A stretch of 64,000 nt of DNA. Source: Gammaproteobacteria bacterium. Lineage in GTDB: Bacteria; Pseudomonadota; Gammaproteobacteria; Eutrophobiales; Eutrophobiaceae. The translations under genes were made by a program, and so were the position numbers. The notes beneath the pieces were generated by a model. The model searched no databases. It had not been told where the DNA came from and worked only from the letters and a program-made list of their open reading frames with translations. The DNA lies in assembly GCA_016193395.1 (NCBI GenBank), contig JACPSH010000015.1, positions 37,858-101,857 on the forward strand. The letters are read 5' to 3'. Positions 1-64,000 of this stretch are shown piece by piece; within the stretch, counting starts at the first letter, position 1, and each line of letters opens with the position of its first letter.

Positions 1-115
1 TCATGCCCTCCGAGATCCCGAGGCGCTCGCCCAGGTGCTCGATCGCATTCGTGAAAACCTCGGCCGCGACGAGAATGAGCAGGAGCATGGCGGCGAGATT
101 GAGCCAGATGATCAT
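1..115 (-). CDS. Partial CDS (N-terminal ~38 aa). Putative cation/Ca2+ antiporter-like membrane protein. The gene runs off the left edge of the window.
   Basis: The minus-strand ATG at 115..113 opens a frame that translates as MIIWLNLAAMLLLILVAAEVFTNAIEHLGERLGISEGM. This is a hydrophobic helix followed by a 'GxxxGIS' motif, reminiscent of CaCA/YrbG-type alpha-repeats. No stop codon occurs before coordinate 1. Confidence 0.35.
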   Translation of the reverse strand, partial: MIIWLNLAAMLLLILVAAEVFTNAIEHLGERLGISEGM

Positions 116-238
116 GAATGACGCAGGCCTCGCATGAAGTTCGCGATTGTACAGGCAATGCGGGCGGGATGGCGGCTTTCCCGGCCCGCGGTTAAACTGC
201 AACGCGCCACGGTTCCATTCCCTGTCCAACACTCCACC

Positions 239-820
239 ATGCGTTCCGTCTGCGTATTCTGCGGAGCCAATGCGGGCCGCAAACAGAAGTTCGCCCGGGC
301 CGCCCGCGAGACGGCCCGCGCACTCGTCGACCACGGACTGACCATCGTTTACGGCGGCGGCAGCGTCGGCATGATGGGGATCCTGGCGGACGCGGCGCTG
401 GAGGCCGGCGGCAAGGTGGTCGGCGTCCTGCCCGGGCAACTGCACCGCAAGGAGATGGCCCACGCCGGACTGACGCAACTGCACATCGTCGGCTCGATGC
501 ACGAGCGTAAGGCGCTCATGGCCGAACTCTCCGACGGGTTCATCGCGCTGCCGGGCGGACTCGGCACGCTGGAGGAATTGTTTGAAGTCCTTTCCTGGGC
601 ACAACTCGGCCTGCACGCCAAACCGTGCGGGCTGCTCAATATCGGTGGTTATTTCAACAAGTTGAATGCCTTTCTCGAGCTCGCCGTGGCCGAGCGTTTC
701 CTGCGGCGGGAACACCGGTCACTGCTGCTGATCGACACGGACGTGGAGCGCCTGCTGCGGCGCTTCGCGAGATTCCGGCCAGCGCGCCTCAGGAGGTGGA
801 TCGGGCCAAGGCAGGCTTGA
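239..820 (+). CDS. LOG-family protein (cytokinin riboside 5'-monophosphate phosphoribohydrolase / putative lysine decarboxylase family)
   Basis: The translation MRSVCVFCGANAGRKQKFARAARETARALVDHGLTIVYGGGSVGMMGILADAALEAGGKVVGVLPG...GFIALPGGLGTLEELFEV carries the LOG signature motifs GGGxxGxMG and PGGxGTxEE. ORF 134..820 was trimmed to the internal ATG at 239, which gives a typical length of about 193 aa. Confidence 0.8.
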   Translation: MRSVCVFCGANAGRKQKFARAARETARALVDHGLTIVYGGGSVGMMGILADAALEAGGKVVGVLPGQLHRKEMAHAGLTQLHIVGSMHERKALMAELSDGFIALPGGLGTLEELFEVLSWAQLGLHAKPCGLLNIGGYFNKLNAFLELAVAERFLRREHRSLLLIDTDVERLLRRFARFRPARLRRWIGPRQA

Positions 821-898
821 GACCCCACGCCATGGCCTCGAGGTTCTTTTTCCACCGCCACGCGGCCGACGTATATGAAGATCGGGCGCAGTCGCGTT

Positions 899-1402
899 CT
901 ATTTGATCAACTCCGGCCGCCCCGGTCCGAGCGCGCCGTCCGATCGGGCCTTGAGATAGGAATATAGCGCGTCGATCCGTTCCCGCACTGCGGGGTTGTT
1001 CTCCCACACCGGCATGCGCACGGCGTCTTCAGATCGGGCTTCCGACGCGCCGATCCATTCCAGGAACGCCTGATGCACCGCCGCCCGCCCCGACTCCGAG
1101 GCCAACTCCTCAGTGGATACCGGGATCAGGTAGCGGTTCAGCACCTTCACTTCGAATTCCTTCGCGCTCATCCTGCCGGCGGCGACGGTCAGGTCCGGGG
1201 CCACTGCGGAACCGAGGCCGTCTGCCCCGTGGCAGGCGATGCAGGTTTGCTGGTACATGTTCCAACCCAGGAACGTCTGCGCGTCGACTTTCCCGTCGAC
1301 TACGCGATAGGCGCCTCTTTCCACTTCCTGCGCGCCAGCGTCGGACATGCCTGCCAGCAGCACAATGCCCGAGATAATCGTGTTCAGGATTCTAGTCATG
1401 GC
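899..1402 (-). CDS. Mono-heme c-type cytochrome, secreted
   Basis: A CIACH heme-binding motif (CxxCH) is present. The N-terminal hydrophobic signal-like segment MTRILNTIISGIVLLAGMSDAGA follows the internal Met. ORF 899..1450 was trimmed to that Met. Confidence 0.7.
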   Translation of the reverse strand, partial: AMTRILNTIISGIVLLAGMSDAGAQEVERGAYRVVDGKVDAQTFLGWNMYQQTCIACHGADGLGSAVAPDLTVAAGRMSAKEFEVKVLNRYLIPVSTEELASESGRAAVHQAFLEWIGASEARSEDAVRMPVWENNPAVRERIDALYSYLKARSDGALGPGRPELIK

Positions 1403-1476
1403 CTTGGCTGCGCATTTCACGACCGCGATGCGGCGTGCCCTGGAGGACATTATCGGTGCAGGTCCGCTCCTGGTGA

Positions 1477-1490
1477 TTGATCGGGATCAA
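1477..1490. promoter_or_regulatory. Perfect consensus FNR/Anr box TTGATcgggATCAA in the divergent region between the cytochrome c gene and the benzoate-CoA ligase operon
   Basis: Read directly from the sequence. The site lies ~114 bp upstream of ATG 1598 and ~81 bp upstream of the minus-strand cytochrome start at 1402. An Fnr orthologue is encoded at 14128. Confidence 0.7.
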
Positions 1491-1597
1491 TTGCCTGCCC
1501 TCCGTTCTTCGATATGTATTCCACCAGCCTCGTGCCCGCCCCGAGGGCCTCGTGGACACCGGACAGGCCTGACTGGCGCGACGCTGAGCCGCAAACC

Positions 1598-3145
1598 ATG
1601 AACGCGCGCAAGATCTTCGAACCAGGCCGCATGAACGCCGCGGAAGAGCTGCTTGGGCCGCCGCTGGCCGCGGGACGCGATGACTCCACGGCACTGATTT
1701 GCGGTCCGCGCAGCCTGAGCTATGGCGAGCTGGATCGCCTCGCCAATCGCTACGGCAATGCCATGGTCGAGGCTGGCGTCGAGCAGGAAAACCGGGTGCT
1801 GATTTTCATGGACGATTCACCGGACATGGTCGCCGCCTACCTTGCGACCATGAAGATCGGGGCGGTCGCGATAGCCATAAACGTGCGCGTCGCGCCCGAT
1901 GACCTGCGGTTCGTGATTGAGGAGAGTCGTTGCAAGCTTCTGTTCATCGATGCCTGCCACGAGCAGCTTTACCGTGCCATAGAAGGCGAGTTTGCGCATC
2001 CACCCGTGGTCGTCCCCGGCGGCGCCGACAGTGGGCCTGCACATCAGGATTTTGTGGGCCACCATGCCGACACGCTCAATTACGTGCCGATGGCTGAGGA
2101 CGACATGGCTTTCTGGCTGTACACCTCCGGCACGACCGGGAAACCAAAGGCAGTCGTTCACTCGCACCATGATGTTCTCATCGCCGACCGGCATCTCAGG
2201 GAAAACCTGAACCTGGTTCCCGGCGAGCGGATACTGACCACATCGAAAATCTCTTTCGCCTATGCACTTGGGCATTCCTTCTTCGGTGGCCTGCGCTGCG
2301 GGGCAACCGTGATCCTTCATACAGGCTGGCCGGACTGCGGATCTATACTCCGGGAGATTGAGCGCTCCGCTCCCGATCTTTTTTGCAGTGTCCCGAGTTT
2401 CTACCGAAACCTGCTGCGCGAGGGCGCGGCGCAGAGCCGCGCATTCAACCGCATCCGGCATTGCATTTCCGCCGGCGAGCATCTGCCGGAACAACTGTTC
2501 AGGCAGTGGCGGGAAATTACAAGCGTCACCATTCTCGAAGGTATAGGTACAACCGAGACTATTTTTCTCTTCCTGTCCAACACGCCCGGCGCAGCGCGGG
2601 CCGGGAGCGTGGGGCGCGCCCTGCCATGGGCGGACGTGCGGCTGCTGGGTTCCGGCGGCGACGAAATCGCCGATGCAGGAGCCGTCGGCACTCTGTGGGT
2701 TCGCATGGACAGTCTCTTCGACCGATACTGGAACCAGCAGGCCAGAACCCATGCCGCATTCAAGGACGGGTTCTATTGCACGGGCGACCTCTTCAGTTTT
2801 GACGCCGATGGGTACTGGCATTACCAGGGACGGGCGGACGACATGTTGAAAATATCAGGCCAGTGGGTGAGCCCTGTTGAAATCGAGGAATGTGTCCTGT
2901 GCGTCCCTGATGTTGCGGAAGCAGCGGTGATCGGCAGAGAAGATGCTGACGGACTGGTGCGCGCCGCGTTGTTCGTCGTGCCTGCCCCTGGGCGGCCCGT
3001 GCCCGAACTTGAGCAGGCAATTCGAACAACGCTGCTCAGTCACCTCTCGATCTACAAGTGTCCGCGAACGATCCGTTTCGTGAGCGAAATTCCGCGGACC
3101 CGCACCGGCAAGGTCCAGCGCTTCAAGCTGCACCAGCTGCTTTGA
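1598..3145 (+). CDS. Benzoate-CoA ligase family AMP-dependent synthetase (aromatic acid-CoA ligase)
   Basis: The protein is an ANL-superfamily enzyme with the motif [12 protein letters not shown]. The C-terminal [11 protein letters not shown] block matches benzoate/4-hydroxybenzoate-CoA ligases. It is the first gene of a benzoyl-CoA lower-pathway operon. The start was trimmed to ATG 1598 (MNARKIFEP). Confidence 0.85.
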
Positions 3146-3161
3146 CCGGAATCTTCCGATT

Positions 3162-4235
3162 ATGAGAATCAATGCACAGCGCTGGCTGATGACCGCAAGG
3201 GGGGAACCGCTCTCACGCGCTGAATTCAATCCATTGCCGCCCGGCGCCGGTGAGGTGGTCGTCGCCGTGGCCGGCTGCGGCGTATGCCATACCGACCTCG
3301 GCTTTTTCCATAACGGTGTGCGCACCCGCCATGAACTGCCCTTGGCGCTCGGTCACGAGGTCAGCGGCCGCGTGATCGCCTGCGGCGCCGGCACGGAATC
3401 CTGGCGTGATCGTTCCGTGATCATCCCCGCGGTGATCCCCTGTGGCGAATGCGACTGGTGTCAGCGCGGGAAACCGACTATCTGCCCGAACCAGAAGATG
3501 CCGGGCAACGACATGCATGGCGGATTCGGCACCCATATCCTGGTGCCCGCGCGGGGCCTGTGCCCGGTGGACGAAACGCGTCTCGCAAATGCGGGACTGT
3601 CGCTGCCCGATGTCTGTGTCATCGCGGATGCCGTGACCACACCGCTTCAGGCGGTGACCCGATCAGGCGTCGGGCCGGGCGACATCGCCATTGTCATCGG
3701 GATTGGGGGCGTCGGCGGGTTTAGCGCCCAGATTGCCCATGCCTTTGGCGCCAAAGTCGTGGCGATTGACGTGAATCAAGGCAAACTTGACCGCATCAGT
3801 GAACATGGTGCGTCGCTTACCCTGAACTCGGGCAGGATCGGGAGTCGCGAACTGAAACAGGCAATAAGCGCCTTCGCGGAACAGTCCGGGCTGCGCCAGA
3901 CCGAGTGGGTAATCTTCGAGTGCTCCGGAACGGCGGCCGGGCAACAAACGGCATTCGGGCTCATTACCTATGGTTCGACGTTATGCGTGGTCGGATTCAC
4001 CATGGACAGGATCGAGGTTCGTCTTTCCAATCTGATGGCATTCGATGCGCGCGCCGTCGGCAACTGGGGATGTCCTCCCGGATCGTACCCGGCGGCGCTG
4101 GACCTGGTACTGGACGGGCGCATCAAGCTGCTGCCGTTTATAGAGCGCCGCCCGCTGGATGAGATCAACAGGATATTCGAGGAGGCCCATGCGCAGAGCC
4201 CGCACCGAAGGATCGTATTGGTCCCGGAACTCTAG
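3162..4235 (+). CDS. had: Zn-dependent alcohol dehydrogenase (MDR) family; likely 6-hydroxycyclohex-1-ene-1-carbonyl-CoA dehydrogenase (Had-like)
   Basis: Catalytic and structural zinc motifs are present ([18 protein letters not shown], and a [15 protein letters not shown] cysteine cluster). A Rossmann-type GIGGVGG motif is also present. Its position between the CoA ligase and the Oah-type hydrolase matches the T. aromatica dch-had-oah gene context. Confidence 0.65.
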
Positions 4236-4246
4236 GAGACTGACTT

Positions 4247-5377
4247 ATGAACGCACAACCTGAAAAACACACATCGCCCGGGACTCTGCGCGACCATGAC
4301 CTGGTCCGGGAGATGGTTGCACCGGGTGTCGTCTACGAAAAGCATCCCGTGCACACGCCGGACGGCACTCCTGTCGAGGGGCTGCATCATGCCTGGATCT
4401 GGCTGGACAACCCGAAGCAGTACAATTCCTATACGACGGAAATGGTCAAGGGCGTTATCCTCGCCTTTCGTGCCGCCAGCAACGCCAGGGATGTGGTTTG
4501 TGTCGTCTTTACAGGCACCGGCGACAAGGCATTCTGTACCGGCGGGAATGTAAAGGAGTATGCCGAATATTATGCCGGCAACCCGCAGGAGTACCGGCAG
4601 TATATGCGCCTGTTCAACGACATGGTCTCGTCGATTCTGAGCTGCGACAAGCCCGTGATCTGCCGGGTCAACGGCATGCGTATCGCCGGCGGGCAGGAGA
4701 TCGGCATGGCCTGCGATTTCACCATCGCCCAGGATCTGGCGCGATTCGGTCAGGCCGGCCCGAAGCACGGCTCCGCGCCCCTCGGCGGCGCCACCGATTT
4801 CCTGCCATTGATGCTGAGCGCCGAGCAGGCCATGGTGTCAGGCACGCTGTGCGAACCGTGGTCGGCGCACAAGGCATACCGTCTCGGGATGATCAGCGAC
4901 ATCGTTCCGGCTCTCAAGGTCGATGGGAAATTTGTCGCCAATCCGCTGGTTGAAACGGACCGCTATCTGGACGAGTTCGGCCGCATCATTCTTGGCGAGC
5001 CCAAGACCGGTAACGCGCTGAGCGAAGCCAAGGCAGTGCTGGCCAGGGGCCAGGTCGATCTGGAACTTCTGGATCGTAAGATCGAGGAATTCTGTGCCAA
5101 GTTCGTGCTGACGTTTCCGGAGTGCATGACAAAAACACTGGAGGAGCTGCGCAAACCGAAAATCAATGCCTGGAACACAAATAAGGAGGATTCCCGCGCC
5201 TGGCTCGCTCTCAACATGATGACCGAGGCAGGTGCCGGATTCCGGGCGTTCAATGAAGGGACGGGGAGCGATCGGGAGATCGACTTCATCGCCTTGCGCA
5301 GGGCGCTTGCCGCGGGCCAGCCATGGACACCCGAATTCGCCGACAGTCTGCTGCCCGCCGCCAAGTCCAGTCAATGA
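4247..5377 (+). CDS. oah: 6-oxocyclohex-1-ene-1-carbonyl-CoA hydrolase (ring-cleaving; Oah/BamA type, crotonase superfamily)
   Basis: The 376-aa protein carries the characteristic N-region ...WLDNPKQYNSYTTEMVKGVILAFRAASNARDVVCVVFTGTGDKAFCTGGNVKEYAEYYAGNPQEY..., typical of BamA/Oah ring-hydrolysing enzymes. The length (~375 aa) also fits. Confidence 0.8.
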   Translation: MNAQPEKHTSPGTLRDHDLVREMVAPGVVYEKHPVHTPDGTPVEGLHHAWIWLDNPKQYNSYTTEMVKGVILAFRAASNARDVVCVVFTGTGDKAFCTGGNVKEYAEYYAGNPQEYRQYMRLFNDMVSSILSCDKPVICRVNGMRIAGGQEIGMACDFTIAQDLARFGQAGPKHGSAPLGGATDFLPLMLSAEQAMVSGTLCEPWSAHKAYRLGMISDIVPALKVDGKFVANPLVETDRYLDEFGRIILGEPKTGNALSEAKAVLARGQVDLELLDRKIEEFCAKFVLTFPECMTKTLEELRKPKINAWNTNKEDSRAWLALNMMTEAGAGFRAFNEGTGSDREIDFIALRRALAAGQPWTPEFADSLLPAAKSSQ

Positions 5378-6144
5378 GCGGGGATCCTGTTCGCTGGCAC
5401 CGGGACCGGGACGGCCGGTTACTGCGGCTCACCCTGGCCCGGCCGCGGGCGAATATCGTCGATACAAGCATGATCGCGGCGCTGGGCCGCGTGCTGGCGG
5501 ACCATGCCGGCGATTCCGGATTGCTGGCGGTTCTGCTGGCGGCGGATGGCCCGAACTTCAGTTTCGGCGCCAGTGTCGAGGAGCATTTTCCGGAGCACTG
5601 TCGTGACATGCTGGCCGGCCTGCACGCCCTGATCAAGCGCCTGCTCGATTACCCCGTGCCGATACTCGTCGCGATCCAGGGTCAATGTCTGGGTGGCGGA
5701 CTAGAGATTGCGCTTGCCGGCAGCCTGCTGTTCGGGGCGCCCGATGCGCGCATGGGCCAGCCTGAGATCCGCATCGGCGTTTTTGCGCCGGCAGCCTCGT
5801 GTCTGCTGCCGGCGCGGGTCGGCCAGTCACGCGCCGAAGATCTGCTGTATTCAGGGCGCAGCATCGGCGCAGAGGACGCATTAGCCATGAACCTGTTGCA
5901 TGCGATCAGTGATGATCCGGTAGCGGCGGCACTCGCCTATTTTGATCAGTATCTGGCCGGCCTTAGCGCCTGCAGTTTGCGGTTTGCGCACCAGGCAGCG
6001 CGTGGTGATTACTCGATCTACTTGAAGACTCGGCTTGATGCCGTCGAGAAGCTGTATCTGGAACGTCTGATGAGCACGCATGATGCCGTGGAAGGGCTCA
6101 ATGCCTTTGTGGAAAAGCGCCCTCCCCGCTGGCAGCACAGGTGA
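5374..6144 (+). CDS. dch: Enoyl-CoA hydratase/crotonase family; likely cyclohexa-1,5-diene-1-carbonyl-CoA hydratase (Dch-like)
   Basis: The crotonase fold is indicated by ...ADGPNFSFGASVEEH...AIQGQCLGGGLEIALAG.... The ATGA start/stop overlap with the upstream gene at 5374-5377 indicates translational coupling. Confidence 0.7.
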   Translation: MSGDPVRWHRDRDGRLLRLTLARPRANIVDTSMIAALGRVLADHAGDSGLLAVLLAADGPNFSFGASVEEHFPEHCRDMLAGLHALIKRLLDYPVPILVAIQGQCLGGGLEIALAGSLLFGAPDARMGQPEIRIGVFAPAASCLLPARVGQSRAEDLLYSGRSIGAEDALAMNLLHAISDDPVAAALAYFDQYLAGLSACSLRFAHQAARGDYSIYLKTRLDAVEKLYLERLMSTHDAVEGLNAFVEKRPPRWQHR

Positions 6145-6175
6145 ACATGGCACAATCCACAGTGGAGAGAATTCA

Positions 6176-7432
6176 ATGTCGTCCCATCCTTCGGCCATCG
6201 TTTTTTCCTACGACGATATCTGGTTAATCAACGGCGTGCGCACGCCGTTTGCGGATTTCAACGGCGTGCTGGGACGCGTATCGCCGATCGACCTCGGCAT
6301 CAAGGTCGCGCGGGAGATCTTCAAGCGCAGCGGGTTGCCGCCCGCCGATATCGGCGCGGTGATCGCCGGTTCGATGGCCCAGGCCTCGTTCGACGCGTAC
6401 GTGCTGCCGCGACATGTCGGCCTCTACGCGGGGGTGCCACACGAAGTGCCCGCGACGCTCGTGCAGCGCGTCTGCGGTACCGGCATGGAAATTCTTTTGC
6501 AGGCGGCCGACGCGATCACGCTGGGGAAAATCCGGCTGGGACTTTGTGTCGGTACCGAATCGATGAGCCGGAATCCGATCGCGGCCTATACGGTCCGCGG
6601 CGGTTTTTCCCTTGGCAACGTGGAGTTCAAGGACTTCCTGTTCGAAGCGCTGACCGACACGGCGTTCGGCGGCAGCATGGGGGATACCGCCGAACGGCTG
6701 GCCCGTGATTATCATTTGAGCCGCGAGGAGGTCGACCGCTTCGCGTGCGACAGTTTTGAGCGGGCATTGGCGGCCCAGCAGAGCGGTTTTCTGGCCGGCG
6801 AGATCGTGCCGCTGACGACCGAGACCTTCGAGTTGGAAGGCTATCGTCCGCGCGGGATCCGGTTACCGAGAGAGGTCAAGGAGTTGGCGGTCGATAATCA
6901 TGTCCGGCCTTCGCCGATGGAGAGCCTGGCCAAGCTACGACCGGCATTTGGGGGAGTCCAGACAGGCGGAAACAGTTCTGCGATCGTCGACGGCGCGGCG
7001 GCGGCGCTGGTTGGCTCGGGCGAGTACTGCCGCGCCAACGGCGTCGCCCCGCTCGGCCGTATCGTCACCGGCGCCGTGGTCGGCGTCCCCCCGGACAACA
7101 TGGGTATCGGCCCGGTCGCGGCCATCCGCGCCTTGCTGGACCACCTCGGCATGAAACTCGCTGACATCGATCGGTTCGAAATCAACGAGGCCTTCGGCGC
7201 GCAGTGCCTGGCGGTCGAGCGCGAAATCGGCATTGACCATGCGCGGCTCAACGTCAATGGCGGCGCGATCGCGATCGGTCACCCGCTCGCGGCAACCGGC
7301 GTGCGCCTGACGATCACCGTCGCGCGGGAGCTGCGCCGGTCGCGCAAGCGATACGGCATCTCGTCGGCCTGCATCGGCGGCGGTCAGGGGATCGCGGTGT
7401 TGATCGAAAATCCGGAGTATGGCGCGGCCTAG
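6176..7432 (+). CDS. Acetyl-CoA C-acyltransferase (thiolase II family), beta-oxidation-like step of the benzoyl-CoA lower pathway
   Basis: Thiolase motifs are present: VCGTGMEIL (active-site Cys), NVNGGAIAIGHPLAATG and GIAVLIE near the C-terminus. The start was trimmed to ATG 6176, which is preceded by a GAGAGA stretch. Confidence 0.85.
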   Translation: MSSHPSAIVFSYDDIWLINGVRTPFADFNGVLGRVSPIDLGIKVAREIFKRSGLPPADIGAVIAGSMAQASFDAYVLPRHVGLYAGVPHEVPATLVQRVCGTGMEILLQAADAITLGKIRLGLCVGTESMSRNPIAAYTVRGGFSLGNVEFKDFLFEALTDTAFGGSMGDTAERLARDYHLSREEVDRFACDSFERALAAQQSGFLAGEIVPLTTETFELEGYRPRGIRLPREVKELAVDNHVRPSPMESLAKLRPAFGGVQTGGNSSAIVDGAAAALVGSGEYCRANGVAPLGRIVTGAVVGVPPDNMGIGPVAAIRALLDHLGMKLADIDRFEINEAFGAQCLAVEREIGIDHARLNVNGGAIAIGHPLAATGVRLTITVARELRRSRKRYGISSACIGGGQGIAVLIENPEYGAA

Positions 7433-7443
7433 TCCCTAACCCG

Positions 7444-8712
7444 GTGAATACGATAACGGACGAAAAGTCAGGCGCCGATCGGTTCGCCGAACGGCAGCGC
7501 CGCATCACCGACGCCATCGCGTTGCGGCAACCGGATCGAGTCCCGGTGGTGATGAACAGCCTGTTCTGGCATACGCGATACGCCGGGCTCACCTGCCGAC
7601 AAGCGATGTACGATTACGACGCCTTGACCGACGCAACCCGGCGCGCGCTGCGGGAACTTCAACCTGACGGTTATGTGCTCCCGCACCCGCTGCTCTGTCT
7701 GGGTCCGACGATGGAAACCATCGGATACCGGCAGTTGAAATGGCCGGGCCACGACGGGCTCGACCCGAACGTTCCGTTCCAATATCTCGATTACGAGTAC
7801 ATGCACGCGAACGAATACGAGGACTACATCTTCGATCCGACCGGTTTCATCCTGCGAAAATATCTGCCGCGGATTGCGACCGCGTTTGAGCCGTTCGCGC
7901 GGCTGCCGAATTATGCCGCGCTGTACTACACCCGCATCCTGCACTATACGCGCGCTTTCGCGGTGCCGGAGCTGGTCGCGACCTGGCAGACACTGGCCAA
8001 GGCGGGCGCCGAAATGACAGTCATGCTGACGAAGGCGAAAGCGTTTGCCGAGGAGATGGCGGCAGAAGGTTTTCCGCTGATCGAGTCCGCGACCGCGCTC
8101 TCGCCATTTGACTATTTCGCGGATTACCTGCGGGGCTCCAAGGGCATCATGCTCGATTTGTTCCGGTGCAAAGGTCTGCTGCTGGAGGCAATGGAGAAAG
8201 CGGCGCGGCTCCTGCCGGAGCCGGCCGTGGCAACCGCAAAACGGAGCGACTGTAATATCGTGTTCATCCCGTTGCATTGGCCGGGTGACAGCCTGATGTC
8301 GCCACCGCAGTTTCGGACGTTCTACTGGCCGCCGCTGCGCAAGGTGGTCATGACGTTGATCGAGAGGGGGTTGGTCCCGTGCATGTTATGGGAAGGCGAT
8401 TGCACCTCCCGGCTCGAAGACATTCGCGACATCCCCGCCGGCAAGTGCATCTATTTCTTCGAGCGCACCGACATCTTCAAGGCGAAGCAGGTGCTCGGTG
8501 ATGTCGTCTGCCTCCGCGGCAATGTCCCATCGACCCTGCTTGTGACCGGCACGCCGGACGAGGTCAGGGCCTATTGCCGGAAATTGATCGCCATCGTCGG
8601 CCAGGGTGGAGGATTCATCATGGACGGCGGCACCGGCATCCCGGACGAGGCGAAGCCGGAGAACGTCAAGGCGATGTTTGACGCGACGCGCGCCTTCGGC
8701 GGCTACCGGTAG
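7444..8712 (+). CDS. Uroporphyrinogen-decarboxylase (URO-D)/MtaA-like family protein of unknown specificity
   Basis: An N-terminal ...AIALRQPDRVPVVM... motif and a C-terminal ...VGQGGGFIMDGGTGIPDEAKPENVKAMFDATRAFG motif resemble URO-D and methylcobamide methyltransferase family proteins. It is the last gene of the benzoyl-CoA operon. Confidence 0.65.
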   Translation: MNTITDEKSGADRFAERQRRITDAIALRQPDRVPVVMNSLFWHTRYAGLTCRQAMYDYDALTDATRRALRELQPDGYVLPHPLLCLGPTMETIGYRQLKWPGHDGLDPNVPFQYLDYEYMHANEYEDYIFDPTGFILRKYLPRIATAFEPFARLPNYAALYYTRILHYTRAFAVPELVATWQTLAKAGAEMTVMLTKAKAFAEEMAAEGFPLIESATALSPFDYFADYLRGSKGIMLDLFRCKGLLLEAMEKAARLLPEPAVATAKRSDCNIVFIPLHWPGDSLMSPPQFRTFYWPPLRKVVMTLIERGLVPCMLWEGDCTSRLEDIRDIPAGKCIYFFERTDIFKAKQVLGDVVCLRGNVPSTLLVTGTPDEVRAYCRKLIAIVGQGGGFIMDGGTGIPDEAKPENVKAMFDATRAFGGYR

Positions 8713-8833
8713 CGCGCCAGGAGTGGCCGCCCGCCGGCCGGTTGGCGGCCTGCCGTGCTCTGACCAGTCCAGGACAGACTTGTTCAGCGTTTCCGCAGTG
8801 TGTCGTCCCGCGATGTTCTTGCGAAATTCCACG

Positions 8834-8950
8834 TCAGCGGGAACGTCATTCCGGGCCCGCCGCAGGCGGCGCCCGGAATCCAGCCTTCGTCAAGTGCTGT
8901 CTGGATTCCGGAACGCGGCTGCGCCGCTTCCGGAATGACGTCGTCGCGAC
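8834..8950. repeat. Long imperfect palindrome (arms ~45 bp) in the convergent intergenic region between the URO-D-like and ACS genes
   Basis: Arm 1 is GGGAACGTCATTCCGGGCCCGCCGCAGGCGGCGCCCGGAATCCAG. Arm 2 is CTGGATTCCGGAACGCGGCTGCGCCGCTTCCGGAATGACGTCGTC. The loop is ccttcgtcaagtgctgt. Confidence 0.6.
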
Positions 8951-8994
8951 GCGGGAATTGCACAAGATCATTGCGGGACGGTATAGCAGCAGCT

Positions 8995-9040
8995 TGATGC
9001 AAAAGTCCGACCATGGACTTTTGCATCACGCTGTTAGCAT
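8995..9040. repeat. 45-bp palindromic motif, copy 1 (overlaps the stop codon of the ADP-forming ACS gene)
   Basis: GATGCAAAAGTCCGACCATGGACTTTTGCATCACGCTGTTAGC has an 11-bp stem, TGCAAAAGTCC/GGACTTTTGCA. Confidence 0.75.
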
Positions 9041-11358
9041 TTGCTTTTCACGATCAGCGCATCCAGCGCCAGTACTCCGCTCGCACCCGCCCGCAACGGA
9101 TTGATATCCAACTCCTGGATCACCGGCTGCTCAACCAGCAGGCGCGAGATCGCGAGCAACGCCCGGATGATCGCTTGCTTGTCGACCGGCGGGCTGCCGC
9201 GCCAGCCATCCAGCAGGACCCGTGCCTTCAGCTCGGTGAGCATTTCCGCCGCATCCGCCTCGTCGAGCGGCACCAGCCGCATCGTGACGTCTTTCAGCGC
9301 TTCCGCCTGGGTACCCCCCATGCCGAGCAGTACCGCCGGACCGAATACCGGATCGCGAAGCCCGCCGACGATAAGATCGAGACCGGCGTTCGCCATCTTT
9401 TCGATCAGGTACGCGCGTTCGCGCAAAGGCGGGATCGCGTCGATCCGGCCGAGCGCCGCGGCGAGTTGATCGGCATCGCGAATGTTCAGATGGACGCCTC
9501 CCATTTCCGTCTTATGCAGTATGTCCACGTCCAGTACTTTGATCACGACCGGTTTCCGCAATCGCGCGAACGCGGCGCGCGCTTTCTCGTGGCCAAGGCA
9601 AACCGCGGATTCTGGCACCGGGATACCGATGGCGCGCAACAGGTCCTTGCCCTGCGCCTCGTTCAGCGCGCCGGCAGGCAGCGATGGCATCGCGGCGGTC
9701 TGGGTTATGGCGTCATCCCGGCGTTGTTTACGGTACCGGCATCGCGCGTCGTCGACGACCGCGCGCATCGCGCGGGCGGCCCGCTCGGGAGACCGGAACG
9801 GCACGACGCCCAGTTCGGCGAGCTGCCGCGCGGTCATGCGCATATCGTTATCCTCGCCGGCGGTACCGTAGATGACGGGTTTTGTGAGTCGTGCCTGCCG
9901 TTCCTTGAATAGCGCAATCGGATCCAGCACGGTCGGTTCGTGCAGGACGAATATCAGGATGGCGTCGATGCCTTCCTCTGCGGCGATAATGTCGAGCACG
10001 TTCCCGAATTCCGGCGTCGGCCGGCCGGCGTCGACCGGGTTGTTGATGTAGTGCATCGGCGGCAGCTCGCGCGCGATCCGGGCAATGCCGTCGGCGCTGA
10101 GTTTCGGCACGTCGACGCCGATGGACTTCAACTGATCCAGCATCAGCAGCCCCGCGCCGGCCTGGCCGATCAGAACGCCGACGCCCGGCGCCGGTTTGGG
10201 CGGCAGCCGGATCAGCGAGAGCGCGCTCGCGGCGTCAACCAGATCGTTCGAATTTTCCGCGATGACCGCGCCGGCCTGCCGGAAGGCCGCGACTTTCAGG
10301 TCGTAGGATCCGACCAGATTGCCGGTATGCGACTGCGCGAAGGCGCCGATTTCGTTGCGCCCGATCGTCAATGCCACGACCGGTTTCCGATCCGTCGCGC
10401 GCCGGATCGATTCGAACAGCCGGCGTCCGTCGCGGAATCCCTCCAGGTACAGCGCAATCACGCGCGTGTGCTCGTCGTCGGCGAGGTAATCGATGACGTC
10501 CGCCGCGTCGACATCAACCGCGTTGCCGAGGCCGACCGTCAGGCTGACGCCGAAACCGTCATTCTCCAGCATGCAAGCCAGGATCAGGCTCATGCCGCCG
10601 CTTTGCGACACAACCGCGATGGGCCCGGGTCCTAACTTCTGGTAGGACACCGAGAAACTCGCGACGAGCCGTTGCGGCGGGGCGGCATATCCGCCGGTAT
10701 TCGGCCCCAACATGCGGATCCCCGTCTTCCGGCAGATGTCCGCCAACCTGTCCTGCAGGCGTTGCCCTTCCTCGCCACTTTCGCCGAAGCCGCCGCCCAT
10801 GATGATGGCGGCGCCGGCCTGGATCGACGCGGCCTCCTGCAACAGATCCGGGCACGCCGCGGCCGGCACGGCGAACAACACCAGATCGACCGGCACGCCG
10901 ATCGCGGTCAACGACGGATACACGGGATGGCCGAGGATCGTCGTCTCCCGCGGATTGACCGGGTAGATCGCGCCGGCATAACTCTCCAGCAGCTGGACCG
11001 CCATATAGCCGGCTTTCCCCGGCGTCGCAGAGGCGCCGACAATCGCGATCGAGCGTGGCCGGAAAAGGCATTCGAGACCGTCTTTTTTCGTCATGACGCG
11101 GCTAGGATAATCGAAACCGGAGCGGCGGCGGGCGCGAGTGGAGCGGTCGATTGCCTCGTGGGCGATGTTGACCCCGCCGGACGGCAGTCCCTCGAGCTGC
11201 AAACGCGCATCCGTCCAGGAGAACTCTCGGCATGTCTGCGAGTAGTCATCCGGGTTCGGCACCACCTTCAGCGCCGCGGCAGTCTTGCGGATGGGATCCC
11301 AGACCATTGATTTCGTTTCCAGATTCGCAAGGACTATCACCGAAGGCAGGCACACCAT
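9034..11358 (-). CDS. Acetate--CoA ligase (ADP-forming) family acyl-CoA synthetase (fused alpha/beta; CoA-binding + ATP-grasp)
   Basis: The sequence ...CLFRPRSIAIVGASATPGKAGYMAV... is a CoA-binding domain and ...VIKVLDVDILHKTEMGGVHLNI... is an ATP-grasp domain. The architecture is typical of NDP-forming ACS. The start is uncertain: an in-frame Met at 11094 (MTKKDG...) precedes the first conserved domain, and the 88 residues upstream resemble an ANL-ligase N-terminus (see findings). Confidence 0.8.
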   Translation of the reverse strand: MVCLPSVIVLANLETKSMVWDPIRKTAAALKVVPNPDDYSQTCREFSWTDARLQLEGLPSGGVNIAHEAIDRSTRARRRSGFDYPSRVMTKKDGLECLFRPRSIAIVGASATPGKAGYMAVQLLESYAGAIYPVNPRETTILGHPVYPSLTAIGVPVDLVLFAVPAAACPDLLQEAASIQAGAAIIMGGGFGESGEEGQRLQDRLADICRKTGIRMLGPNTGGYAAPPQRLVASFSVSYQKLGPGPIAVVSQSGGMSLILACMLENDGFGVSLTVGLGNAVDVDAADVIDYLADDEHTRVIALYLEGFRDGRRLFESIRRATDRKPVVALTIGRNEIGAFAQSHTGNLVGSYDLKVAAFRQAGAVIAENSNDLVDAASALSLIRLPPKPAPGVGVLIGQAGAGLLMLDQLKSIGVDVPKLSADGIARIARELPPMHYINNPVDAGRPTPEFGNVLDIIAAEEGIDAILIFVLHEPTVLDPIALFKERQARLTKPVIYGTAGEDNDMRMTARQLAELGVVPFRSPERAARAMRAVVDDARCRYRKQRRDDAITQTAAMPSLPAGALNEAQGKDLLRAIGIPVPESAVCLGHEKARAAFARLRKPVVIKVLDVDILHKTEMGGVHLNIRDADQLAAALGRIDAIPPLRERAYLIEKMANAGLDLIVGGLRDPVFGPAVLLGMGGTQAEALKDVTMRLVPLDEADAAEMLTELKARVLLDGWRGSPPVDKQAIIRALLAISRLLVEQPVIQELDINPLRAGASGVLALDALIVKSKC

Positions 11359-11360
11359 GC

Positions 11361-11374
11361 TTGATCCCGATCAT
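11361..11374 (-). promoter_or_regulatory. FNR-like box TTGATcccgATCAt abutting the first ATG of the ADP-forming ACS ORF
   Basis: It is a 9/10 match. Its position is only consistent with a promoter if translation starts downstream (Met 11307 or 11094). Confidence 0.35.
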
Positions 11375-11574
11375 AATGCGGTTCCGAACCCGGTGCGGGA
11401 AACGCCCATTAATGCCTAAATGACGGCACCGCAACCTTAACAGGGTGATGTAAAACCCCGTTTAGCGTCACCCTGCGGCTTCCTGCGGACGGAACGCATC
11501 GCGTATTGAATACCTAAGTGTTTGATATGCGGAGCGAGGCCGAAGCTGAGTTTTGGCCGGAGCGAGATGTAAAA

Positions 11575-11617
11575 GTCCACGGATGGACTTTTGCATAAAC
11601 TTGTTAAGGGGGAAATC
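11575..11617. repeat. 45-bp palindromic motif, copy 2 (between the ACS 5' region and the PRTase gene)
   Basis: GATGTAAAAGTCCACGGATGGACTTTTGCATAAACTTGTTAAG matches copy 1 at ~36/43 positions, including the tail ...GCAT(C/A)A(C/A)C(G/T)TGTTA. Confidence 0.75.
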
Positions 11618-11633
11618 CGCGAGACAATATCAC

Positions 11634-12323
11634 ATGCGTGCCTGGCGTATTTTCTCGGATCGCATAGAGGCCGGACAGGATCTGGCAAAGGCGCTGGCCG
11701 TACACCGCGGCCGACCGGACGTGGTCGTGCTCGGACTGCCCCGGGGCGGCGTGCCGGTGGCGTTCGAGGTAGCCCGCTTTCTGGGGGCGCCGCTGGATGT
11801 ACTGATTGTGCGCAAGCTCGGTGTACCCGGGCATACCGAACTCGCCATGGGGGCCATCGCCACGGGCGGCATCCGCCTGCTGAACGACGAGGTCATCCAG
11901 GCACTGCAGATCCCGATGGAACAGATTGACCGGGTCGCCGCGCAGGAGCAGCGCGAAATGTCGCGGCGCGAAATGGCCTACCGCGGCGACCGGCCGCCGC
12001 TGGACCTGCGTGGCCATGTCACCATCGTCGTGGACGACGGCATGGCCACGGGTTCCACCATGCGCGCGGCCGTGCAGGCCCTGCAGCGGCGCAACGCGTC
12101 GAAGATCGTCGTCGCCGTTCCCCATGCGCCCGCCGACACGGTCGGAGAGTTGCGCGCGATGGGCGCGGAAGTGGTGTGCCTGGAAATGCCCGAGCCCTAT
12201 TTTTCCGTTGGATCGTGGTATCGGGAGTTTCCGCAGGTCGACGATGCCGAGGTCAGAAATCTCATGAAGAAGGCCGGGCGGCGGGCGTTGAAGAGCGGGA
12301 GAGCAGCCGGCGGGCAAACTTAG
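11634..12323 (+). CDS. Phosphoribosyltransferase family protein
   Basis: Translation: MRAWRIFSDRIEAGQDLA...VVLGLPRGGVPVAFEVARFLGAPLDVLIVRKLG...TIVVDDGMATGSTMRAA... The PRTase PRPP-binding motif VVDDGxATGST is present. Confidence 0.7.
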   Translation: MRAWRIFSDRIEAGQDLAKALAVHRGRPDVVVLGLPRGGVPVAFEVARFLGAPLDVLIVRKLGVPGHTELAMGAIATGGIRLLNDEVIQALQIPMEQIDRVAAQEQREMSRREMAYRGDRPPLDLRGHVTIVVDDGMATGSTMRAAVQALQRRNASKIVVAVPHAPADTVGELRAMGAEVVCLEMPEPYFSVGSWYREFPQVDDAEVRNLMKKAGRRALKSGRAAGGQT

Positions 12324-12889
12324 CCGACGACGTGATGTTTGCCGACGACGCTGATCGACGTCGCCTGCGGCCCGGCTTCCCCCTGCTCTTCGTTGAAGCG
12401 CACCTCCGCGCCGATTTTCAGGTTGCCGAAGGCGGCGTTGATCAGGCTGTGGCGGTGAAAATACACGAGCCGGCCATCCGGTGTCGCCAGCCTCCCGAAA
12501 TTCTTTTCGGGCCAGAGTTCCGCAATGCGGCCGTGCAGCACCGGTTCGCGCGTCTTGACGTCCCCGCGACGGCGGCGCATGTAATCCTCCAGTTGCCGCG
12601 CGACGGCGTTGAACGCGTCCCGAACTGCCACGTAGACGTCCTCGTGCGCGTGGTGCCCACCGGGACTGCGCTTCACCACGATTTCCTCGCCGGGCACCGT
12701 GACATCGATCCGGATGTGATAGAGATTGCCCTTGTGGTGGTGCCGGTGCGGCGCCTCCACCATTACGCGGCAGCGCATGATCTGGTCACAGAACTTATCG
12801 AGCTTGTCCGTGCGCTCGCGGATGCGGGCCTCCACGGCCGCCGAGGGTTTAAGGTTACGGAAACTGATCTCCAGCGGGACCGATGCCAT
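12320..12889 (-). CDS. Ribosome hibernation promoting factor (HPF/RaiA, S30AE) fused to a C-terminal cold-shock-like domain
   Basis: The N-terminal ~110 aa (ISFRNLKPSAAVEARIRERTDKLDKF...YVAVRDAFNAVARQLEDY) match HPF/YfiA. The C-terminal ~65 aa (HGRIAELWPEKNFGRLATPDGRLVYFHRHSLI...LKIGAEVRFNEEQGEAGPQATSISV) follow the CspA pattern G-I-x-WF-x-KGFGFI...G-DVFVH-S-I...G-V-F...G-KGP-A. Confidence 0.65.
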   Translation of the reverse strand: MASVPLEISFRNLKPSAAVEARIRERTDKLDKFCDQIMRCRVMVEAPHRHHHKGNLYHIRIDVTVPGEEIVVKRSPGGHHAHEDVYVAVRDAFNAVARQLEDYMRRRRGDVKTREPVLHGRIAELWPEKNFGRLATPDGRLVYFHRHSLINAAFGNLKIGAEVRFNEEQGEAGPQATSISVVGKHHVVG

Positions 12890-13001
12890 GGACGTCCTCC
12901 AGCACGCGGCGTTGCGCGGCGACTACCGGACAGAGCATAACGTCATCGGCGCCGGGGGGAATGATCCCGGTCAAGTCCGGATCGCGGCGCGGTTTGCAGG
13001 A

Positions 13002-13970
13002 TCAGCGTTGTCGGTCGACAAAGTAACGCAGCCCGCGCAGGGTCGGCGAATCGCATGTCATCAGAAACGTCGGGATCGCTTCCAGGTAGGAACGGTAGCG
13101 GCCCTTGTCGACGAACCGCTGCCTGAAACGCGACGCGTTCAGCTGCGCCCGAAGTTCGGGAAGAATGCCGCCGGCCAGGAAGATGCCGCCGGTGGCGCCC
13201 AGGGACAGGGCGAGGTCGCCGGCCACCGTACCCAGCAGGGCAAAAAAGGCGTCCAGCGCTTCTACGGCATGAAGATCTTCGCCCGAGATCGCGCGCCGGC
13301 TGATCTCGGGTGCGGCGGGCGCCGGTTGCATCGCGGCACCCGGGCCACCGGCTACCAGGCGGTACAGGTTTTCGATTCCGGGCCCCGAAAGCGCACGCTC
13401 CGCGGAGACGTGGCCGAATTCCTGCTCCAGCCCTTCCACCATCCCGCGTTCCCGTCGGTCACGGGACGGCAGCGTGACATGCCCGCCTTCGCCTGCAATC
13501 GGGATCCAACCCGGCCCGGACTTCACCAGGCCGGACACGCCAAGTCCGGTTCCAGGACCGAGCACGCCGATGTTGCCATCGGGCACGGACCGGCCCGTGC
13601 CGATCTGGACCCGATCCGCAGGCCCGAGCGAAGGCACGGCAAGCGCCGCGGCGCACATGTCGTTGATCAGGTGCACGGCCTCAAACCGGAACTGTCCTCT
13701 GAGTTCCGCCGCCTCCAGGCGCCAGCCGAGATTCGTCAGCGTTACGCTTTCGCCTGACACCGGCCCGGCCACCGCGAATGCCGCCGTATGAGGCGTGCGA
13801 CCCCGGCAGCGTTCCGCCAGGAACGCGGCGAGGATCGCCGCGACGCCGCTATGCCGGGCATTTTCGACTACAAATGGGGGGGGCATGCCCTCACCCGGAA
13901 TGGAGAGGGCAAGGCGAGTATGGGTGCCCCCGATATCCCCGAGCAGTACAGGCGAGTGGATTGCATTCAT
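13002..13970 (-). CDS. glk: Glucokinase
   Basis: The N-terminus LLGDIGGTHTRLALS matches the Glk motif LVGDVGGTNARFAL. The length (322 aa) is typical for bacterial Glk. Confidence 0.85.
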   Translation of the reverse strand: MNAIHSPVLLGDIGGTHTRLALSIPGEGMPPPFVVENARHSGVAAILAAFLAERCRGRTPHTAAFAVAGPVSGESVTLTNLGWRLEAAELRGQFRFEAVHLINDMCAAALAVPSLGPADRVQIGTGRSVPDGNIGVLGPGTGLGVSGLVKSGPGWIPIAGEGGHVTLPSRDRRERGMVEGLEQEFGHVSAERALSGPGIENLYRLVAGGPGAAMQPAPAAPEISRRAISGEDLHAVEALDAFFALLGTVAGDLALSLGATGGIFLAGGILPELRAQLNASRFRQRFVDKGRYRSYLEAIPTFLMTCDSPTLRGLRYFVDRQR

Positions 13971-14041
13971 TCAGGCATGGGCCGGTAATGAAAAACTAAT
14001 CATACGCCGGCCGGTCACGGGGGTGTCCGGACGCCGGGTTT

Positions 14042-14058
14042 AGCTGATGTTTTCAGCT
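14042..14058 (+). promoter_or_regulatory. Inverted repeat AGCTGA-N5-TCAGCT ~70 bp upstream of fnr (candidate operator)
   Basis: It is a perfect 6-bp-arm palindrome in the glk/fnr divergent region. A wider imperfect inverted repeat (TAGCTGAT...ATGAGCTA) surrounds it. Confidence 0.3.
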
Positions 14059-14127
14059 CCCTGCGGATATGAGCTAAAATCGGCATGGACCGCCCGCTCC
14101 GGGCCGCCTGTACGGAAACGACCGCAA

Positions 14128-14871
14128 ATGGATGTACACGAACTAAAAATCTCCTGCCAGAAGTGCCGGCTCAGCGAGCTGTGCCTGCCGTATGGCCTGG
14201 AGTCAGAGGAGCTGGATCGCCTGGAGCATATCGTTCAGCGCCCGGCGCCGCTGCGGCGCGGCGAGGTCCTGTATCGCGCCGGCGGATCCTTCCATGCCAT
14301 CTATGCGGTCCGTTCCGGGGCCCTTAAGATTTTCTCCGGCTCGGAAGACGGGCACGAACAGATTTTGGGTTTTTATCTGCCCGGCGAACTGCTCGGCCTG
14401 GACGGCATGGACAAGGACCTCCACAAGTGCACCGCCGTGGCGCTCGAGACGAGTTCCGTATGCACCTTGCCGTTCAACCAGTTGAGCGTGCTGTGCGAAA
14501 AGATCCCGGGACTGCAGAAGCGCCTGTTCCGGCTCATCGGCCGGGAGATCGGCGTCGAACACGAATTGCTGCTGATGATGGGACAGAAGGACGCCGAGGA
14601 AAGGCTCGCCATCTTCCTGGTCACGCTGGCCGCCCGCTTCAAGAGGCGCGGCTACTCCCAGAGTGAATTCCGGCTGCCGATGAGCCGCCACGATCTCGCC
14701 AATTACCTCGGACTCACGCCCGAGACCGTGAGCCGGCTGTTTGGTCGTTTTCGCAAAAACGGGCTGATAGAGACCAACCGCAGTCTGGTCAAGCTCCTGG
14801 ACATGTCGCGTCTTGTAACGTTGTGCGCCGGCCCCGAGGATGCGGGCCGCCTGGCCGCCGTCATGAACTGA
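14128..14871 (+). CDS. fnr: Fnr/Anr-type oxygen-sensing CRP-family transcriptional regulator
   Basis: The N-terminal Cys cluster ISCQKCRLSELCLP plus an internal Cys in ...ETSSVCTLP correspond to the four [4Fe-4S] ligands of FNR. A C-terminal HTH (...DLANYLGLTPETVSRLFGRF...) is present. Overall similarity to E. coli FNR is close. Confidence 0.85.
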   Translation: MDVHELKISCQKCRLSELCLPYGLESEELDRLEHIVQRPAPLRRGEVLYRAGGSFHAIYAVRSGALKIFSGSEDGHEQILGFYLPGELLGLDGMDKDLHKCTAVALETSSVCTLPFNQLSVLCEKIPGLQKRLFRLIGREIGVEHELLLMMGQKDAEERLAIFLVTLAARFKRRGYSQSEFRLPMSRHDLANYLGLTPETVSRLFGRFRKNGLIETNRSLVKLLDMSRLVTLCAGPEDAGRLAAVMN

Positions 14872-14894
14872 GTCGCATCCTGTCGCGGACATTG

Positions 14895-14908
14895 TTGATC
14901 CAGATCAG
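14895..14908 (+). promoter_or_regulatory. Near-consensus FNR box TTGATccagATCAg upstream of the CBS-pair gene
   Basis: It is a 9/10 match to TTGAT-N4-ATCAA. It lies ~115 bp upstream of ATG 15017 and directly downstream of the fnr stop. Confidence 0.5.
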
Positions 14909-15016
14909 CAACCGTTCTTCCCTTTCGACCGATACTTTCCCTGCAGGATAAGCCGACCGGCCACAATGCCGGGCCGGGCGTTTCCGCCAGTCTGAACCAT
15001 TCTGGGAAGAGGGAAC

Positions 15017-15472
15017 ATGAGCGTAGGCCATGTCTGCAACCGCGAAGCCATCGTGGCCAATCGCGGCGACAGCCTCCTCGACATCGCGAAGCTGATGCGC
15101 AAGTACCACGTCGGCAGCGTCATTATCGTGGAACCCCACGGCGAACGTGTGCGCCCGATCGGGATCATTACCGACCGGGACCTGGTGGTCGAAATCCTGG
15201 CGGAGGAGCTGGACAACTCCACCGTTGCGCTGGAGGACGTCATGAGTCCGACCTTGATCACGGCCGAGGAGGACGACGACGTGTATGACGTCATCGAGGC
15301 CATGCGCAACCACGGCGTAAGGCGCGTGCCTGTCGTCGATCAGGAGGGATTCCTGGTCGGCGTCCTGGCCATGGATGACCTGCTCTGGAACCTGTCGCAG
15401 GAACTGGGGAACATCGTGGCCCTGATCGAACGTCAGACCGGGGCCGAGGCGAAGCGTCAGGCGCACGTGTAG
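15017..15472 (+). CDS. CBS-domain pair protein
   Basis: Two CBS repeats are present (...HVGSVIIVEP... and ...HGVRRVPVVDQEGFLVGVLAMDDL...). An FNR box lies about 115 bp upstream. Confidence 0.8.
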   Translation: MSVGHVCNREAIVANRGDSLLDIAKLMRKYHVGSVIIVEPHGERVRPIGIITDRDLVVEILAEELDNSTVALEDVMSPTLITAEEDDDVYDVIEAMRNHGVRRVPVVDQEGFLVGVLAMDDLLWNLSQELGNIVALIERQTGAEAKRQAHV

Positions 15473-15482
15473 GGAAGCTCTT

Positions 15483-15530
15483 TCCTTCATTTTCCAATCG
15501 CTTACGCGACTGGAAAATGGCCATACGTCC
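15483..15530. repeat. Related inverted repeat CCATTTTCCAATCGC-ttac-GCGACTGGAAAATGG followed by a second hairpin; terminator-like, between the CBS gene and the convergent kinase-like gene
   Basis: It is nearly identical in pattern to hairpin 3 of the 33826 cluster (CATTTTTCAATCGC...GCGATTGAAAAATG). A second hairpin, CCATAC-gtccat-GTATGG, follows. Confidence 0.6.
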
Positions 15531-15655
15531 ATGTATGGCGGCCGGCGCTCACACTGCGTCGCCGCCGGCGAAACGCCCCTGCCCTCTTCATTGCAATGCC
15601 GGTCACGGCGCATTCCTTTTGATGACGACGCGGACTGAAAGCCGTCCGATCCGCG

Positions 15656-17269
15656 TCACCGTTCCGGCACGAGCTTCGACGAGATCTGCCCGCACAGGCT
15701 GTCCATCTCGACGCCGGCTTCCGTGTCGATCCGAATGCGGGCGGCCTGCTCGCTGCCGTCCAGAGGTTCCAGGTTCGCGATCTGGTAGTCCAGCACCCGC
15801 GCATCGGCTTCCGATGCGTCGCCGCCGACTTTACGCCGCTCGTTCATTCGCCGGCGCAGCGTCGCCTCCCGGGCGCTGACCTCGAGAATGACCCAGGGGG
15901 CGCCCCGCTCGCGGGCAACACCTTCCAGGCACGCGCGCTGCTCGCGACGAAGACAGGCCGCATCGATGATGACGCAATGTCCGGCCTCCAGCACCTCCGC
16001 CGCGATCTGCGCGAGCCGGCCATATGTCGCCCCGGTCGCGGCTTCGGAATAGATCCCTGCCCCGGTTGCGGATCCCGACGCCTCCAGCGCGGCAAGACCA
16101 TGCAGACGCTTGCGCTCGATATCCGAACGGACGCGGACAGCGCCGAGCCGCTCGAGCAAATCTTGAGTCACGGAAGTCTTGCCGCTCCCGGACAGACCGA
16201 AAGCGATCAGGAGCGCCGCCGTGCGCGGGCCCGAATAGCCGCGGGCAAGGGACAGGTGAATCTGCCGCGACGCGGTTTCCGCGGCGCGCGCCTCCGCCTT
16301 GAACCCAGGCTGCTGCAGACGGATCGACGCGATTTTCGCGCGTACCAGGGCGCGGTACGCAAGATAGAAATTCAGCACCCCGAGCCCGCCATAATCACCG
16401 CTGTGCTCCAACCAGGCGTTGAGGAACCGCCAGGCCGGTCCCGTGCCGGCGCGCGCGCGCAAGTCCATCATCAGAAATGCGACTTCGTCGATTACGTCGA
16501 TCCAGCGCAAGCCCTCGGAAAACTCTACGCAATCGAAGATGACGAGTTCTCCGTCGTGAAGAACGATATTGCCGAGATGCATGTCGCCGTGGCACTCGCG
16601 TATGCCGCCGTGCTCCTGCCGCGCCTGGAACCGGGCGTGCAGAGCGTGGCACTGAACCCGTGTCCATTCCTCCAATTGCCGAAGTGATACGCGTTCATCA
16701 CCGGCCAAGGCGGGATCCGCCGCGAGTTGGCTCAAGTTGGCAAGCGCGGGATCGCGGATGCTTTCGATCGATCCGTGACGGGAGCCCGCGTCGGCGATGG
16801 TGGCGGACGCATGGAACCGGGCAATCTTCTCCGCAAGGCGATCGACCAGATCCGGAGTCAGCTCTTCGCGCGCCGCAATGCGGTCCAATTCCATTTCACG
16901 GGGAAACTGCAACATTCGAACCGCGTATTCCAGGACCGGCCCACTCCCGCCCAGGACGGGACGCTCCTGCGGGCCGGTGATGGACACGACCTCCAGGTAA
17001 TGCCGCGGGGCGAGCCGCCGGTTCAGTCTCAGTTCCTCTTCGCAGTAGTGCTTCCTTCGCGGGAGCGTCGTGAAATCGAGAAAACCGAGGTCCAGCGGCT
17101 TCTTGAACTTGTAGGCGTACGGCCCGGTCAACAGGATGATGGAGATGTGCGTTTCCACGATCGCCATCGTCGGCGCCGGGTGGTTAAAGCGCGCGTGATC
17201 GCGCACCGATTCGACCAGTCGCCTGAGCGCTGCAACAGGGTCCGCCTCCCGTGGATCCATCATGGCCAT
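15656..17269 (-). CDS. Bifunctional protein: aminoglycoside-phosphotransferase-like kinase domain + P-loop (zeta-toxin/AAA_33-like) ATP-binding domain
   Basis: The central region carries the APH/eukaryotic-like kinase catalytic motif HGDMHLGNIV...IFD. The C-terminal region carries a Walker A motif, LIAFGLSGSGKTSV. Confidence 0.7.
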   Translation of the reverse strand: MAMMDPREADPVAALRRLVESVRDHARFNHPAPTMAIVETHISIILLTGPYAYKFKKPLDLGFLDFTTLPRRKHYCEEELRLNRRLAPRHYLEVVSITGPQERPVLGGSGPVLEYAVRMLQFPREMELDRIAAREELTPDLVDRLAEKIARFHASATIADAGSRHGSIESIRDPALANLSQLAADPALAGDERVSLRQLEEWTRVQCHALHARFQARQEHGGIRECHGDMHLGNIVLHDGELVIFDCVEFSEGLRWIDVIDEVAFLMMDLRARAGTGPAWRFLNAWLEHSGDYGGLGVLNFYLAYRALVRAKIASIRLQQPGFKAEARAAETASRQIHLSLARGYSGPRTAALLIAFGLSGSGKTSVTQDLLERLGAVRVRSDIERKRLHGLAALEASGSATGAGIYSEAATGATYGRLAQIAAEVLEAGHCVIIDAACLRREQRACLEGVARERGAPWVILEVSAREATLRRRMNERRKVGGDASEADARVLDYQIANLEPLDGSEQAARIRIDTEAGVEMDSLCGQISSKLVPER

Positions 17270-17326
17270 GCCTTCCCAAATCCTTGCGGTAGACCTGCTT
17301 CAGCGGCGCGCGGCTTCGCGCCGCGA

Positions 17327-17340
17327 TTGATCCGGATCAA
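17327..17340. promoter_or_regulatory. Perfect consensus FNR box TTGATccggATCAA in the divergent region between the kinase-like gene (minus) and the host-attachment/archease operon (plus)
   Basis: Read directly from the sequence. The site is ~118 bp upstream of ATG 17452 and ~64 bp upstream of the minus-strand start at 17269. Confidence 0.65.
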
Positions 17341-17451
17341 GAATCGAATGCCGCGAACGACCACCGCTGAAATACCATTCGAATTGTCGCGTAGCATAAT
17401 GCATCCTGTATCGGCATCCGTGCGCGGCATGGCCGCAAGGGAGCGCAGACG

Positions 17452-17883
17452 ATGGAGCTGACCTGGGTAGTCGTTGCGGAAAGCAGCCGCGCGCGGATTT
17501 TTGTTTTCGAGGGATTGCAGTCGCCGCTGCGCGAGGTGGAAGATCTGGTCAACCCCGAAGCCCGGGCACATGAACGCGATCTCAAGTCCGATCGGCAGGG
17601 ACGCACCATCGACAGCACCGGTCAACGGCGTCATGCTAAACAGCCTGAAGTCAGCCCAAAGGAACAGCGCGTGATCGAGTTTGCGAAATCGGTCGCCGAG
17701 CGCGTCGAGCGGGCGCGGGCACAGGGCATGTTCAAGCGCCTCATCCTCGTCGCCGCACCCGGGTTCCTGGGCCTTTTGCGCGGGAGCCTCGGCGACGCGA
17801 CTCGCCAGTGCATCACGCGGGAGATACACAAGAATCTGGTGCGCAAGGACGAGAAAGCCATACGGAAGTCGATGAAACTCTGA
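17452..17883 (+). CDS. Host-attachment family protein (DUF-type, ~140 aa)
   Basis: The N-terminus MELTWVVVAESSRARIFVFE is the hallmark start (TWVVVAD-x-RARIF) of 'protein required for attachment to host cells' family members. Confidence 0.65.
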   Translation: MELTWVVVAESSRARIFVFEGLQSPLREVEDLVNPEARAHERDLKSDRQGRTIDSTGQRRHAKQPEVSPKEQRVIEFAKSVAERVERARAQGMFKRLILVAAPGFLGLLRGSLGDATRQCITREIHKNLVRKDEKAIRKSMKL

Positions 17884-17979
17884 GGGCCCTGCCGCTGATC
17901 CAGGGTCGCGGCGGATCCGGCCCCACTCTAGACATGCGCGCCGGAGGCGGCCCTGATCCAGATCAATCGACCCATCACG

Positions 17980-18447
17980 ATGGAATCCATCCCCGCCGGA
18001 CACGAGACCGGCAGCATCGGTGAGGGCGCGCCGCCGCGCTGGGAACATTTCGAGCACAAGGCGGATATCGGCGTGCGCGGCTTTGGCCGCACGCTCGCCG
18101 AATCCTTCGAACAGGCGGCGCTTGCGCTTACGGCGGTCGCCACCGATCCCGCCTCGGTGCAGGCCTCCGACATAGTGCAAGTCGAATGCCGCGCCGCGGA
18201 CACGGAACTGTTGCTGGCGGACTGGTTGAACACGATTATTTTCGAAGCGTCCACGCGCGGCATGCTGTTCGGGCGTTTCGCGGCGCAAATCAACGATGGC
18301 CATCTGCGCGGACAGTTGTACGGTGAACCGGTGGATCGGTTGCGCCACCAGCCGGCGGTCGAGGCGAAGGGCGCCACCTATACAGAGCTGCGCGTCGCGC
18401 GGCAACTCGACGGTCTCTGGGTCGCCCAGTGCGTTATTGATGTCTGA
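17980..18447 (+). CDS. Archease (RtcB activator/chaperone)
   Basis: The motifs FEHKADIGVRGFGRTLAESFEQAA... and the C-terminal ...AKGATYTELRV...WVAQCVIDV match the archease fold. It sits immediately upstream of rtcB. Confidence 0.75.
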   Translation: MESIPAGHETGSIGEGAPPRWEHFEHKADIGVRGFGRTLAESFEQAALALTAVATDPASVQASDIVQVECRAADTELLLADWLNTIIFEASTRGMLFGRFAAQINDGHLRGQLYGEPVDRLRHQPAVEAKGATYTELRVARQLDGLWVAQCVIDV

Positions 18448-18640
18448 AGCGCCGATAGGTTGCGGGATCGATGGCCGCCAATCGAGTAGCTTGCTGTATT
18501 CATGTCGCAATGGCCGCCTATCCGGGGGCGGGTCGGCCCGGCGTTCATCCGGCGGCGATGAGCGGCGCGCGGGCCAGGGACGGTGCAGCGCGACGCGACC
18601 GCAGCGAGCGCGGCCGGGACGCAGCGCGAGCGGGAGCCGG

Positions 18641-18676
18641 ATGAATCCGGCCGGACCGCCCGTTGCGAGGGACTAA
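18641..18676. repeat. Stand-alone copy of the 'tail' module ATGAATCCGGCCGGACCGCCCGTTGCGAGGGACT between archease and rtcB
   Basis: It is near-identical to 39466-39500. It is preceded by a degenerate GC-rich stretch (18560-18640) and followed by an AT-rich TTGAAAAA element. Confidence 0.7.
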
Positions 18677-18679
18677 CAG

Positions 18680-18755
18680 GTTGTTGAAAAATGGCGGCGC
18701 ATCCTGCACCGCTTTATCAGGCCGTTGAAAAGGCTTTTTCAACAGCCTGCTAACG
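18680..18755. repeat. AT-rich 'TTGAAAAA' element (family copy)
   Basis: GTTGAAAAATGGCGGCGCATCCTGCACCGCTTTATCAGGCCGTTGAAAAGGCTTTTTCAACAGCCTGCTA. It is homologous to 33926-33990 (...ATTGAAAAATGCCGGTACATCCCTGCACCG...CGAAAAACGCTGTTTTTCAACAGCCTGCTA). Confidence 0.75.
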
Positions 18756-18853
18756 GAAGCGGGCACCCGGAGTCCGCCTAGAACGCAGGGATTTTTCAAA
18801 CGAGTACCCCGTAAGCCGCCTTGGGTGGATGATTCGTTGACTGGAGCCGAGAA

Positions 18854-20284
18854 ATGCGCCTCGACAACCTGGAACGCGTATCGGATATTTGCTGGCGGCT
18901 TGAGCCACACGGCGCGATGCGCGTGCCCGTCATTATTTATGGCGACGAGGCGTTGCTGCGGGGGATGGACGACAAGGTGGCCGAACAGGCCGCGAATGTC
19001 ACCATGCTGCCCGGGATCGTGAATGCCGTGTACGCGATGCCGGACGCACACTGGGGCTACGGCTTCCCCGTCGGCGGCGTGGCCGCCTTCGACGCCGACG
19101 AGGGCGGAGTCGTCTCCGCGGGCGGCGTGGGTTTCGATATCTCCTGCGGCGTGCGCACCCTGCATACCGGCCTGCGCCGCGAGCAACTGGAACCGGTCAA
19201 GACGCGGTTGGCCGAGGAACTGTTCCGGACCATCCCCGTCGGACTCGGCAGCACCGGCCGCATCGATCTCGGCGCCGCGGAGATGGATGCGATGCTCCGG
19301 GGCGGTGCGCGCTGGGCGGTGGAGCAGGGTTATGGCGAAGAGCGCGACCTGGAACGGATCGAGGAGCGTGGCCGGATGGCCGGGGCCCGCCCCGAGCAGG
19401 TGTCCGCCCATGCCAAGCAGCGACAGCAGCGGGAAATGGGCACGCTCGGATCGGGCAATCACTACCTCGAAGTGCAGCAGGTTGTCGATATACTCGATCC
19501 CGCCGCGGCGGGCGCATTCGGGCTCGGCAGGGGCGACGTGGTCGTCAGCATCCATTGCGGCTCGCGCGGGCTCGGACACCAGATCGGAACCGATTTCCTC
19601 AAGGCCATGGTCACGGCCGCCCCGCGCCACGGCATCGTCCTGCCGGATCGCGAACTCGCCTGCGCGCCATTGTCATCGGAACTGGGCCAGAACTACCTGG
19701 GCGCCATGCGCGCCGCGATCAACTGCGCGCTTGCCAACCGCCAGATCATCACGCACCTTGCGCGCGAAGTCTTCCGGCGCATGCTGCCCACAGCGCGGCT
19801 CGATCTGTTTTACGATGTTTCGCACAATACCTGCAAACTGGAAGACCATCGCGTGGCCGGGCGCAACCGGCGCCTGTACGTGCATCGAAAGGGCGCCACG
19901 CGCTCGTTCGGCACCGGCCATGCCGACCTGCCGGAGGCCTTCCGCGAAGCCGGCCAGCCGGTATTGATCGGCGGGTCGATGGGCACCGCCTCGCACATCC
20001 TCGCGGGCGATCCCGACAACGACGAGAAGTCGTTCGCCTCCGCGTGCCACGGCGCCGGCCGGAGCATGAGCCGCCGCCAGGCATTGAAGACCTGGCAGGG
20101 GCGGAGCGTGGTGGACGAGCTGGCTGGCCGCGGCATTATCGTGCGCAGCCCTTCGCTGCGCGGCGTCGCGGAAGAAGCCCCGGGCGCGTACAAGGACGTG
20201 GACGCGGTAGTGGCCGCAACGGAACGGGCGGGTCTCGCGCGGCGCGTTGCGCGGCTGGAGCCGCTGCTGTGCATAAAGGGATGA
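18854..20284 (+). CDS. rtcB: RNA-splicing ligase RtcB (3'-phosphate/5'-hydroxyl nucleic acid ligase)
   Basis: The motifs PDAHWGYGFPVGGV, GGVGFDISCGVR and HNTCKLE...HRKGATRSF match RtcB active-site regions. The length is 476 aa. Confidence 0.9.
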   Translation: MRLDNLERVSDICWRLEPHGAMRVPVIIYGDEALLRGMDDKVAEQAANVTMLPGIVNAVYAMPDAHWGYGFPVGGVAAFDADEGGVVSAGGVGFDISCGVRTLHTGLRREQLEPVKTRLAEELFRTIPVGLGSTGRIDLGAAEMDAMLRGGARWAVEQGYGEERDLERIEERGRMAGARPEQVSAHAKQRQQREMGTLGSGNHYLEVQQVVDILDPAAAGAFGLGRGDVVVSIHCGSRGLGHQIGTDFLKAMVTAAPRHGIVLPDRELACAPLSSELGQNYLGAMRAAINCALANRQIITHLAREVFRRMLPTARLDLFYDVSHNTCKLEDHRVAGRNRRLYVHRKGATRSFGTGHADLPEAFREAGQPVLIGGSMGTASHILAGDPDNDEKSFASACHGAGRSMSRRQALKTWQGRSVVDELAGRGIIVRSPSLRGVAEEAPGAYKDVDAVVAATERAGLARRVARLEPLLCIKG

Positions 20285-20299
20285 GCTTCGCACCGGATC

Positions 20300-20480
20300 C
20301 CTCACGAACGCCAGGATCCGGGCGGGCGGGTTCTGTCATCGGACGCACCTGTCCGTGCTCGCTCCGGTCCCCTCCGCTTGCGCGCGGAGCAGGTGCGCCC
20401 GATGCCACCCGCCCGGTTTACGTGTCGGGGCGCGACAGGTGAACACGAAGGCGGTACCCGGCGACAGGACCCGTCCGCCC
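20300..20480. repeat. GC-rich imperfect-palindromic extragenic element (family copy, ~1.5 units) between rtcB and polX
   Basis: ...CCGTGCTCGCTCCGGTCCCCTCCGCTTGCGCGCGGAGCAGGTGCGCCCGATGCCACCCGCCCGG... followed by ...ACGAAGGCGGTACCCGGCGACAGGACCCGTCCG. It is homologous to the copies at 25195, 33727, 34022 and 39356. Confidence 0.75.
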
Positions 20481-20521
20481 GAAGCCTTGAACGTTTATGA
20501 ATAATCCGGGGCAACCAGCCG

Positions 20522-22225
20522 ATGCCCGTGCAGAATGAACACGTGGCTGAAATACTGGACGAGATCGCCGATCTGCTCGCCATCCAGGATGCCAACCCGT
20601 TCCGCGTGCGGGCGTACCACAATGCGGCGCGCACCGTGCGGGGGCTTTCCCGCGAACTGCATGATCTGATCGCACGCGGCAAGGACCTGACCGATCTTCC
20701 GGGGATAGGCGATGATCTCGCCGGCAAGATCAGGGAGATCGTCGGGACCGGCGCGTGCAGGGCCCTGGAAAAACTGCATCGACAGGTCCCGCACGAACTG
20801 GAGGAACTGCTCGCCGTCCCCGGGCTGGGGCCAAAACGGGTCAAGGCGCTGTTCTACGACCTGCGGATCCGCACCACGCAGCAGCTCGAGAAGGCGGCGC
20901 GCGCCGGCCGCCTGCGCAAGTTGCCGGGATTCGGCCAGAAGCTGGAACAGCGCATTCTTCAGGCCGTCGCCGCACGCCAGTCCGGGACGCGGCGCTTCAG
21001 CATCGACGTCGCGGAAGAATCCGGCGGAAAGCTCGCGGCCTATCTCGGATTGGTGCCGGGCACGGGCAAGGCCATCATTGCGGGCAGCTTTCGCCGCGGC
21101 CGTGAAACGGTCGGCGACCTCGACATCCTGGTGACGACCTCGCGGCCGGCGGCGGTCATGGAGCGATTCGCGGCTTACGACCAGGTGGCGCGCGTCACGT
21201 CCCGGGGCGCCACGCGTGCCTCCGCCGTCCTTCGGAACGGGCTGCAGGTGGATCTGCGGGTCGTGCCGAAGCAGAGTTTCGGCGCCGCCCTGCACTATTT
21301 CACCGGGGGCAAGGCGCATAACATCCGGGTCCGGACCCTCGGCCAGAAGTTCGGCCTGAAAATCAACGAATATGGCGTGTTCCGCGGAGCGAGACGCGTC
21401 GCCGGAGCGACTGAAGCATCCGTGTTCAAGTCCGTGGGCCTGCCCTTGATACCGCCAGAATTAAGGGAAGACCGCGGCGAGATCGAGGCAGCGCGCGCGC
21501 ACCGCCTGCCGCGGCTGGTCGAAGAAGGCGACCTCAGGGGCGATCTGCACGTCATCGCGAACGGGCGGGACGATCTGGTTGCGATGGCCATCGCCGCAAA
21601 GCGGCGGGGCCTGCGCTATATCGCCTTCACGATCCGGCAGGGACCGGACGCGCCGGCGGACGCCGTGCTCCGGCAACTCGACCGTATCGACCAGATCCGT
21701 GAACGCGCTGATGGCATGGTACTGCTCAAGGGGATCGAAGCCGAGATTCCCGAGGACGGCAGGCTGGACCTCCCGACCGAGGTGCTTGCGCGCCTCGATC
21801 TTCTGATCGGCGCGGCGCACGGGCAGTTCGAACTGACTCGCGCCAGGCAAACGGCGCGGCTGCTGCGAGCCATGGACAGCCCCTGTTTCACCATCCTGGC
21901 CCATCCGGGCGGACGCCTCCTGCCGGAGCGCGATGCCTGCTCGGTGGACATGGAGCGGATCGTGCGCGCCGCGCGCGTGCGCGGTTGTTTCCTGGAACTG
22001 AACTCACAACCGCAACGGCTCGACCTGGCCGACGTCCATTGCCAGATGGCGAAGGCGGAGGGCGTCCTGGTCAGCATCAACAGCGGCGCCCGCCAAGGGG
22101 AGGACTTCCGGGATCTGCGTTTCGGAATAACCCAGGCGCGGCGCGGATGGCTCGAAAAGGACGATGTGCTGAATACGCGTCCGCACGCCGCGTTGAAGCG
22201 GCTGCTCCGGCGGACGATGGACTGA
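20522..22225 (+). CDS. polX: Family X DNA polymerase with C-terminal PHP (3'-5' exonuclease/phosphoesterase) domain
   Basis: The N-terminal helix-hairpin-helix regions (LLAIQDANPFRVRAYHNAARTV, LPGIGDDLAGKIREIV, VPGLGPKRVKALF), the pol-beta palm motif GSFRRGRETVGDLDILV and the C-terminal PHP histidine motifs (HxH...) together indicate a PolX-PHP protein. Confidence 0.9.
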   Translation: MPVQNEHVAEILDEIADLLAIQDANPFRVRAYHNAARTVRGLSRELHDLIARGKDLTDLPGIGDDLAGKIREIVGTGACRALEKLHRQVPHELEELLAVPGLGPKRVKALFYDLRIRTTQQLEKAARAGRLRKLPGFGQKLEQRILQAVAARQSGTRRFSIDVAEESGGKLAAYLGLVPGTGKAIIAGSFRRGRETVGDLDILVTTSRPAAVMERFAAYDQVARVTSRGATRASAVLRNGLQVDLRVVPKQSFGAALHYFTGGKAHNIRVRTLGQKFGLKINEYGVFRGARRVAGATEASVFKSVGLPLIPPELREDRGEIEAARAHRLPRLVEEGDLRGDLHVIANGRDDLVAMAIAAKRRGLRYIAFTIRQGPDAPADAVLRQLDRIDQIRERADGMVLLKGIEAEIPEDGRLDLPTEVLARLDLLIGAAHGQFELTRARQTARLLRAMDSPCFTILAHPGGRLLPERDACSVDMERIVRAARVRGCFLELNSQPQRLDLADVHCQMAKAEGVLVSINSGARQGEDFRDLRFGITQARRGWLEKDDVLNTRPHAALKRLLRRTMD

Positions 22226-22600
22226 CAGAACCGCCCGGCTCAGCGTTTCCAGGCCGCCACGAGCCGGCGACACTCCCTGCGCCATTCGCAGTCCCCGTTT
22301 CGGCAATGGAGGCGCTCCTGCGTCATGAAGCAGGCCTTCCTGCCGGCGGCCCTCTGTTCGGAACGCACCCATTCCGTTCTGGAAACAAAGGTGGTGGATC
22401 GCACCGGCAGCCACTTCCCTTGTACTGCCGCCACGGTTTCGGTACGTTGTGTCGCCATGCCTCGTCGAACTCCTGCCTTGCGGGATCTTGCAGCGTTTGT
22501 CTGATCCCGGGGTCGCGACTGACCGCGTGACCTTCACCCCCTGAATCCGGCGCAACCGGAAACAGACTGCCGCTCTTTTATCAAAGGTAGATGACCCACG

Positions 22601-22614
22601 GGACAATTCGTTTG
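22601..22614 (+). promoter_or_regulatory. FNR/CRP-like palindrome TTGACacagATCAA ~30 bp upstream of glgP
   Basis: It is a 9/10 match to the FNR consensus. Its spacing to the ATG at 22644 is short, so it may act as an operator or be coincidental. Confidence 0.3.
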
Positions 22615-22643
22615 ACACAGATCAAGAGCAGGCGACGTTCGCG

Positions 22644-25178
22644 ATGATGTCAGGCACTTCCTTCACGCTGGAAATCCAGCCCCGGATCCCGACGGAGTTC
22701 GCGCGCCTGGAGGAACTGGCCGCGGATCTGTACTTCAGCTGGGACCGGCACACCCGCGGGCTGTTCTTCTCTCTCGACCCGGAACTCTGGGATCGATGCG
22801 GCCACAATCCGAAGGTATTCCTGCGGCGCGTTTCGCAGAAACGGCTCGAGGAAGCCGCGACCGATCGCGCCCTGCTGGAAGAGTACCAGCGCACCCTGGC
22901 TTACTACGACATCTATCACAAGGAAGGCAAGCGCCCACAACGCAGCCACGGCCTGGACAGCGAGCTGGTCGCTTATTTCTGCGCCGAATTCGGGCTGCAT
23001 GAGAGCCTGCCGATCTATTCCGGGGGTCTCGGCATCCTCGCCGGGGACTTCTGCAAGGCCGCGAGCGATATTGCCCTGCCGTTTGTTGCGGTGGGGATCT
23101 TCTACCGCACCGGCAACCTGCTCCAGACCATCGATGACAGCGGCCACCAGATCCTGCACAACCTGCCGGTGGAACCGGATGACCTGCCGGTACGCCTGAT
23201 CCGCGAGGCGGACGGGCGGGAACTCACGGTGACCGTGGAGTTGGCGCATGGCTCGGTCGTCGTCCGCGTCTGGCAGGTCAAGGCGGGCCATACGTACCTG
23301 TATCTGCTCGATACGGACGTCGAAAGCAACGCGGAGGCCGACCGCGCGATCACGCATAATCTTTATCCCGCCGACAAGGAGATGCGCCTCAGGCAGGAGA
23401 TTGTGCTCGGCATTGGCGGCGTGCGCGCCCTGGAGAAACTGGGGCTCCACCCTGCGATCTGGCACATCAACGAGGGGCATCCCTCATTCCTGCTCGTGGA
23501 ACGCTGGAGTCAACTGGTGCGCGAAGGGATGGAATTCCATGCGGCGCTGGAGATCGTGGCGTCCACGACCATTTTCACGACGCATACGCCGGTCACGGCC
23601 GGCCACGAGGTATACGACCATCATCTCATTCATGCGTACCTTCCAAGCCTGACGCGGGGACTCGGGGTCAGCCAGGAGGAATTCCTGTCGCTCGGCGCCG
23701 TCCAGGACCGGCCGGGATTCAACCTCACCACGTTCGCCTTGCGCTGTTCCCGCTACTACAACGGCGTGAGCCGGATTCACCGGCGCGTGGCCGCGGCGCT
23801 CGAGCGTCACATGTGGCCGGAGATCCCGATCGACGAGAACCCCTTCGGCTACGTCAACAACGGCATTCACGTCCCCACTTTCCTGGCGCGCAACTGGTTC
23901 GGCGTGCTGGAAGGCCCCGGCTGGCATAACGAACTGCTGAACGTCGACTACTGGCGGCGCATCGATGCCATCCCGGATGCCACGTTCTGGAGCGTGCGGC
24001 TCTCCCTCAAGGCGGCGCTGCTGAAGGAATGCCGTCGCGTCGTGGAGTTGCGCTGCCGGCGGCACGGCCACAGCGTGCAGCAGACCGAATGCGCCACGGA
24101 ACAGCTGCGCAACGAGGGCAACATGCTGGTCATCGGATTTGCCCGGCGCTTCGCCACTTACAAGCGCGCGACGCTGCTGTTCGAAAACCCGGACCGGCTC
24201 CACCGGCTCGTGAATAACGAGCAGCGGCCGGTGTTGCTCATCTTCGCCGGCAAGGCGCACCCGAATGACGAGCCGGGCAAGGAGCTGATCGCGCGCATCA
24301 ATGATTTCTCGAAGCGCCCCGGGTTCCAGGGGCGCGTGGTGCTCCTCGAAGGCTACGACCTGTCGCTGGCGCGGCGACTCGCGGCCGGGGTTGACGTATG
24401 GATCAACGTTCCGGAATACCCCATGGAAGCCAGCGGGACATCGGGGATGAAGGCGGCGATCAACGGCGCCATCAACCTCAGCATCATGGACGGCTGGTGG
24501 GCGGACGGGTACAACGGGCACAACGGCTGGGCGCTGCAGCCGCATGCCTCGGAACCGAATCCCGAAGTGCGCAGGCGCCTCGAGGCCCAGGAACTGCTGG
24601 ACACGCTCGAGAACGAGGTCATTCCGCTCTATTTCCGCACGGGCGCGGGCTATCCGGATGAATGGGTGAAGATGGCCAAGGAGTCGATGAAATCGATCAT
24701 CCCTCGCTTCAATTCGGAGCGCATGGTCATGGATTACATCAACCAGTTCTACATCCCGTCTCTGCAGACCTCGCGCCGCCTCCGGGCGGACAACAGCGCC
24801 GCGGCGCTCGAGCTGGCGCAGTGGAAAAAGCGTGTCCGCGCAAGCTGGCCCGGCGTCCAGTTGCATTCTATCGGCGACAGCAAGAAAGCGATCCGGCAGG
24901 GCGAAAACCTGACGGTCAGGGTGGCCGTCCGGTTAAACGGCCTGCAGAGCCAGGATCTCACCGTGGAATGCCTGGTCGGTATTGCCACCGATCACCAGGA
25001 TTTCAAAGTCACCGCCCGCCACCTGCTGCACGCTGTCGGGACGCAGGATCATGAGACGATCTATGAATGCAGCTTCGCGCCGGACCTGTCCGGCCTCGTG
25101 ACCTACAAGCTCCGCGCCTATCCGGGCCACTCGCTGCTTTCCCGGCGCTTCGAGATGGGGTTCATGAAGTGGATCTGA
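22644..25178 (+). CDS. glgP: Alpha-glucan (glycogen) phosphorylase, GT35 bacterial/archaeal long type
   Basis: The 844-aa protein carries the motifs AYFCAEFGLHESLPIYSGGLGILAGD and ASGTSGMKAAINGAINLSIMDGWW (pyridoxal-phosphate region). Confidence 0.9.
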   Translation: MMSGTSFTLEIQPRIPTEFARLEELAADLYFSWDRHTRGLFFSLDPELWDRCGHNPKVFLRRVSQKRLEEAATDRALLEEYQRTLAYYDIYHKEGKRPQRSHGLDSELVAYFCAEFGLHESLPIYSGGLGILAGDFCKAASDIALPFVAVGIFYRTGNLLQTIDDSGHQILHNLPVEPDDLPVRLIREADGRELTVTVELAHGSVVVRVWQVKAGHTYLYLLDTDVESNAEADRAITHNLYPADKEMRLRQEIVLGIGGVRALEKLGLHPAIWHINEGHPSFLLVERWSQLVREGMEFHAALEIVASTTIFTTHTPVTAGHEVYDHHLIHAYLPSLTRGLGVSQEEFLSLGAVQDRPGFNLTTFALRCSRYYNGVSRIHRRVAAALERHMWPEIPIDENPFGYVNNGIHVPTFLARNWFGVLEGPGWHNELLNVDYWRRIDAIPDATFWSVRLSLKAALLKECRRVVELRCRRHGHSVQQTECATEQLRNEGNMLVIGFARRFATYKRATLLFENPDRLHRLVNNEQRPVLLIFAGKAHPNDEPGKELIARINDFSKRPGFQGRVVLLEGYDLSLARRLAAGVDVWINVPEYPMEASGTSGMKAAINGAINLSIMDGWWADGYNGHNGWALQPHASEPNPEVRRRLEAQELLDTLENEVIPLYFRTGAGYPDEWVKMAKESMKSIIPRFNSERMVMDYINQFYIPSLQTSRRLRADNSAAALELAQWKKRVRASWPGVQLHSIGDSKKAIRQGENLTVRVAVRLNGLQSQDLTVECLVGIATDHQDFKVTARHLLHAVGTQDHETIYECSFAPDLSGLVTYKLRAYPGHSLLSRRFEMGFMKWI

Positions 25179-25194
25179 GTCGAAGAGCGGCGAT

Positions 25195-25315
25195 TGACGG
25201 ACGGGTGGCACCGGGGACTCCTGTTCCGCGCGCAGCGAGAGGGCCTCTCCAGCGGCTGGTTCAAGCGAGCACGGACAGGAGTGCCCGGTGACAGGACCCG
25301 TCCGCTGACCCGCGT
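25195..25315. repeat. GC-rich imperfect-palindromic extragenic element between convergent glgP and malQ
   Basis: GGACGGGTGGCACCGGGGACTCCTGTTCCGCGCGCAGCGAGAGG...GAGCACGGACAGGAGTGCCCGGTGACAGGACCCGTCCG. The outer arms are reverse complements (GGACGGGTGGCACCGGG / CCCGGTGACAGGACCCGTCC). Confidence 0.8.
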
Positions 25316-26757
25316 CAGCATCGCCCGTACAAACCGTTGAGGTGCCGGAGCCAGCCGCCGAGTTCGGGTCTGATCAGGTTCCAATCCAGGCAGTACTTCC
25401 AGTTGCCATCCACCGTGCCGGGCGTGTTGGTCCGGTGCGCGGCCCCGAGCACCAGCAGGTCCTGCATCGGCAGGATTGCAAATCGACACACGGAACCCAG
25501 CGCGGCGTTGATCAGCGGCCACGGCATCGGCTCGGGCGGCTGGCGCAGATAGTCCATCACTTTCATCTTTTGCCCTGTATCGAGCGCTTCATACCACCCG
25601 ACGGTCGTGTTGTTGTCGTGCGTGCCGGTATACACGACGGCCTCCGGCTCGAGGTTGTGCGGCAGGTACGGGTTGCTCGCGTCGCCGTCGAAGGCGAACT
25701 GCAGCACCTTGACGCCCGGCAACCGGAATTTCTTGCGCAGCTTCTCCACAGGCGGCGTGATGATCCCGAGGTCCTCGGCGATGCACGGCAGGGGCCCCAG
25801 CGACTTTCGCAGGGTACGAAGCAGCGCTTCTCCCGGCACCGGCCGCCACTCCCCACGCTGCGCGGTCGGGCAGTCCGCCGGAATTTCCCAGAGAGCTTCC
25901 AGTCCGCGGAAATGATCGATGCGGACGATGTCGAAGAGTTGCAGCTGCCGGTGCATGCGCTCAACCCACCACTGGAACCCCTGTTCCCGCAGGCGACCCC
26001 AGTGATAAACGGGGTTGCCCCAGCGCTGGCCGGTCGAGGAGAAGTAATCCGGCGGCACGCCGGCGACGACCGTCGGTTGTCCGCGCGCATCGAGCTGGAA
26101 ATACTCCGAGTGGGACCAGACGTCTGCGCTGTCATGGGCGACAAACAGGGGCATATCGCCGAAGAGCAGAATGCCGAGCGCCTTGGCGATCGATCGCATT
26201 TCGTTCCACTGGCACGAGAACAGGAATTGCGCGAAACACCACCGTTCGATTGCATCCGCGTGATCCGAATGGAACGCCGCAAGCGCCCCGGCTTTGCGGT
26301 CGCGCAATCCGTCGGGCCAATTCCACCACGGTTGGTTGCCGCAGACGTCCCGGATCGCCATGAACAGGGCATAATCGTTGAGCCAGTATCGTGATTGCTC
26401 CCGAAATGCGGCGAAGCCGGCGCGGTCCTCTGTCCCCGCGCGCGCATTGAACGCGGCCAGAGCGGCGCCCCCGCCTTCACCGCCAAACCAGGCAGTCTGG
26501 GCAAGGCGCTGGCTGCTGATCAGTCCCGGGTGGCCGGCGAACGCGGAGCAACCCTGATAAGGAGAAGAATGGGCATCGACCGGTTGCACGGGCAACAACT
26601 GCCAGATCCTGAAACCGGTATCCGACAGGAATTGCAGGAATCGCCGGGCCGGATCGCCCAGCCCGCCGCCATCGGACGGTACGGCGAGCGCGCTCAGCGG
26701 CAGCAGGATCCCCGCGCGCCGGCGTTCGAACCAGTCTCCGTGCCGTGCGCGACTCAT
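25315..26757 (-). CDS. malQ: 4-alpha-glucanotransferase (amylomaltase, GH77)
   Basis: The N-terminus RRAGILLPLSAL is typical of MalQ. The internal motifs ...GVPPDYFSSTGQRWGNPVYHW... and ...IAEDLGIITPPV... match GH77 catalytic regions. Confidence 0.9.
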   Translation of the reverse strand: MSRARHGDWFERRRAGILLPLSALAVPSDGGGLGDPARRFLQFLSDTGFRIWQLLPVQPVDAHSSPYQGCSAFAGHPGLISSQRLAQTAWFGGEGGGAALAAFNARAGTEDRAGFAAFREQSRYWLNDYALFMAIRDVCGNQPWWNWPDGLRDRKAGALAAFHSDHADAIERWCFAQFLFSCQWNEMRSIAKALGILLFGDMPLFVAHDSADVWSHSEYFQLDARGQPTVVAGVPPDYFSSTGQRWGNPVYHWGRLREQGFQWWVERMHRQLQLFDIVRIDHFRGLEALWEIPADCPTAQRGEWRPVPGEALLRTLRKSLGPLPCIAEDLGIITPPVEKLRKKFRLPGVKVLQFAFDGDASNPYLPHNLEPEAVVYTGTHDNNTTVGWYEALDTGQKMKVMDYLRQPPEPMPWPLINAALGSVCRFAILPMQDLLVLGAAHRTNTPGTVDGNWKYCLDWNLIRPELGGWLRHLNGLYGRC

Positions 26758-26787
26758 ACTGCCGGAGGGGCCCGCTGGTGCTCCGCG

Positions 26788-28497
26788 TCACGCGGAGACA
26801 GGCGGCGCGCCAGGCCGGATGACCCCCCCCAGGAGCGGCGCGCCACTGCCGTGCGAAAGTATCCGGGTGAGCTGCTGCGGCGGCTCCCGGCCCAGCATCT
26901 CGTACAGGTTCGCAAGATGCAGGCGGAACAGCCGCTCGAAATCGCTGACCGTCTGCGCCGGGTTATACCCGCCGAACCACCAGAACCAGTCCGATCCCTC
27001 GCACACCGCGAGCTGCCGCGCCAGCCGATCACGACGGTGCGGGTCGAAATCGCCGAGCTGGAGACACTCGTCGTGGACACGCTTGGCTTCGCTCAGGATT
27101 TCCCAGGCGCGGTTCTTGTCCTCGTCTCCAATCCACGTGGAGAAGGTGCCGTGCACCCAGCTGCCGGCCGTGAGATGCGGGAGCTCCCGCGGCGCCGCGG
27201 CGTCCAGCGCTTCCGAAAACGTGCAGAGCCGGATGCGCGGATGTTCGCTGAGACGGCGGTACAGCGCCGACAGGAAAAAATAGCCGTTGTTCGGGTAGTA
27301 CTCCCATGCGTTTTCGCCGTCCATGATGATCGACACGACCGCCCCTGGGGAGGACCTCGTGTGGTCCGCGATGATCTCGAGCCGCCGGACCAGCTCCGCG
27401 ACCGCGTCGTCGGCGTGCCAGTCGGCGAACGTGAAGCCGATGAGATCGGACAGGGTATCGTCGCGAGCGAACAATCCGAGACGGGCGCCGGGTCTTCGAT
27501 AGGCGGCATAAAGGGCGTTTGCGTCCCCAGCCCCATGGCCGGAACGGTGCAGGCTGTTGCGCAGCACGGCCTCGCCGGTGGCCGCCCAACCGAAGCCGGC
27601 GGCGTCCAGCAGGTCGAGCGTGGCGGCGCTGACGCTCCCCTCCGAGGGCCAGCAACCCCGCGGACGCCTGCCGAAAAAGCGTTCGAAGATCGCGAGCCCG
27701 TGTTCGATGTGCCAGGCTGCGCGCGCCGCACCGCCCGGATATGCCTCAAGCACCGGGAGACGCGCGCCCGGCTGCGCCTCCCGCGCCGACCTGAAATCCA
27801 GCAACAGGGGGACTATCGGGTGCGCGTAGGGCGTCGTCGACAGCTCGACGCGTCCCTCGTCCGCCAGCTTGCGGTAGCGCGTGCGCACCGAACCGATCTG
27901 TTCGGCAATGCATTGCAGCAGGGTCCGGCGCTGGTGCAGCGTGAAACCCGAGCCCTGTTCGCTGAGCTGGCGGACGCGTTCATCGGTGCGGCGCACGGTC
28001 TCGCCCATCCACGCGAGGTGGTACCAGGTGACGAGATCGGCGAGGTATTGGTTATTGATATAGGCCCCGGCGTGCGTGTCGTGCATGACCAGCTCCGCGA
28101 TCTGCGCCAGCCGCCGGTACGGACGGAACGGCTCAATCATGCGCTTGCGGTTAGCGCGCAGGCAGGTCTTGACGAGGGCGAGCCGGTGCTCGACGTCGGC
28201 CGGGAACACCGCAGCCTCGAGCGCCGCCAGCAGGGGATCGCCGGGCGGCGTCGCTTCCTTCCGCCAGGCATTGAGCTGCGATTCATAGTCCTCGATCTGC
28301 TCGAGCAGGATCGGGCTGAAGTTGACGACCGCCTTCGACCCGGGCGCGGCTTCCAGGTGCGCCGCCATGTCCGTGTAGTCCTTGATCGCGTGCAGGTAGA
28401 CCCAGGGGAATTCCCATCCATTGCGCAGGTGATCGCGGTAGTCCGGCTGGTGCATGTGCCAGCACAGCACCAGCCGGAGAGGAGGGTCAGGTGCCAT
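26788..28497 (-). CDS. Glycoside hydrolase family 57 protein (alpha-glucan branching/processing)
   Basis: The N-terminus LVLCWHMHQPDYRD is the GH57 signature. The catalytic-region motif ...WIGDEDKNRAWE... is also present. It lies within the glycogen cluster. Confidence 0.85.
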   Translation of the reverse strand: MAPDPPLRLVLCWHMHQPDYRDHLRNGWEFPWVYLHAIKDYTDMAAHLEAAPGSKAVVNFSPILLEQIEDYESQLNAWRKEATPPGDPLLAALEAAVFPADVEHRLALVKTCLRANRKRMIEPFRPYRRLAQIAELVMHDTHAGAYINNQYLADLVTWYHLAWMGETVRRTDERVRQLSEQGSGFTLHQRRTLLQCIAEQIGSVRTRYRKLADEGRVELSTTPYAHPIVPLLLDFRSAREAQPGARLPVLEAYPGGAARAAWHIEHGLAIFERFFGRRPRGCWPSEGSVSAATLDLLDAAGFGWAATGEAVLRNSLHRSGHGAGDANALYAAYRRPGARLGLFARDDTLSDLIGFTFADWHADDAVAELVRRLEIIADHTRSSPGAVVSIIMDGENAWEYYPNNGYFFLSALYRRLSEHPRIRLCTFSEALDAAAPRELPHLTAGSWVHGTFSTWIGDEDKNRAWEILSEAKRVHDECLQLGDFDPHRRDRLARQLAVCEGSDWFWWFGGYNPAQTVSDFERLFRLHLANLYEMLGREPPQQLTRILSHGSGAPLLGGVIRPGAPPVSA

Positions 28498-29773
28498 ATC
28501 CGGCCCGCTGGCCGAGCATTTCCGGACAGACGAGGACGACGCCGCCGGGCGTCATGTGGAACCGCTCCCGGTCAGCGGCGGGGTTTTCGCCGATAACGGT
28601 GCGCTCGGGAATGTGACAGTCGGAATCGATGATGGCGCGCCTGATGCGGCAGTGACGCGCGATGTTGGCGCCCGGCAGCAGCACGGAATCCTGCACGGTC
28701 GAATAGGAATTTACGCGCACGTTGTTGGACAACAGCGAATGCCGGATGAGCGCGCCGGAGACGATGCAGCCGGCCGAGACCATCGAGTCGACCGCCATCC
28801 CGCGCCGGCCATCATCGTCGAACACGAATTTGGCGGGCGGCAGCTGGATGGGGGCGGTGCGGATGGGCCAGTCCTGATCATAGAGATTCAGCGGCGGCGT
28901 GACGCCGATCAGTTCCAGGTTTGCCTGCCAGTAGGCATCCAGGGTTCCGACATCGCGCCAGTAGCCCTGCTCCGTGGATTCGAGATCGTTGAAGGGACAG
29001 GCGATGAGGCGATGCTTCTCGTGTATCGTCGGCATGATGTCACGACCGAAGTCGTGGCTCGATTCGGGGACTTTCGCATCGCGTTCCAGCACGCTGACGA
29101 GAAAATCCGTGGAAAACAGGTAGATGCCCATGGAGGCCAGCGCCGCGTCCTCGCGGCCCGGCGTGGGGAGGGGCCGGGCCGGCTTCTCCTGGAAACCGAT
29201 GACGCGGTTTTCCGCGTCGACGATCATCAGGCCGAACAGGCTCGCGCTGCGTAGCGGAACCTCCACGCAGCCGACCGTGACGTCCGCGCGGCAATCCATA
29301 TGCGTCGCCAGCATCAGGCCGTAGTCCATCTTGTAGATGTGGTCGCCAGCCAGCACCAGCACGCGATCCGGCCGGTGATCGAGGATGATGTCAAGGTTCT
29401 GGTAGACGGCGTCCGCGGTGCCCTGGTACCAGGAAGAATTTTCATAGCGCTCCTGCGCGGGGAGCAGCTCGATGAACTCATCGAACTCGTGCCGCGAGAA
29501 CGACCATCCGCGCTCGACGTGCTGGATCAGCGAATGCGCGCGATACTGGGTAAGGATGCAGATCTTGTGCAGGCCGGAATTGACGCAGTTCGACAGCGAG
29601 AAATCGATGATCCGGTACTTCCCCCCGAAGGGAACGGCCGGCTTGCTGTGGCGCGCCGTCAGCGGGCCGAGACGCGCACCCCTGCCGCCGGCCATGACCA
29701 CCGCGACGGTATTGCGGAGAGACTGGTCGATGGAACGTTGCACGCGCTTGCGTGGCATATCATCATCTCCCAC
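28487..29773 (-). CDS. glgC: Glucose-1-phosphate adenylyltransferase
   Basis: The motifs VMAGGRGARLGPLTARHSKPAVPFGGKYRIIDFSLSNCVNSG and the C-terminal left-handed beta-helix match GlgC. The start is possibly at the internal MPRKRV. Confidence 0.9.
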   Translation of the reverse strand: MGDDDMPRKRVQRSIDQSLRNTVAVVMAGGRGARLGPLTARHSKPAVPFGGKYRIIDFSLSNCVNSGLHKICILTQYRAHSLIQHVERGWSFSRHEFDEFIELLPAQERYENSSWYQGTADAVYQNLDIILDHRPDRVLVLAGDHIYKMDYGLMLATHMDCRADVTVGCVEVPLRSASLFGLMIVDAENRVIGFQEKPARPLPTPGREDAALASMGIYLFSTDFLVSVLERDAKVPESSHDFGRDIMPTIHEKHRLIACPFNDLESTEQGYWRDVGTLDAYWQANLELIGVTPPLNLYDQDWPIRTAPIQLPPAKFVFDDDGRRGMAVDSMVSAGCIVSGALIRHSLLSNNVRVNSYSTVQDSVLLPGANIARHCRIRRAIIDSDCHIPERTVIGENPAADRERFHMTPGGVVLVCPEMLGQRAGYGT

Positions 29774-29954
29774 CCGAGCGCCGGGTGCGGCGGCTGTCGG
29801 TCGGCCGCGCGCGACTTCCGTTCAGGCTACGGAACCGGGCCGGGCGCATGCTGACCCAGGTCAATATGGTAACGATTACCGGCGATTATTCTAGGCATCG
29901 TACCCCGGAACGGCATAACGAAAACGTGCGGGGTCGACAATTGAGGAGGCGATC

Positions 29955-32141
29955 GTGAAAAGTCGCGGAAGGGTGATCGCCCGGAACGAAGATTTCGTCC
30001 TCGTCGGTGCGGCGCAGCACCATGACCCGGGGCGCGTCCTGGGACGGCACGTTGCCGGGGCCAACGCGGTGGCGCGCAGCCTGGTCCCGGGCGCCGCCCG
30101 GGTCGTGATCGCGGATACCGGCCAGCCCATGAGCCGCATCGAAGGCAGCGACCTGTTTGAATGGATCGGGCCCGCAGACACGCTTCCGGCGCGCTTCCGC
30201 ATCACCTGGTGGGACGGGAAAGGCGCTGAACACAGCGCCTGGGAGCCGTACTGTTTCCCTCCCCAGCTCAGCGATTTTGATCTTCACCTTTTTGGGGAAG
30301 GCACGCATCGGCATGCCTGGCGTTTCCTCGGCGCCCGCCCACACCAGGTCGACGGGGTGCCGGGCGTCCTTTTCTCGACCTGGGCCCCGAACGCCCGGCG
30401 CGTCAGCGTCGTCGGCGATTTCAATGCGTGGGACGCCCGCCGGCACGCCATGCGCGTGCGCGGCAGCAGCGGCGTCTGGGAACTGTTTGTCCCCGGCATC
30501 GGGCCTGGCACCCTGTACAAATTCGAGATCCTCGACCGCGCGGGCGGCCTGCATCTGAAAACCGACCCCTATGCGCGCAGTTGCGAAATGAGACCGGCCA
30601 CGGCTGCGCGCGTCGCGGACGACGGCGCGTTCCCGTGGACAGACGCGGAGTGGCTGGCCGCGCGCGCGACGCGCGACTGGCGGCATGCGCCGATGTCCAT
30701 TTACGAAGTGCATCTCGGCTCCTGGCGCCGCGCGCAAGACGGCGGGTTCCTCGATTACCGGGAGCTGGCCGTGCAACTGGCCGCGCACGTCAAGGCGCTG
30801 GGTTTCACGCACGTTGAACTCCTGCCCGTGACCGAACACCCGTTCGACGCGTCGTGGGGATACCAGACCACCGGCTACTATGCGCCGACCAGCCGTCATG
30901 GCGACCCAGACGACTTCCGCTGGTTCGTCGATTACCTGCACCGGCAGGGAATAGGCGTGATTCTGGACTGGGTGGCCGGGCATTTTCCCGGCGATGCGCA
31001 TGCGTTGAGGCGTTTCGACGGCACGGCGCTGTACGAGCACGAGGACCCGCGCCGCGGCCTCCATGTCGATTGGGGGACCCTGGTCTTCAACTACGGCCGA
31101 CACGAAGTGCGCAATTTCCTGATCTCGAACGCGATCTACTGGATCGAGGAATTCCATCTCGACGGGCTGCGCGTGGATGCGGTGGCCGCGATGCTCTACC
31201 TCGATTATTCGCGCAAGGAGGGCGAATGGCTGCCCAACGAATTCGGCGGCAGGGAGAACCTGGAAGCCATTGCGTTCATCCGTGAATTGAACGAGCAGGT
31301 GCTGAGCCGCCACCCCGGCGCGCTGACGATCGCCGAGGAGTCGACCGCGTGGCCGCTGGTGACGCGCCCGCAATGGGTCGGTGGACTGGGCTTCTCGATG
31401 AAGTGGAACATGGGCTGGATGCACGACACCCTGCAATATCTCGCCAAGGATCCGATCTACCGGCATTACTATCATGAAAACCTGACCTTCGGCCTGCTCT
31501 ACGCGTTCCACGAGAATTTCGTGCTGCCGCTCTCCCACGACGAAGTCGTGCACGGAAAGCGCGCACTGCTGGACAAGATGCCCGGGGACGATTGGCAGCG
31601 ATTCGCCAGCCTGCGCCTTCTATACACTTACTTGTTCACCTACCCCGGGAAGAAGCTGCTGTTCATGGGCGGCGAATTGGCGACCCGGCGTGAATGGAAC
31701 CACGACAGCGCGCTGGACTGGACGCTGGCGCAGGAACCTTGGCACCGAGGGATGATGTCGCTGCTCGCGGATCTCAACCGGCTGTACGTGGAACGGGCCG
31801 AACTGCACGGCTTCGAATTCCAGCAAGACGGGTTTGAATGGCTGGACTGCCATGACGCCCCGCAGTCCGTGCTGTGCTACATGCGCAAGCGGGTCGATGC
31901 CTTCGTGGTGGTGGTCCTGAATTTCACGCCGGTACCGCGCCGCGGCTACCGGGTCGGTGTGCCCATTGACGCTCACTACCGCGAGCTGTTGAATTCCGAC
32001 TCTGCGCATTACGGTGGCAGCAATCTTGGGAACGCCGGCGGCGTGCACTCACTCGACGAACCGTGGATGGGCAGGCCTTTTTCGCTGGTCCTTGACCTGC
32101 CGCCACTGGGCGGGCTGATACTGGGAGCCGGGACGAATTGA
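29955..32141 (+). CDS. glgB: 1,4-alpha-glucan branching enzyme (GH13)
   Basis: A GTG start at 29955 is preceded by a GAGGAGG Shine-Dalgarno at 29944-29950. The motifs [25 protein letters not shown] and [18 protein letters not shown] are GlgB signatures. Confidence 0.9.
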
Positions 32142-32236
32142 CCGCCCGCCGCGCATCGCGTCCGCCGGCGGCGGTACGGAACGCAACCGTTCCGCGGCGG
32201 ACGCGCGCGCGCGCCCGGACGGCGCCGCGGATCCTG

Positions 32237-33688
32237 ATGGCCGCAGCGGAGGTCTTCCCGCTTGTCAAGATCGGCGGGCTGGCGGATGCCTCCGCCTCTC
32301 TCTCCCGCGCGCTGCACGAAATGGGCCTGGACGTGCGTGTCGTGCTCCCGGGCTACCGGCAGGTCATCAAGGCCCTGCCCGCCGCCCGATCCGCCGGGGA
32401 CGTCCGCGGCATCGCCGCGCCCGGGACGAGCCGCATCCTCGAGGCCGTTCTCCCCGACAGCCACGTGCCAGTCTATGTCATCGATCTTCCGTCCTTGTTC
32501 GACCGTGACGGCAGCGCATACCAGGACACCGCGGGCCGGGACTGGCCTGACAACGCGCAGCGCTTCGGGGCTTACTGCCGCGCCATCGAGGGGATCTGTC
32601 TCGGAACCGCGGGGCTCGACTGGACGCCCGAGGCCGTGCATTGCAACGACTGGCACACGGGCCTGGTACCGGCGCTGCTTTCGCTGCACGCGCCCCGTCC
32701 CCCGAGCGTATTCACCATCCACAATCTGGCTTACCAGGGCAATTTTCCGCAGGGCGCTTTCCGGGCGCTCCGGCTGCCGGATGCGCTCTGGACGCCCGGG
32801 GGCATCGAGTTCCACGGCATGATGTCGTTTATCAAGGGCGGGCTCGCCTACGCCGACTTCCTGACGACGGTGAGCCCGACCCACGCCGTGGAGATCACCG
32901 GCCCCGGCCTGGGCTTCGGCCTCGATGGCCTGCTCCGCTTCCGGCGCGGCGCGCTCAGCGGGATATTGAACGGCGTGGATTACCGGACATGGGATCCGCG
33001 GAAAGACCCGCACATCGCGCGCGGTTTCTGGACCCACCGCCTGGACGGCAAGGAATCCTGCAAGCTCGCCCTGCAAGCGCAGGCGGGACTGCGGGAGGAC
33101 GCGGCGGCGATCGTGCTCGCGCTCATCGCACGCTTCACCTATCAGAAGGGCGTCGATCTCGTGCTCGCCATCCTCGGTGATCTGCTCGCCGAACCGGACC
33201 TGCAGCTGGTCGTGCTCGGCGCGGGCGACACGGGTTTGAAGGCCGCCATGCACGCCGCGGCACACGCTCATCCCGGACGCGTTGCGGCGCACGTCAGCCA
33301 TGATGAGGCCCTTGCGCACCGCATCGTGGCCGGCGCGGACATGCTGCTCATGCCGTCCCGATACGAGCCCTGCGGATTGACCCAGCTTTATGCGCTCCGC
33401 TACGGCACGGTTCCGGTCGTGCACCGCACGGGCGGACTGGCCGATACGATCGTCGACGTCACGGATCGCACCGTCGCCGATCAGACGGCGACGGGTTTCC
33501 AGTTCGCGCGCGCCGAGCCGGGACAGCTGCTCGACACCGTGCGACGCGCCGCCCGGCTGCGACGCCACGATCCCGGACTCTGGCGGCGGATCATGCGCAC
33601 CGGCATGCGTCGGGATTTCAGTTGGGCGGCAAGCGCCGCGCGTTATGCGGAGCTGTACGCGCAGTTGCTGCCGCTGCGACAGCTCTGA
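32237..33688 (+). CDS. glgA: Glycogen synthase (ADP-glucose type, GT5)
   Basis: ...AAEVFPLVKIGGLADA... matches the GlgA N-terminal KxGGL motif. The C-terminal ...MPSRYEPCGLTQLYALRYGTVPVVHRTGGLADT... is also conserved. The ATG at 32237 was chosen, but a slightly upstream non-ATG start is possible. Confidence 0.85.
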   Translation: MAAAEVFPLVKIGGLADASASLSRALHEMGLDVRVVLPGYRQVIKALPAARSAGDVRGIAAPGTSRILEAVLPDSHVPVYVIDLPSLFDRDGSAYQDTAGRDWPDNAQRFGAYCRAIEGICLGTAGLDWTPEAVHCNDWHTGLVPALLSLHAPRPPSVFTIHNLAYQGNFPQGAFRALRLPDALWTPGGIEFHGMMSFIKGGLAYADFLTTVSPTHAVEITGPGLGFGLDGLLRFRRGALSGILNGVDYRTWDPRKDPHIARGFWTHRLDGKESCKLALQAQAGLREDAAAIVLALIARFTYQKGVDLVLAILGDLLAEPDLQLVVLGAGDTGLKAAMHAAAHAHPGRVAAHVSHDEALAHRIVAGADMLLMPSRYEPCGLTQLYALRYGTVPVVHRTGGLADTIVDVTDRTVADQTATGFQFARAEPGQLLDTVRRAARLRRHDPGLWRRIMRTGMRRDFSWAASAARYAELYAQLLPLRQL

Positions 33689-33726
33689 AGCCGGCCGGCT
33701 ACATTTCGAAATGTTGCCGGACGGGT

Positions 33727-33825
33727 CCTGTCACCGGGCGCCCCTTTTCCGTGCTCGTGCGGTCCCCTCACTTGCGCGCGGAAGAAGGGGAGTGCCCGGT
33801 GCCACCCGTCCGTTCGACTCTAGCA
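33727..33825. repeat. GC-rich palindromic extragenic element (opposite orientation) downstream of glgA
   Basis: GGACGGGTCCTGTCACCGGGCGCCCC...CCGTGCTCGTGCGGTCCCCTCACTTGCGCGCGGAAGAAGGGGAGTGCCCGGTGCCACCCGTCCG. It equals the reverse-complement orientation of the 39356 copy. Confidence 0.8.
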
Positions 33826-33995
33826 TGATGTTGAAAAACGATTTCCATATCGTTTTTCAACTCGCAAAGCAAAAATGCGATTTCCGCTTTGCTCCATTTT
33901 TCAATCGCTTGCCGCGATTGAAAAATGCCGGTACATCCCTGCACCGGGCGCAGGCTGTCGAAAAACGCTGTTTTTCAACAGCCTGCTAGAGCGTG
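33826..33995. repeat. Cluster of four AT-rich hairpins carrying the TTGAAAAA motif (composite element)
   Basis: Hairpin 1 is GTTGAAAAACGAT-ttccat-ATCGTTTTTCAAC (perfect). Hairpin 2 is GCAAAGC...GCTTTGC. Hairpin 3 is CATTTTTCAATCGC-ttgcc-GCGATTGAAAAATG (perfect). Hairpin 4 is GCAGGCTGTCGAAAAACG/CTGTTTTTCAACAGCCTGC. The region is much lower in GC than its surroundings. Confidence 0.8.
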
Positions 33996-34021
33996 AATCC
34001 GACCGGATTCAGGCATAGGTG

Positions 34022-34140
34022 CTGACCGGGCGGGTGACATCGGGTCACCGCTCTTCGCGCGCAGCGTAAGCGAGCACGAAGACGGTACCCGATGGCAGGA
34101 CCCGGCCGCGCTGAAGCGGGAATGAATCCGGCCGGACCTT
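34022..34140. repeat. GC-rich palindromic element plus 'ATGAATCCGGCCGGACC' tail module
   Basis: GACCGGGCGGGTGACATCGGGTCACCGCTCTTCGCGCGCAGCGTAAGCGAGCACGAAGACGGTACCCGATGGCAGGACCCGGCCG is followed by GGGAATGAATCCGGCCGGACCTTGCACTACTGA. Confidence 0.7.
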
Positions 34141-34174
34141 GCACTACTGATACGGCGAGCGGGGCAGGAAGCGG

Positions 34175-34726
34175 TCAGGGCAGGCGCGAGATGAACTCCG
34201 CGGGGGGCTTGCGCAGGGTCGCGGGGATCTCGGCGGGTATCCCATACCAGAAAATGCCGACGACGCGCTCCCTGGCGGGATCGATGCGCGTGATCTCGAA
34301 AAAGCGCGGATCGCGTATGACTTCCCCGGTCGTCCATTTGACGCCGATGCCGCGGTCCCAGAGAAAGAGCATCATGTTCTGGGCCGCGCAGCAACACGCC
34401 GCATAGTCCTCCCAGCACCGCACTTCATCGGCCTCCCGCTGGCAGGTCAGCAACAGCCAGCCCGGGATGGCGCGCCAGCGCCGCAGTTTCATCTCCGCGG
34501 CCCGTTCGCCCTTGCCGGCCCTCACCCGTTCCGCGTTGAGCAGGCATATGGCTTCCACAGTTTCCGGTCCCAGCAGGTAAAAGCGCCACGGTTGCGTGAG
34601 GTAATGGTTTGGCGCCCACGACGCGTGCGCGATCGCATCCAGGATGACGACCTGCGGCGGCGCCCCGGGCCGGAACTCGTGGATGGTCCGGCGGCCGCGG
34701 ATCGTGTCAGCGATGGTTGCAATCAT
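34175..34726 (-). CDS. Nitroreductase-family protein
   Basis: MIATIADTIRGRRTIHEFRPGAPP... is the nitroreductase N-terminal (R/S)xR pattern. The length is ~183 aa. Confidence 0.7.
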   Translation of the reverse strand: MIATIADTIRGRRTIHEFRPGAPPQVVILDAIAHASWAPNHYLTQPWRFYLLGPETVEAICLLNAERVRAGKGERAAEMKLRRWRAIPGWLLLTCQREADEVRCWEDYAACCCAAQNMMLFLWDRGIGVKWTTGEVIRDPRFFEITRIDPARERVVGIFWYGIPAEIPATLRKPPAEFISRLP

Positions 34727-34751
34727 AATGTTGTCGTCTCCGTCGGATCGA

Positions 34752-36389
34752 CTATGTCCCCTCGCGCCTCGCCCGGATGACCACTTCGCGCGCCTCCTTC
34801 AGGCGCAGGTTGTCCGGCGTCAACAGCAGCAGCTCATCGATATAGGCCTCAGCCCGATCGTAGTCCCGCTCCTTGATGGCCTGCCTCACGATGATCTGGA
34901 ATTCGTTGCTGATTGCGCGCAGCTTCTGGAGCGCGTCGCGGTCGCCGGGGTTCTGCTGAAGCCTGCGGCGGATGGCAGCGAGCCGTTCGCGTTCGCGCGG
35001 ACCGATAAGGAGCGCCTGGTCCGGATGGGCAGCGGCTGCAAGCTTCGGCGTGGCCGGAGCGCTTTCGGACATCCTGGAATCGGGCCGGTTCGCTGGCGGC
35101 GGTGCCGTGGATTTCTGCGATTCCGCCGTGCCCGGGATCGGGTCCTGCGCGGTCGTCTTCTCCGTCAGGAGTTGAGTCATCTCCGGAGGCGGTTCGGAGG
35201 TTGTCACCGGGACAGCCTCTGAACTTTCCGCTGGCACGGCCACGGACCCGGGTATGTGTTCCGGGACAGGTTCGCGCCCGGGCTGCTGGAACAGGGCAAT
35301 CCCGATCACGCCCAAGAGCGCCACGGCCGCCAGTGAGCCCGCGACCAGGCGGCTGCGCCGGGAACGCGTGTCGCTCGTGACGGCCACGTCGGGCACGGCC
35401 CCGGCAATCATGGTGATCTTCACCGTGTCGTTTACCGCCGGTGCGGCGGTCTTTGCGCGCGCGACCTCCGTCGCCGCCTCGGATCGCTCCGTGGGCATGA
35501 CCGGGCCCTGAAGATCGCGGCGCCATTCCGCGATCGTCTGCGGGCGGTCTTCAGTCCGGAACGCCATGGCGCGGTCAATTGCACCGAGCAGCCGCTTCGA
35601 GTATCCGGACGGATCGAGCTCGACGAGGGGTACGTACACGTCGCGCCCCGTTTGCAGCAGCGCTTCACTGCGGTTCATGGCGTCGACGGGCGCGCGGCCG
35701 ATGACCAAGCGGTAGAGCGTCGCGCCCAGGCCATAGATGTCGGTCCATGGACCCTGCTTGTCGCTCTTGCCGGTGTACTGCTCGAAAGGGGCGAATCCCG
35801 GCGAAACGAGCGTGGTCAGCGTCCGCGTCGCGACGCTCAACGACTGCCGCGCCGAACCGAAGTCGAGCAGCACCGGGCTGAAGTCGCCGCGCACGAAGAT
35901 GTTCGCCGGCTTGATGTCGCGGTGGATAAAGCCGCGGTCGTGCACCTGCTCCAGGCCATCCAGGATCGGCATCAGCAGGCCGTTGAGTTCGGCTTCCGGC
36001 AGCGTACCGCGCTCCTTGAGGATTTCGTGAAGCGCCTGTCCCTGCTCATATTCCATGATCATGTAGGCGGTGTTGTTCTCCGTGAATACGGTGAACACAC
36101 GCACGATATTGGCGTGCTTGAACTGCGCCAGTGTCCGCGCCTCGCTGATGAACCTGTCCAGCCCCCAGCGGAACTGTTCTTCATGCTCCGGCGACCGTGG
36201 GTGGACAGAGGTATCGCTTCCCCGCGCCGCCATTTCCACGGGCAGGTATTCCTTCACGGCCACCACCTGGTTCAGGTTAGTGTCCATCGCCAGGTAGGTA
36301 ATACCAAAGCCGCCCTGCCCCAGCACTTCGCGGATCACGTACCAGTGAATCCGGTAACCGGGAGGCAGCGCGTTGCGATGTTCAGCCAT
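34752..36389 (-). CDS. Serine/threonine protein kinase with a membrane-spanning segment and a C-terminal extracytoplasmic TPR-like region
   Basis: The kinase domain is indicated by LGQGGFGITYLA...VAVKEY (ATP-binding lysine), HRDIKPANIF and DFGSA. A hydrophobic segment (LVAGSLAAVALLGVIGIALF) follows the kinase domain. Confidence 0.85.
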   Translation of the reverse strand: MAEHRNALPPGYRIHWYVIREVLGQGGFGITYLAMDTNLNQVVAVKEYLPVEMAARGSDTSVHPRSPEHEEQFRWGLDRFISEARTLAQFKHANIVRVFTVFTENNTAYMIMEYEQGQALHEILKERGTLPEAELNGLLMPILDGLEQVHDRGFIHRDIKPANIFVRGDFSPVLLDFGSARQSLSVATRTLTTLVSPGFAPFEQYTGKSDKQGPWTDIYGLGATLYRLVIGRAPVDAMNRSEALLQTGRDVYVPLVELDPSGYSKRLLGAIDRAMAFRTEDRPQTIAEWRRDLQGPVMPTERSEAATEVARAKTAAPAVNDTVKITMIAGAVPDVAVTSDTRSRRSRLVAGSLAAVALLGVIGIALFQQPGREPVPEHIPGSVAVPAESSEAVPVTTSEPPPEMTQLLTEKTTAQDPIPGTAESQKSTAPPPANRPDSRMSESAPATPKLAAAAHPDQALLIGPRERERLAAIRRRLQQNPGDRDALQKLRAISNEFQIIVRQAIKERDYDRAEAYIDELLLLTPDNLRLKEAREVVIRARREGT

Positions 36390-36459
36390 GAAGTAGAGAC
36401 CGTCTATTTACAGATGCTTTTGAACCCGCCGGGCGTCCAAGAATACGGACTGGTTCGCG

Positions 36460-37653
36460 TCATCGTTGCACGGTCGCGCGCACACGCCGATCTTCGGGCA
36501 GGAACCACTGCAGCAGGTCGTTAAGATGGCAGCGCCCAAATTCGGTCGGCTGGACGCGTCCGGCGCCTTGCGCGAGCAAACCCCGATCCGCGGCCTGGCG
36601 CAGTCCCGGAGCCAGCGCTTCCGCATCGAGCCCCGTGCGTGCCGTGAACAGGGCCAACGCAAAGCCCTCCGTCAGTCGGCAGGCGTTCAGCATGAATTCG
36701 ATCACCCGATCCGATGCCGCCAGTTCCTGGCGGCGCACCACCACGGCCGGCGTCCCGGCCAGTTTCATGTAACGCTCGGGCAGGCGATGGCGCGCATGGC
36801 GTGTGATGGTCCCGCGCTCGACGTCGGTCAGCTTGCCGTGCGCGCCCGCGCCGATGCCGAGATAGTCCCCGAATTCCCAGTAATTGATATTGTGCCGGCA
36901 TTCGTGCCCCGGCGCGGCCCAAGCCGACACCTCGTATTGCCTGAAACCCGCGTCGCGGAGTTGCTGCTGCCCGAGCACGCGCATGTCCCAGATTGTATCC
37001 TCGTCCGGCAATCGGGGAGGCGCGCTATAGAAAGCGGTATTCGGCTCGATGGTCAATTCGTACCAGGAGACGTGCGTGGGCCGCAGCGCCACGAGCCGCC
37101 GCAGGTCATCCATGGCCGCAGCCGGGGTCTGAGCGGGCAGGCCATGCATCAGATCCATGTTGATCCGGGTAAAGCCCGCGGCGTGCGCGATAGCCGCGGC
37201 GCGGATCGCCTCGGCCGAGTCATGGATGCGTCCGAGGGATCTGAGGCTGGCGTCATCGAGACTCTGCATGCCGAGCGACAGGCGATTGATGCCAAGACCG
37301 TGGTAGCCGGCAAAGCGCCGTGCTTCGGCAGTCCCCGGGTTGGCCTCGAGCGTGATCTCCGCCCCCGGCGCGACGGCATCGTGGCGGGCGAGAACCTCGA
37401 GCAGGCGCCCGATGGCGCCGGCAGGGAACAGGCTGGGCGTACCGCCGCCGAAGAATATTGTCTGGAACCGCCGCCCGTGCAGTTGCGGAAGCTCCTGCTC
37501 CACATCTCGGATCAACGCGTCCAAATAAGCCCGATCCGGCACGGCGCCCGGACCGATGCCGTGCGAATTGAAATCGCAGTACGGGCATTTGCGCACGCAC
37601 CAGGGCAGGTGCACGTACAGCGAAACCGGCGGCGGTTGCAGACGCGTACTCAC
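36460..37653 (-). CDS. hemW: Radical SAM family heme chaperone HemW (oxygen-independent coproporphyrinogen-III oxidase-like)
   Basis: The N-terminus LYVHLPWCVRKCPYCDFNS carries the CxxxCxxC radical-SAM motif. The length is 397 aa. The rdgB-hemW adjacency is conserved. Confidence 0.85.
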   Translation of the reverse strand: MSTRLQPPPVSLYVHLPWCVRKCPYCDFNSHGIGPGAVPDRAYLDALIRDVEQELPQLHGRRFQTIFFGGGTPSLFPAGAIGRLLEVLARHDAVAPGAEITLEANPGTAEARRFAGYHGLGINRLSLGMQSLDDASLRSLGRIHDSAEAIRAAAIAHAAGFTRINMDLMHGLPAQTPAAAMDDLRRLVALRPTHVSWYELTIEPNTAFYSAPPRLPDEDTIWDMRVLGQQQLRDAGFRQYEVSAWAAPGHECRHNINYWEFGDYLGIGAGAHGKLTDVERGTITRHARHRLPERYMKLAGTPAVVVRRQELAASDRVIEFMLNACRLTEGFALALFTARTGLDAEALAPGLRQAADRGLLAQGAGRVQPTEFGRCHLNDLLQWFLPEDRRVRATVQR

Positions 37654-38279
37654 GCCGTTGCCGCGCTTCGCGGCCGCAACATGGCGGACAGCTCACGCCG
37701 CAGTTCCATCAGGGCCCGGGCTCGATGGCTGATCCGGTTTTTCACTTCGGGGGGCAACTCGGCGGAGGTGCAGCCGTGGGTCGGCACGAAAAAGACCGGG
37801 TCGTAGCCGAAACCGTTCCGGCCCCTCGGTTCCATCACCACGAATCCCTCCCATGTCCCGCGTGCGATCACGGGCGCCGGATCGTCAGCGTCGCTTACAA
37901 AGGCCATGGCGCATTGAAAGCGCGCGGCGGGACGCACGGCGCCGGTGCAGGCTATTCGATACAGCAACAATCTCAGATTGTCCTCGTCGCTGGCGCACTG
38001 CCCCGCGTAACGGGCGGATCGAACGCCGGGCTCCCCGCCGAGCACATCCACTTCCAGCCCGGAGTCGTCGGCGATGGCAGGGAGGCCCGCGTGTTGCGCG
38101 GCGTGGCGCGCTTTGAGCACGGCGTTCGCCGCAAAGCTGTCTTCCGACTCCTCCACCTCCGGGATCGCCAGCTCAGGCAGCGGCACGATGTCCACGTCCA
38201 GCCCGGCCATCATTTCGCGGAATTCCTTCAGTTTCCCTGGATTGCGGCTCGCCAGCACGACACTCCGATGCGAATGCAT
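37650..38279 (-). CDS. rdgB: RdgB/HAM1 family non-canonical purine NTP pyrophosphatase
   Basis: The motifs VVLASRNPGKLKEF and ...AIADDSGLEVDVLGGEPGVRSARYAG... are present, together with the C-terminal ...FGYDPVFF... motif. Confidence 0.85.
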   Translation of the reverse strand: MHSHRSVVLASRNPGKLKEFREMMAGLDVDIVPLPELAIPEVEESEDSFAANAVLKARHAAQHAGLPAIADDSGLEVDVLGGEPGVRSARYAGQCASDEDNLRLLLYRIACTGAVRPAARFQCAMAFVSDADDPAPVIARGTWEGFVVMEPRGRNGFGYDPVFFVPTHGCTSAELPPEVKNRISHRARALMELRRELSAMLRPRSAATA

Positions 38280-38282
38280 GTC

Positions 38283-38999
38283 CTACCCCTGAAGCGCCTG
38301 CTCCTGGATTGCGAACAGCCGCCGGATTCCGGAGTCCGCGAGATCCAGCATCGCTTCAAGCTCGGTGCGGGTGAACGCGCGACCCTCCGCAGTGCCCTGC
38401 ACCTCCACGAATTCCCCGGCACTGTTCATGACCACGTTCATGTCGGTCTGCGCGCCCGCGTCTTCGGCATAGTCCAGGTCGAGGACCGGCTGGCTGCCGA
38501 GGATACCCACGGATACGGAGGCGACCTTGCCGCGCAGGGGATCGCCGGCAATGAGCCCGTTATTCCGGCCGGTCCGGATGGCATCGGCCAGCGCAACGAA
38601 GCCGCCGGTGACGGACGCCGTGCGCGTACCGCCATCGGCCTGGATCACGTCACAGTCGATCAAAATGGAGCGTTCGCCGAGCGCCTGCATGTCCACCACG
38701 GCCCGCAACGAGCGTCCAATCAGGCGCTGGATTTCGTGCGTGCGTCCCCCCTGCCGTTGTTGACTGGCCTCGCGGCGCATGCGTTCCGTGGTCGAGCGCG
38801 GCAGCATGCCGTATTCCGCCGTCACCCAGCCGCGTCCCTGCCCCTTGAGGAACGCCGGCACGGTATTGTCGATCGTGGCGTTGCAGATCACGCGCGTCCT
38901 GCCGAACTCGACGAGCACCGATCCCTCCGCGTGGCAGGTGTAGTTGCGCGTCAACGTGACTTTTCGAAGTTCGTCGTTCGCTCGTCCGTCCGTCCGCAT
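38283..38999 (-). CDS. rph: Ribonuclease PH
   Basis: [20 protein letters not shown]...[18 protein letters not shown]... matches Rph. The ORF was trimmed to the internal Met, giving ~238 aa. Confidence 0.9.
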
Positions 39000-39047
39000 G
39001 ATCTCTTCTCCGTGGCTGCTTGCATTGGGCACGGGAATTATACCGGC

Positions 39048-39160
39048 AGGCGGATCGCCGGGTGCTTGTTCCTCTCAGCCCGTCGGATCGGGCGGTCCGG
39101 CCGGCTTCATCCTGCCCCATCATAGAGGGCGGATCGCCGGGTAGTCGTTCCGCTCATTTT
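39048..39160. repeat. Two ~32-bp direct repeats, GGCGGATCGCCGGGT(g/a)(c/g)T(t/c)GTTCC(t/g)CTCA, 80 bp apart, upstream of rph
   Basis: The copies are at 39048-39080 and 39128-39160. They lie in a 600-bp structured divergent region that also contains the perfect hairpin GCGAATCA-ttcc-TGATTCGC at 39206-39225. Confidence 0.55.
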
Positions 39161-39355
39161 CCGGCCGCTGGGACGTCTTGGCCGGGCTTATTCCGCTTTC
39201 GCTTCGCGAATCATTCCTGATTCGCTCGCGGCTAGCGCAGCGCACTTCACCGTCCTGGCTGCGTGCGCTGCTTAAGCCGCTCCACAAGCCCGGCCAAGCC
39301 GTCTTTACGCGGCCAGACTTCAGCAACGGTACGGCCGGATTCACGTGCAGGAGAT

Positions 39356-39500
39356 AAACGGACGGGTGGCGCCGGGCACTCCCCTGTTCCGCGCGCAAGC
39401 GAGGGGACCGAGCGAGCACGGACAGGGGTGCCCGGTGACAGGACCCGGCCGCCCACCAACGCAAACATGATTCCGGCCGGACCGCCCGTTACGTGGGACT
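39356..39500. repeat. GC-rich palindromic element plus tail module in the rph/yicC divergent region
   Basis: GGACGGGTGGCGCCGGGCACTCCCCTGTTCCGCGCGCAAGCGAGGGGACCGAGCGAGCACGGACAGGGGTGCCCGGTGACAGGACCCGGCCG is followed by the tail CATGATTCCGGCCGGACCGCCCGTTACGTGGGACTC. Confidence 0.8.
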
Positions 39501-39633
39501 CATCGAAACAAATACCCGGCAGGCCGCCGGTGGCAACACTCGCGGCAGTTATTTAGTATGGGGCCGGACCCGTGCTCCGTTTCAGCAGCCCCTGACATGC
39601 AGCCGGGTCGATCGAACACAGAGGAGACCCGGC

Positions 39634-40494
39634 ATGATTGCAAGCATGACGGCGTTTGGCCGGCTCGAACGCAGCGGCGAATGGGGAAGCGCAATATGGG
39701 AAGTCCGCAGCGTCAATCACCGGTACCTGGAGATGGCGATCCGCCTGCCGGAGGATCTGCGCGGCCTGGAGCCCGCGGTCCGCGAACGAATCGCGCGCAG
39801 GATCCAGCGCGGCAAGGTCGACTGCCAGCTGCGTCATGAACGCGATGCCGGCGGGGACGATAGCCTGCACGTCAACGCGGCCCTTGCGAAACGCGTCATC
39901 GCTGCGGCGGAGTCGCTTCCTGTCGCCGGACCCACTACGCTCAACCCGATCGATATCCTCCGCTGGCCCGGCGTACTGCAGAAGACGACCGCGGACGCGG
40001 AGGAGCTTGCGGCGATGCTGCTCGGGTTCCTCGACGAGGCTCTAGCTGCACTGGTGGACACGCGCCGGCGCGAGGGCGCGAAGATTGCGCGCATTCTGGA
40101 GGAACGCTGCGCGGCGATCTCCGCGATCAGCGCCGGGGCGCGGGACCGCCTGCCGGGGCTGATCGACGCCATCCGCGCGCGGTACCAGCAGCGCGCCAGC
40201 GAACTGAAGGTCGAACTGGAACCAGTGCGCCTGGAACAGGAAATCCTGCTGCTCACCCAGAAGATGGACGTGACGGAAGAACTTGACCGCCTCGACGCGC
40301 ATGTGGAGGAGGTTTGCCGCGTCCTGCGGCAGCAGGAGCCGGTGGGACGGCGCCTGGATTTCCTCATGCAGGAGATGAATCGCGAGGCGAATACCTACGG
40401 CGCGAAGGCGGCGAACATGGAATTGAATTATGCATCCGTCGACATCAAGGTGCTGATCGAACAAATGCGGGAGCAGGTGCAGAATGTCGAATAG
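39634..40494 (+). CDS. yicC: YicC/YloC family endoribonuclease
   Basis: MIASMTAFGRLERSGEWGSAIWEVRSVNHRYLEMAIRLPED... is the YicC N-terminal domain. The C-terminal ...ANTYGAKAANMELNYASVDIKVLIEQMREQVQNVE is the conserved YicC C-terminus. It is divergent from rph, as in E. coli. Confidence 0.85.
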   Translation: MIASMTAFGRLERSGEWGSAIWEVRSVNHRYLEMAIRLPEDLRGLEPAVRERIARRIQRGKVDCQLRHERDAGGDDSLHVNAALAKRVIAAAESLPVAGPTTLNPIDILRWPGVLQKTTADAEELAAMLLGFLDEALAALVDTRRREGAKIARILEERCAAISAISAGARDRLPGLIDAIRARYQQRASELKVELEPVRLEQEILLLTQKMDVTEELDRLDAHVEEVCRVLRQQEPVGRRLDFLMQEMNREANTYGAKAANMELNYASVDIKVLIEQMREQVQNVE

Positions 40495-40509
40495 GCGCTC
40501 CCCCTGAGG

Positions 40510-41151
40510 TTGGAGATCGGCGTGCGGCCCGGAATCCTGTTCATCGTCTCCGCCCCTTCTGGCGCGGGCAAGACCACCCTGGTGCACGGCCTGGTCAAAC
40601 GCGACCCGAACGTAGTGCTGTCCATATCGCACACGACGCGCCGCCAGCGCCCAGGGGAAGTCAACGGCGTGCATTACCATTTCATCGACGATGCGGCCTT
40701 TGGGAAGATGGTGGAAAAGCAGGCGTTCCTCGAACATGCGCCCGTCTTTGACCACCAGTACGGCACGTCGAAGCACTGGGTCGAGGCCCGGCTCGCTGAA
40801 GGCCGTGACGTCATCCTGGAAATCGACTGGCAGGGCGCCCGGCAGGTCCGTTCCCGGGGCGCGGACCCGATCTCGATCTTCGTCCTGCCGCCCTCCCTGC
40901 ACATCCTCGAACAGAGGCTGCGGACGCGCGGAGAAGACGACACGGTTGTGGCGCGCAGGATGCGCGACGCCATCAGCGAGATATCCCATTACGCCGAATA
41001 CGATTTCCTGGTGGTCAACGATGCGGTGGACCGGGCCCTGCTCGATCTGGGCCAGATCATGGACGCCGCCCGTCACTGTTACCGGCCGCTGCGGCTGCAC
41101 TTTGACGCCGCCGTCGCCGAACTCTTGCGTGATGCCGGAGACATCCGTTAA
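40510..41151 (+). CDS. gmk: Guanylate kinase
   Basis: ILFIVSAPSGAGKTTL is the P-loop. The motifs ...SISHTTRRQRPGEVNGVHYHF... are characteristic of Gmk. Confidence 0.9.
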   Translation: MEIGVRPGILFIVSAPSGAGKTTLVHGLVKRDPNVVLSISHTTRRQRPGEVNGVHYHFIDDAAFGKMVEKQAFLEHAPVFDHQYGTSKHWVEARLAEGRDVILEIDWQGARQVRSRGADPISIFVLPPSLHILEQRLRTRGEDDTVVARRMRDAISEISHYAEYDFLVVNDAVDRALLDLGQIMDAARHCYRPLRLHFDAAVAELLRDAGDIR

Positions 41152-41232
41152 ACTCGCCGGCCGCCAAACGCCCGGACCGCGTGGCCCCCGTGGCCGCGGC
41201 CGGCAAACCGCAACGCACAAGGTGAACACAGC

Positions 41233-41487
41233 ATGGCCCGTCTGACCGTCGAAGATTGCCTGAAGTACATTCCCAACCGATACGACCTCGTGCTGCTGGC
41301 CAGCAAGCGCGCGCGCCAGCTCGCGCTTGGCGCGGACCCGATGGTCAGTGAAGACGGCGATAAGCCCGGCGTCATCGCCTTGCGCGAGATCGCCGAAGGA
41401 CTGGTCAGGCTCGACAACATCGACTCGATCGCCCGCACGCCGACCGAAGAGGAACTGGCGGAACTGGAGTTCCGCGCCGCCGAGTAG
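41233..41487 (+). CDS. rpoZ: DNA-directed RNA polymerase subunit omega
   Basis: [30 protein letters not shown] matches RpoZ almost along its whole length. Confidence 0.9.
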
Positions 41488-41579
41488 CACCGCCGCGCCC
41501 GGCCCCGGCGCGTTTCCCCCGATTGCCCGCTTCCCGCCTGCCCCGGCAGGTGCGGCGTGCGTGCGTTAGAATTAGTCTC

Positions 41580-43700
41580 ATGAGCGCGACGATCTCCGAT
41601 CTGGAACGCCAGGTCAGCGCCTACCTTCAGCCGGACGAGGTTGAGAAGGTGTTGCGCGCCTACGATTTCGGCGCCAAGGCCCACGAAGGCCAGCACCGGG
41701 TCAGCGGCGAGCCGTACATCCACCATCCGCTGGAAGTGGCGCAGATCCTGGCGGGCATGCACATGGATCACCAGACCCTGATCGCGGCGATCCTGCACGA
41801 TGTCATCGAAGACACCGAGACTGCGAAGCTCGAGATCCAGCGCAAATTCGGCAAGGGCGTCGCGGACCTCGTCGACGGCGTCAGCAAGCTGACCCAAATC
41901 AAGTTCGACTCGCACGCAGAGGCGCAGGCGCAGAACTTCCGCAAGATGCTCATGGCCATGAGCAACGACATCCGCGTGATCCTGGTCAAGCTCGCGGACC
42001 GCGTGCACAACATGCGTACGCTGCGGGCGCTCCCCTCGGAAAAACGGCGGCGCATCGCCCGCGAGACGCTGGAAATCTACGCGCCCATCGCGCAGCGCCT
42101 CGGGATCAATTCGATCCGGCTCGAGCTCGAGGAGCTCGGCTTCGCCACGCTCTATCCGATGCGCTACCGCGTCCTGTCCGAGGAGGTCAGAAAGGCCCGT
42201 GGGCACCGCAAGGAGATCGTCAACCGCATCCGCACCGCCCTCAAGCGGCGGCTGCGGCAGGATAAGGTGCACGCGCAGGTCATCGGGCGCGAGAAGCACC
42301 TGTACGGCATTTATCAGAAGATGATCAGCAAGCGACTGTCCTTCGCCGAGGTGTACGACGTCTACGCGTTCCGCATCATCGTCGACAACGTCGATACCTG
42401 CTACCGCGCCGTGGGCACGGTGCACAACCTGTACAAGCCCGTGCCCGGCAAGTTCAAGGATTACATCGCCATTCCCAAGTCGAACGGCTACCAGGCGCTG
42501 CATACCGTGCTGTTCGGCCCGTTTGGAGTTCCCATCGAGGTCCAGATCCGCAGCCGCGACATGAACGATGTCGCCGAGGCCGGGATCGCCGCTCACTGGC
42601 TGTACAAGTCGGGAAGCGCCAGTGAGCGCAGCGGCGCTCACAAGCGGGCGCGTGAGTGGCTGCGCAGCATCATGGAAATGCAGACCACCGCCGGCAACCC
42701 GCAGGAATTCCTGGAGAACGTGAAAATCGACCTGTTCCCCGAATCCGTCTACGTCTTCACGCCGAAGGGAAAGATCATCGAGTTGCCGCGCAATGCCACC
42801 GCGGTGGATTTCGCGTATGCAATCCACACGGACGTCGGCAACGGCTGCGTGGGCGCGCGCATCAACCGCCGCCTCGCCCCCTTGGGCACGCGGCTTGCGA
42901 CCGGGCAAACAGTCGAGATCGTGACCGCCCCGGGCGCGCATCCCAATCCGGCGTGGCTGAATTTCGCCGTCACCGCCAAGGCCCGGTCCAACATCCGGCA
43001 CTACCTCAAGCACCTGCAGCAAAGGGAGGCCGCGGCGCTCGGCAAGCGGCTGCTGAACCGCGAGTTGCAGATGCACTCGACGGCCTACGACGAGGTGGAT
43101 CGGGACCAGCTGCGCAGGGTGCTCGAGGAATACCATCTCAAGGGCGAGGAAGAGCTGCTGCAGGACGTGGGGCTCGGGAACCGCATGGCGCCGATCATCG
43201 CGCGGCAGCTCCTCGGGCAATGGACCGCGGTCCCGCATGCGAAACCGAACGGAGGGGACGCACAGCCCCTGCTGATTAAGGGTACCGAAGGGCTCGTGAT
43301 TAACTTTCCGAAATGCTGCCGTCCCATTCCCGGCGATCCGATCCTCGGTTTCATGACCGCCGGCCGTGGCATTGTGGTGCACCACCAGTCCTGCCCGAAC
43401 GTCCGCGAATACCGCAATCATCCGGACAAGTGGGTCAACGTCGAATGGGAATCGGATATCCAGGGCAGCTTCCCGACCAACATCCGCCTAGACGTCACCA
43501 ACCAGCGCGGTGTACTGGCGAAGATCGCCGCCGAGATCGCGGACCAGGAGGCGAACATCGTCAACGTGGAGATGCAGGATCGTGACGACCGGTACACGAC
43601 CCTCAAGTTCACGATCGAGGTCCAGGATAGGCAGCACCTCGCCCGCGTCATGCGCCGCATACGCGGGCTCAAGCACGTCTCGCGGATCTCGCGCAGGTAG
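41580..43700 (+). CDS. spoT: Bifunctional (p)ppGpp synthetase/hydrolase (RelA/SpoT homologue)
   Basis: The HD hydrolase domain (HPLEVAQILAGMHMD, ILHDVIEDT) and the synthetase domain (YQALHTVLFGPFGVPIEVQIRS) are present. The TGS and ACT C-terminal regions are also present. The gmk-rpoZ-spoT order matches E. coli. Confidence 0.9.
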   Translation: MSATISDLERQVSAYLQPDEVEKVLRAYDFGAKAHEGQHRVSGEPYIHHPLEVAQILAGMHMDHQTLIAAILHDVIEDTETAKLEIQRKFGKGVADLVDGVSKLTQIKFDSHAEAQAQNFRKMLMAMSNDIRVILVKLADRVHNMRTLRALPSEKRRRIARETLEIYAPIAQRLGINSIRLELEELGFATLYPMRYRVLSEEVRKARGHRKEIVNRIRTALKRRLRQDKVHAQVIGREKHLYGIYQKMISKRLSFAEVYDVYAFRIIVDNVDTCYRAVGTVHNLYKPVPGKFKDYIAIPKSNGYQALHTVLFGPFGVPIEVQIRSRDMNDVAEAGIAAHWLYKSGSASERSGAHKRAREWLRSIMEMQTTAGNPQEFLENVKIDLFPESVYVFTPKGKIIELPRNATAVDFAYAIHTDVGNGCVGARINRRLAPLGTRLATGQTVEIVTAPGAHPNPAWLNFAVTAKARSNIRHYLKHLQQREAAALGKRLLNRELQMHSTAYDEVDRDQLRRVLEEYHLKGEEELLQDVGLGNRMAPIIARQLLGQWTAVPHAKPNGGDAQPLLIKGTEGLVINFPKCCRPIPGDPILGFMTAGRGIVVHHQSCPNVREYRNHPDKWVNVEWESDIQGSFPTNIRLDVTNQRGVLAKIAAEIADQEANIVNVEMQDRDDRYTTLKFTIEVQDRQHLARVMRRIRGLKHVSRISRR

Positions 43701-43709
43701 TCGCGCCCG

Positions 43710-43983
43710 GCAGACAATTGCTCCTGCGATTTCTGCATTTCCGCCATCCCTGGCGGTCATCCCTGGCGGCCATCCCGGGCGGTCATCCCGGGCGGTCGCA
43801 GAAAATTGCTCCTGCATTTTCTGCATTTCCGCCGTCCCTGGCGGTCATCCCGGGCGGTCATCCCTGGCGGTCATCCCGGGCGGTCGCAGAAAATTGCTCC
43901 TGCATTTTCTGCATTCCCGCCATCCCTGGCGGTCGCAGAAAATTGCTCCTGCATTTTCTGCATTCCCGCCATCCCTGGCGGTC
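43710..43983 (+). repeat. Nested tandem-repeat array: four 36-bp units, each followed by 4, 4, 1 and 1 copies of a 13-bp sub-repeat
   Basis: The 36-mer is GCAGA(A/C)AATTGCTCCTGC(G/A)TTTTCTGCATT(T/C)CCGCC. The 13-mer is ATCCC(T/G)GGCGG(T/C)C. The units start at 43710, 43798, 43886 and 43935. The 36-mer contains a 9-bp-stem hairpin, GCAGAAAAT/ATTTTCTGC. The array fills the gap between the spoT stop (43700) and the ridA core. Confidence 0.9.
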
Positions 43984-44363
43984 GGAAAATCATCTCGACC
44001 GACGCGGCGCCCCACGCGATCGGGACCTACTCGCAGGCGGTCCAGGTCGGCAATACCGTTTACCTCTCCGGGCAGATCCCGCTCGACCCCGCGACCATGC
44101 GACTCGTCACCGGCGATGTGCGCGGCCAGATCGACCAGGTATTCCGGAACCTCGCCGCGTTGGCTGGAGCCGCGGGCGGCAGCCTGGCGGATGTCGTCAA
44201 GCTGAATGTCTACCTCACCGATCTCGAATATTTCCCGCTGGTCAATGAGGTCATGGAGCAATACTTCCGGAAGCCCTATCCGGCACGCGCCGCGGTCGGC
44301 GTCGCCGAATTGCCGAAAGGGGCACTGGTCGAGATCGAAGGCATCCTGATGCTGGAGTCCTGA
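43806..44363 (+). CDS. ridA: RidA (YjgF/TdcF) family reactive-intermediate deaminase. The 5' end and start codon are uncertain because the gene abuts a tandem-repeat array.
   Basis: The conserved core [35 protein letters not shown]...[17 protein letters not shown] starts at ~43986. No ATG, GTG or TTG codon occurs at the expected position. The only in-frame upstream start-like codon (TTG at 43806) lies inside the repeat array. Confidence 0.65.
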
Positions 44364-44424
44364 CGGAGTGACGCGGTCCTGAGCACGGCATTTCTGGTAG
44401 GCGTCCCGCGCCGGGGATAGGCCA

Positions 44425-46518
44425 TTGCCCCGGGCCAGGCCACTGTCCGCGCCCACGCGCGATCTGCCCGGCGTCGGACCCAAGATCGAAGACCTGTTGA
44501 AACGCATTGGCATTCACTGCCTGCGCGACCTCTTGTTCCACCTCCCCTACCGCTACGCGGACCGCACGCGCCTGCTGCCGATCGGGGCGCTGCAATCCGG
44601 CGTCGAAGCGCTGACCCAGGGACGGGTGGAACTGTGCCAAGTGCGCTATCCCGGCCGCCGCTCGCTCCTGTGTCGAATCAGCGACGGCACCGGCGCATTG
44701 ACCCTGCGGTTCTTCCACTTCAATCGCGCGCAGGAAGCTCAGCTGCAGCGAGGCGCGCTCATTCGCTGTTATGGGTTGGCGCGCCGTTCCGCAACCACCG
44801 TGGAAATGATCCACCCTGAATACCAGAAGCTGAACGCGGAGCAACCGGCCCCGCTCGAACAGACGCTCACGCCGGTCTATCCCGCGACGGAGGGCCTGAG
44901 CCAGGGCCGGTTACGCAGGTTGACCACGGAAGCGCTGGCGGCCATGCGCTCCGATGCCGGGGGCCTGGAAGAGATCATTCCGGCAAGCCTGCTTCGCGAT
45001 CTGGGGATGCCGCTGCTGCGCGAGGCGCTGGAATACGTCCACCGTCCGCCGCCGGATGCCGATACCGCCCTGATGATGCAGGGAAGGCATCCCTGCCAGC
45101 AGCGGCTCGCCTTCGAGGAACTGCTCGCCCACATCCTGAGCCTGCGCGTGCTGCGATCCGAAGTCCGCGCGCAGAACGCGCCGCCGCTCAATCCGCCGGA
45201 CAACCGCCTGAGCGAAGCGATGATCGGCGCGCTGCCATTCGCATTAACCCTGGCCCAGCAGAGGGTCATGGCGCAGGTGCGCGCCGATCTCTCGGGAAAC
45301 AGGCCGATGATGAGGCTGTTGCAGGGAGACGTTGGATCCGGGAAAACCGTCGTGGCCGCATTCGCGGCGGTGCAGGCCGTAGCGTCCGGTTACCAGGTCG
45401 CGTTCATGGCGCCGACCGAACTGCTCGCCGGGCAGCATTTCCTGAACCTGGGACAATGGCTGTCTGCGCTGGAAATCGAGGTCATCCTGATGTCGGCCCA
45501 GTCCCGCGGCAGCGGGCGCGGCGAATGCCTGGCCCGCATGCGCGACGGGGCGCCGCTCGTCGCGGTCGGCACGCATGCCCTGTTCCAGGAACAGGTGAAA
45601 TTCGGGCGGCTGGGCCTCGTCATCATCGACGAACAGCACCGCTTCGGCGTGCATCAGCGCCTTGCGCTGCTCCGTAAAGGGGAGTCGGGCGAATCATTCC
45701 CCCACCAGCTGATCATGACGGCGACCCCCATTCCGCGCACGCTGGCCATGACGCTGTTCGCGGACCTGGATCTCTCGGTCATCGACGAGCTTCCCCCGGG
45801 GCGGCAGTCGGTACGGACCGTGGTGGTGTCCAATGTCCGCCGTGGCGAGGTGATCGATCGCGTTGCCGAGGCGTGCCGCGCAGGACGGCAGGTGTACTGG
45901 GTATGTCCGCTGATTGCGGAATCGGAGGTCCTGCAATGCCAGGCGGCGATCGAAACGCGCGCAGCCCTGCAGGAACAGTTTCCTCACCTGTCCATCGGCC
46001 TGCTCCACGGACGATTGCAGGCGCGCGAGAAAGAACGCGGGATGCAGCAGTTCCGTTCCGGCGCGCAGGATATTCTGGTGGCCACGACGGTAATCGAGGT
46101 TGGAGTGGACGTCCCGAACGCGAGCCTCATGGTCATCGAAAACGCCGAGCGGCTCGGCCTTGCGCAGCTGCATCAGTTGCGCGGACGGGTCGGACGCGGA
46201 CGAGCGAAGAGCGATTGCGTGTTGCTCTACCAGCCCCCGTTGTCCGGCTCGGCTCGGGCGCGCATGGAAACGATGCGTAGGACCACGGACGGTTTTGCGA
46301 TTGCCGAGAAGGATTTGCAGTTGCGCGGCGCCGGCGAACTCCTGGGCGCGCGTCAGACCGGGCTGCAAGGGATGCGCATTGCCAGTTTCGAGCGCGATGC
46401 CCGGATGATTCCGCGGGCGCGAAAGGTTGCGGACGCGCTGGTCGAGCGGCACCCGCAGGCCGTCGAACCGCTGGTGCGCCGCTGGGTGATGACCGAAGCC
46501 GGGATCGGTTCCGTCTGA
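44425..46518 (+). CDS. recG: ATP-dependent DNA helicase RecG
   Basis: The wedge domain, the helicase motifs (LLQGDVGSGKTVVA, DEQHRFG) and the C-terminal region match RecG. The spoT-(ridA)-recG order is conserved. Confidence 0.9.
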   Translation: MPRARPLSAPTRDLPGVGPKIEDLLKRIGIHCLRDLLFHLPYRYADRTRLLPIGALQSGVEALTQGRVELCQVRYPGRRSLLCRISDGTGALTLRFFHFNRAQEAQLQRGALIRCYGLARRSATTVEMIHPEYQKLNAEQPAPLEQTLTPVYPATEGLSQGRLRRLTTEALAAMRSDAGGLEEIIPASLLRDLGMPLLREALEYVHRPPPDADTALMMQGRHPCQQRLAFEELLAHILSLRVLRSEVRAQNAPPLNPPDNRLSEAMIGALPFALTLAQQRVMAQVRADLSGNRPMMRLLQGDVGSGKTVVAAFAAVQAVASGYQVAFMAPTELLAGQHFLNLGQWLSALEIEVILMSAQSRGSGRGECLARMRDGAPLVAVGTHALFQEQVKFGRLGLVIIDEQHRFGVHQRLALLRKGESGESFPHQLIMTATPIPRTLAMTLFADLDLSVIDELPPGRQSVRTVVVSNVRRGEVIDRVAEACRAGRQVYWVCPLIAESEVLQCQAAIETRAALQEQFPHLSIGLLHGRLQAREKERGMQQFRSGAQDILVATTVIEVGVDVPNASLMVIENAERLGLAQLHQLRGRVGRGRAKSDCVLLYQPPLSGSARARMETMRRTTDGFAIAEKDLQLRGAGELLGARQTGLQGMRIASFERDARMIPRARKVADALVERHPQAVEPLVRRWVMTEAGIGSV

Positions 46519-46544
46519 TATGCTGCCGCGACCTTAACCGCCTT

Positions 46545-47489
46545 ATGGGCACTCCCCAACCCATGCCGCCTGCGATCGGGATTTTCCTGCGGGTCGCCGG
46601 TGCCCGGGCCCAGGACTCCTGGCCGCGACTGCGCGAACGCCTGCGGGTGTACGCGGCGCTGACGCGCATCGACCGTCCCATCGGGGCGATGCTGCTGCTG
46701 TGGCCGACGCTGTGGGCATTGTGGATCGCCGGCGACGGAGCGCCGTCATTGCACCTGCTGCTCGTGTTCCTGTCCGGGGTGATCCTTTTGCGGTCCGCCG
46801 GCTGCGCATTGAACGACCTCGCCGATCGCGGCTTCGATGCGCATGTGCAGCGCACGCGCCTGCGACCGCTCGCGACTGGCGCGGTACAGCCACAAGAGGC
46901 ATTGACCGTGGCGGGAACGCTGCTGGCACTGGCTTTCGCCCTGGTCCTGACGACTAACCGCCTGACCATTCTGCTCTCGTTCGTCGCACTGACCCTGGCC
47001 GGCACCTACCCGTACATGAAGCGGCACACGTACCTGCCGCAATTCGTCCTCGGCCTTGCGTTCAGCTGGGGCATCCCCATGGCATTTGCGGCGCAGGCCG
47101 GCGCCATACCGCAGGTGGCGTGGCTGCTGTTCATCGCCAACCTTCTGTGGACCGTAGTCTTCGACACGATCTACGCGATGGTGGACCGCGAGGACGACCT
47201 CCGGATTGGAATCAAGTCCACCGCGATCTTGTTTGAGGATGCTGATCGGGTCATTATTGGCGTCATCCAGACGATGTTCATCGTCGTCCTGGCCATCGTC
47301 GGACGCAGACTCGAACTCGGAACGCCCTATGCAGTCTCCCTGGCAGTGGCCGCGGCATTCATGGTCTACCACCAGTACCTGATCCGCGAGCGTCTCCCGC
47401 AAAAGTGCCTGCAGGCCTTCCACCACAACAACTGGATCGGTCTCGTGATCTTTGCTGGGTTGGTAGCGACTTACGGACTGCGATCGTGA
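46545..47489 (+). CDS. ubiA: 4-hydroxybenzoate polyprenyltransferase
   Basis: The UbiA prenyltransferase motifs are present: NDLADRGFD (first Asp-rich motif) and the second motif, DTIYAMVDREDD. The protein has multiple transmembrane segments. Confidence 0.85.
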   Translation: MGTPQPMPPAIGIFLRVAGARAQDSWPRLRERLRVYAALTRIDRPIGAMLLLWPTLWALWIAGDGAPSLHLLLVFLSGVILLRSAGCALNDLADRGFDAHVQRTRLRPLATGAVQPQEALTVAGTLLALAFALVLTTNRLTILLSFVALTLAGTYPYMKRHTYLPQFVLGLAFSWGIPMAFAAQAGAIPQVAWLLFIANLLWTVVFDTIYAMVDREDDLRIGIKSTAILFEDADRVIIGVIQTMFIVVLAIVGRRLELGTPYAVSLAVAAAFMVYHQYLIRERLPQKCLQAFHHNNWIGLVIFAGLVATYGLRS

Positions 47490-48373
47490 GATTGCGGAGG
47501 GCATTGCCGCGATTGCTCGTGATCATGTGCGCCGTTTCGCCGCACGTTCGCGCCGCCGGCGACGACGATGTCGGTTCCGTCTGTGAACGCATCTCGGCGA
47601 AGCTTGCCAGTGTCAGGACCGAGGAGTGTGTCGAACGGGAATTGCGGCTGAGCACGGGCCGCTCGGTGCAGGACACGCCGATCCTGTATAAGGAATACGC
47701 GCCGCTCTCGTCGCGCAAGCCGCTGGGCCGCGTCCTGCTCGTAGGCGGGATCCATGGCGACGAATATTCCTCGGTGAGCATCGTGTTCAAATGGATGCTC
47801 ACGCTGGATTCGTATCATTCCGGACTGTTCCACTGGCGAATCGTGCCCCTGTTGAACCCGGACGGTCTGCTCCGCGATGATTCGCAACGGGTGAATGCCA
47901 ATGGCGTCGATCTCAACCGCAATTTCCCCATGCCGGCGTGGGAGGACACGTCTCTGGCATACTGGATACAGAAAACGGATCGCAATCCCCGCCGCTATCC
48001 GGGCAGCGGTCCGCTCAGCGAACCTGAAACGCGCTGGTTCGTGGACGAGATTAATGTGTTCGCGCCGGACGTGATCGTCACCGTTCACGCGCCGCATGGA
48101 ATCGTCGACTACGACGGTCCGAAGGATGGCCCGCGCCGGCTCGGCCGGCTGTACCTGAGTCTCATCGGGACGTACCCCGGATCGCTGGGAAATTATGCCG
48201 GCATCCAGCGGCGCATCCCGGTGGTCACGATCGAACTGCCCTACGCGGGGACGATGCCGAAGTCAGCGGAGGTGGCGGATATCTGGCGCGATCTGGTGCA
48301 GTGGTTGACGCGGAATATCCCTGCGCGGTTGCCGGTGGCCGGGCAGGACCCTCAGGACATGGAGCCTTCGTAG
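47486..48373 (+). CDS. M14-family zinc carboxypeptidase (murein-peptide amidase/gamma-D-Glu-DAP peptidase-like), secreted
   Basis: Zn-binding and substrate motifs are present (LLVGGIHGDEYSS, DLNRNFP and HAPHG). A GTG start at 47486 overlaps the ubiA stop (GTGA) and gives a signal-peptide-like N-terminus, RLRRALPRLLVIMCAVSPHVRAAG. Confidence 0.7.
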   Translation: MRLRRALPRLLVIMCAVSPHVRAAGDDDVGSVCERISAKLASVRTEECVERELRLSTGRSVQDTPILYKEYAPLSSRKPLGRVLLVGGIHGDEYSSVSIVFKWMLTLDSYHSGLFHWRIVPLLNPDGLLRDDSQRVNANGVDLNRNFPMPAWEDTSLAYWIQKTDRNPRRYPGSGPLSEPETRWFVDEINVFAPDVIVTVHAPHGIVDYDGPKDGPRRLGRLYLSLIGTYPGSLGNYAGIQRRIPVVTIELPYAGTMPKSAEVADIWRDLVQWLTRNIPARLPVAGQDPQDMEPS

Positions 48374-49563
48374 ACGATCCGCCACTTGCCGTCCTCTTCC
48401 CTCTGCCAGTACTGGCGCTTGACGAATACGCGACGCAGATTGTCGCTCGTATAATCCTGTTCAAACGTGACCACGAGGACTTCGTCCTCTCCCGGGTACA
48501 GGAACATGCTCTGTGCCGAGATCCCGACGCGGATGAAGCGCTTGCTGGAAGTCACGCGGCGCTTGTAGTCGACCCATGCTGAATAATCCTTGCCCAGACC
48601 GGAATAGCCCGGGGAATAGTGACTCAGATAGAGATCCGCGTCGCGGCTCTCCCAGTCGCGTCGCCACTGCTCGACTACGTTTTCCAGCGCGCCGCGGCGC
48701 CGCTGCCATTCCGCGCGCGCCAGCCACTGAATGCCGGCGGTCAGTATCACCGGCGTGCGGCCAGGCTCAACATACTGAGCCAGCGCGTTCAGGTCCCGGT
48801 TGCTAAGGATCACGCAGCCGTCGCTGTCCCGCGGCGGGCGGCTGAAGGTGTCGTGCGGTGTGCCGTGCAGCCAGATGCCGTAGCCGGTGCGGCCGTGGCG
48901 CTGATCCCAGACGTTCGGATAGTCGATGGGATAGGCGCCGTCGCCGTAGAAATCGGGCAGCTGCCCGGAGCCGATGAAGCCGGTGACGAAATAGACTCCG
49001 ACCGGGGTCTTTTGATCCCCCTCCGAGCCCTTGCCCATCCCGTTCTTGCCGATGGTGGCGTAGAAGTCCAGGACAAGCTCCGGAACGCCGCTCCGGTTTT
49101 CGAACAGGTACAGCCGCGACGTGCTCATATTGACGACGATCGCATAGCGCTGATCATCGCTGAGCTTGACCAGTGAAGCCGGCACGAGGCCGGCGGGCGA
49201 CGGCGCCCGGTAGTGCCGCCAGCGCGCCTGCGCTTCGTCGCGCAGCGCCTGGATCTGACCATACGCGGCCGAAGGTACGTTTCCAAAATCGCCGATCGGC
49301 CGGGACTTGGCGAGCAACAGATCGGCATAGACCAGCTGCGCCAGGCGGAAGCTGGGATTGTCGATGACCAGCTGCTGCAGCTCGGCCAATGCGCCGTCCA
49401 ACTGGCCACGGCCAATCCTGTCCAACGCCTCCACGAACATGAGTTCCTGCCCGTGATCGAAATCGTGCAGGACGACGTGCTTGGCGACCAGGTCCGCGGC
49501 ACAGGCGGGCATCGCCAGCAACGCCAGGAACAGGATCACGGAGAATTTCATGGGTCGGGGCAT
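48352..49563 (-). CDS. L,D-transpeptidase (YkuD/ErfK family) with signal peptide
   Basis: The signal peptide MKFSVILFLALLAMPACAA is followed by a catalytic region, HGTPHDTFSRPPRDSDGCVILSN, carrying the LdtD-type H...SxGC motif. Confidence 0.75.
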   Translation of the reverse strand: MPRPMKFSVILFLALLAMPACAADLVAKHVVLHDFDHGQELMFVEALDRIGRGQLDGALAELQQLVIDNPSFRLAQLVYADLLLAKSRPIGDFGNVPSAAYGQIQALRDEAQARWRHYRAPSPAGLVPASLVKLSDDQRYAIVVNMSTSRLYLFENRSGVPELVLDFYATIGKNGMGKGSEGDQKTPVGVYFVTGFIGSGQLPDFYGDGAYPIDYPNVWDQRHGRTGYGIWLHGTPHDTFSRPPRDSDGCVILSNRDLNALAQYVEPGRTPVILTAGIQWLARAEWQRRRGALENVVEQWRRDWESRDADLYLSHYSPGYSGLGKDYSAWVDYKRRVTSSKRFIRVGISAQSMFLYPGEDEVLVVTFEQDYTSDNLRRVFVKRQYWQREEDGKWRIVYEGSMS

Positions 49564-49584
49564 GTTCGCACCGGGCGCCGGACC

Positions 49585-50718
49585 TTAGCGGATGGTCTCT
49601 TGGGTGATCATCCAGCGTTCCCCTGTTTTTTTCAGCAACAACGTCTTGCGAATCCGATCGTCAATCGTATCCGATTGGTAATCCTGCCAGAACGCCGCCT
49701 GTGCATGATCCTCGCCCATCATGGTCACATTGAGATCGGAAATCTCCACCTGGATGAAGTGCGGCGCCGCCAGCCGTTCCCTGCGCCAGGCTGCCCACTC
49801 GCCGCGTGGCCTGCCGTCAGCCGGAGAGAAATCGTCCGCGTAAAACGCGAGATAGGCGTCCGCATCCTTTGATGACCAGGCGGTCGCCCAGAGATCGACC
49901 GCCCGTCGCACCGCCTCCAGGCTCGCCGCGGGATCCGCGACCACCGGCCTGGCGGCCACCGCCGCGGGCATTGCAGCAGGTGCAGCGGACGGTTTGGTCG
50001 CTGCAGGCGGCGATGCGGGCGCCGACGGAGCGGCTGTCCCGGGCGTCGCCTCGACAGGCGCGGCCTCCGCCACAACCGGCTTTGCGGCCGACGGCGTTTC
50101 CGCCGCCGTGGGCGCGGGAGTTGCCGCACGAGTCTCCATGGGAGCCGGCGCCGGCCGCGCAGTCTTGGCCGGGGTGGCTTGCGCGACGGTTGCCGCTTCC
50201 GGCTGTGGCGCGGGGAACAGGTTCGTGATCAGGGACAGCTTGGCTTTTGCGGTGGAATTGTCCTGGTCCAGCTGGAGGGCGTGGTTGTAGGCCTGGCTCG
50301 CCATCTTGGCGTAGATGTCACCCAGGTTTTCGTGCGCGGTAGCGTAACTCGGGTGCGTGTTGATCGCTTTCTGCAGCGCCTGCCGCGCCTTTTCGAAATC
50401 GCCCTGCGCGGCATACACGACGGCGAGGTTATTGTAGGGCTCCGGCAATTCCGGGTGTTCATTCGTCAATTCCAGGAAGATTTCCGCCGCTTCATCCATC
50501 CGGTTCATCCGCGTCAGGATCGAACCCTTGAGAAAGCGGTAGGTGACGCTGGCCATGTCGTCTTTCAACTCTGCATTGGTGGCCGACAACGCTTCATCGA
50601 GTTTCCCCTGCTCGACGAACTCCTGGATCCGCGCTGATGCGGCGGGCTCTGCACCGCTGGCCGCGCAGATCAAGATGCCCAGCATCCCGGCATATGCGGT
50701 CTGTAATTTCGATTTCAT
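49585..50718 (-). CDS. TPR-repeat protein with Ala/Pro-rich linker and C-terminal NTF2-like (DUF4440/SnoaL-type) domain; secreted
   Basis: MKSKLQTAYAGMLGILICAASGA is a signal peptide. TPR repeats follow (YNNLAVVYAAQGDFEKARQALQKAINTHPSYATAHENLGDIY), then a low-complexity PA-rich region. ORF 49585..50784 was trimmed to the signal-peptide Met. Confidence 0.65.
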   Translation of the reverse strand: MKSKLQTAYAGMLGILICAASGAEPAASARIQEFVEQGKLDEALSATNAELKDDMASVTYRFLKGSILTRMNRMDEAAEIFLELTNEHPELPEPYNNLAVVYAAQGDFEKARQALQKAINTHPSYATAHENLGDIYAKMASQAYNHALQLDQDNSTAKAKLSLITNLFPAPQPEAATVAQATPAKTARPAPAPMETRAATPAPTAAETPSAAKPVVAEAAPVEATPGTAAPSAPASPPAATKPSAAPAAMPAAVAARPVVADPAASLEAVRRAVDLWATAWSSKDADAYLAFYADDFSPADGRPRGEWAAWRRERLAAPHFIQVEISDLNVTMMGEDHAQAAFWQDYQSDTIDDRIRKTLLLKKTGERWMITQETIR

Positions 50719-50804
50719 TCCCCCGCGCCCGCCCCCATCATGCATTTCAGTTTTTATCTTCAACCGATCCCGACAGATACGCACAACTCTTGAAGTGGCT
50801 TATT

Positions 50805-51566
50805 CTATGGGGCGGACCGGTTGATGGCAATTTGATCACAGCGCACCGGTACAAAGTGATAGCGCGAGGGGAGACCGCGGAACATTTCGTCAATGGCGCT
50901 GCCTGAGGCCGGAACCTGCACGTCCAGCCAGTAGATTTGCTGCAGATTCGAATAGGGAACGACGACTGGCTTGAAGCCCTTCTCCTTGAGTTCCTGCAAC
51001 CTCGCGTTCACGGTGGCCTGCGTTGAAAACAGGCCCAGGGAAATGGAGTTCACCAGGTCCCCGCGATTGATCAGGCGGTAGTCGCGCACGCCTTTTTTCT
51101 GAAGATCCGCCATCGTTGCATCCGCACCGGCGCGCGACGTCTGTTCCAGGTATACCCAGAACAACCGGCGGTCCGGATCCTGGGCGGCGCGCGCCGAGGC
51201 CGGGCTCCGGCGCGCATGAAACCAGTCTCCCAGCCAGAGCACATGCTTCTCCTCGGGCAACGGCCCGAACGTGAAACAGCTGTACTCGACCGACTCAGCG
51301 GACACGTCCGCCATGCTGATGTCGGGCAACTGCGTGACCAAATCCCCTGCATCGTCCTCCGGTTCGGGCGCGGGCTCCACGGGCATCTCTTCCACCCGCG
51401 CGACCGGCGGGGATTCCAATTCCTCCAGCAGCGCAAGTTTCTTCGCGGACCAGGCGACGGGCAGCGAGGCATCGGCGTTCGCGATGTTGGCGCGTGATTG
51501 CCGATCCAGCTCCCAGCCCAAGTAAACGGCGTTCGCGATCAGCAGGAGCAGCACCAGCCACTTCAT
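50805..51566 (-). CDS. SPOR domain-containing protein (septal peptidoglycan binding), membrane anchored
   Basis: An N-terminal TM helix MKWLVLLLLIANAVYLGW is followed by a C-terminal SPOR-like segment (...RGDLVNSISLGLFSTQATVNARLQELKEKGFKPVVV). It lies downstream of birA-coaX, as in many proteobacteria. Confidence 0.7.
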   Translation of the reverse strand: MKWLVLLLLIANAVYLGWELDRQSRANIANADASLPVAWSAKKLALLEELESPPVARVEEMPVEPAPEPEDDAGDLVTQLPDISMADVSAESVEYSCFTFGPLPEEKHVLWLGDWFHARRSPASARAAQDPDRRLFWVYLEQTSRAGADATMADLQKKGVRDYRLINRGDLVNSISLGLFSTQATVNARLQELKEKGFKPVVVPYSNLQQIYWLDVQVPASGSAIDEMFRGLPSRYHFVPVRCDQIAINRSAP

Positions 51567-52310
51567 TCAGCGCTCCGCGCCGAACAGCGCGAGCCCCCGA
51601 AGCACCAGTTCCGGATCATGCTCGAATCGGTGCTGCAGCCCTGGCAGGAGGCGCTCCGCCGCGCCACCGGTGATGAAGCAATGGAGATCCGGCCCGTGGC
51701 GGGAAGTCATCCAAGCGGCTGCGCGGTCGATCAATGCCGCGAGGGCAATGGCGGCTCCATTGCGAACGCATTCCCCGGTCGAGCGCCCGAATTCCGGCAT
51801 GGCCCCGCTCGAAGCCGCAGGCGGGATCCCGTCCGTATTATCACTCAGCGATCGGAGCATCAAATCCACCCCGGGGACGATGAGCCCGCCCACATGCTGT
51901 CCTTCCCGATCCAGGCCGTCAATCGTCGTGGCCGTTCCGCAACTGACGATGCACGCGGGCCGGTGCCGCTCCGACCACGCAGCCAGCAGCGCCAACCAGC
52001 GATCGACCCCGAGCTGCCTGAAGTCCGTGTAGCCATTGATCACGCCAAAGCGTTGCCGTTCCACCTGCACGAAGACCGGTGAGAGCGACCAAAGCCGGGA
52101 ACAGTCTGCGGCGACGTTCTCCGCGGCAGCCTGTCCACCGACATTGGCGACCAGGACCGTTTTGGGCCTCGAAAGGTCTGCGAACACCTTGAACAAACCA
52201 TCGGACACCATGGCATCCGGCCGCGGCACCGCGCCGCCAGTCATGAATGAGCCGCTCTCGAGCGTGGCCCATTTGATGCGCGAGTTGCCAATGTCGATCA
52301 GCAGATTCAT
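51567..52310 (-). CDS. coaX: Type III pantothenate kinase
   Basis: MNLLIDIGNSRIKWA is the hallmark N-terminus. The length is 247 aa. A 4-bp overlap with birA indicates an operon. Confidence 0.9.
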   Translation of the reverse strand: MNLLIDIGNSRIKWATLESGSFMTGGAVPRPDAMVSDGLFKVFADLSRPKTVLVANVGGQAAAENVAADCSRLWSLSPVFVQVERQRFGVINGYTDFRQLGVDRWLALLAAWSERHRPACIVSCGTATTIDGLDREGQHVGGLIVPGVDLMLRSLSDNTDGIPPAASSGAMPEFGRSTGECVRNGAAIALAALIDRAAAWMTSRHGPDLHCFITGGAAERLLPGLQHRFEHDPELVLRGLALFGAER

Positions 52311-53275
52311 GCGCCGAGCCGGAGACTGAGTTCGCCACTGCTGAAACGCTGTTCCCGTCCCGCGATTTGCATGATCAGCAGGCCGCGTTCGTCGATGTCC
52401 AGGACCCTGCCGGCGACCTCGCGATCGGGAAGCTTGAGGCGCGCCGGACGACCCCTGCCAACGTCATGGTTGCGCCATTCCTGGAGGTACGCCGGCGTTT
52501 CACCGGCCTGGCAGTCGCGGCACATGCGCAGCAATTGCGCGATCGACAACGCGGCCAGGCGGTTGCGCGAAGGCGCCGCGCCGCCAATACTCGCCAGGTC
52601 GGTGACAGGCTGGTCGACAGATGCGCCGACATTCGGCGGCAGACGGACATTCAGGCCCAGCCCGATGACGACATCGACCGCGCCCGCGATCTGGCCCCGC
52701 GACTCGACCAGTATGCCGCCCAGTTTACGATCTTCGTGGACCATGTCGTTCGGCCACTTCAGGCCGACGCCCGTGATCCCGCAGCATTGCAATGCGCGCA
52801 GCACGGCCACGGCGCTGAACAGCGACAACATCATCAGGGAATCCGGCGCGCTCTCGAACCGCCAGCCGAGCGACAGGCATATGCCGCTGGCGGGCGGCGA
52901 CACCCAGCGATTCCCGCGCCGGCCGCGTCCGGCCGTCTGGAATTCCGCGAGCACCACGTTCCCGTGCGGCCGGGCTTCCCTGAGAAGGAAGTCATTGGTG
53001 GACACGAGCGTGAAAAACACGTCGAGACGGTTGAGTGCACGGGCTGCCTCCGCATCCAGGCTGTCCCGGATCAGACCGGCATCGAGCAGTTCCAGCGGTT
53101 CCGCCAGCCTGTACCCCTTGCCGCGGATCGCGAAGATATCCAGGCCCGCGCCGACCAAGCCGCGAACGCCTTTCCAGACCGCGGTGCGGCTGCGGCCAAG
53201 GTCGCGGGCGAGCGTGGCACCAGAATGGAACACCCCGTCGGACAGCCGGGCCAATATCGCGCGCCGCAGTTCCAT
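52307..53275 (-). CDS. birA: Bifunctional biotin--[acetyl-CoA-carboxylase] ligase and biotin-operon repressor
   Basis: An N-terminal HTH is followed by the motif ...QTAGRGRRGNRWVSP... (GRGRRG biotin-binding loop). The length is 322 aa. Confidence 0.9.
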   Translation of the reverse strand: MELRRAILARLSDGVFHSGATLARDLGRSRTAVWKGVRGLVGAGLDIFAIRGKGYRLAEPLELLDAGLIRDSLDAEAARALNRLDVFFTLVSTNDFLLREARPHGNVVLAEFQTAGRGRRGNRWVSPPASGICLSLGWRFESAPDSLMMLSLFSAVAVLRALQCCGITGVGLKWPNDMVHEDRKLGGILVESRGQIAGAVDVVIGLGLNVRLPPNVGASVDQPVTDLASIGGAAPSRNRLAALSIAQLLRMCRDCQAGETPAYLQEWRNHDVGRGRPARLKLPDREVAGRVLDIDERGLLIMQIAGREQRFSSGELSLRLGA

Positions 53276-53363
53276 TCCCCGAGGCTACCGGAGACGCAGC
53301 CACCGGATGCGGCGGCGGGTACGCGCAGACACGGACTCCTGCATCGCTCCCGCTACGCCACTT

Positions 53364-54559
53364 TCACTTGCGGGCGTCCTGGTCCGAACCGGTGATATCA
53401 AAGAAATCGTCTCCGGAGCCGTTGCCTTCTTTCTTCTTTGAAGCGCCGCGCGCCGCGGTCGGAGGTGGACTGGCGCCCGGCATCAATGTGTCGTCCTCCG
53501 AATCCGGAGCCTTATCGCCCTCGTCCCCGGATGTTCCGCCCGGTAGCAGGGTCTCGTCCTCGGAAGTCGGCCGCGGGGCGCCGCCGGCCGGCAACAGTGT
53601 CTCCTCATCGGCGGCGGCGCTTCTGCCAGAACCGCGGGAAGGGAGCAGGGTTTCCTCTTCCCCCGTGAGTCGCGGTTTCCGCCCCGGAGCCTGCTCCTCG
53701 CTGACCGAGAGATCATGCAACAACTCGGCCTCTTCCGTGCTCATCGCGGCGGCGGCCTTCTGTGGTACGCCCCTCCCGGCGAATCCCGTCTCCGACACGA
53801 CGGTCTTGCCGGTCTCGGCCACGTCCGGCATGACAAATTCAAACTGGTACTTATGCAGGCGCACGCGGTCGCCATGCTTCAACCGGATTTCGCTGCTCAC
53901 AGCCTTGTCGTTCACGAAAGTCCCATTGATGCTGCCCTGATCCATGATCCAGTAGGCGAAGTCCTTGTACTCGATCAGGGCGTGGCGCCGGCCGATGGTC
54001 GACTGCGGAATGACGATGTAATCCAGGTGCTCCGTGTCCTTCCCTGCAACGCGACCGAGCATGATGGGTTTGCTTCCGAGCTTGTAAGTGGTCTGCGACG
54101 TGCCGCCTTGCAAATCGTTCAGGTAGGCCTCGGCGACATAGGCGTGCGGAGGCCGGAGTTCGTGTCCCCGGCGGATGAGCAGCACGATGATGCCGACCAA
54201 CGCTGCGATCAGCGCAATCGCGGCGAACAGGATGATGATCGAACGGGTCCGCTCTTCCTCCTGGACGGATTCAACCTGCTGGGCAGGCGCAATTTCGACG
54301 GGTGCACCGGCATGGGCCGGTTCCCCTGCATCGGCGGCGGGCGCGAATCCGGGCTGCAGCCCGGGCTGCGATTCCAGGGGAGGACCCGTCTCAGCCGGGA
54401 CTTCCGCGGAGGTCTCAGTATCGGGCCCTGGCGCGGCCGGTTGCTGAGCGGCCTCCGCGATCCCCGGATCGGCGTCCGGATCTCCCCCCGCCGCAATGCC
54501 CTGCTCCTGCCCGGCAACCGGCAGCGAAATCACGAGCATCAGCAACAAGGGCAAAACGC
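53364..54559 (-). CDS. FHA-domain membrane protein with C-terminal acidic 'EETLLP' repeats
   Basis: After the signal peptide MISRVLPLLLMLVISLPVAG and a TM helix (IIILFAAIALIAALVGIIVLLI), an FHA domain follows (IMLGRVAG...IGRRHALIEY...WIMDQGSINGTFVND). Four degenerate repeats follow: EEETLLPSRG / DEETLLPAGG / EDETLLPGGT / EDDTLMPGAS. ORF 53364..54773 was trimmed to the signal-peptide Met. Confidence 0.7.
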
Positions 54560-54657
54560 GGGAAATCATTGCATGGAAAGCCTGGTTCGGAGGAGGGTTG
54601 GGAAGAGTGACATTATAAGTCGTCCATGTTCGGCTCTGCACCCCGAACGTCGGGGGT

Positions 54658-55494
54658 TCAGCCCTCCCCCGTCGCGATCGGGCGAGCGGGATCAGCGCAC
54701 CATTCGCTCCAGGATCCGGCATAGAGCCTGGGAAACGGCAAACCGGCGTGGACCGCCGCCAGAATATTGACACAGGCGGTCACTCCCGAGCCGCAGTAAC
54801 AGACCACATCCCCTGCGGGACAACTGCCATAGACGGACTCCATCCGACGGCGGATCTCGGCCTTCGGGCGAAACGCTCCGCGGGCATCGATATTCTCTTT
54901 CCAGAAGTAATTGCGGGCGCCCGGGATGTGTCCTGCGACCGGGTCGATGGACTCCTTTTCGCCCCGGTAGCGCGCCGGCTCCCGCGCGTCGAGCAGGAGC
55001 GGTGCGGCGCTCACCTGCGCCAGCGTGACCAGCCAGTCATCCCGCGGACTCCCCAGGAACGGACTCGGCAAGTTCCTGGTTTCGCGCTGCTCGGTTTCGA
55101 ATCCGGCGTCGACCCACGCGCTCCAGCCGCCGTTCAGCACAGCCGCCGCATCGTGTCCCATGTACCTCAGCATCCACCACAGACGTGCGGCGATCGCGCC
55201 CGACGAATCGTCGTACGTCACCACTTGCACGCCGGCGCTGATCCCGAACGAGCAGAACAGTTCTCTCAGTCGGGAGGGAGAAGGAATGGGATGCCTCCCG
55301 TGATCGGTCAGGGGCGGACCGCTCAGATCATCATGCAGGTGCGCATAGACTGCGCCGGGTATGTGGCCGGCGAGATAGGCCCGGTACCCGGCGCCCCGGT
55401 CTGCGAGTTCGTAGCGGCTGTCGACGATGACACAGCCGGGCTCGCTGCGTTTTGCGCGGAGCGCCTGCGCGCCAATCAGCGTGTCGAACATGCG
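54658..55494 (-). CDS. sseA: 3-mercaptopyruvate/thiosulfate sulfurtransferase (tandem rhodanese)
   Basis: Two rhodanese domains are present. The active-site loop CYCGSGVTACV contains the catalytic Cys in a CG[ST]GVT context, typical of MST-type enzymes. The start was trimmed to MFDTLIG. Confidence 0.85.
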   Translation of the reverse strand, partial: RMFDTLIGAQALRAKRSEPGCVIVDSRYELADRGAGYRAYLAGHIPGAVYAHLHDDLSGPPLTDHGRHPIPSPSRLRELFCSFGISAGVQVVTYDDSSGAIAARLWWMLRYMGHDAAAVLNGGWSAWVDAGFETEQRETRNLPSPFLGSPRDDWLVTLAQVSAAPLLLDAREPARYRGEKESIDPVAGHIPGARNYFWKENIDARGAFRPKAEIRRRMESVYGSCPAGDVVCYCGSGVTACVNILAAVHAGLPFPRLYAGSWSEWCADPARPIATGEG

Positions 55495-55580
55495 ACCGAT
55501 CTTAACAGGTTGAGATACGGGGCTTCCGTCAGGGCGCGCGTTCCATTGGCCGCCGGAGCGCGCGCGGCTACACTTCCGGC

Positions 55581-56693
55581 ATGCAGGCCGCCACCGCACA
55601 GTTCCGATTTGATTGCGGACTGTTGGCGCTCGGAGAATTCCTGGGTGCCTGGCGCCTGCTCATCCTTCTGTCGGCCACCGCGCTCGGTGGCTGCGGTACA
55701 ATTCAGTTCTACTCCCAGTCCGTGGCAGGACAACTGGAAATATGGCGTAAGTCCAGGCCCGTGGAGCAGGTCCTGCGCGACCGGCAGACGCCCGGGGACG
55801 TCCGGGAGGTGCTCGAGCTCGTACAGGAGATACGGGATTTTGCACGCACTGCGATGCGCCTTCCTGACAACGAGAGCTACCGCAGCTATGCCGCGCTGGG
55901 CCGACCGTTCGTCGTCTGGAACGTGTTCGCAGCTCCGGAATTGTCGCTGGATCCGGTTCAATCGTGTTTTCCCGTCGCCGGCTGTCTGAATTACCGTGGC
56001 TACTTCAGCGAGGTCCGCGCCCGGCGTTACGCGGCCTCCCTGGCACGGCGCGGCCTCGACACCTATGTGGGCGGCGTATCCGCCTACTCGACGCTCGGCT
56101 GGCTCCGCGACCCGGTGCTCGATACGATGTTGCGAAGAAGCGCGCCGGAACTCGTCAGGCTGGTGCTGCATGAACTGGCTCACCAGTTGCTGTATTTCAC
56201 GGACGACCCGGACTTCAACGAGGCCTTTGCGGAAACCGTCGCGGGCATCGGCGTCAAGCAGTGGCTGAGCTCGCGGCCCGGGGTGGAGGCGGAAAAGTTT
56301 CATGCCGAGCAGGCCCGTGAAGAGGCTTTCTTCAAACTCATCATTGCGGGAAAACGCGAACTCGAGGGCATCTACCGTTCAGATATCCACGCGGCGGACA
56401 AGCGCGCTCTCAAACTCTCAATGGCCTCGGAATTGCGAAATCGCTATCTGCAACTGAGCCGGGGCTGGGAAGCCCCGGGTGCCTATCTTGACTGGTTTGC
56501 GAACGGGATCAACAACGCACGCCTCGCCGCCGTATCGACCTATCGCGAACTCGTGCCCGACCTGCTGCGCAGGTTCACGGCCACAGGTGAAAACCTGGAG
56601 ACATTCTATGCCCTTGCCGAAAACCTCAAGGACTGTAGCGCGGCGGCACGGCGGCGCTGGCTTCAATCCGGCCACATCGATGAACATTGCTGA
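55581..56693 (+). CDS. Predicted zinc aminopeptidase (DUF2265-type), probable lipoprotein
   Basis: A lipobox-like LSATALGGCG is present. The HExxH zinc motif occurs in LVLHELAHQLLYF. The family is annotated as 'aminopeptidase' in many genomes. Confidence 0.6.
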   Translation: MQAATAQFRFDCGLLALGEFLGAWRLLILLSATALGGCGTIQFYSQSVAGQLEIWRKSRPVEQVLRDRQTPGDVREVLELVQEIRDFARTAMRLPDNESYRSYAALGRPFVVWNVFAAPELSLDPVQSCFPVAGCLNYRGYFSEVRARRYAASLARRGLDTYVGGVSAYSTLGWLRDPVLDTMLRRSAPELVRLVLHELAHQLLYFTDDPDFNEAFAETVAGIGVKQWLSSRPGVEAEKFHAEQAREEAFFKLIIAGKRELEGIYRSDIHAADKRALKLSMASELRNRYLQLSRGWEAPGAYLDWFANGINNARLAAVSTYRELVPDLLRRFTATGENLETFYALAENLKDCSAAARRRWLQSGHIDEHC

Positions 56694-56708
56694 GCGGCGG
56701 TAAACGTC

Positions 56709-57584
56709 ATGACCCCATCTCTGTTTCCGGCGCGGACATGGTTCAGGCCCGTATTGCTTGTCTTGCTTCTGGCCGCCTGCAGCCTGGCGCGGAGCGAGAC
56801 GGCCCGGACGCCGGAAACGGGCGGCGCCGCGCCGGAGCGAAGCGCGGCCGTGCCTGCCGCGGAAGGCGCCCGGATCGCCCATCCGCGCCTCGATAAAGGC
56901 ATCTTCCTGATTGCGAGACAGGGCCTGGACGATCCCAACTTCAGCCGCAGTGTCATCCTCATCACCCAGTACGACGATGCGGGGACCGTCGGACTGGTCA
57001 TCAACCGCACGCTGCCGGTTCTGGCCGTGGAAGCCGTTCCGCCCATCGCGCGGCTCGGGCTCGATCCGGGAGAGTTGCGAGCCGGGGGGCCCGTCGCGAT
57101 TGATTCCCTGCAACTCCTGATTCGCGCGGCAGCCGGCATGGACGATTCCCTGCGGATTCTCGATGACATCTATCTCATCAGCGAAGCGGCCGCGCTGGAA
57201 AAGCTCCTGCAAGGGGGCGTGACCGGTCATGCGCTGCGACTCTACGCCGGCTACGCGGGTTGGGGTCCGGGCCAGCTGGAAAGCGAACTGTTGCGTGGCG
57301 ACTGGCACCTGTGGCCGGCCGATCCGGCGGAGATATTTTCAGCGTCGCCGGACACGATCTGGCCGAAATTGATCCAGCTTGCGGCTGCCCAGTGGGCTCG
57401 TCTCGCCGCTCCCTTCCCTGCTGTGACGCATTTGACGAGACGCAGTATAATGGCCGGCCATTTGACTAGAGCACAGCCATCGGCCGGCCGCGACAGGGCG
57501 TTCGCGGGCCGGCCCCACCCAAGGTGCCACCAGCCCGCCAATCCGATTCCACACTCGAGCCATGCTGAACAAATTCTTCACTAA
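56709..57584 (+). CDS. YqgE/AlgH family protein (UPF0301) with N-terminal signal peptide and extended C-terminus
   Basis: ...GIFLIARQGLDDPNFSRSVILITQYDDAGTVGLVINR... and ...RLYAGYAGWGPGQLESELLRGDWHL... match AlgH/YqgE. The ~70-aa C-terminal tail is non-conserved. The gene overlaps the next gene by 22 nt. Confidence 0.7.
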   Translation: MTPSLFPARTWFRPVLLVLLLAACSLARSETARTPETGGAAPERSAAVPAAEGARIAHPRLDKGIFLIARQGLDDPNFSRSVILITQYDDAGTVGLVINRTLPVLAVEAVPPIARLGLDPGELRAGGPVAIDSLQLLIRAAAGMDDSLRILDDIYLISEAAALEKLLQGGVTGHALRLYAGYAGWGPGQLESELLRGDWHLWPADPAEIFSASPDTIWPKLIQLAAAQWARLAAPFPAVTHLTRRSIMAGHLTRAQPSAGRDRAFAGRPHPRCHQPANPIPHSSHAEQILH

Positions 57585-58449
57585 ACCGCTGGAACTCAAG
57601 GTCGCAGGTCAGACGCTCAAGTTCTCCTCCGTGGCCGACTTCGAGTTCAGCGTCGCTGGGCGTGTCGCAGTGCCTTCCAAAAAGATCACCGAGATGGTCA
57701 AGTTTTCGCCGGATCAGCTGAAGAAGGAGGCGAAGACCATCAAGGAAATCGAGAAGCGCTTCGTGAACATCCTGTCCCAGTCCATCGAGGACTCGGCCAG
57801 CATCAACCGGGCGCTGCGCGAACTCGACCCGCTGATTTTTTCGCAGGACCACGGCTGGCGCGAGATCATTGGCGCGCTGAACGAAGGCGATGACAGTTAC
57901 AACCCGTTCCGCCGCATCGCCCTGGTCAAGTACATGCAGTACCTGTCGGCCAGGCAGGAGATCATCAAGTACCTGTATTCGGAAAAGAAGAAGTACCTGG
58001 AGGAAACGCCTGGCCTCGCGGAAACGGCGACCGATTCCACCAAGTTCAAAGACACGCTGATCCTCGAAAACACCATCTTCGAGCCCGTGGCCGGGGACAA
58101 GAAGGCGGGCGATTTCGAGCGCCTGCCGAAGGGCGAGGTCGTGACTCTGACGCTCTCTCCGGGAACCGAGGTGGACGTCATGCTTTCGAAACACCACTGC
58201 AAACTCTTGGCCGACGGCAAGGTGCGCTTTATCGACCAGGAGGGCCGACGCTATGACCTCAAGGAAGGCCGCAACATCATCGGCCGCGACACGGTCAGCA
58301 CCGTCCTCATCGATCCCGCGCTGCGCGACGTTTCGCGCCTGCATCTCGTAATCGAAAACCTCGACAACAAGACGGTGCAGCTCACGGACATGTCTTCGCA
58401 CGGCACGTACATTCCCGCCAAATACCTGCAAAACCGCTCCAACTGGTAA
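57562..58449 (+). CDS. Hypothetical protein with C-terminal FHA domain and unrecognised Lys/Glu-rich N-terminal domain
   Basis: The C-terminal sequence NIIGRDTVSTVLIDPALRDVSRLHLVIENLDNKTVQLTDMSSHGTYI is an FHA fold (GR...R.H..I......I.D.S.NGT). The N-terminal 200 aa have no recognisable motif. The gene is visibly less GC-rich than its neighbours. Confidence 0.6.
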   Translation: MLNKFFTKPLELKVAGQTLKFSSVADFEFSVAGRVAVPSKKITEMVKFSPDQLKKEAKTIKEIEKRFVNILSQSIEDSASINRALRELDPLIFSQDHGWREIIGALNEGDDSYNPFRRIALVKYMQYLSARQEIIKYLYSEKKKYLEETPGLAETATDSTKFKDTLILENTIFEPVAGDKKAGDFERLPKGEVVTLTLSPGTEVDVMLSKHHCKLLADGKVRFIDQEGRRYDLKEGRNIIGRDTVSTVLIDPALRDVSRLHLVIENLDNKTVQLTDMSSHGTYIPAKYLQNRSNW

Positions 58450-58539
58450 ATCAGGGCAACGGACGGCACGACTCCCCCTGGAGCGCGTCGTCTCGGGAAT
58501 CAATACCACGGACAACCCATCACGACCAAGAATGGCACG

Positions 58540-59280
58540 ATGAAAACCCCGGAATTCAACGTCAACGCTGCGGCGGCGGAACTCGAGGGCAGGCATCCAT
58601 CTGAAATCCTCCGCCTGGCGCTCGGACAGTTCAAGCGCGTCGCCATTTCCTTCAGCGGCGCCGAAGACGTGGTCCTCGTCGACATGGCGGTGAAGATCGA
58701 TCCTCGCGTACAGGTCTTTTCCCTGGATACGGGACGCCTGCATCCGGAAACCTATCGCTTCCTCGAGCACGTCCGCGAGCACTATGGGGTGCAACTGGAG
58801 GCGCTCGCGCCCGAGTCGGCCGCGCTGGAAAAGCTGGTCCGGGAGAAGGGCCTGTACAGCTTCTATCGCGATGGGCACAGGGAATGCTGCGGGATCCGCA
58901 AGGTGATGCCCCTGCGGCGGAAACTGGCCACGCTGGACGCGTGGATCACCGGCCAGCGGCGCGATCAGAGTCCGGGCACGCGGGCCGCTGTGCCGCTCGT
59001 CGAGGCGGACAGCGCTTTCTCCACGCCCGAACACCCCCTCGTCAAGTTCAATCCCCTGTCCAGATGGAGTTCTGCCCAGGTCTGGGACTACATTCGCGAG
59101 AACAACGTGCCGTTCAACGAACTGCATAACCGCGGCTTCATCAGCATCGGTTGCGAGCCGTGCACGCGCCCGGTCCTGCCGAATCAACATGAGCGCGAGG
59201 GACGCTGGTGGTGGGAAGAAGAGACGATCAAGGAATGCGGACTCCACGCGAACAACGCGGCGAAAATCGGGGGGCGCTGA
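58540..59280 (+). CDS. cysH: Adenylyl-/phosphoadenylyl-sulfate reductase (thioredoxin-dependent), Fe-S cluster type
   Basis: The PAPS-reductase fold is indicated by [14 protein letters not shown] (PP-loop). CCGIRK and SIGCEPCT cysteine pairs mark the [4Fe-4S]-containing APS-reductase subgroup. Confidence 0.85.
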
Positions 59281-59297
59281 TCGCCGTGCGCATCACC

Positions 59298-59621
59298 ATG
59301 GTCAAGAAGATCAAGGCTGACGGTTCGCCCTGCCGCAAGTGCGCGGACGTGGAGGAGCGCCTCAAGTCATCGGGCCTTTGGAACGGCATCGATGAGGTCG
59401 TCGTCGCGGATGAACGTGAACCCGACAGCGAAGGGATGCGGCTCGCCCGGCAGTACGGCGTGGATGCGGCCCCGTTTTTCATCGTAGAGGATGGGCCGGG
59501 GCAGGTCCGCATCTATACGGTATTCATGCGCCTGCTCAGGGAAGTGCTGGATAAACCCGTGTCGGAATCGGACGAAGCCGCCGAGATCCTGGATCGTCAC
59601 CCCGGCCTGGACCTGCTATGA
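59298..59621 (+). CDS. Small thioredoxin/glutaredoxin-like protein with CxxC (putative reductant partner of CysH)
   Basis: MVKKIKADGSPCRKCADVEERLK... carries a CxxC motif near the N-terminus. ...DAAPFFIVEDGPGQVRIY... is glutaredoxin-like. ORF 59208..59621 was trimmed to the ATG at 59298, just after the cysH stop. Confidence 0.5.
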   Translation: MVKKIKADGSPCRKCADVEERLKSSGLWNGIDEVVVADEREPDSEGMRLARQYGVDAAPFFIVEDGPGQVRIYTVFMRLLREVLDKPVSESDEAAEILDRHPGLDLL

Positions 59622-59628
59622 AAGTGCA

Positions 59629-59742
59629 AAGTGGAAAGTTGAAAGTGTAAAGAAAAGTTCCCGCTCCCGGCACTGGCGAGTCCGCTCATCGAAGCTGAGA
59701 TTTCAGGCTCCCGCTTTTCCCTTTTTACTTTACACTTTCCAC

Positions 59743-59744
<2 letters not shown>
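59629..59744. repeat. AT-rich long inverted repeat between convergent grx-like/cysH and cysB (bidirectional terminator-like)
   Basis: The left arm is AAGTGGAAAGttgaAAGTGTAAAG. The right arm is CTTTACACTTTCCACTT. They flank ~75 nt of GC-rich sequence. The right arm overlaps the cysB stop codon. Confidence 0.5.
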
Positions 59745-60786
<1,042 letters not shown>

Positions 60787-60830
60787 CTACCAAGCTCATT
60801 CACGTCCACCCGTCAGCGGGAGACACATTC

Positions 60831-61613
60831 ATGGAACCTGCATACACCATTGCGGGGTTTGTCGTCGGATTCATCGTGGGCCTCACCGGCGTCGGCGGCG
60901 GTTCGCTCATGACCCCGATTCTGGTGCTGCTGTTCAGCGTGAAACCGGCGATCGCCGTGGGCACCGACCTGTTATACGCATCCATCACCAAGTCCGGCGG
61001 GATCTTCGTGCACCAGAGCCGGGGAACGATCGAATGGAATGTTGTCGGACTGCTGGCGCTCGGAAGCGTTCCCGCGTCGATGGCTTCAGTGATGGTCCTG
61101 AAGCAACTGGATGTCTCCGGGGTCGATTACGACCGGATCCTCACGTCGGCCCTGAGCGTTGCCCTGATCCTGACGTCGATGGTGTTGATTTTCAGGGGCA
61201 GGCTCCAGAAATTGAGCCAGAGCGACCGGCTCGCGCCGGTGCGCGCCTTGCATCACCGCCTGCGGCAGCCGATGACGATCGTCGCGGGCGCGGCCATCGG
61301 CGTACTGGTCACGTTGTCTTCGGTCGGGGCAGGAGCGCTGGGCGCGGCGATCCTGTTCTTTCTCTATCCCAGAATGCGCGCCATCAATATCGTCGGCACC
61401 GATCTCGCCCATGCGGTCCCCATCACGGCGATCGCGGGCTTTGGGCACATGCACCTCGGCAGCGTGGATTACATTCTTCTCGGCAACCTGCTGCTCGGTT
61501 CGCTCCCCGGAATTTACGCGGGCAGCCATACCGGAGCGCGGCTGCCGGATCATATCGTCAGGCCGGCGCTGGCCGGGATGCTTCTGCTGATCGGCGTCCG
61601 CATGGCCTTCTGA
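60831..61613 (+). CDS. Sulfite/anion exporter TauE/SafE family membrane protein
   Basis: GLTGVGGGSLMTPILVLLF is the DUF81/TauE signature, present twice (second copy: ...LSSVGAGALGAAILFFLY...). The protein is divergent from cysB. Confidence 0.85.
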   Translation: MEPAYTIAGFVVGFIVGLTGVGGGSLMTPILVLLFSVKPAIAVGTDLLYASITKSGGIFVHQSRGTIEWNVVGLLALGSVPASMASVMVLKQLDVSGVDYDRILTSALSVALILTSMVLIFRGRLQKLSQSDRLAPVRALHHRLRQPMTIVAGAAIGVLVTLSSVGAGALGAAILFFLYPRMRAINIVGTDLAHAVPITAIAGFGHMHLGSVDYILLGNLLLGSLPGIYAGSHTGARLPDHIVRPALAGMLLLIGVRMAF

Positions 61614-61617
61614 AAAC

Positions 61618-61668
61618 GAAAAGCCCCGCGCGAGGCGGGGCTTGTTGCCGGCCGGCGTCAGGCCGGCG
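61618..61668. terminator. Bidirectional rho-independent terminator between tauE (plus) and the DUF465 gene (minus)
   Basis: The GC hairpin AAAAGCCCCGCGCGAGGCGGGGCTT is flanked by a poly-A/T run on the minus-strand side (...GGGGCTTTTCGTTTTC). A second hairpin, GCCGGCCggcgtcaGGCCGGC, follows. Confidence 0.6.
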
Positions 61669-61679
61669 CAGATCCGGAC

Positions 61680-61904
61680 TCAGGCATGTGACCGGCGGTA
61701 TTCTTCAATCATCGCTGCCATGCGATCCTTGAGCAGCAGTTTCTCCTTTTTCATGTTCTCCAGCGCGAAATAATCCAGAGGATCGGCGCCGACATTGGCG
61801 TCGCGCACGCGTTGCTTCAGTTCTCCGTGCTTTTCGTACATGCGCTTGAAATTTTGGTTTTCGAGAAGAAGCGAATCAACAATCTCCTGATCGTATTCAA
61901 ACAT
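61680..61904 (-). CDS. DUF465 (YdcH-like) small protein
   Basis: The 74-aa sequence MFEYDQEIVDSLLLENQNFKRMYEKHGELKQRVRD...LENMKKEKLLLKDRMAAMIEEY is coiled-coil-like, following the DUF465 pattern. Confidence 0.65.
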   Translation of the reverse strand: MFEYDQEIVDSLLLENQNFKRMYEKHGELKQRVRDANVGADPLDYFALENMKKEKLLLKDRMAAMIEEYRRSHA

Positions 61905-62130
61905 TTTTGCCCCCTGTAGAGGTGAGGACTTGTCTCAAGGCTTGAGGATGGGCCGGATCGGGCGGGTACGCCGATCCGGCTCGACAGGACGCCGCAGGAT
62001 CCTCCGCGTTGCGGCCAGGTCGGGTATGGCGAGCGGTATGGTTCATGCTCCCTCAGCTGTAAACTTAGTTCAGAACGCCCCGCATCTCAAGGTTAAAAAT
62101 CGGCCGGGAGCGAGGACGGGATCCGGACCA

Positions 62131-63159
62131 ATGTTCATGAATGTTTTCAAGATTTTGTGGCGTTTATGGCATGAAGCCACGGAGGGATCGGGGCGAACCC
62201 CGCGCCGTGGGCTCGGGCCGGCCCGACCCGGATCCGGCGCTTGCGCGCTGCTGCCGATGATTGCGCTGGCGACCGCCTGCCCGCCCACGCTGGCCGGGTC
62301 CGACAGCGCCTTTAATATCCACGAGATCGCGCCCGGCGTGTTCGTGCACCAGGGTATTCATGTTCCATTCGACCACGCGCAGCACGACGACATCGCCAAC
62401 ATCGGGTTCATCGTCGGCGAGCGGTGTGCGGCGATCATAGACACGGGCGGCTCGATCCGCATAGGACAGGCTTTGCGCCAGGCCGTTCGCGAACAAACCG
62501 ATCGGCCGATCTGCTACGTCATCAACACGCACGGGCACTACGATCACGTCCTGGGCAATGCGTCGTTCCAGGCCGATCGGCCAACATTCGCCGGACACGC
62601 CGATCTGGGCGAGGCGATCGATGCCTCACGGGAGTATTTCCTCAAGCAGTTCGGCTCCGACCTGGGGCCTGATCCCCGGCCGGAAAGCGTCATCGGCCCC
62701 GGCTTCGCAGTCGCCGGCCGCGCGGAAATCGATCTTGGCGGCCGCGTCCTTGAATTGATCGCGCATCCGCCGGCCCATACTTTCAGCGATCTCACCGTAT
62801 TCGACCGCACAACGGGCACGTTGTGGCTCGGGGATTTGCTGTTCATCGATCGCACCCCCGCGCTGGATGGCAGCCTTTCGGCCTGGATCCGGCTCATGGA
62901 GGAGCTGCATGCGTTTCCCGCGGCGCGTGCCGTACCCGGCCATGGCCCGGCCAGCGCGGATTGGCCACGATCCGCGGACCGCCAGTTGAATTACCTGCGC
63001 ACCCTGCGCGACCAGGTGCGCGCCGGCATTGCACAAGGATTGCTGATGGAGGAGTTGGTGGAATCCGCGGCGGCCGGCAGTGATCCGGAATGGCAGCTCT
63101 ACGAGCAACACCACGGTCGTAACGTCGGCAAGGCGTATCTGGAACTCGAGTGGGAGTGA
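62131..63159 (+). CDS. MBL-fold metallo-hydrolase (quinoprotein-relay-system-like zinc hydrolase family)
   Basis: INTHGHYDHVLGN is the HxHxDH metal-binding motif. A downstream ...PGHGP... motif is also present. ORF 61930..63159 was trimmed to ATG 62131. Confidence 0.7.
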   Translation: MFMNVFKILWRLWHEATEGSGRTPRRGLGPARPGSGACALLPMIALATACPPTLAGSDSAFNIHEIAPGVFVHQGIHVPFDHAQHDDIANIGFIVGERCAAIIDTGGSIRIGQALRQAVREQTDRPICYVINTHGHYDHVLGNASFQADRPTFAGHADLGEAIDASREYFLKQFGSDLGPDPRPESVIGPGFAVAGRAEIDLGGRVLELIAHPPAHTFSDLTVFDRTTGTLWLGDLLFIDRTPALDGSLSAWIRLMEELHAFPAARAVPGHGPASADWPRSADRQLNYLRTLRDQVRAGIAQGLLMEELVESAAAGSDPEWQLYEQHHGRNVGKAYLELEWE

Positions 63160-63198
63160 GGAGAGAACGGCAGGTAGCAGATACCTGCGACCTGCTAT

Positions 63199-64000
63199 CT
63201 ACAATCGCTGGAACCGGCCGAGCCCGTACGGAGCCGGGTCGAGATCCGGCGGTTCGCCGCATATCAGTTGCGTCACCAGCCTTCCGGATCCGGCCGCCAT
63301 GGACCAGCCCAGATGGCCATGACCCGTATTCAGGAAAAGATTGGCCCAATTCGTCGCGCCCAGTATGGGTACGCCATCGCAGCTATACGGTCGCAATCCG
63401 GCCCACGTGCTGGTGGCGGTCGTCGCGATGAACGGCCGCAAACCGGGATAGAAATCGGAAATGAACCGGGACATGTTACGGATGCGCCGTGGATCCACCG
63501 AAGCATCGAATCCGTTGAATTCGGCGGTCCCGGCGACCCGCAAACGGTGGCCCAACGGCGTGGCGGCGATATGGGCATCCTCATCCACCACCGGCATGCG
63601 CGGCGGCGCATCCCAGCCGCGGATGTCCAGCGTCAGCGAATAACCTTTGACAGGCTGCACCGGGATCGCAAGCCGGATCGATCGGGCGATCACCGGACTG
63701 TAGCTGCCGGCCGCCAGGACGTACACATCCGCTTCGACCCGCCCCGCGGAAGTCCGCACTGCGCGTATCTCGCGTTCGGAAGATTCCAGCCCGAGCACGG
63801 TAACGCCATGGCGGAATATCGCACCCCGTTGCATTGCATGATGGGCCAGAAGCCGGCAGTAAAGGTGGGCGTCACCGGATTCGTCATCCGGGTAGAAAAT
63901 GCCGCCGGCCAGCAGGCTCTCCACCGCTCCGAGCGCGGGCTCAAGGGCAACGACCTGGGCCGGATCCAGCGCCTGCCAGCGGACTCCGCTTCCCTCGAGT
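63199..64000 (-). CDS. FAD-dependent oxidoreductase, D-amino-acid dehydrogenase/glycine-oxidase (DadA/ThiO) family. Partial: the N-terminus lies beyond the window's right edge.
   Basis: The C-terminal motifs GLRPYSCDGVPILG...NTGHGHLGWSMAAGSG match DadA-type flavoenzymes. The reading frame stays open upstream of Met 63924 to the window edge (...WQALDPAQVVALEPALGAV-ESLLAGG). Confidence 0.7.
   Translation of the reverse strand, partial: LEGSGVRWQALDPAQVVALEPALGAVESLLAGGIFYPDDESGDAHLYCRLLAHHAMQRGAIFRHGVTVLGLESSEREIRAVRTSAGRVEADVYVLAAGSYSPVIARSIRLAIPVQPVKGYSLTLDIRGWDAPPRMPVVDEDAHIAATPLGHRLRVAGTAEFNGFDASVDPRRIRNMSRFISDFYPGLRPFIATTATSTWAGLRPYSCDGVPILGATNWANLFLNTGHGHLGWSMAAGSGRLVTQLICGEPPDLDPAPYGLGRFQRL

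Follow-up and report, generated by a model that had tools for sequence, protein, structure and literature searches.

In the stretch of gammaproteobacterial DNA analyzed here (64 kb; hereafter the window), the gap between spoT and ridA is filled by a 274-nt array of hairpin repeats. With a probability of about 0.75, we consider this array to be a local cluster of a dispersed, small, non-coding hairpin repeat that resembles the REP/BIME elements of Enterobacteria in behavior. Copies of its unit are spread across intergenic regions in many Gammaproteobacteria, and the array is therefore most likely selfish or structural DNA of a REP-like kind and not a switch dedicated to ridA.

Anatomy of the array

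An initial annotation of the window had described a nested array of four 36-mers followed by 4, 4, 1, and 1 copies of a 13-mer. Both the counts and the coordinates (43710-43983; 4 x 36 + 10 x 13 = 274 nt) were reproduced, with the internal copy numbers, like the deletion described below, resting on one assembly. A better parsing of the same sequence is a 49-nt unit composed of hairpin A (27 nt) and hairpin B (22 nt). Hairpin B consists of CCGCC, a loop, and GGCGG, with the loop and 3' arm coming from the first 13-mer of each run. The hairpin that had been assigned to the 36-mer is real and corresponds to the 27-nt hairpin A, but the 36-mer also takes in the CCGCC 5' arm of hairpin B; in all four copies in the array, the 27-nt hairpin is followed by ATTYCCGCC. 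The features of the locus are as follows.

41580-43700, plus strand: spoT, 706 aa, an open reading frame with an ATG start and a TAG stop at 43698-43700
43710-43983, plus strand: whole array, four two-hairpin units and six supernumerary 13-mers, 274 nt; matched by model R1
43710-43736, plus strand: hairpin A, copy 1, with three substitutions and a shifted-register stem
43737-43758, plus strand: hairpin B, copy 1, ATTTCCGCC + ATCCCTGGCGGTC
43759-43797, plus strand: three supernumerary 13-mers, each the B loop and 3' arm without the 5' arm
43798-43824, plus strand: hairpin A, copy 2, the canonical 27-mer
43825-43846, plus strand: hairpin B, copy 2
43847-43885, plus strand: second run of three supernumerary 13-mers
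43886-43934, plus strand: unit 3, complete 49 nt (A and B), 79 bits with model R1
43935-43983, plus strand: unit 4, complete 49 nt (A and B)
43983-43984, plus strand: junction of a 54-nt deletion relative to the near-identical contigs L117-L121
43983-44363, plus strand: ridA without a start codon, beginning at codon 3 (CGG AAA ATC ATC...)
44425-46518, plus strand: recG, 697 aa, downstream context

The 27-mer GCAGAAAATTGCTCCTGCATTTTCTGC matched at 43710 with three mismatches and at 43798, 43886, and 43935 with none; there was no other match in the 64 kb, and none was expected from shuffles. Ten matches to the 13-mer ATCCCKGGCGGTC fell within 43746-43983, grouped 4, 4, 1, 1, compared with ~0.4 expected by chance. 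One unrelated match to this 13-mer, with a single mismatch, lies at 23706. Matches to model R1 in the 64 kb were confined to the array locus. TRF returned periods of 13, 26, 49, and 88 for the array; the period-26 row (43835-43885; 2.0 copies, 100% match) comprises the 13-mer of hairpin B copy 2 and the next three, and the period-49 row over units 3 and 4 has 98% matches.

All four units of the array are direct repeats. The 49-nt unit folds as two hairpins (-23.9 kcal/mol, z = -6.0), and the fold of the whole array is more stable than those of shuffled sequences (z = -6.6). Hairpin A has a stem of 9-11 bp and a conserved loop, TGCTCC(N)TGC; hairpin B has a stem of 5-6 bp and the conserved loop RTCCNTG. 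In unit 1, two pairs of the canonical 9-bp register are broken, but the shifted register still folds. We agree with the initial annotation that this is not a CRISPR array, as the sequence between hairpin A copies is itself repeated and there are no unique spacers. Nor is it an intrinsic terminator: there is no U-tract, and two matches returned by a terminator scanner were spurious half-stems. Slippage of the 13-mer, also proposed earlier, is a reasonable reading of copy numbers that differ between units and reach six at another locus (L132).

Gene context and loss of the ridA start codon

With the spoT stop codon at 43698-43700 and the conserved RidA codons starting at 43983, the array fills the gap between these genes, as had been reported. 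The exact SpoT protein was found on Logan contig L122, and Pfam assigned it RelA_SpoT, HD, TGS, and ACT domains. In the window, ridA is joined to the array at codon 3, and there is no ATG, GTG, or TTG close to its N-terminus; from residue 3 on, its product is 100% identical to a 128-aa RidA (P0001). The sole in-frame canonical start codon, TTG 43806, lies within the array.

Near-identical contigs (99.92-99.97% identity) confirmed both edges of the array and revealed a 54-nt difference at its right edge. In the metagenome contigs L117-L121, 47 nt with a promoter-like motif, followed by an ATG, separate the array from ridA; the motif, TTGTCA-N17-GATAAT, ends 11 nt before the ATG. The segment absent from the window is AGGCCCGTTGTCAGTAGCCCGACCGCCCGCGATAATTACACCCCGCC ATG ACC C, and the junction in the window reads GGCGGTC followed directly by GGAAAATC. 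Because the window lacks these 54 nt at the array edge, its ridA has no start codon; the array may have caused, or masked, start-codon loss in this genome. Exact-protein look-ups gave only Logan contigs, each broken at the array.

Two readings that invoke translation across the array were rejected. A RidA N-terminal extension encoded by the array, within a 185-aa open reading frame from TTG 43806, is contradicted by homolog lengths and coverage: nearly all of the 120 best homologs are 127-160 aa long, five homologs that we inspected start with M-x-R/K, some two residues ahead of the conserved IISTD, and the top matches of the 185-aa frame cover just 66-69%. A SpoT-RidA read-through fusion was also rejected: the array is open in each of the three plus-strand frames, and the single frame that spoT, the array, and ridA share is therefore uninformative.

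A dispersed two-hairpin repeat family

The exact 27-mer is present at no fewer than 116 loci in at least 71 species-level genomes, almost all of them Gammaproteobacteria, where species were counted from the record titles of species-representative genomes spanning at least 25 genera. These loci are intergenic, occur in both orientations and mostly by gene 3' ends, are often multi-copy, and often coincide with contig ends or breaks. Closed genomes with the family include OZ241890.1, NZ_OZ246016.1, and OZ253535.1. Flanking gaps, classified from crude gene calls, were convergent in 21 cases, tandem in 14 and 16 (the two orientations), and divergent in 4. Among the matches listed, genomes other than the source carry 2-9 loci with the exact 27-mer each, with up to 9 in one MAG; the source genome has one matching locus within the 64 kb searched. 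The initial annotation had stated that the array should be reclassified if its units proved to be part of a known IS or MITE terminal repeat; in essence, the units belong to a dispersed repeat of the mobile type.

The right-hand neighbor of the 27-mer is always the B hairpin. Across 104 distinct unit sequences, the right end reads GGTCG or GGTCA, and the left flank varies. Both stems show compensatory variation around conserved loops. For hairpin B, 47 double-change cells were observed versus 11.3 in shuffles, and 0 of 500 shuffles reached 47. For hairpin A, copies detected through the model, not through exact matching, had 32 compensatory changes, 3 wobble pairs, and 10 broken pairs, with the loop kept. 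The identical 27-mer spans several orders and genomes of ~40% to 65% G+C, and such 27/27 identity points to either selection on the sequence or horizontal spread.

Tandem and nested arrangements are also found elsewhere in the family. Tandem 49-mers occur at L005, L014, and L026; at L004, L071, L094, and L105, a unit is nested within another B hairpin, separating its 5' arm from its loop; and the unrelated locus L132 carries six tandem 13-mers together with a nested pair. Some units sit at the apex of larger palindromes. Transcribed copies occur in Oceanimonas, Zobellella, and Motiliproteus, within the 23S-5S spacer. In other genomes, an intrinsic terminator precedes many copies, which are therefore mostly untranscribed.

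Several possible origins were considered and set aside. The end of an insertion sequence or larger coding mobile element was rejected, as no protein family recurs beside the 27-mer in the 116 loci. The unit was absent from the viral contigs and plasmids searched and from 5,426 E. coli genomes, which argues against a plasmid, phage, or E. coli origin. Around the array, we detected no target-site duplication, and similarity between its left and right flanks was not above that of shuffles (184 of 500 scored at least as high as observed). Among the fetched loci, there was no mobilizing enzyme for the unit, and no pair of empty and filled sites was precise enough to define element ends. Rfam gave nothing at gathering score across the whole window, a permissive Rfam scan of the array gave only chance-level matches, and nothing relevant was returned for nine composite loci. 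Literature searches with the unit sequence strings retrieved no paper containing them, keyword searches retrieved nothing relevant to the family, and we found no existing name for it. We conclude that this is a REP-like and apparently undescribed repeat family.

The same gap in relatives

Presence of the array is lineage-specific. L123, the closest relative with a sequenced spoT-ridA gap, has a gap of 20 nt with no array and no hairpins, and L127 has 38 nt from the upstream gene to ridA and no array. L133 carries hairpin A in the gap in reverse orientation, and a promoter-like motif of the TTGTCA-N17-GATAAT type is conserved there despite the inverted repeat. The regulatory role at ridA that was initially suggested is difficult to reconcile with two relatives that lack the array and a third in which the unit is reversed.

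Comparison with known repeat systems

The closest likeness is to the REP and BIME elements of Enterobacteria (PU elements, BIME-2 arrays). Like them, the unit is a short extragenic imperfect palindrome, is sited between convergent genes or genes of an operon and avoids divergent promoter gaps, and forms tandem clusters of variable copy number and mosaics with other short motifs. Hairpins A (27 nt) and B (22 nt) both fall within the 20-40 nt of an imperfectly palindromic REP hairpin, and both stems covary. The likeness is functional and organizational only, as BIME units alternate and are joined by fixed linker motifs, whereas the units of the array are all direct and its linkers are runs of 13-mers. 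Moreover, array units have no GTAG or CGTC head, and neither motif is conserved at either end among the 104 distinct unit sequences. The unit also combines two distinct hairpins whose stems covary freely around conserved loops. Its 27-mer is shared between orders, in contrast to REP consensus sequences, which differ by lineage.

A REPIN consists of two REPs in inverted orientation and is passed on vertically together with a single cognate RAYT; RAYT genes lie between REPs of their own (PMC3116915, PMC5581495, PMC3686654). The unit shares with REPINs the character of a tiny, non-autonomous, multi-copy, intergenic hairpin element that forms sequence populations with compensatory variation. Unlike REPINs, the four units of the array are direct and include no inverted doublet, identical unit copies are found in at least 71 species, and exact 27/27 identity across orders would be unusual for REP/REPIN sequences. 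In a motif scan that covered the window and every fetched locus, RAYT-like open reading frames turned up at L115 and L069 only. A RAYT-linked REP was rejected as an identity for the unit, as the one clear RAYT (L115) is flanked by different, GTAG-headed REPs of the GTAGGTTGGGGTGAGG type. A MITE was rejected as well, as the unit ends, GCAGAAAAT... and ...GGCGGTC, are not mutual inverted repeats and no target-site duplication was detected.

Pneumococcal BOX elements have the form boxA-boxB(n)-boxC and are dispersed and intergenic, with an internal module in variable tandem number. The unit is likewise modular and non-coding, with stable hairpins and a variable-copy internal module. However, its variable module is 13 nt long and only half a hairpin, and sequence and host are unrelated; the relationship to BOX was compared solely through the absence of any Rfam match.

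Mobile DNA that targets hairpins includes the single-stranded-DNA transposons of the IS200/IS605 type with their PATE derivatives and the REP-loop-specific IS1397 and ISKpn1. An enzyme that reads structure would recognize hairpins of just this kind, in which the loop is conserved and the stem varies. The placement of units inside other B hairpins and at the apex of larger palindromes resembles the behavior of such mobile DNA, but we found no transposase, no conserved target tetranucleotide in the left flank, and no target-site duplication. A hairpin-targeting mechanism for the unit is entirely conjectural.

Alternative explanations

An assembly artifact, in which the 4, 4, 1, 1 layout and/or the 54-nt deletion arose in assembling or polishing a repeat, is an improbable explanation but the least improbable of the alternatives. 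All six near-identical short-read contigs (L117-L122) end inside the array, the deletion is present in the window alone and five independent contigs have an intact leader and ATG, and a scan of JGI metagenomes for the locus returned no match. Against an artifact, both array edges were independently confirmed, the junction has only 1 nt of homology and is beyond what a de Bruijn graph can invent, and the family builds similar arrays at other loci. In any case, an artifact would touch details and not the existence or nature of the array. Slightly less probable is that the array has been domesticated as a selected cis-acting structure of spoT RNA, serving in protection of the 3' end from exonucleases or in insulation of ridA-recG from spoT read-through, roles that have been described for some REP/BIME clusters. 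Its position directly after the spoT stop codon, its very stable sense-strand hairpins, the preference of the family for gene 3' ends, and the sense-strand copies in 23S-5S spacers, which indicate that the unit is compatible with transcription, all fit such a role. They are countered by the hairpin-free 20-nt gap of L123, the reversed orientation in L133, and the many mostly untranscribed copies past intrinsic terminators elsewhere. A strand-specific RNA role was rejected, as orientation with respect to flanking genes is balanced.

The contingency or riboregulatory role proposed in the initial annotation, in which 13-mer slippage or folding of the array in a 5' leader would tune ridA, is unsupported, and we regard it as quite unlikely. 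Slippage does happen, judging from 13-mer numbers that vary between units and reach six at L132, and the fold of the array is stable relative to shuffles, as noted above. However, in the intact allele the TTGTCA-N17-GATAAT site lies between the array and the ATG, which places the array neither in a ridA leader nor in a promoter spacer, contrary to the initial suggestion. Phase-variable tracts lie in an open reading frame, in a -35/-10 spacer, or in a promoter-gene interval; here, the promoter-like site and the ATG are both downstream of the array. Conservation of this motif in L133 beside an inverted repeat and the ability of L123 and L127 to manage without the array also speak against this role, and no Rfam family match favors a riboregulator. 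Finally, a locus-specific device for ridA is at odds with a unit that is dispersed in at least 71 genomes in either orientation, with no orientation preference relative to neighboring genes.

Least probable, and very doubtful, is a minus-strand RNA that titrates CsrA/RsmA in the manner of CsrB, RsmY, and RsmZ. On the minus strand, many closely spaced GGA motifs (14 in 274 nt) occur in hairpin loops; the A loop is GCAGGAGCA and the B loop or 13-mer is CAGGGAUG or CCGGGAUG. These loops fit a CsrA site of the CANGGANG and CAGGA type, which we take to be the SELEX and RsmE consensus. Minus-strand matches to RsmY were weak (13.7 and 12 bits, E = 0.5-1.6) and far under the 57 bits of the RsmY gathering score. 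Most of the non-Watson-Crick pairs in hairpin B stems would be G.U on the minus strand (20 versus 3), but these counts are of non-independent events. A consensus scan of 43300-44600 found no promoter-like site on either strand and just two terminator-like matches, both on the plus strand, and a minus-strand transcript would have to begin inside ridA. Unlike the Csr/Rsm RNAs, the array thus has no transcription signals and only sub-threshold Rfam scores and belongs to a dispersed, orientation-independent family; copies of the family are oriented at random with respect to transcription, the unit is reversed in L133, and composite loci of other genomes match no Csr/Rsm family.

Proposed history of the locus

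A cluster of a dispersed REP-like repeat remains the reading that we favor. On this basis, one unit would have entered the spoT-ridA gap when the gap was ~20-40 nt long. Replication slippage or unequal recombination would then have multiplied it on the spot at three levels: the 13-nt B loop plus 3' arm, the 49-nt unit, and an 88-nt block of a unit plus 13-mers. The family is presumably mobile, or was so in the past, and would favor hairpin loops and sites close to terminators. The array would lack a dedicated regulatory role; as a stable structure within the spoT 3' trailer, it might at most serve as a buffer against read-through or decay, as REP/BIME clusters do. It would also act as a hotspot of structural instability, of which deletion of the ridA promoter-like site and ATG may be an example.

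More tentatively, the 49-nt unit could be an undescribed miniature mobile element of Gammaproteobacteria that is recognized by its loops, inserts into loops, and spreads horizontally, a possibility that we consider distinctly less likely than not. Recognition of such an element may occur via the conserved loops TGCTCCNTGC and RTCCNTG and not via the stems. Its targets may be hairpin loops, both in its own B hairpin and at the apex of long palindromes, and terminator-adjacent sites. Its spread may be horizontal, with the enzyme encoded elsewhere than beside the unit. A further and less likely layer is that the complementary strand plants paired GGA hairpins of the CsrA/RsmA type wherever the unit lands.

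Implications

The array should not be taken as a regulator of the stringent-response neighborhood in which it lies. It is a repeat that breaks short-read assemblies, and it is worth flagging as such. The family is apparently missing from Rfam and departs from what is expected of REP/REPIN sequences in its cross-order identity, in the covarying stems and conserved loops of its two hairpins, in its self-nesting, and in the amplification of half a hairpin. It would be useful as a marker of assembly breaks and for annotation in marine and groundwater Gammaproteobacteria, and its copying agent, once identified, could reveal a new route for the mobilization of miniature elements.

A tandem array of a two-hairpin unit fills the spoT–ridA gap

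The gap between spoT and ridA was occupied by four copies of a repeat unit plus extra 13-mers, beginning 9 bases after the spoT stop codon.

41580–43700: spoT, read from an ATG start, with its stop codon at 43698–43700 (protein confirmed on a public contig)
43710–43983: repeat array
43710, 43798, 43886, 43935: 27-mer GCAGAAAATTGCTCCTGCATTTTCTGC (hairpin A), exact in the last three copies and with 3 substitutions at 43710
43746–43983: 10 copies of the 13-mer ATCCCKGGCGGTC, in runs of 4, 4, 1, and 1
43983: beginning of the conserved RidA residues (R)KIISTDAAP, at the final base of the array
44425: beginning of recG, after ridA

The 64 kb contained no further match to the 27-mer, with a chance expectation of none; Tandem Repeats Finder reported periods of 13, 26, 49, and 88 nt in the array. 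These positions and run lengths agree with the array described in the initial annotation. The 36-mer hairpin proposed there as the unit does contain a hairpin, the 27-nt A, but its remaining 9 nt (ATTYCCGCC) belong to a second, 22-nt hairpin (B), in which CCGCC pairs with GGCGG of the first 13-mer. One A and one B hairpin per unit account for the 49-nt period of units 3 and 4. The 49-nt unit was predicted to fold into two hairpins (–23.9 kcal/mol, z = –6.0), and its complementary strand was predicted to fold nearly as well. In both unit 1 and unit 2 there are three surplus 13-mers, each consisting of the B loop and 3′ arm without the 5′ arm; two canonical-register pairs are broken in unit 1, which still folds in a shifted register. 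Matches of 100% at period 26 across the unit 2 13-mers and of 98% at period 49 across units 3 and 4 (Tandem Repeats Finder) indicate recent amplification events. A covariance model of the unit (R1) matched the window at the array alone.

The spoT gene, the array, and ridA share one reading frame with the spoT TAG as sole separator (43701–44363), which is probably a by-product of repeat composition, as the array is open in all three plus-strand frames. Elsewhere in the window, a heptamer run (GAAAGTG × 4.7, 59620–59652, TRF score 45) starts at an ATG at a gene boundary and includes an in-frame-looking stop region.

The right edge of the array and the ridA start

Five Logan contigs on the ridA side, all beginning within the last unit of the array, encode a 128-residue RidA (MTRKIIST...) identical to the window protein from residue 3 on. 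In these contigs, GGCGGTC is followed by AGGCCCGTTGTCAGTAGCCCGACCGCCCGCGATAATTACACCCCGCC and then by ATG ACC CGG AAA, and a promoter-like TTGTCA-17-GATAAT, matched at 10 of 12 positions, ends 11 nt before the ATG. At the window junction (43983–43984), GGCGGTC is joined directly to GGAAAATC, with 54 nt fewer than in the five contigs (compare positions 29–82 of contig L117). The absent segment includes the promoter-like TTGTCA-N17-GATAAT and the ridA ATG, leaving ridA in the window without a start codon; outside this gap, the window and the contigs are 99.92–99.97% identical. The first canonical in-frame start, TTG at 43806, lies within the array, and none of the highest-ranking ridA homologs matched the N-terminal extension that it would create. 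Either ridA has been inactivated in this genome by a deletion bordering the repeat, or the junction is an assembly error. A spoT-side Logan contig ends 39 nt into the array, and together with the ridA-side contigs it independently confirms both array edges, with the interior resting on the window assembly.

The unit belongs to a dispersed family with covarying stems

A scan for the exact 27-mer in one genome per species returned at least 116 loci (numbered L001–L116), which by our count of record titles came from at least 71 genomes among the matches listed. Named carriers included Oceanimonas, Zobellella, Salinicola, Marinobacterium, Nitrincola, Motiliproteus, Cellvibrio, Thalassocella, Pseudohongiella, Pseudomonas, Halopseudomonas, Alteromonas, Rheinheimera, Kangiella, Endozoicomonas, Sedimenticola, and Methylobacter; among the same listed matches were many gammaproteobacterial MAGs and one betaproteobacterial MAG, several genomes with 3–9 loci apiece, and many matches at contig ends. 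One record filed as Streptomyces malaysiensis (L017, NZ_BAAAHF010000150.1, 685 nt) is a 23S-5S-tRNA segment whose repeat flanks are identical to those in Zobellella iuensis (L030), and it therefore looks like contamination of the Streptomyces assembly.

Directly after the 27-mer, nearly all listed loci carry AYTTCCGCCATCCNTGGCGGTCG or a variant with another self-complementary stem. Across 47 distinct units, the B stem showed 47 double-sided changes versus 11.3 in shuffles, a value reached in 0 of 500 shuffles, and the B loop RTCCNTG hardly varied. Variation in the A stem was read from copies found by R1 rather than by exact match; these gave 32 compensatory, 3 wobble, and 10 broken pairs (compensatory examples being GCGGAAAAC/GTTTTCCGC, GCAAAAAAT/ATTTTTTGC, GCAGATGGC/GCCATCTGC, and GCAGATTTC/GAAATCTGC), with the loop TGCTCC(N)TGC retained.

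By crude gene calls, the unit lies in convergent gaps 21 times, in tandem gaps 14 times in one orientation and 16 in the other, and in divergent gaps only 4 times, and an intrinsic terminator immediately precedes many copies. In Oceanimonas, Zobellella, and Motiliproteus, it occupies the 23S-5S spacer, where copies must form part of the rRNA precursor; those at L001, L017, L030, L054, L040, L098, and L100 are in the sense orientation relative to rRNA. Tandem 49-mers occur at L005, L014, and L026. Nesting is seen at L004, L071, L094, and L105, where one whole unit separates the 5′ arm of a second B hairpin from its loop. A JGI contig (L132) carries an A hairpin with six 13-mers behind it and a nested pair after these, at a locus that is unrelated to that of the array and flanked by convergent genes. 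Both seemingly special features of the array, the unit tandems and the amplified 13-nt half-hairpin, therefore recur across the family.

Recurrent junctions and modules make the family a BIME-like mosaic of several hairpin modules. To the left of the 27-mer at L002, L011, L015, L046, L093, L095, L103, and L105, the T-run of a terminator is followed by AT, a small hairpin with the loop CA(N)GGAYG, and hairpin A; additional modules, such as TATGCCGCG..GCGCAGGATGCGCAGGAGCGGCG, recur across genera. Within about 110 nt to the left and right of the 27-mer in Pseudomonas-type MAGs (L009, L013, L034, L061, L062, L067, L072, L078, L086, L097, L102), a far larger palindrome carries the A+B unit, in one orientation or the other, at its apex. 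This palindrome has a conserved core (...GAC ACGC..TACATCCCTGTA..CTCG.CGATG...) and outer arms of 20–30 bp, almost wholly paired in predicted folds, that differ by locus even within one genome. In a gammaproteobacterial MAG (L033:800–1400), three 27-mers lie inside a longer tandem repeat of about 200–300 nt.

Origin and possible roles of the array

The evidence fits a REP/BIME-like cluster. The repeat behaves like REP/BIME elements but departs from several REP/REPIN criteria: a GTAG head and an inverted doublet are missing, and the loci scanned revealed no association with a RAYT. The RAYT at L115 is accompanied by other REPs; this 177-residue RAYT-like ORF (about 3250–3781, reverse strand; HLHALW ... 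YIHYNPVKHG) has GTAGGTTGGGGTGAGG-type palindromes on both flanks, a classical REP-RAYT pair unrelated to the family studied here. A MITE is excluded by the absence of terminal inverted repeats and of a target-site duplication, and the repeat was rejected as a CRISPR. No recurrent neighboring protein family was found beside the 27-mer loci among the matches listed, which argues against the repeat being an insertion-sequence end. Rfam has no family for it, and its sequence was not found in viral contigs, plasmids, E. coli, or the literature searchable by sequence. No flank duplication was detected around the array.

A regulatory or contingency role for ridA, as proposed initially, is not supported: the unit belongs to a dispersed family whose presence at this locus is lineage-specific and whose orientation is not conserved. 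The repeat is missing from the 20-nt spoT–ridA gap of one relative (L123, RidA 87% identical), from the 38 nt between ridA and its upstream gene in another (L127), and from a 108-nt gap in a third (L134); in a fourth (L133, RidA 80% identical), whose contig begins within the repeat, hairpin A is reversed directly upstream of TTGTCA-N17-GATAAT and the ridA ATG (L133:1–80). This comparison of sequences counts against a strand-dependent function of the repeat in controlling ridA. It is also improbable that the minus-strand loops act as CsrA/RsmA-type sites. The complementary-strand loops GCAGGAGCA and CANGGAYG resemble such sites, and B-stem mismatches are skewed 20 versus 3 toward pairs that would be G•U on that strand (20 A•C/C•A versus 3 G•T/T•G in 86 distinct units from L001–L116, events that are not independent), hinting that pairing is kept on the strand with GGA loops. 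However, RsmY scores were at chance level, orientation relative to genes was random, and a scan of the locus revealed no promoter-like site on either strand and terminator-like matches on the plus strand only.

For the REP/BIME-like cluster, we propose that a small hairpin element would have entered a short intergenic gap and been amplified in place at three scales (13, 49, and 88 nt) through slippage or unequal exchange. Candidate effects on expression are that the array forms a stable structure within the trailer of spoT and that the inserted right-hand segment contributes to the –35 element of the ridA promoter-like site. The nesting pattern and loop conservation suggest that units may be recognized by a putative structure-reading enzyme; none was identified for the family. 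The repeat is a previously unlisted member, with some unusual properties, of a known class, the dispersed intergenic palindromic repeats. Its significance sits not in the spoT–ridA locus but in the family, with its cross-order identity, two loop-defined hairpins, self-nesting, and putative mobilizer.

Follow-up and report, generated by a model that had tools for sequence, protein, structure and literature searches.

The spoT-ridA-recG region of a gammaproteobacterial metagenome-assembled genome (MAG) raises the question of how, or whether, a ridA gene can be expressed when no start codon stands at its head. The gene was found in a 64,000-nt stretch of one contig (referred to here as the window), in the conserved order gmk-rpoZ-spoT-ridA-recG with recG downstream, and it follows a nested tandem array that fills most of the space behind spoT (Table 1). 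Read from the ATG, spoT encodes 706 aa (a TTG at 41523 is an alternative start), the same length as calls in relatives, with an identical product on Logan contig L091 and a 706-aa gene also in the relative represented by L085; the 697-aa RecG product has identical copies on Logan contigs L089 and L090. The remnant of ridA belongs by profile to the Rid family (RidA/YjgF/TdcF, 2-iminobutanoate/2-iminopropanoate deaminase): TIGR00004 gives 163.9 bits (cut-off 106.25) over model positions 2-124 of 125, PF01042 gives 131.9 bits (cut-off 27.3), and solved RidA-family structures match with E = 1.9e-50. The PAR arginine motif and the C-terminal strand are intact (YPARAAVGV...VEIEG, aligned with structures 3r0p and 3k0t), and the arginine of this motif corresponds to Arg105, an active-site residue of E. 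coli RidA. No second Rid paralogue was found in the 64-kb window.

Table 1. Features of the spoT-ridA-recG region in the window, with the evidence used to place each of them
Feature	Coordinates	Strand	Basis
spoT, bifunctional (p)ppGpp synthetase/hydrolase	41580..43700	+	Pfam HD_4, RelA_SpoT, TGS, ACT
Nested tandem array	43710..43983	+	Repeat units, folding, covariance model R1
Start codon ATC as annotated at NCBI	43971..43973	+	MBI2993444.1; inside hairpin 2 of last repeat unit
Deletion junction	43983..43984	+	Alignment A1; BLAST of L001-L004 and L089 against the window
ridA remnant, codon 3 (CGG) to TGA stop	43983..44363	+	TIGR00004, PF01042, identity to P0001
ATC-ATC, codons 5-6 of native RidA	43989..43994	+	
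recG, intact	44425..46518	+	Pfam RecG_wedge, DEAD, Helicase_C

The codons leading into the conserved core read GGT (43980), CGG (43983), AAA (43986), ATC (43989), and ATC (43992). Position 2 of TIGR00004 aligns to residue 61 of the ORF that opens at TTG 43806, which is AAA 43986, so the initiator is expected at CGG 43983 (PF01042 matches from residue 66 of the same ORF). The initiator that the family has at model position 1 is thus replaced in the window by CGG, while it is present in the intact allele described below. Between the spoT stop and the RidA core, the sole ATG, GTG, or TTG in the ridA frame is TTG 43806, which lies 177 nt (59 codons) upstream of the core within the loop of the second repeat head. 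A first-pass annotation had described the same situation, namely a core beginning at about 43983 with GGT-CGG in place of any ATG, GTG, or TTG, and a TTG 177 nt upstream inside the array that would add an extension of about 59 aa if used; its sequence statements, coordinates, and reading frame were all borne out. Three explanations had been put forward there: that the array overran the native start and left ridA silent or a pseudogene, that translation begins at a rare codon such as ATC, or that a repeat-encoded N-terminal extension is made.

A search for homologues returned a protein of 128 aa (P0001; MTRKIIS...) that is 100% identical to the window product from residue 3 on, such that the window gene retains residues 3-128 of that protein, unchanged in every amino acid. 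The gene for P0001 lies on Logan contigs assembled from five SRA runs (SRR12113385, SRR12113390, SRR12113401, SRR12113425, and SRR12113428), and these contigs match the window at 99.94-99.97% identity, gap-free over ~10.6 kb, on both sides of the array. All of the contigs carrying P0001 begin 28 nt inside the array and then continue ...CCCTGGCGGTC AGGCCCGTTGTCAGTAGCCCGACCGCCCGCGATAATTACACCCCGCC ATG ACC CGG AAA ATC..., giving an intact allele that can be written ...GGCGGTC-[54 nt]-GGAAAATC. The 54 nt absent from the window at 43983 are AGGCCCGTTGTCAGTAGCCCGACCGCCCGCGATAATTACACCCCGCCATGACCC (L001 29-82; alignment A1 and BLAST); both the difference and its content can be read directly from the aligned contigs, and it is the single structural difference between the Logan contigs and the window. 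The deletion begins exactly where the last 49-nt unit of the array ends, after ...CCCTGGCGGTC, and runs through ridA codon 2, with a microhomology of 1 nt (C) at its breakpoints. A misplaced segment was considered and rejected, the 54 nt being absent from the rest of the window. The alleles are told apart by the string CCCTGGCGGTCGGAAAATCATC for the deletion and by GGCGGTCAGGCCCG, CATGACCCGGAAAATC, GGCGGTC-AGGCCCG, and CATGACC-CGGAAAATC for the intact form. Look-ups with RecG, SpoT, and UbiA returned runs from the same five only, with the ATG allele in all. An ATG at the expected position had been named in advance as the observation that would speak against a startless ridA, and at species level it is there, as ATG ACC CGG AAA ATC in five independent metagenome assemblies. 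The missing start is real in this sequence and is not a trait of the gene or of the species.

Comparison with more distant loci indicates which allele came first. The codon at aligned residue 1 is ATG, GTG, or TTG in 76 of 84 related loci, and in the remaining eight an ATG lies within -5 to +1 codons of that residue; set against these 84 relatives, the window is the only locus without a canonical start near the homologous position. In 62 of the 84 loci, the gene immediately preceding ridA is spoT. The first-pass annotation had also called for a comparison with an orthologous locus free of the array, and the next relative, P0002 (87% identity; loci L085-L088), supplies it: the array is absent there, and 20 nt separate the spoT stop from a canonical ATG. 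The 20-nt spacer of L085 aligns gap-free to the last 20 nt before the ATG of the intact allele, and the sequences place ATAAT equally far from the ATG in both. Because this spacer aligns, and because all 84 relatives have a canonical start, the intact allele is on sequence comparison the ancestral one and the window allele derived from it by deletion.

The explanation that we consider probable is that a recent, real, strain-specific deletion of 54 bp has made ridA a null or strongly hypomorphic allele and that no unusual initiation is involved. The lost sequence would have extended from the end of the last 49-nt unit through ridA codon 2, yielding the derived allele; transcription of ridA would then depend solely on read-through from spoT across the strongly folded array, translation would have nothing but a near-cognate ATC to start from, with a yield of around one percent of the normal level, and the event would be too recent for the coding sequence to have decayed further. 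The near-identical relatives are what a recent null allele leads one to expect, in that they keep the 54 nt with its promoter-like site and ATG. Among the explanations offered by the first-pass annotation, that of an array overrunning the native start comes closest to this: loss of function, or silence, is the part that agrees with it, while the event itself appears to be a 54-bp deletion and not an insertion or expansion of the repeat.

What was removed would bear directly on expression. Inside the 54 nt lies a promoter-like site, TTGTCA-17 nt-GATAAT, with 10/12 matches (0.1 expected in shuffles), and the segment ends in the ridA codons ATG ACC. Only 11 nt separate GATAAT from the ATG in the intact allele, and this leader shows no Shine-Dalgarno pairing (+0.3 kcal/mol), which suggests that intact ridA has its own sigma-70-type promoter and a nearly leaderless mRNA. 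The array-free relative has no such promoter-like site and carries a GAGG Shine-Dalgarno sequence instead. In the window, no promoter-like site was found between 43400 and 44600. The window gene is a full-length, high-scoring RidA over residues 3-128, with the PAR motif and the conserved gene neighbourhood kept, but it is without the initiator, codon 2, leader, and promoter-like site of the intact conspecific allele. From the absence of both its own promoter and a canonical start we infer a null or strongly hypomorphic allele, from which some RidA could still be made through spoT read-through and near-cognate initiation.

The native leader also carried an in-frame TAG and TAA, and because the deletion removed both, no stop now interrupts the frame between the end of spoT and ridA. 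This has consequences for two further readings. In one, a 185-aa RidA would start at TTG 43806 with a 59-aa repeat-encoded extension whose length varies with repeat copy number. The TTG is the sole canonical in-frame initiator, has moderate Shine-Dalgarno-like pairing upstream (-6.5 kcal/mol), and some homologues, such as P0098, do have N-terminal extensions. This particular extension, however, was found in no homologue in a 5.8-billion-protein set, the exact 185-aa product is likewise not on record, and the frame has been open only since the deletion took the leader's two stops. Moreover, none of the remaining three heads has its copy of this TTG in frame, the TTG at 43806 falls where stem meets loop in the 9-bp hairpin 1 of unit 2, and the intact allele gives a normal 128-aa protein. 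We regard such a product as very improbable, and the suggestion of a repeat-encoded N-terminus found no support among homologues. In the other reading, read-through of the spoT stop (TAG, 43698-43700) would produce a SpoT-linker-RidA fusion. That stop does share its frame with ridA and no stop lies between, yet no read-through signal and no such fusion among homologues were found, and the shared frame is readily seen as a by-product of removing 54 nt (18 codons) from GC-rich, stop-poor sequence; the chance that a fusion is made seems negligible.

Initiation at a non-canonical codon deserves closer attention, since a public record already assumes it. Clustered with P0001 at 90% is a single further protein, MBI2993444.1 (P0121; "MAG: RidA family protein [Gammaproteobacteria bacterium]"). 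It has 130 aa (MPGGRKIIS...), is encoded on a 168,474-nt contig, and is what 43971-44363 yields on translation when its first Ile is given as Met, so the window very probably derives from this MAG. Non-canonical initiators of this kind have precedents in E. coli infC and pcnB, which have AUU initiators, that of infC being conserved and serving autoregulation. The window ORF resembles them in that public annotation gives it an AUH start, but its ATC 43971 lies in a repeat unit, replaces an ATG that the species retains, and is not conserved as a start, the 84 relatives having canonical codons; its anti-Shine-Dalgarno pairing of +2.2 kcal/mol amounts to none. On these grounds the ATC start in the NCBI record is to be seen as an annotation rescue and not as biology. 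More plausible as a site of residual near-cognate initiation, and the most plausible in the region, is the pair ATC 43989/43992, preceded at 6-9 nt by GGCGGT (43977-43982), a weak Shine-Dalgarno-like sequence with a predicted pairing of -5.5 kcal/mol that compares with -5.7 for recG.

It has to be asked whether useful levels of RidA might arise from spoT read-through mRNA by initiation at ATC 43971 (130 aa) or at 43989/43992 (~123-124 aa). In addition to the existing annotation and the recG-like site ahead of 43989/43992, such a reading is aided by the array, which holds no terminator with a real T-run and only two weak consensus matches, and by the observation that in E. coli the near-cognate AUC does serve as an initiator (doi 10.1101/063800). 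Yet AUC initiation in that organism amounts to 1-2% of that from AUG, and the non-canonical starts confirmed there number two only (doi 10.1101/063800). Neither the same species nor any of the 84 relatives uses the codon, ATC 43971 is embedded in hairpin 2 of a repeat unit, and a start at 43989 would cost the protein residues 1-4, the run-up to the first segment that the family profile shows as conserved. Useful expression by this route is accordingly judged improbable, and the idea of a rare start codon raised by the first-pass annotation gains nothing from conservation.

A strain-specific deletion has one serious competitor, an artefact of assembly or curation in which the organism carries the intact allele and 54 nt were lost in contig building or gap closing beside the array. 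The deletion junction is known from one MAG contig only. It abuts a 274-nt nested repeat, a typical site of assembler failure, inside which every Logan contig breaks, and the ATG allele appears in all five runs with the species, on contigs that are unbroken at the junction. The deletion allele was absent from all other assemblies of the protein collection, where the P0001 cluster consists of P0001 and the NCBI protein, and JGI metagenome contigs contained no match to an exact 28-mer taken from the start of the ridA remnant. The perfection of the remaining coding sequence could be expected of an artefact; the undecayed state fits a recent event equally well. Against an artefact stand several points. 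De Bruijn-graph assemblers form contigs only from k-mers present in the reads and, with 1 nt shared between the breakpoints, graph collapse cannot by general assembler knowledge create the junction. The missing part is unique sequence and not copies of the repeat, and, apart from four SNPs, the window and the independent contigs agree in sequence, free of indels, over ~10.6 kb. At four positions (42653, 42689, 44398, and 46170) all covering Logan contigs agree on the base and the window differs, and these fixed SNPs mark the window as a distinct genotype rather than a second consensus of the same reads. In addition, the sequence of L091 breaks off at 43739, a point at which the k=31 graph of the window is unbranched, which points to an array that is structurally polymorphic in the population. 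Weighing these observations, we infer that a real deletion is about twice as probable as an artefact, and the latter is best described as unlikely while still deserving serious consideration.

If the deletion is real, its position hints at how it arose. On its left side the deletion begins precisely where the 49-nt unit has its natural 3' boundary, as defined by unit ends from nine unrelated metagenome loci that share with the window exactly 43886-43934 and nothing more, and the new junction GGTC|GGAAAAT resembles the unit-unit junction GGTC|GCAGAAAAT. An end-flush breakpoint together with a unit-like junction hints at an element-linked event. Simple slippage does not explain the deletion, because the breakpoints share only 1 nt. 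Two specific routes were rejected on reading the sequence: slippage between the direct repeats CCCGCCAT present on both sides would keep the ATG, and recombination at the GAAAAT microhomology would leave GCAG at the junction, unlike what is observed. Adjacent deletions at IS elements and the instability of REP/BIME clusters offer parallels, with a breakpoint at the end of a repeated module, loss of the 5' end of the neighbouring gene, and a polymorphic array. They differ from the present case in that no transposase or RAYT was found near the elements, and neither a target duplication nor a second copy is seen at the right breakpoint.

The array is built from two 88-nt units (43710-43797 and 43798-43885), each made up of a 36-nt head and four copies of the 13-mer ATCCCKGGCGGTC, followed by two identical 49-nt units (43886-43934 and 43935-43983). 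The 49-nt module can be read as hairpin 1 (GCAGAAAAT-TGCTCCTGC-ATTTTCTGC), ATTYC, hairpin 2 (CCGCC-ATCCCT-GGCGG), and a final TC. The repeat head occurs in four copies in the array and nowhere else in the window, and covariance model R1 likewise recovers the four units at 56.9-76.7 bits with no further copy in the window; the array region folds far better than shuffled sequence (z = -6.2). Outside the window, metagenome contigs of 36-67% GC contain the 27-nt head in at least 120 exact copies, in many contexts and in both orientations, and identical copies of the module occur in unrelated genomes across that same range of GC. Hairpin 2 covaries. Across 59 distinct units, 58 cells of hairpin 2 were changed on both sides compared with 20.1 ± 3.0 in shuffled alignments, a value of 58 being reached in 0/500 shuffles and slid controls giving 3-10. 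In diverged copies recovered by the covariance model, the loop TGCTCCTGC is kept on completely different stems and the stems of hairpin 1 are exchanged. Neither the window nor 20 loci bearing the element gave a match to any Rfam family at its gathering score, a literature search gave no match for the repeat sequence nor for the run and protein accessions, and no recurring protein family or transposase was found within the flanks of 120 loci. By these searches the 49-nt module occurs widely in metagenomes and falls into none of the Rfam families. For a 49-nt unit inside a reverse-transcriptase ORF (L111), translational bypass or splicing was also considered and dropped, that ORF being broken elsewhere too.

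Two known systems invite comparison. REP/BIME/REPIN and MITE-like repeats are likewise short hairpin units that are mostly intergenic or placed after terminators, are found in many genomes, and occur in both orientations and in tandem or composite clusters. In REPs, however, it is the stem sequence that is conserved, whereas in the module the loops are conserved and the stems covary; the GTAG head of REP/BIME elements is absent from the canonical 49-nt unit, and identical 49-mers are present across genomes of very different GC. The second comparison is with the regulatory RNAs CsrB, RsmY, and RsmZ. The CsrA-binding motif is a hairpin with GGA in its loop, arranged in pairs (PMC4333381). The conserved loops of the module are UGCUCCUGC and RUCCMU, and their complements, GCAGGAGC and AKGGAY, carry GGA, such that the minus strand of each unit shows two hairpins with GGA loops (GCAGGAGCA and AGGGAU) and the 274-nt array contains ~14 GGA motifs. 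In the sense of spoT and ridA the loops read UCC and not GGA, and the element is dispersed in both orientations, unlike those RNAs. RsmY gave weak matches on the minus strand of the array (13.7 and 12.0 bits, the gathering score being 57), and minus-strand promoter- or terminator-like sites were found neither in window 43400-44600 nor in L089 1-700.

A wider reading can be offered tentatively, as one that we think rather doubtful when taken as a whole: the 49-nt module may be an undescribed, horizontally spreading element that amplifies in tandem, deleted the ridA start flush with its own end, and possibly distributes portable CsrA/RsmA sites. Under such a scheme, the module would first have separated ridA from spoT and would later have joined its 3' end to a pseudo-5'-end, GGAAAAT, inside ridA; modules on the GGA strand could then act as predicted portable CsrA/RsmA-binding sites.

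For ridA itself the finding is an ordinary one, and the repeat module is the more interesting by-product. The ridA result is a caution that an exotic-looking start in a single MAG can prove to be a small deletion allele, and the ATC of MBI2993444.1 should be left out of any tally of naturally used non-canonical start codons. A real deletion would represent a natural RidA-deficient strain in an otherwise uniform groundwater/environmental population and would show the repeat array to be a place where structural change concentrates locally. Of greater use as a lead is the 49-nt module itself, whose two hairpins have conserved loops and covarying stems, whose ends are sharply defined, and which is shared by many unrelated genomes.

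The 49-nt unit of the array between spoT and ridA is a two-hairpin module with sharp boundaries that is common in metagenomes, where its 27-nt head was found in at least 120 exact copies (loci L092-L211) in hosts ranging from 36 to 67% GC. The identical 49-mer occurs in nine loci that share nothing else with the window, and across its copies the stems covary while the loops are conserved. A comparison of the unit with Rfam matched no family, and a literature search found no paper describing it.

Frequently a longer inverted repeat carries the unit at its tip (as in ...GGACTAG-unit-CTAGTCC... and GGAATAG-unit-CTATTCC). The unit is also often immediately preceded by an intrinsic terminator, and often belongs to composite arrays that contain related hairpin modules, in both orientations. 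These settings were seen in the flanks of the unit at L094, L118, L119, L122, L129, L169, L183 and other loci. In three diverged metagenome contigs it lies at an identical position within an ORF for a group II intron-type reverse transcriptase, between ...DLSKFF and RVNHDLLM, and shifts the reading frame. Since the ORF in L111 is broken at other places as well, a decayed copy of the intron is the probable explanation.

Feature coordinates in the window and in metagenome contigs
Feature	Location	Strand	Detail
Candidate starts of spoT	window 41523-41582	plus	TTG 41523, 725 aa; ATG 41580, 706 aa
ORF antisense to spoT	window 41148-43421	minus	757 aa
Array, GGA-loop hairpins	window 43710-43983	minus	GCAGGAGCA and AGGGAU
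49-nt array units	window 43886-43983
ridA frame	window 43698-44363	plus	includes the spoT TAG stop
Second open frame	window 43718 to array end		from TTG
Apparent imperfect direct repeat	window 43690-43709 and L001 39-58		CAGGTAGTCGCGCCCG and CAGTAGCCCGACCGCCCG
Promoter-like site before ridA	within L001/L089 29-82		TTGTCA-17-GATAAT
Comparison for promoter-like site	L085 2981-3000
Unit in reverse-transcriptase ORF	L111 510-558
Unit in reverse-transcriptase ORF	L128 616-664
Unit in reverse-transcriptase ORF	L138 1726-1774

In minus-strand orientation, every unit shows two GGA-loop hairpins and each 13-mer of the array contributes one more GGGAU, so that the 274 nt hold about 14 GGA motifs. In this the strand resembles a CsrA/RsmA sponge, but its matches to RsmY fall far short of the threshold; a minus-strand promoter for the array was sought and none was found.

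The array appears to vary within the species. A Logan contig running from spoT (L091, from SRR12113425) ends at 43739, whereas the window's own k=31 graph is unbranched before 43778, which indicates that in that sample the array either departs from the window's version at 43739/43740 or is polymorphic relative to it.

No stop codon separates the spoT stop from ridA in the ridA frame, which is open across the entire array; a second frame is open from TTG 43718 to the array's end. These open frames are a by-product of the 54-nt deletion and the GC-rich repeats. The start of spoT itself is ambiguous, with TTG 41523 and ATG 41580 as candidates; the ATG lacks Shine-Dalgarno pairing, and the shorter product has the length called in relatives. 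The long ORF antisense to spoT is most likely no gene but a shadow ORF of GC-rich sequence.

The stretches flanking the array resemble imperfect direct copies of the spoT stop region, which may be a trace of array insertion. In the array-bearing species ridA has gained a strong promoter-like site, and it has lost the GAGG Shine-Dalgarno sequence present in the array-free relative (L085). This gain and loss suggest that ridA there, formerly co-transcribed with spoT, has switched to an almost leaderless transcript of its own.
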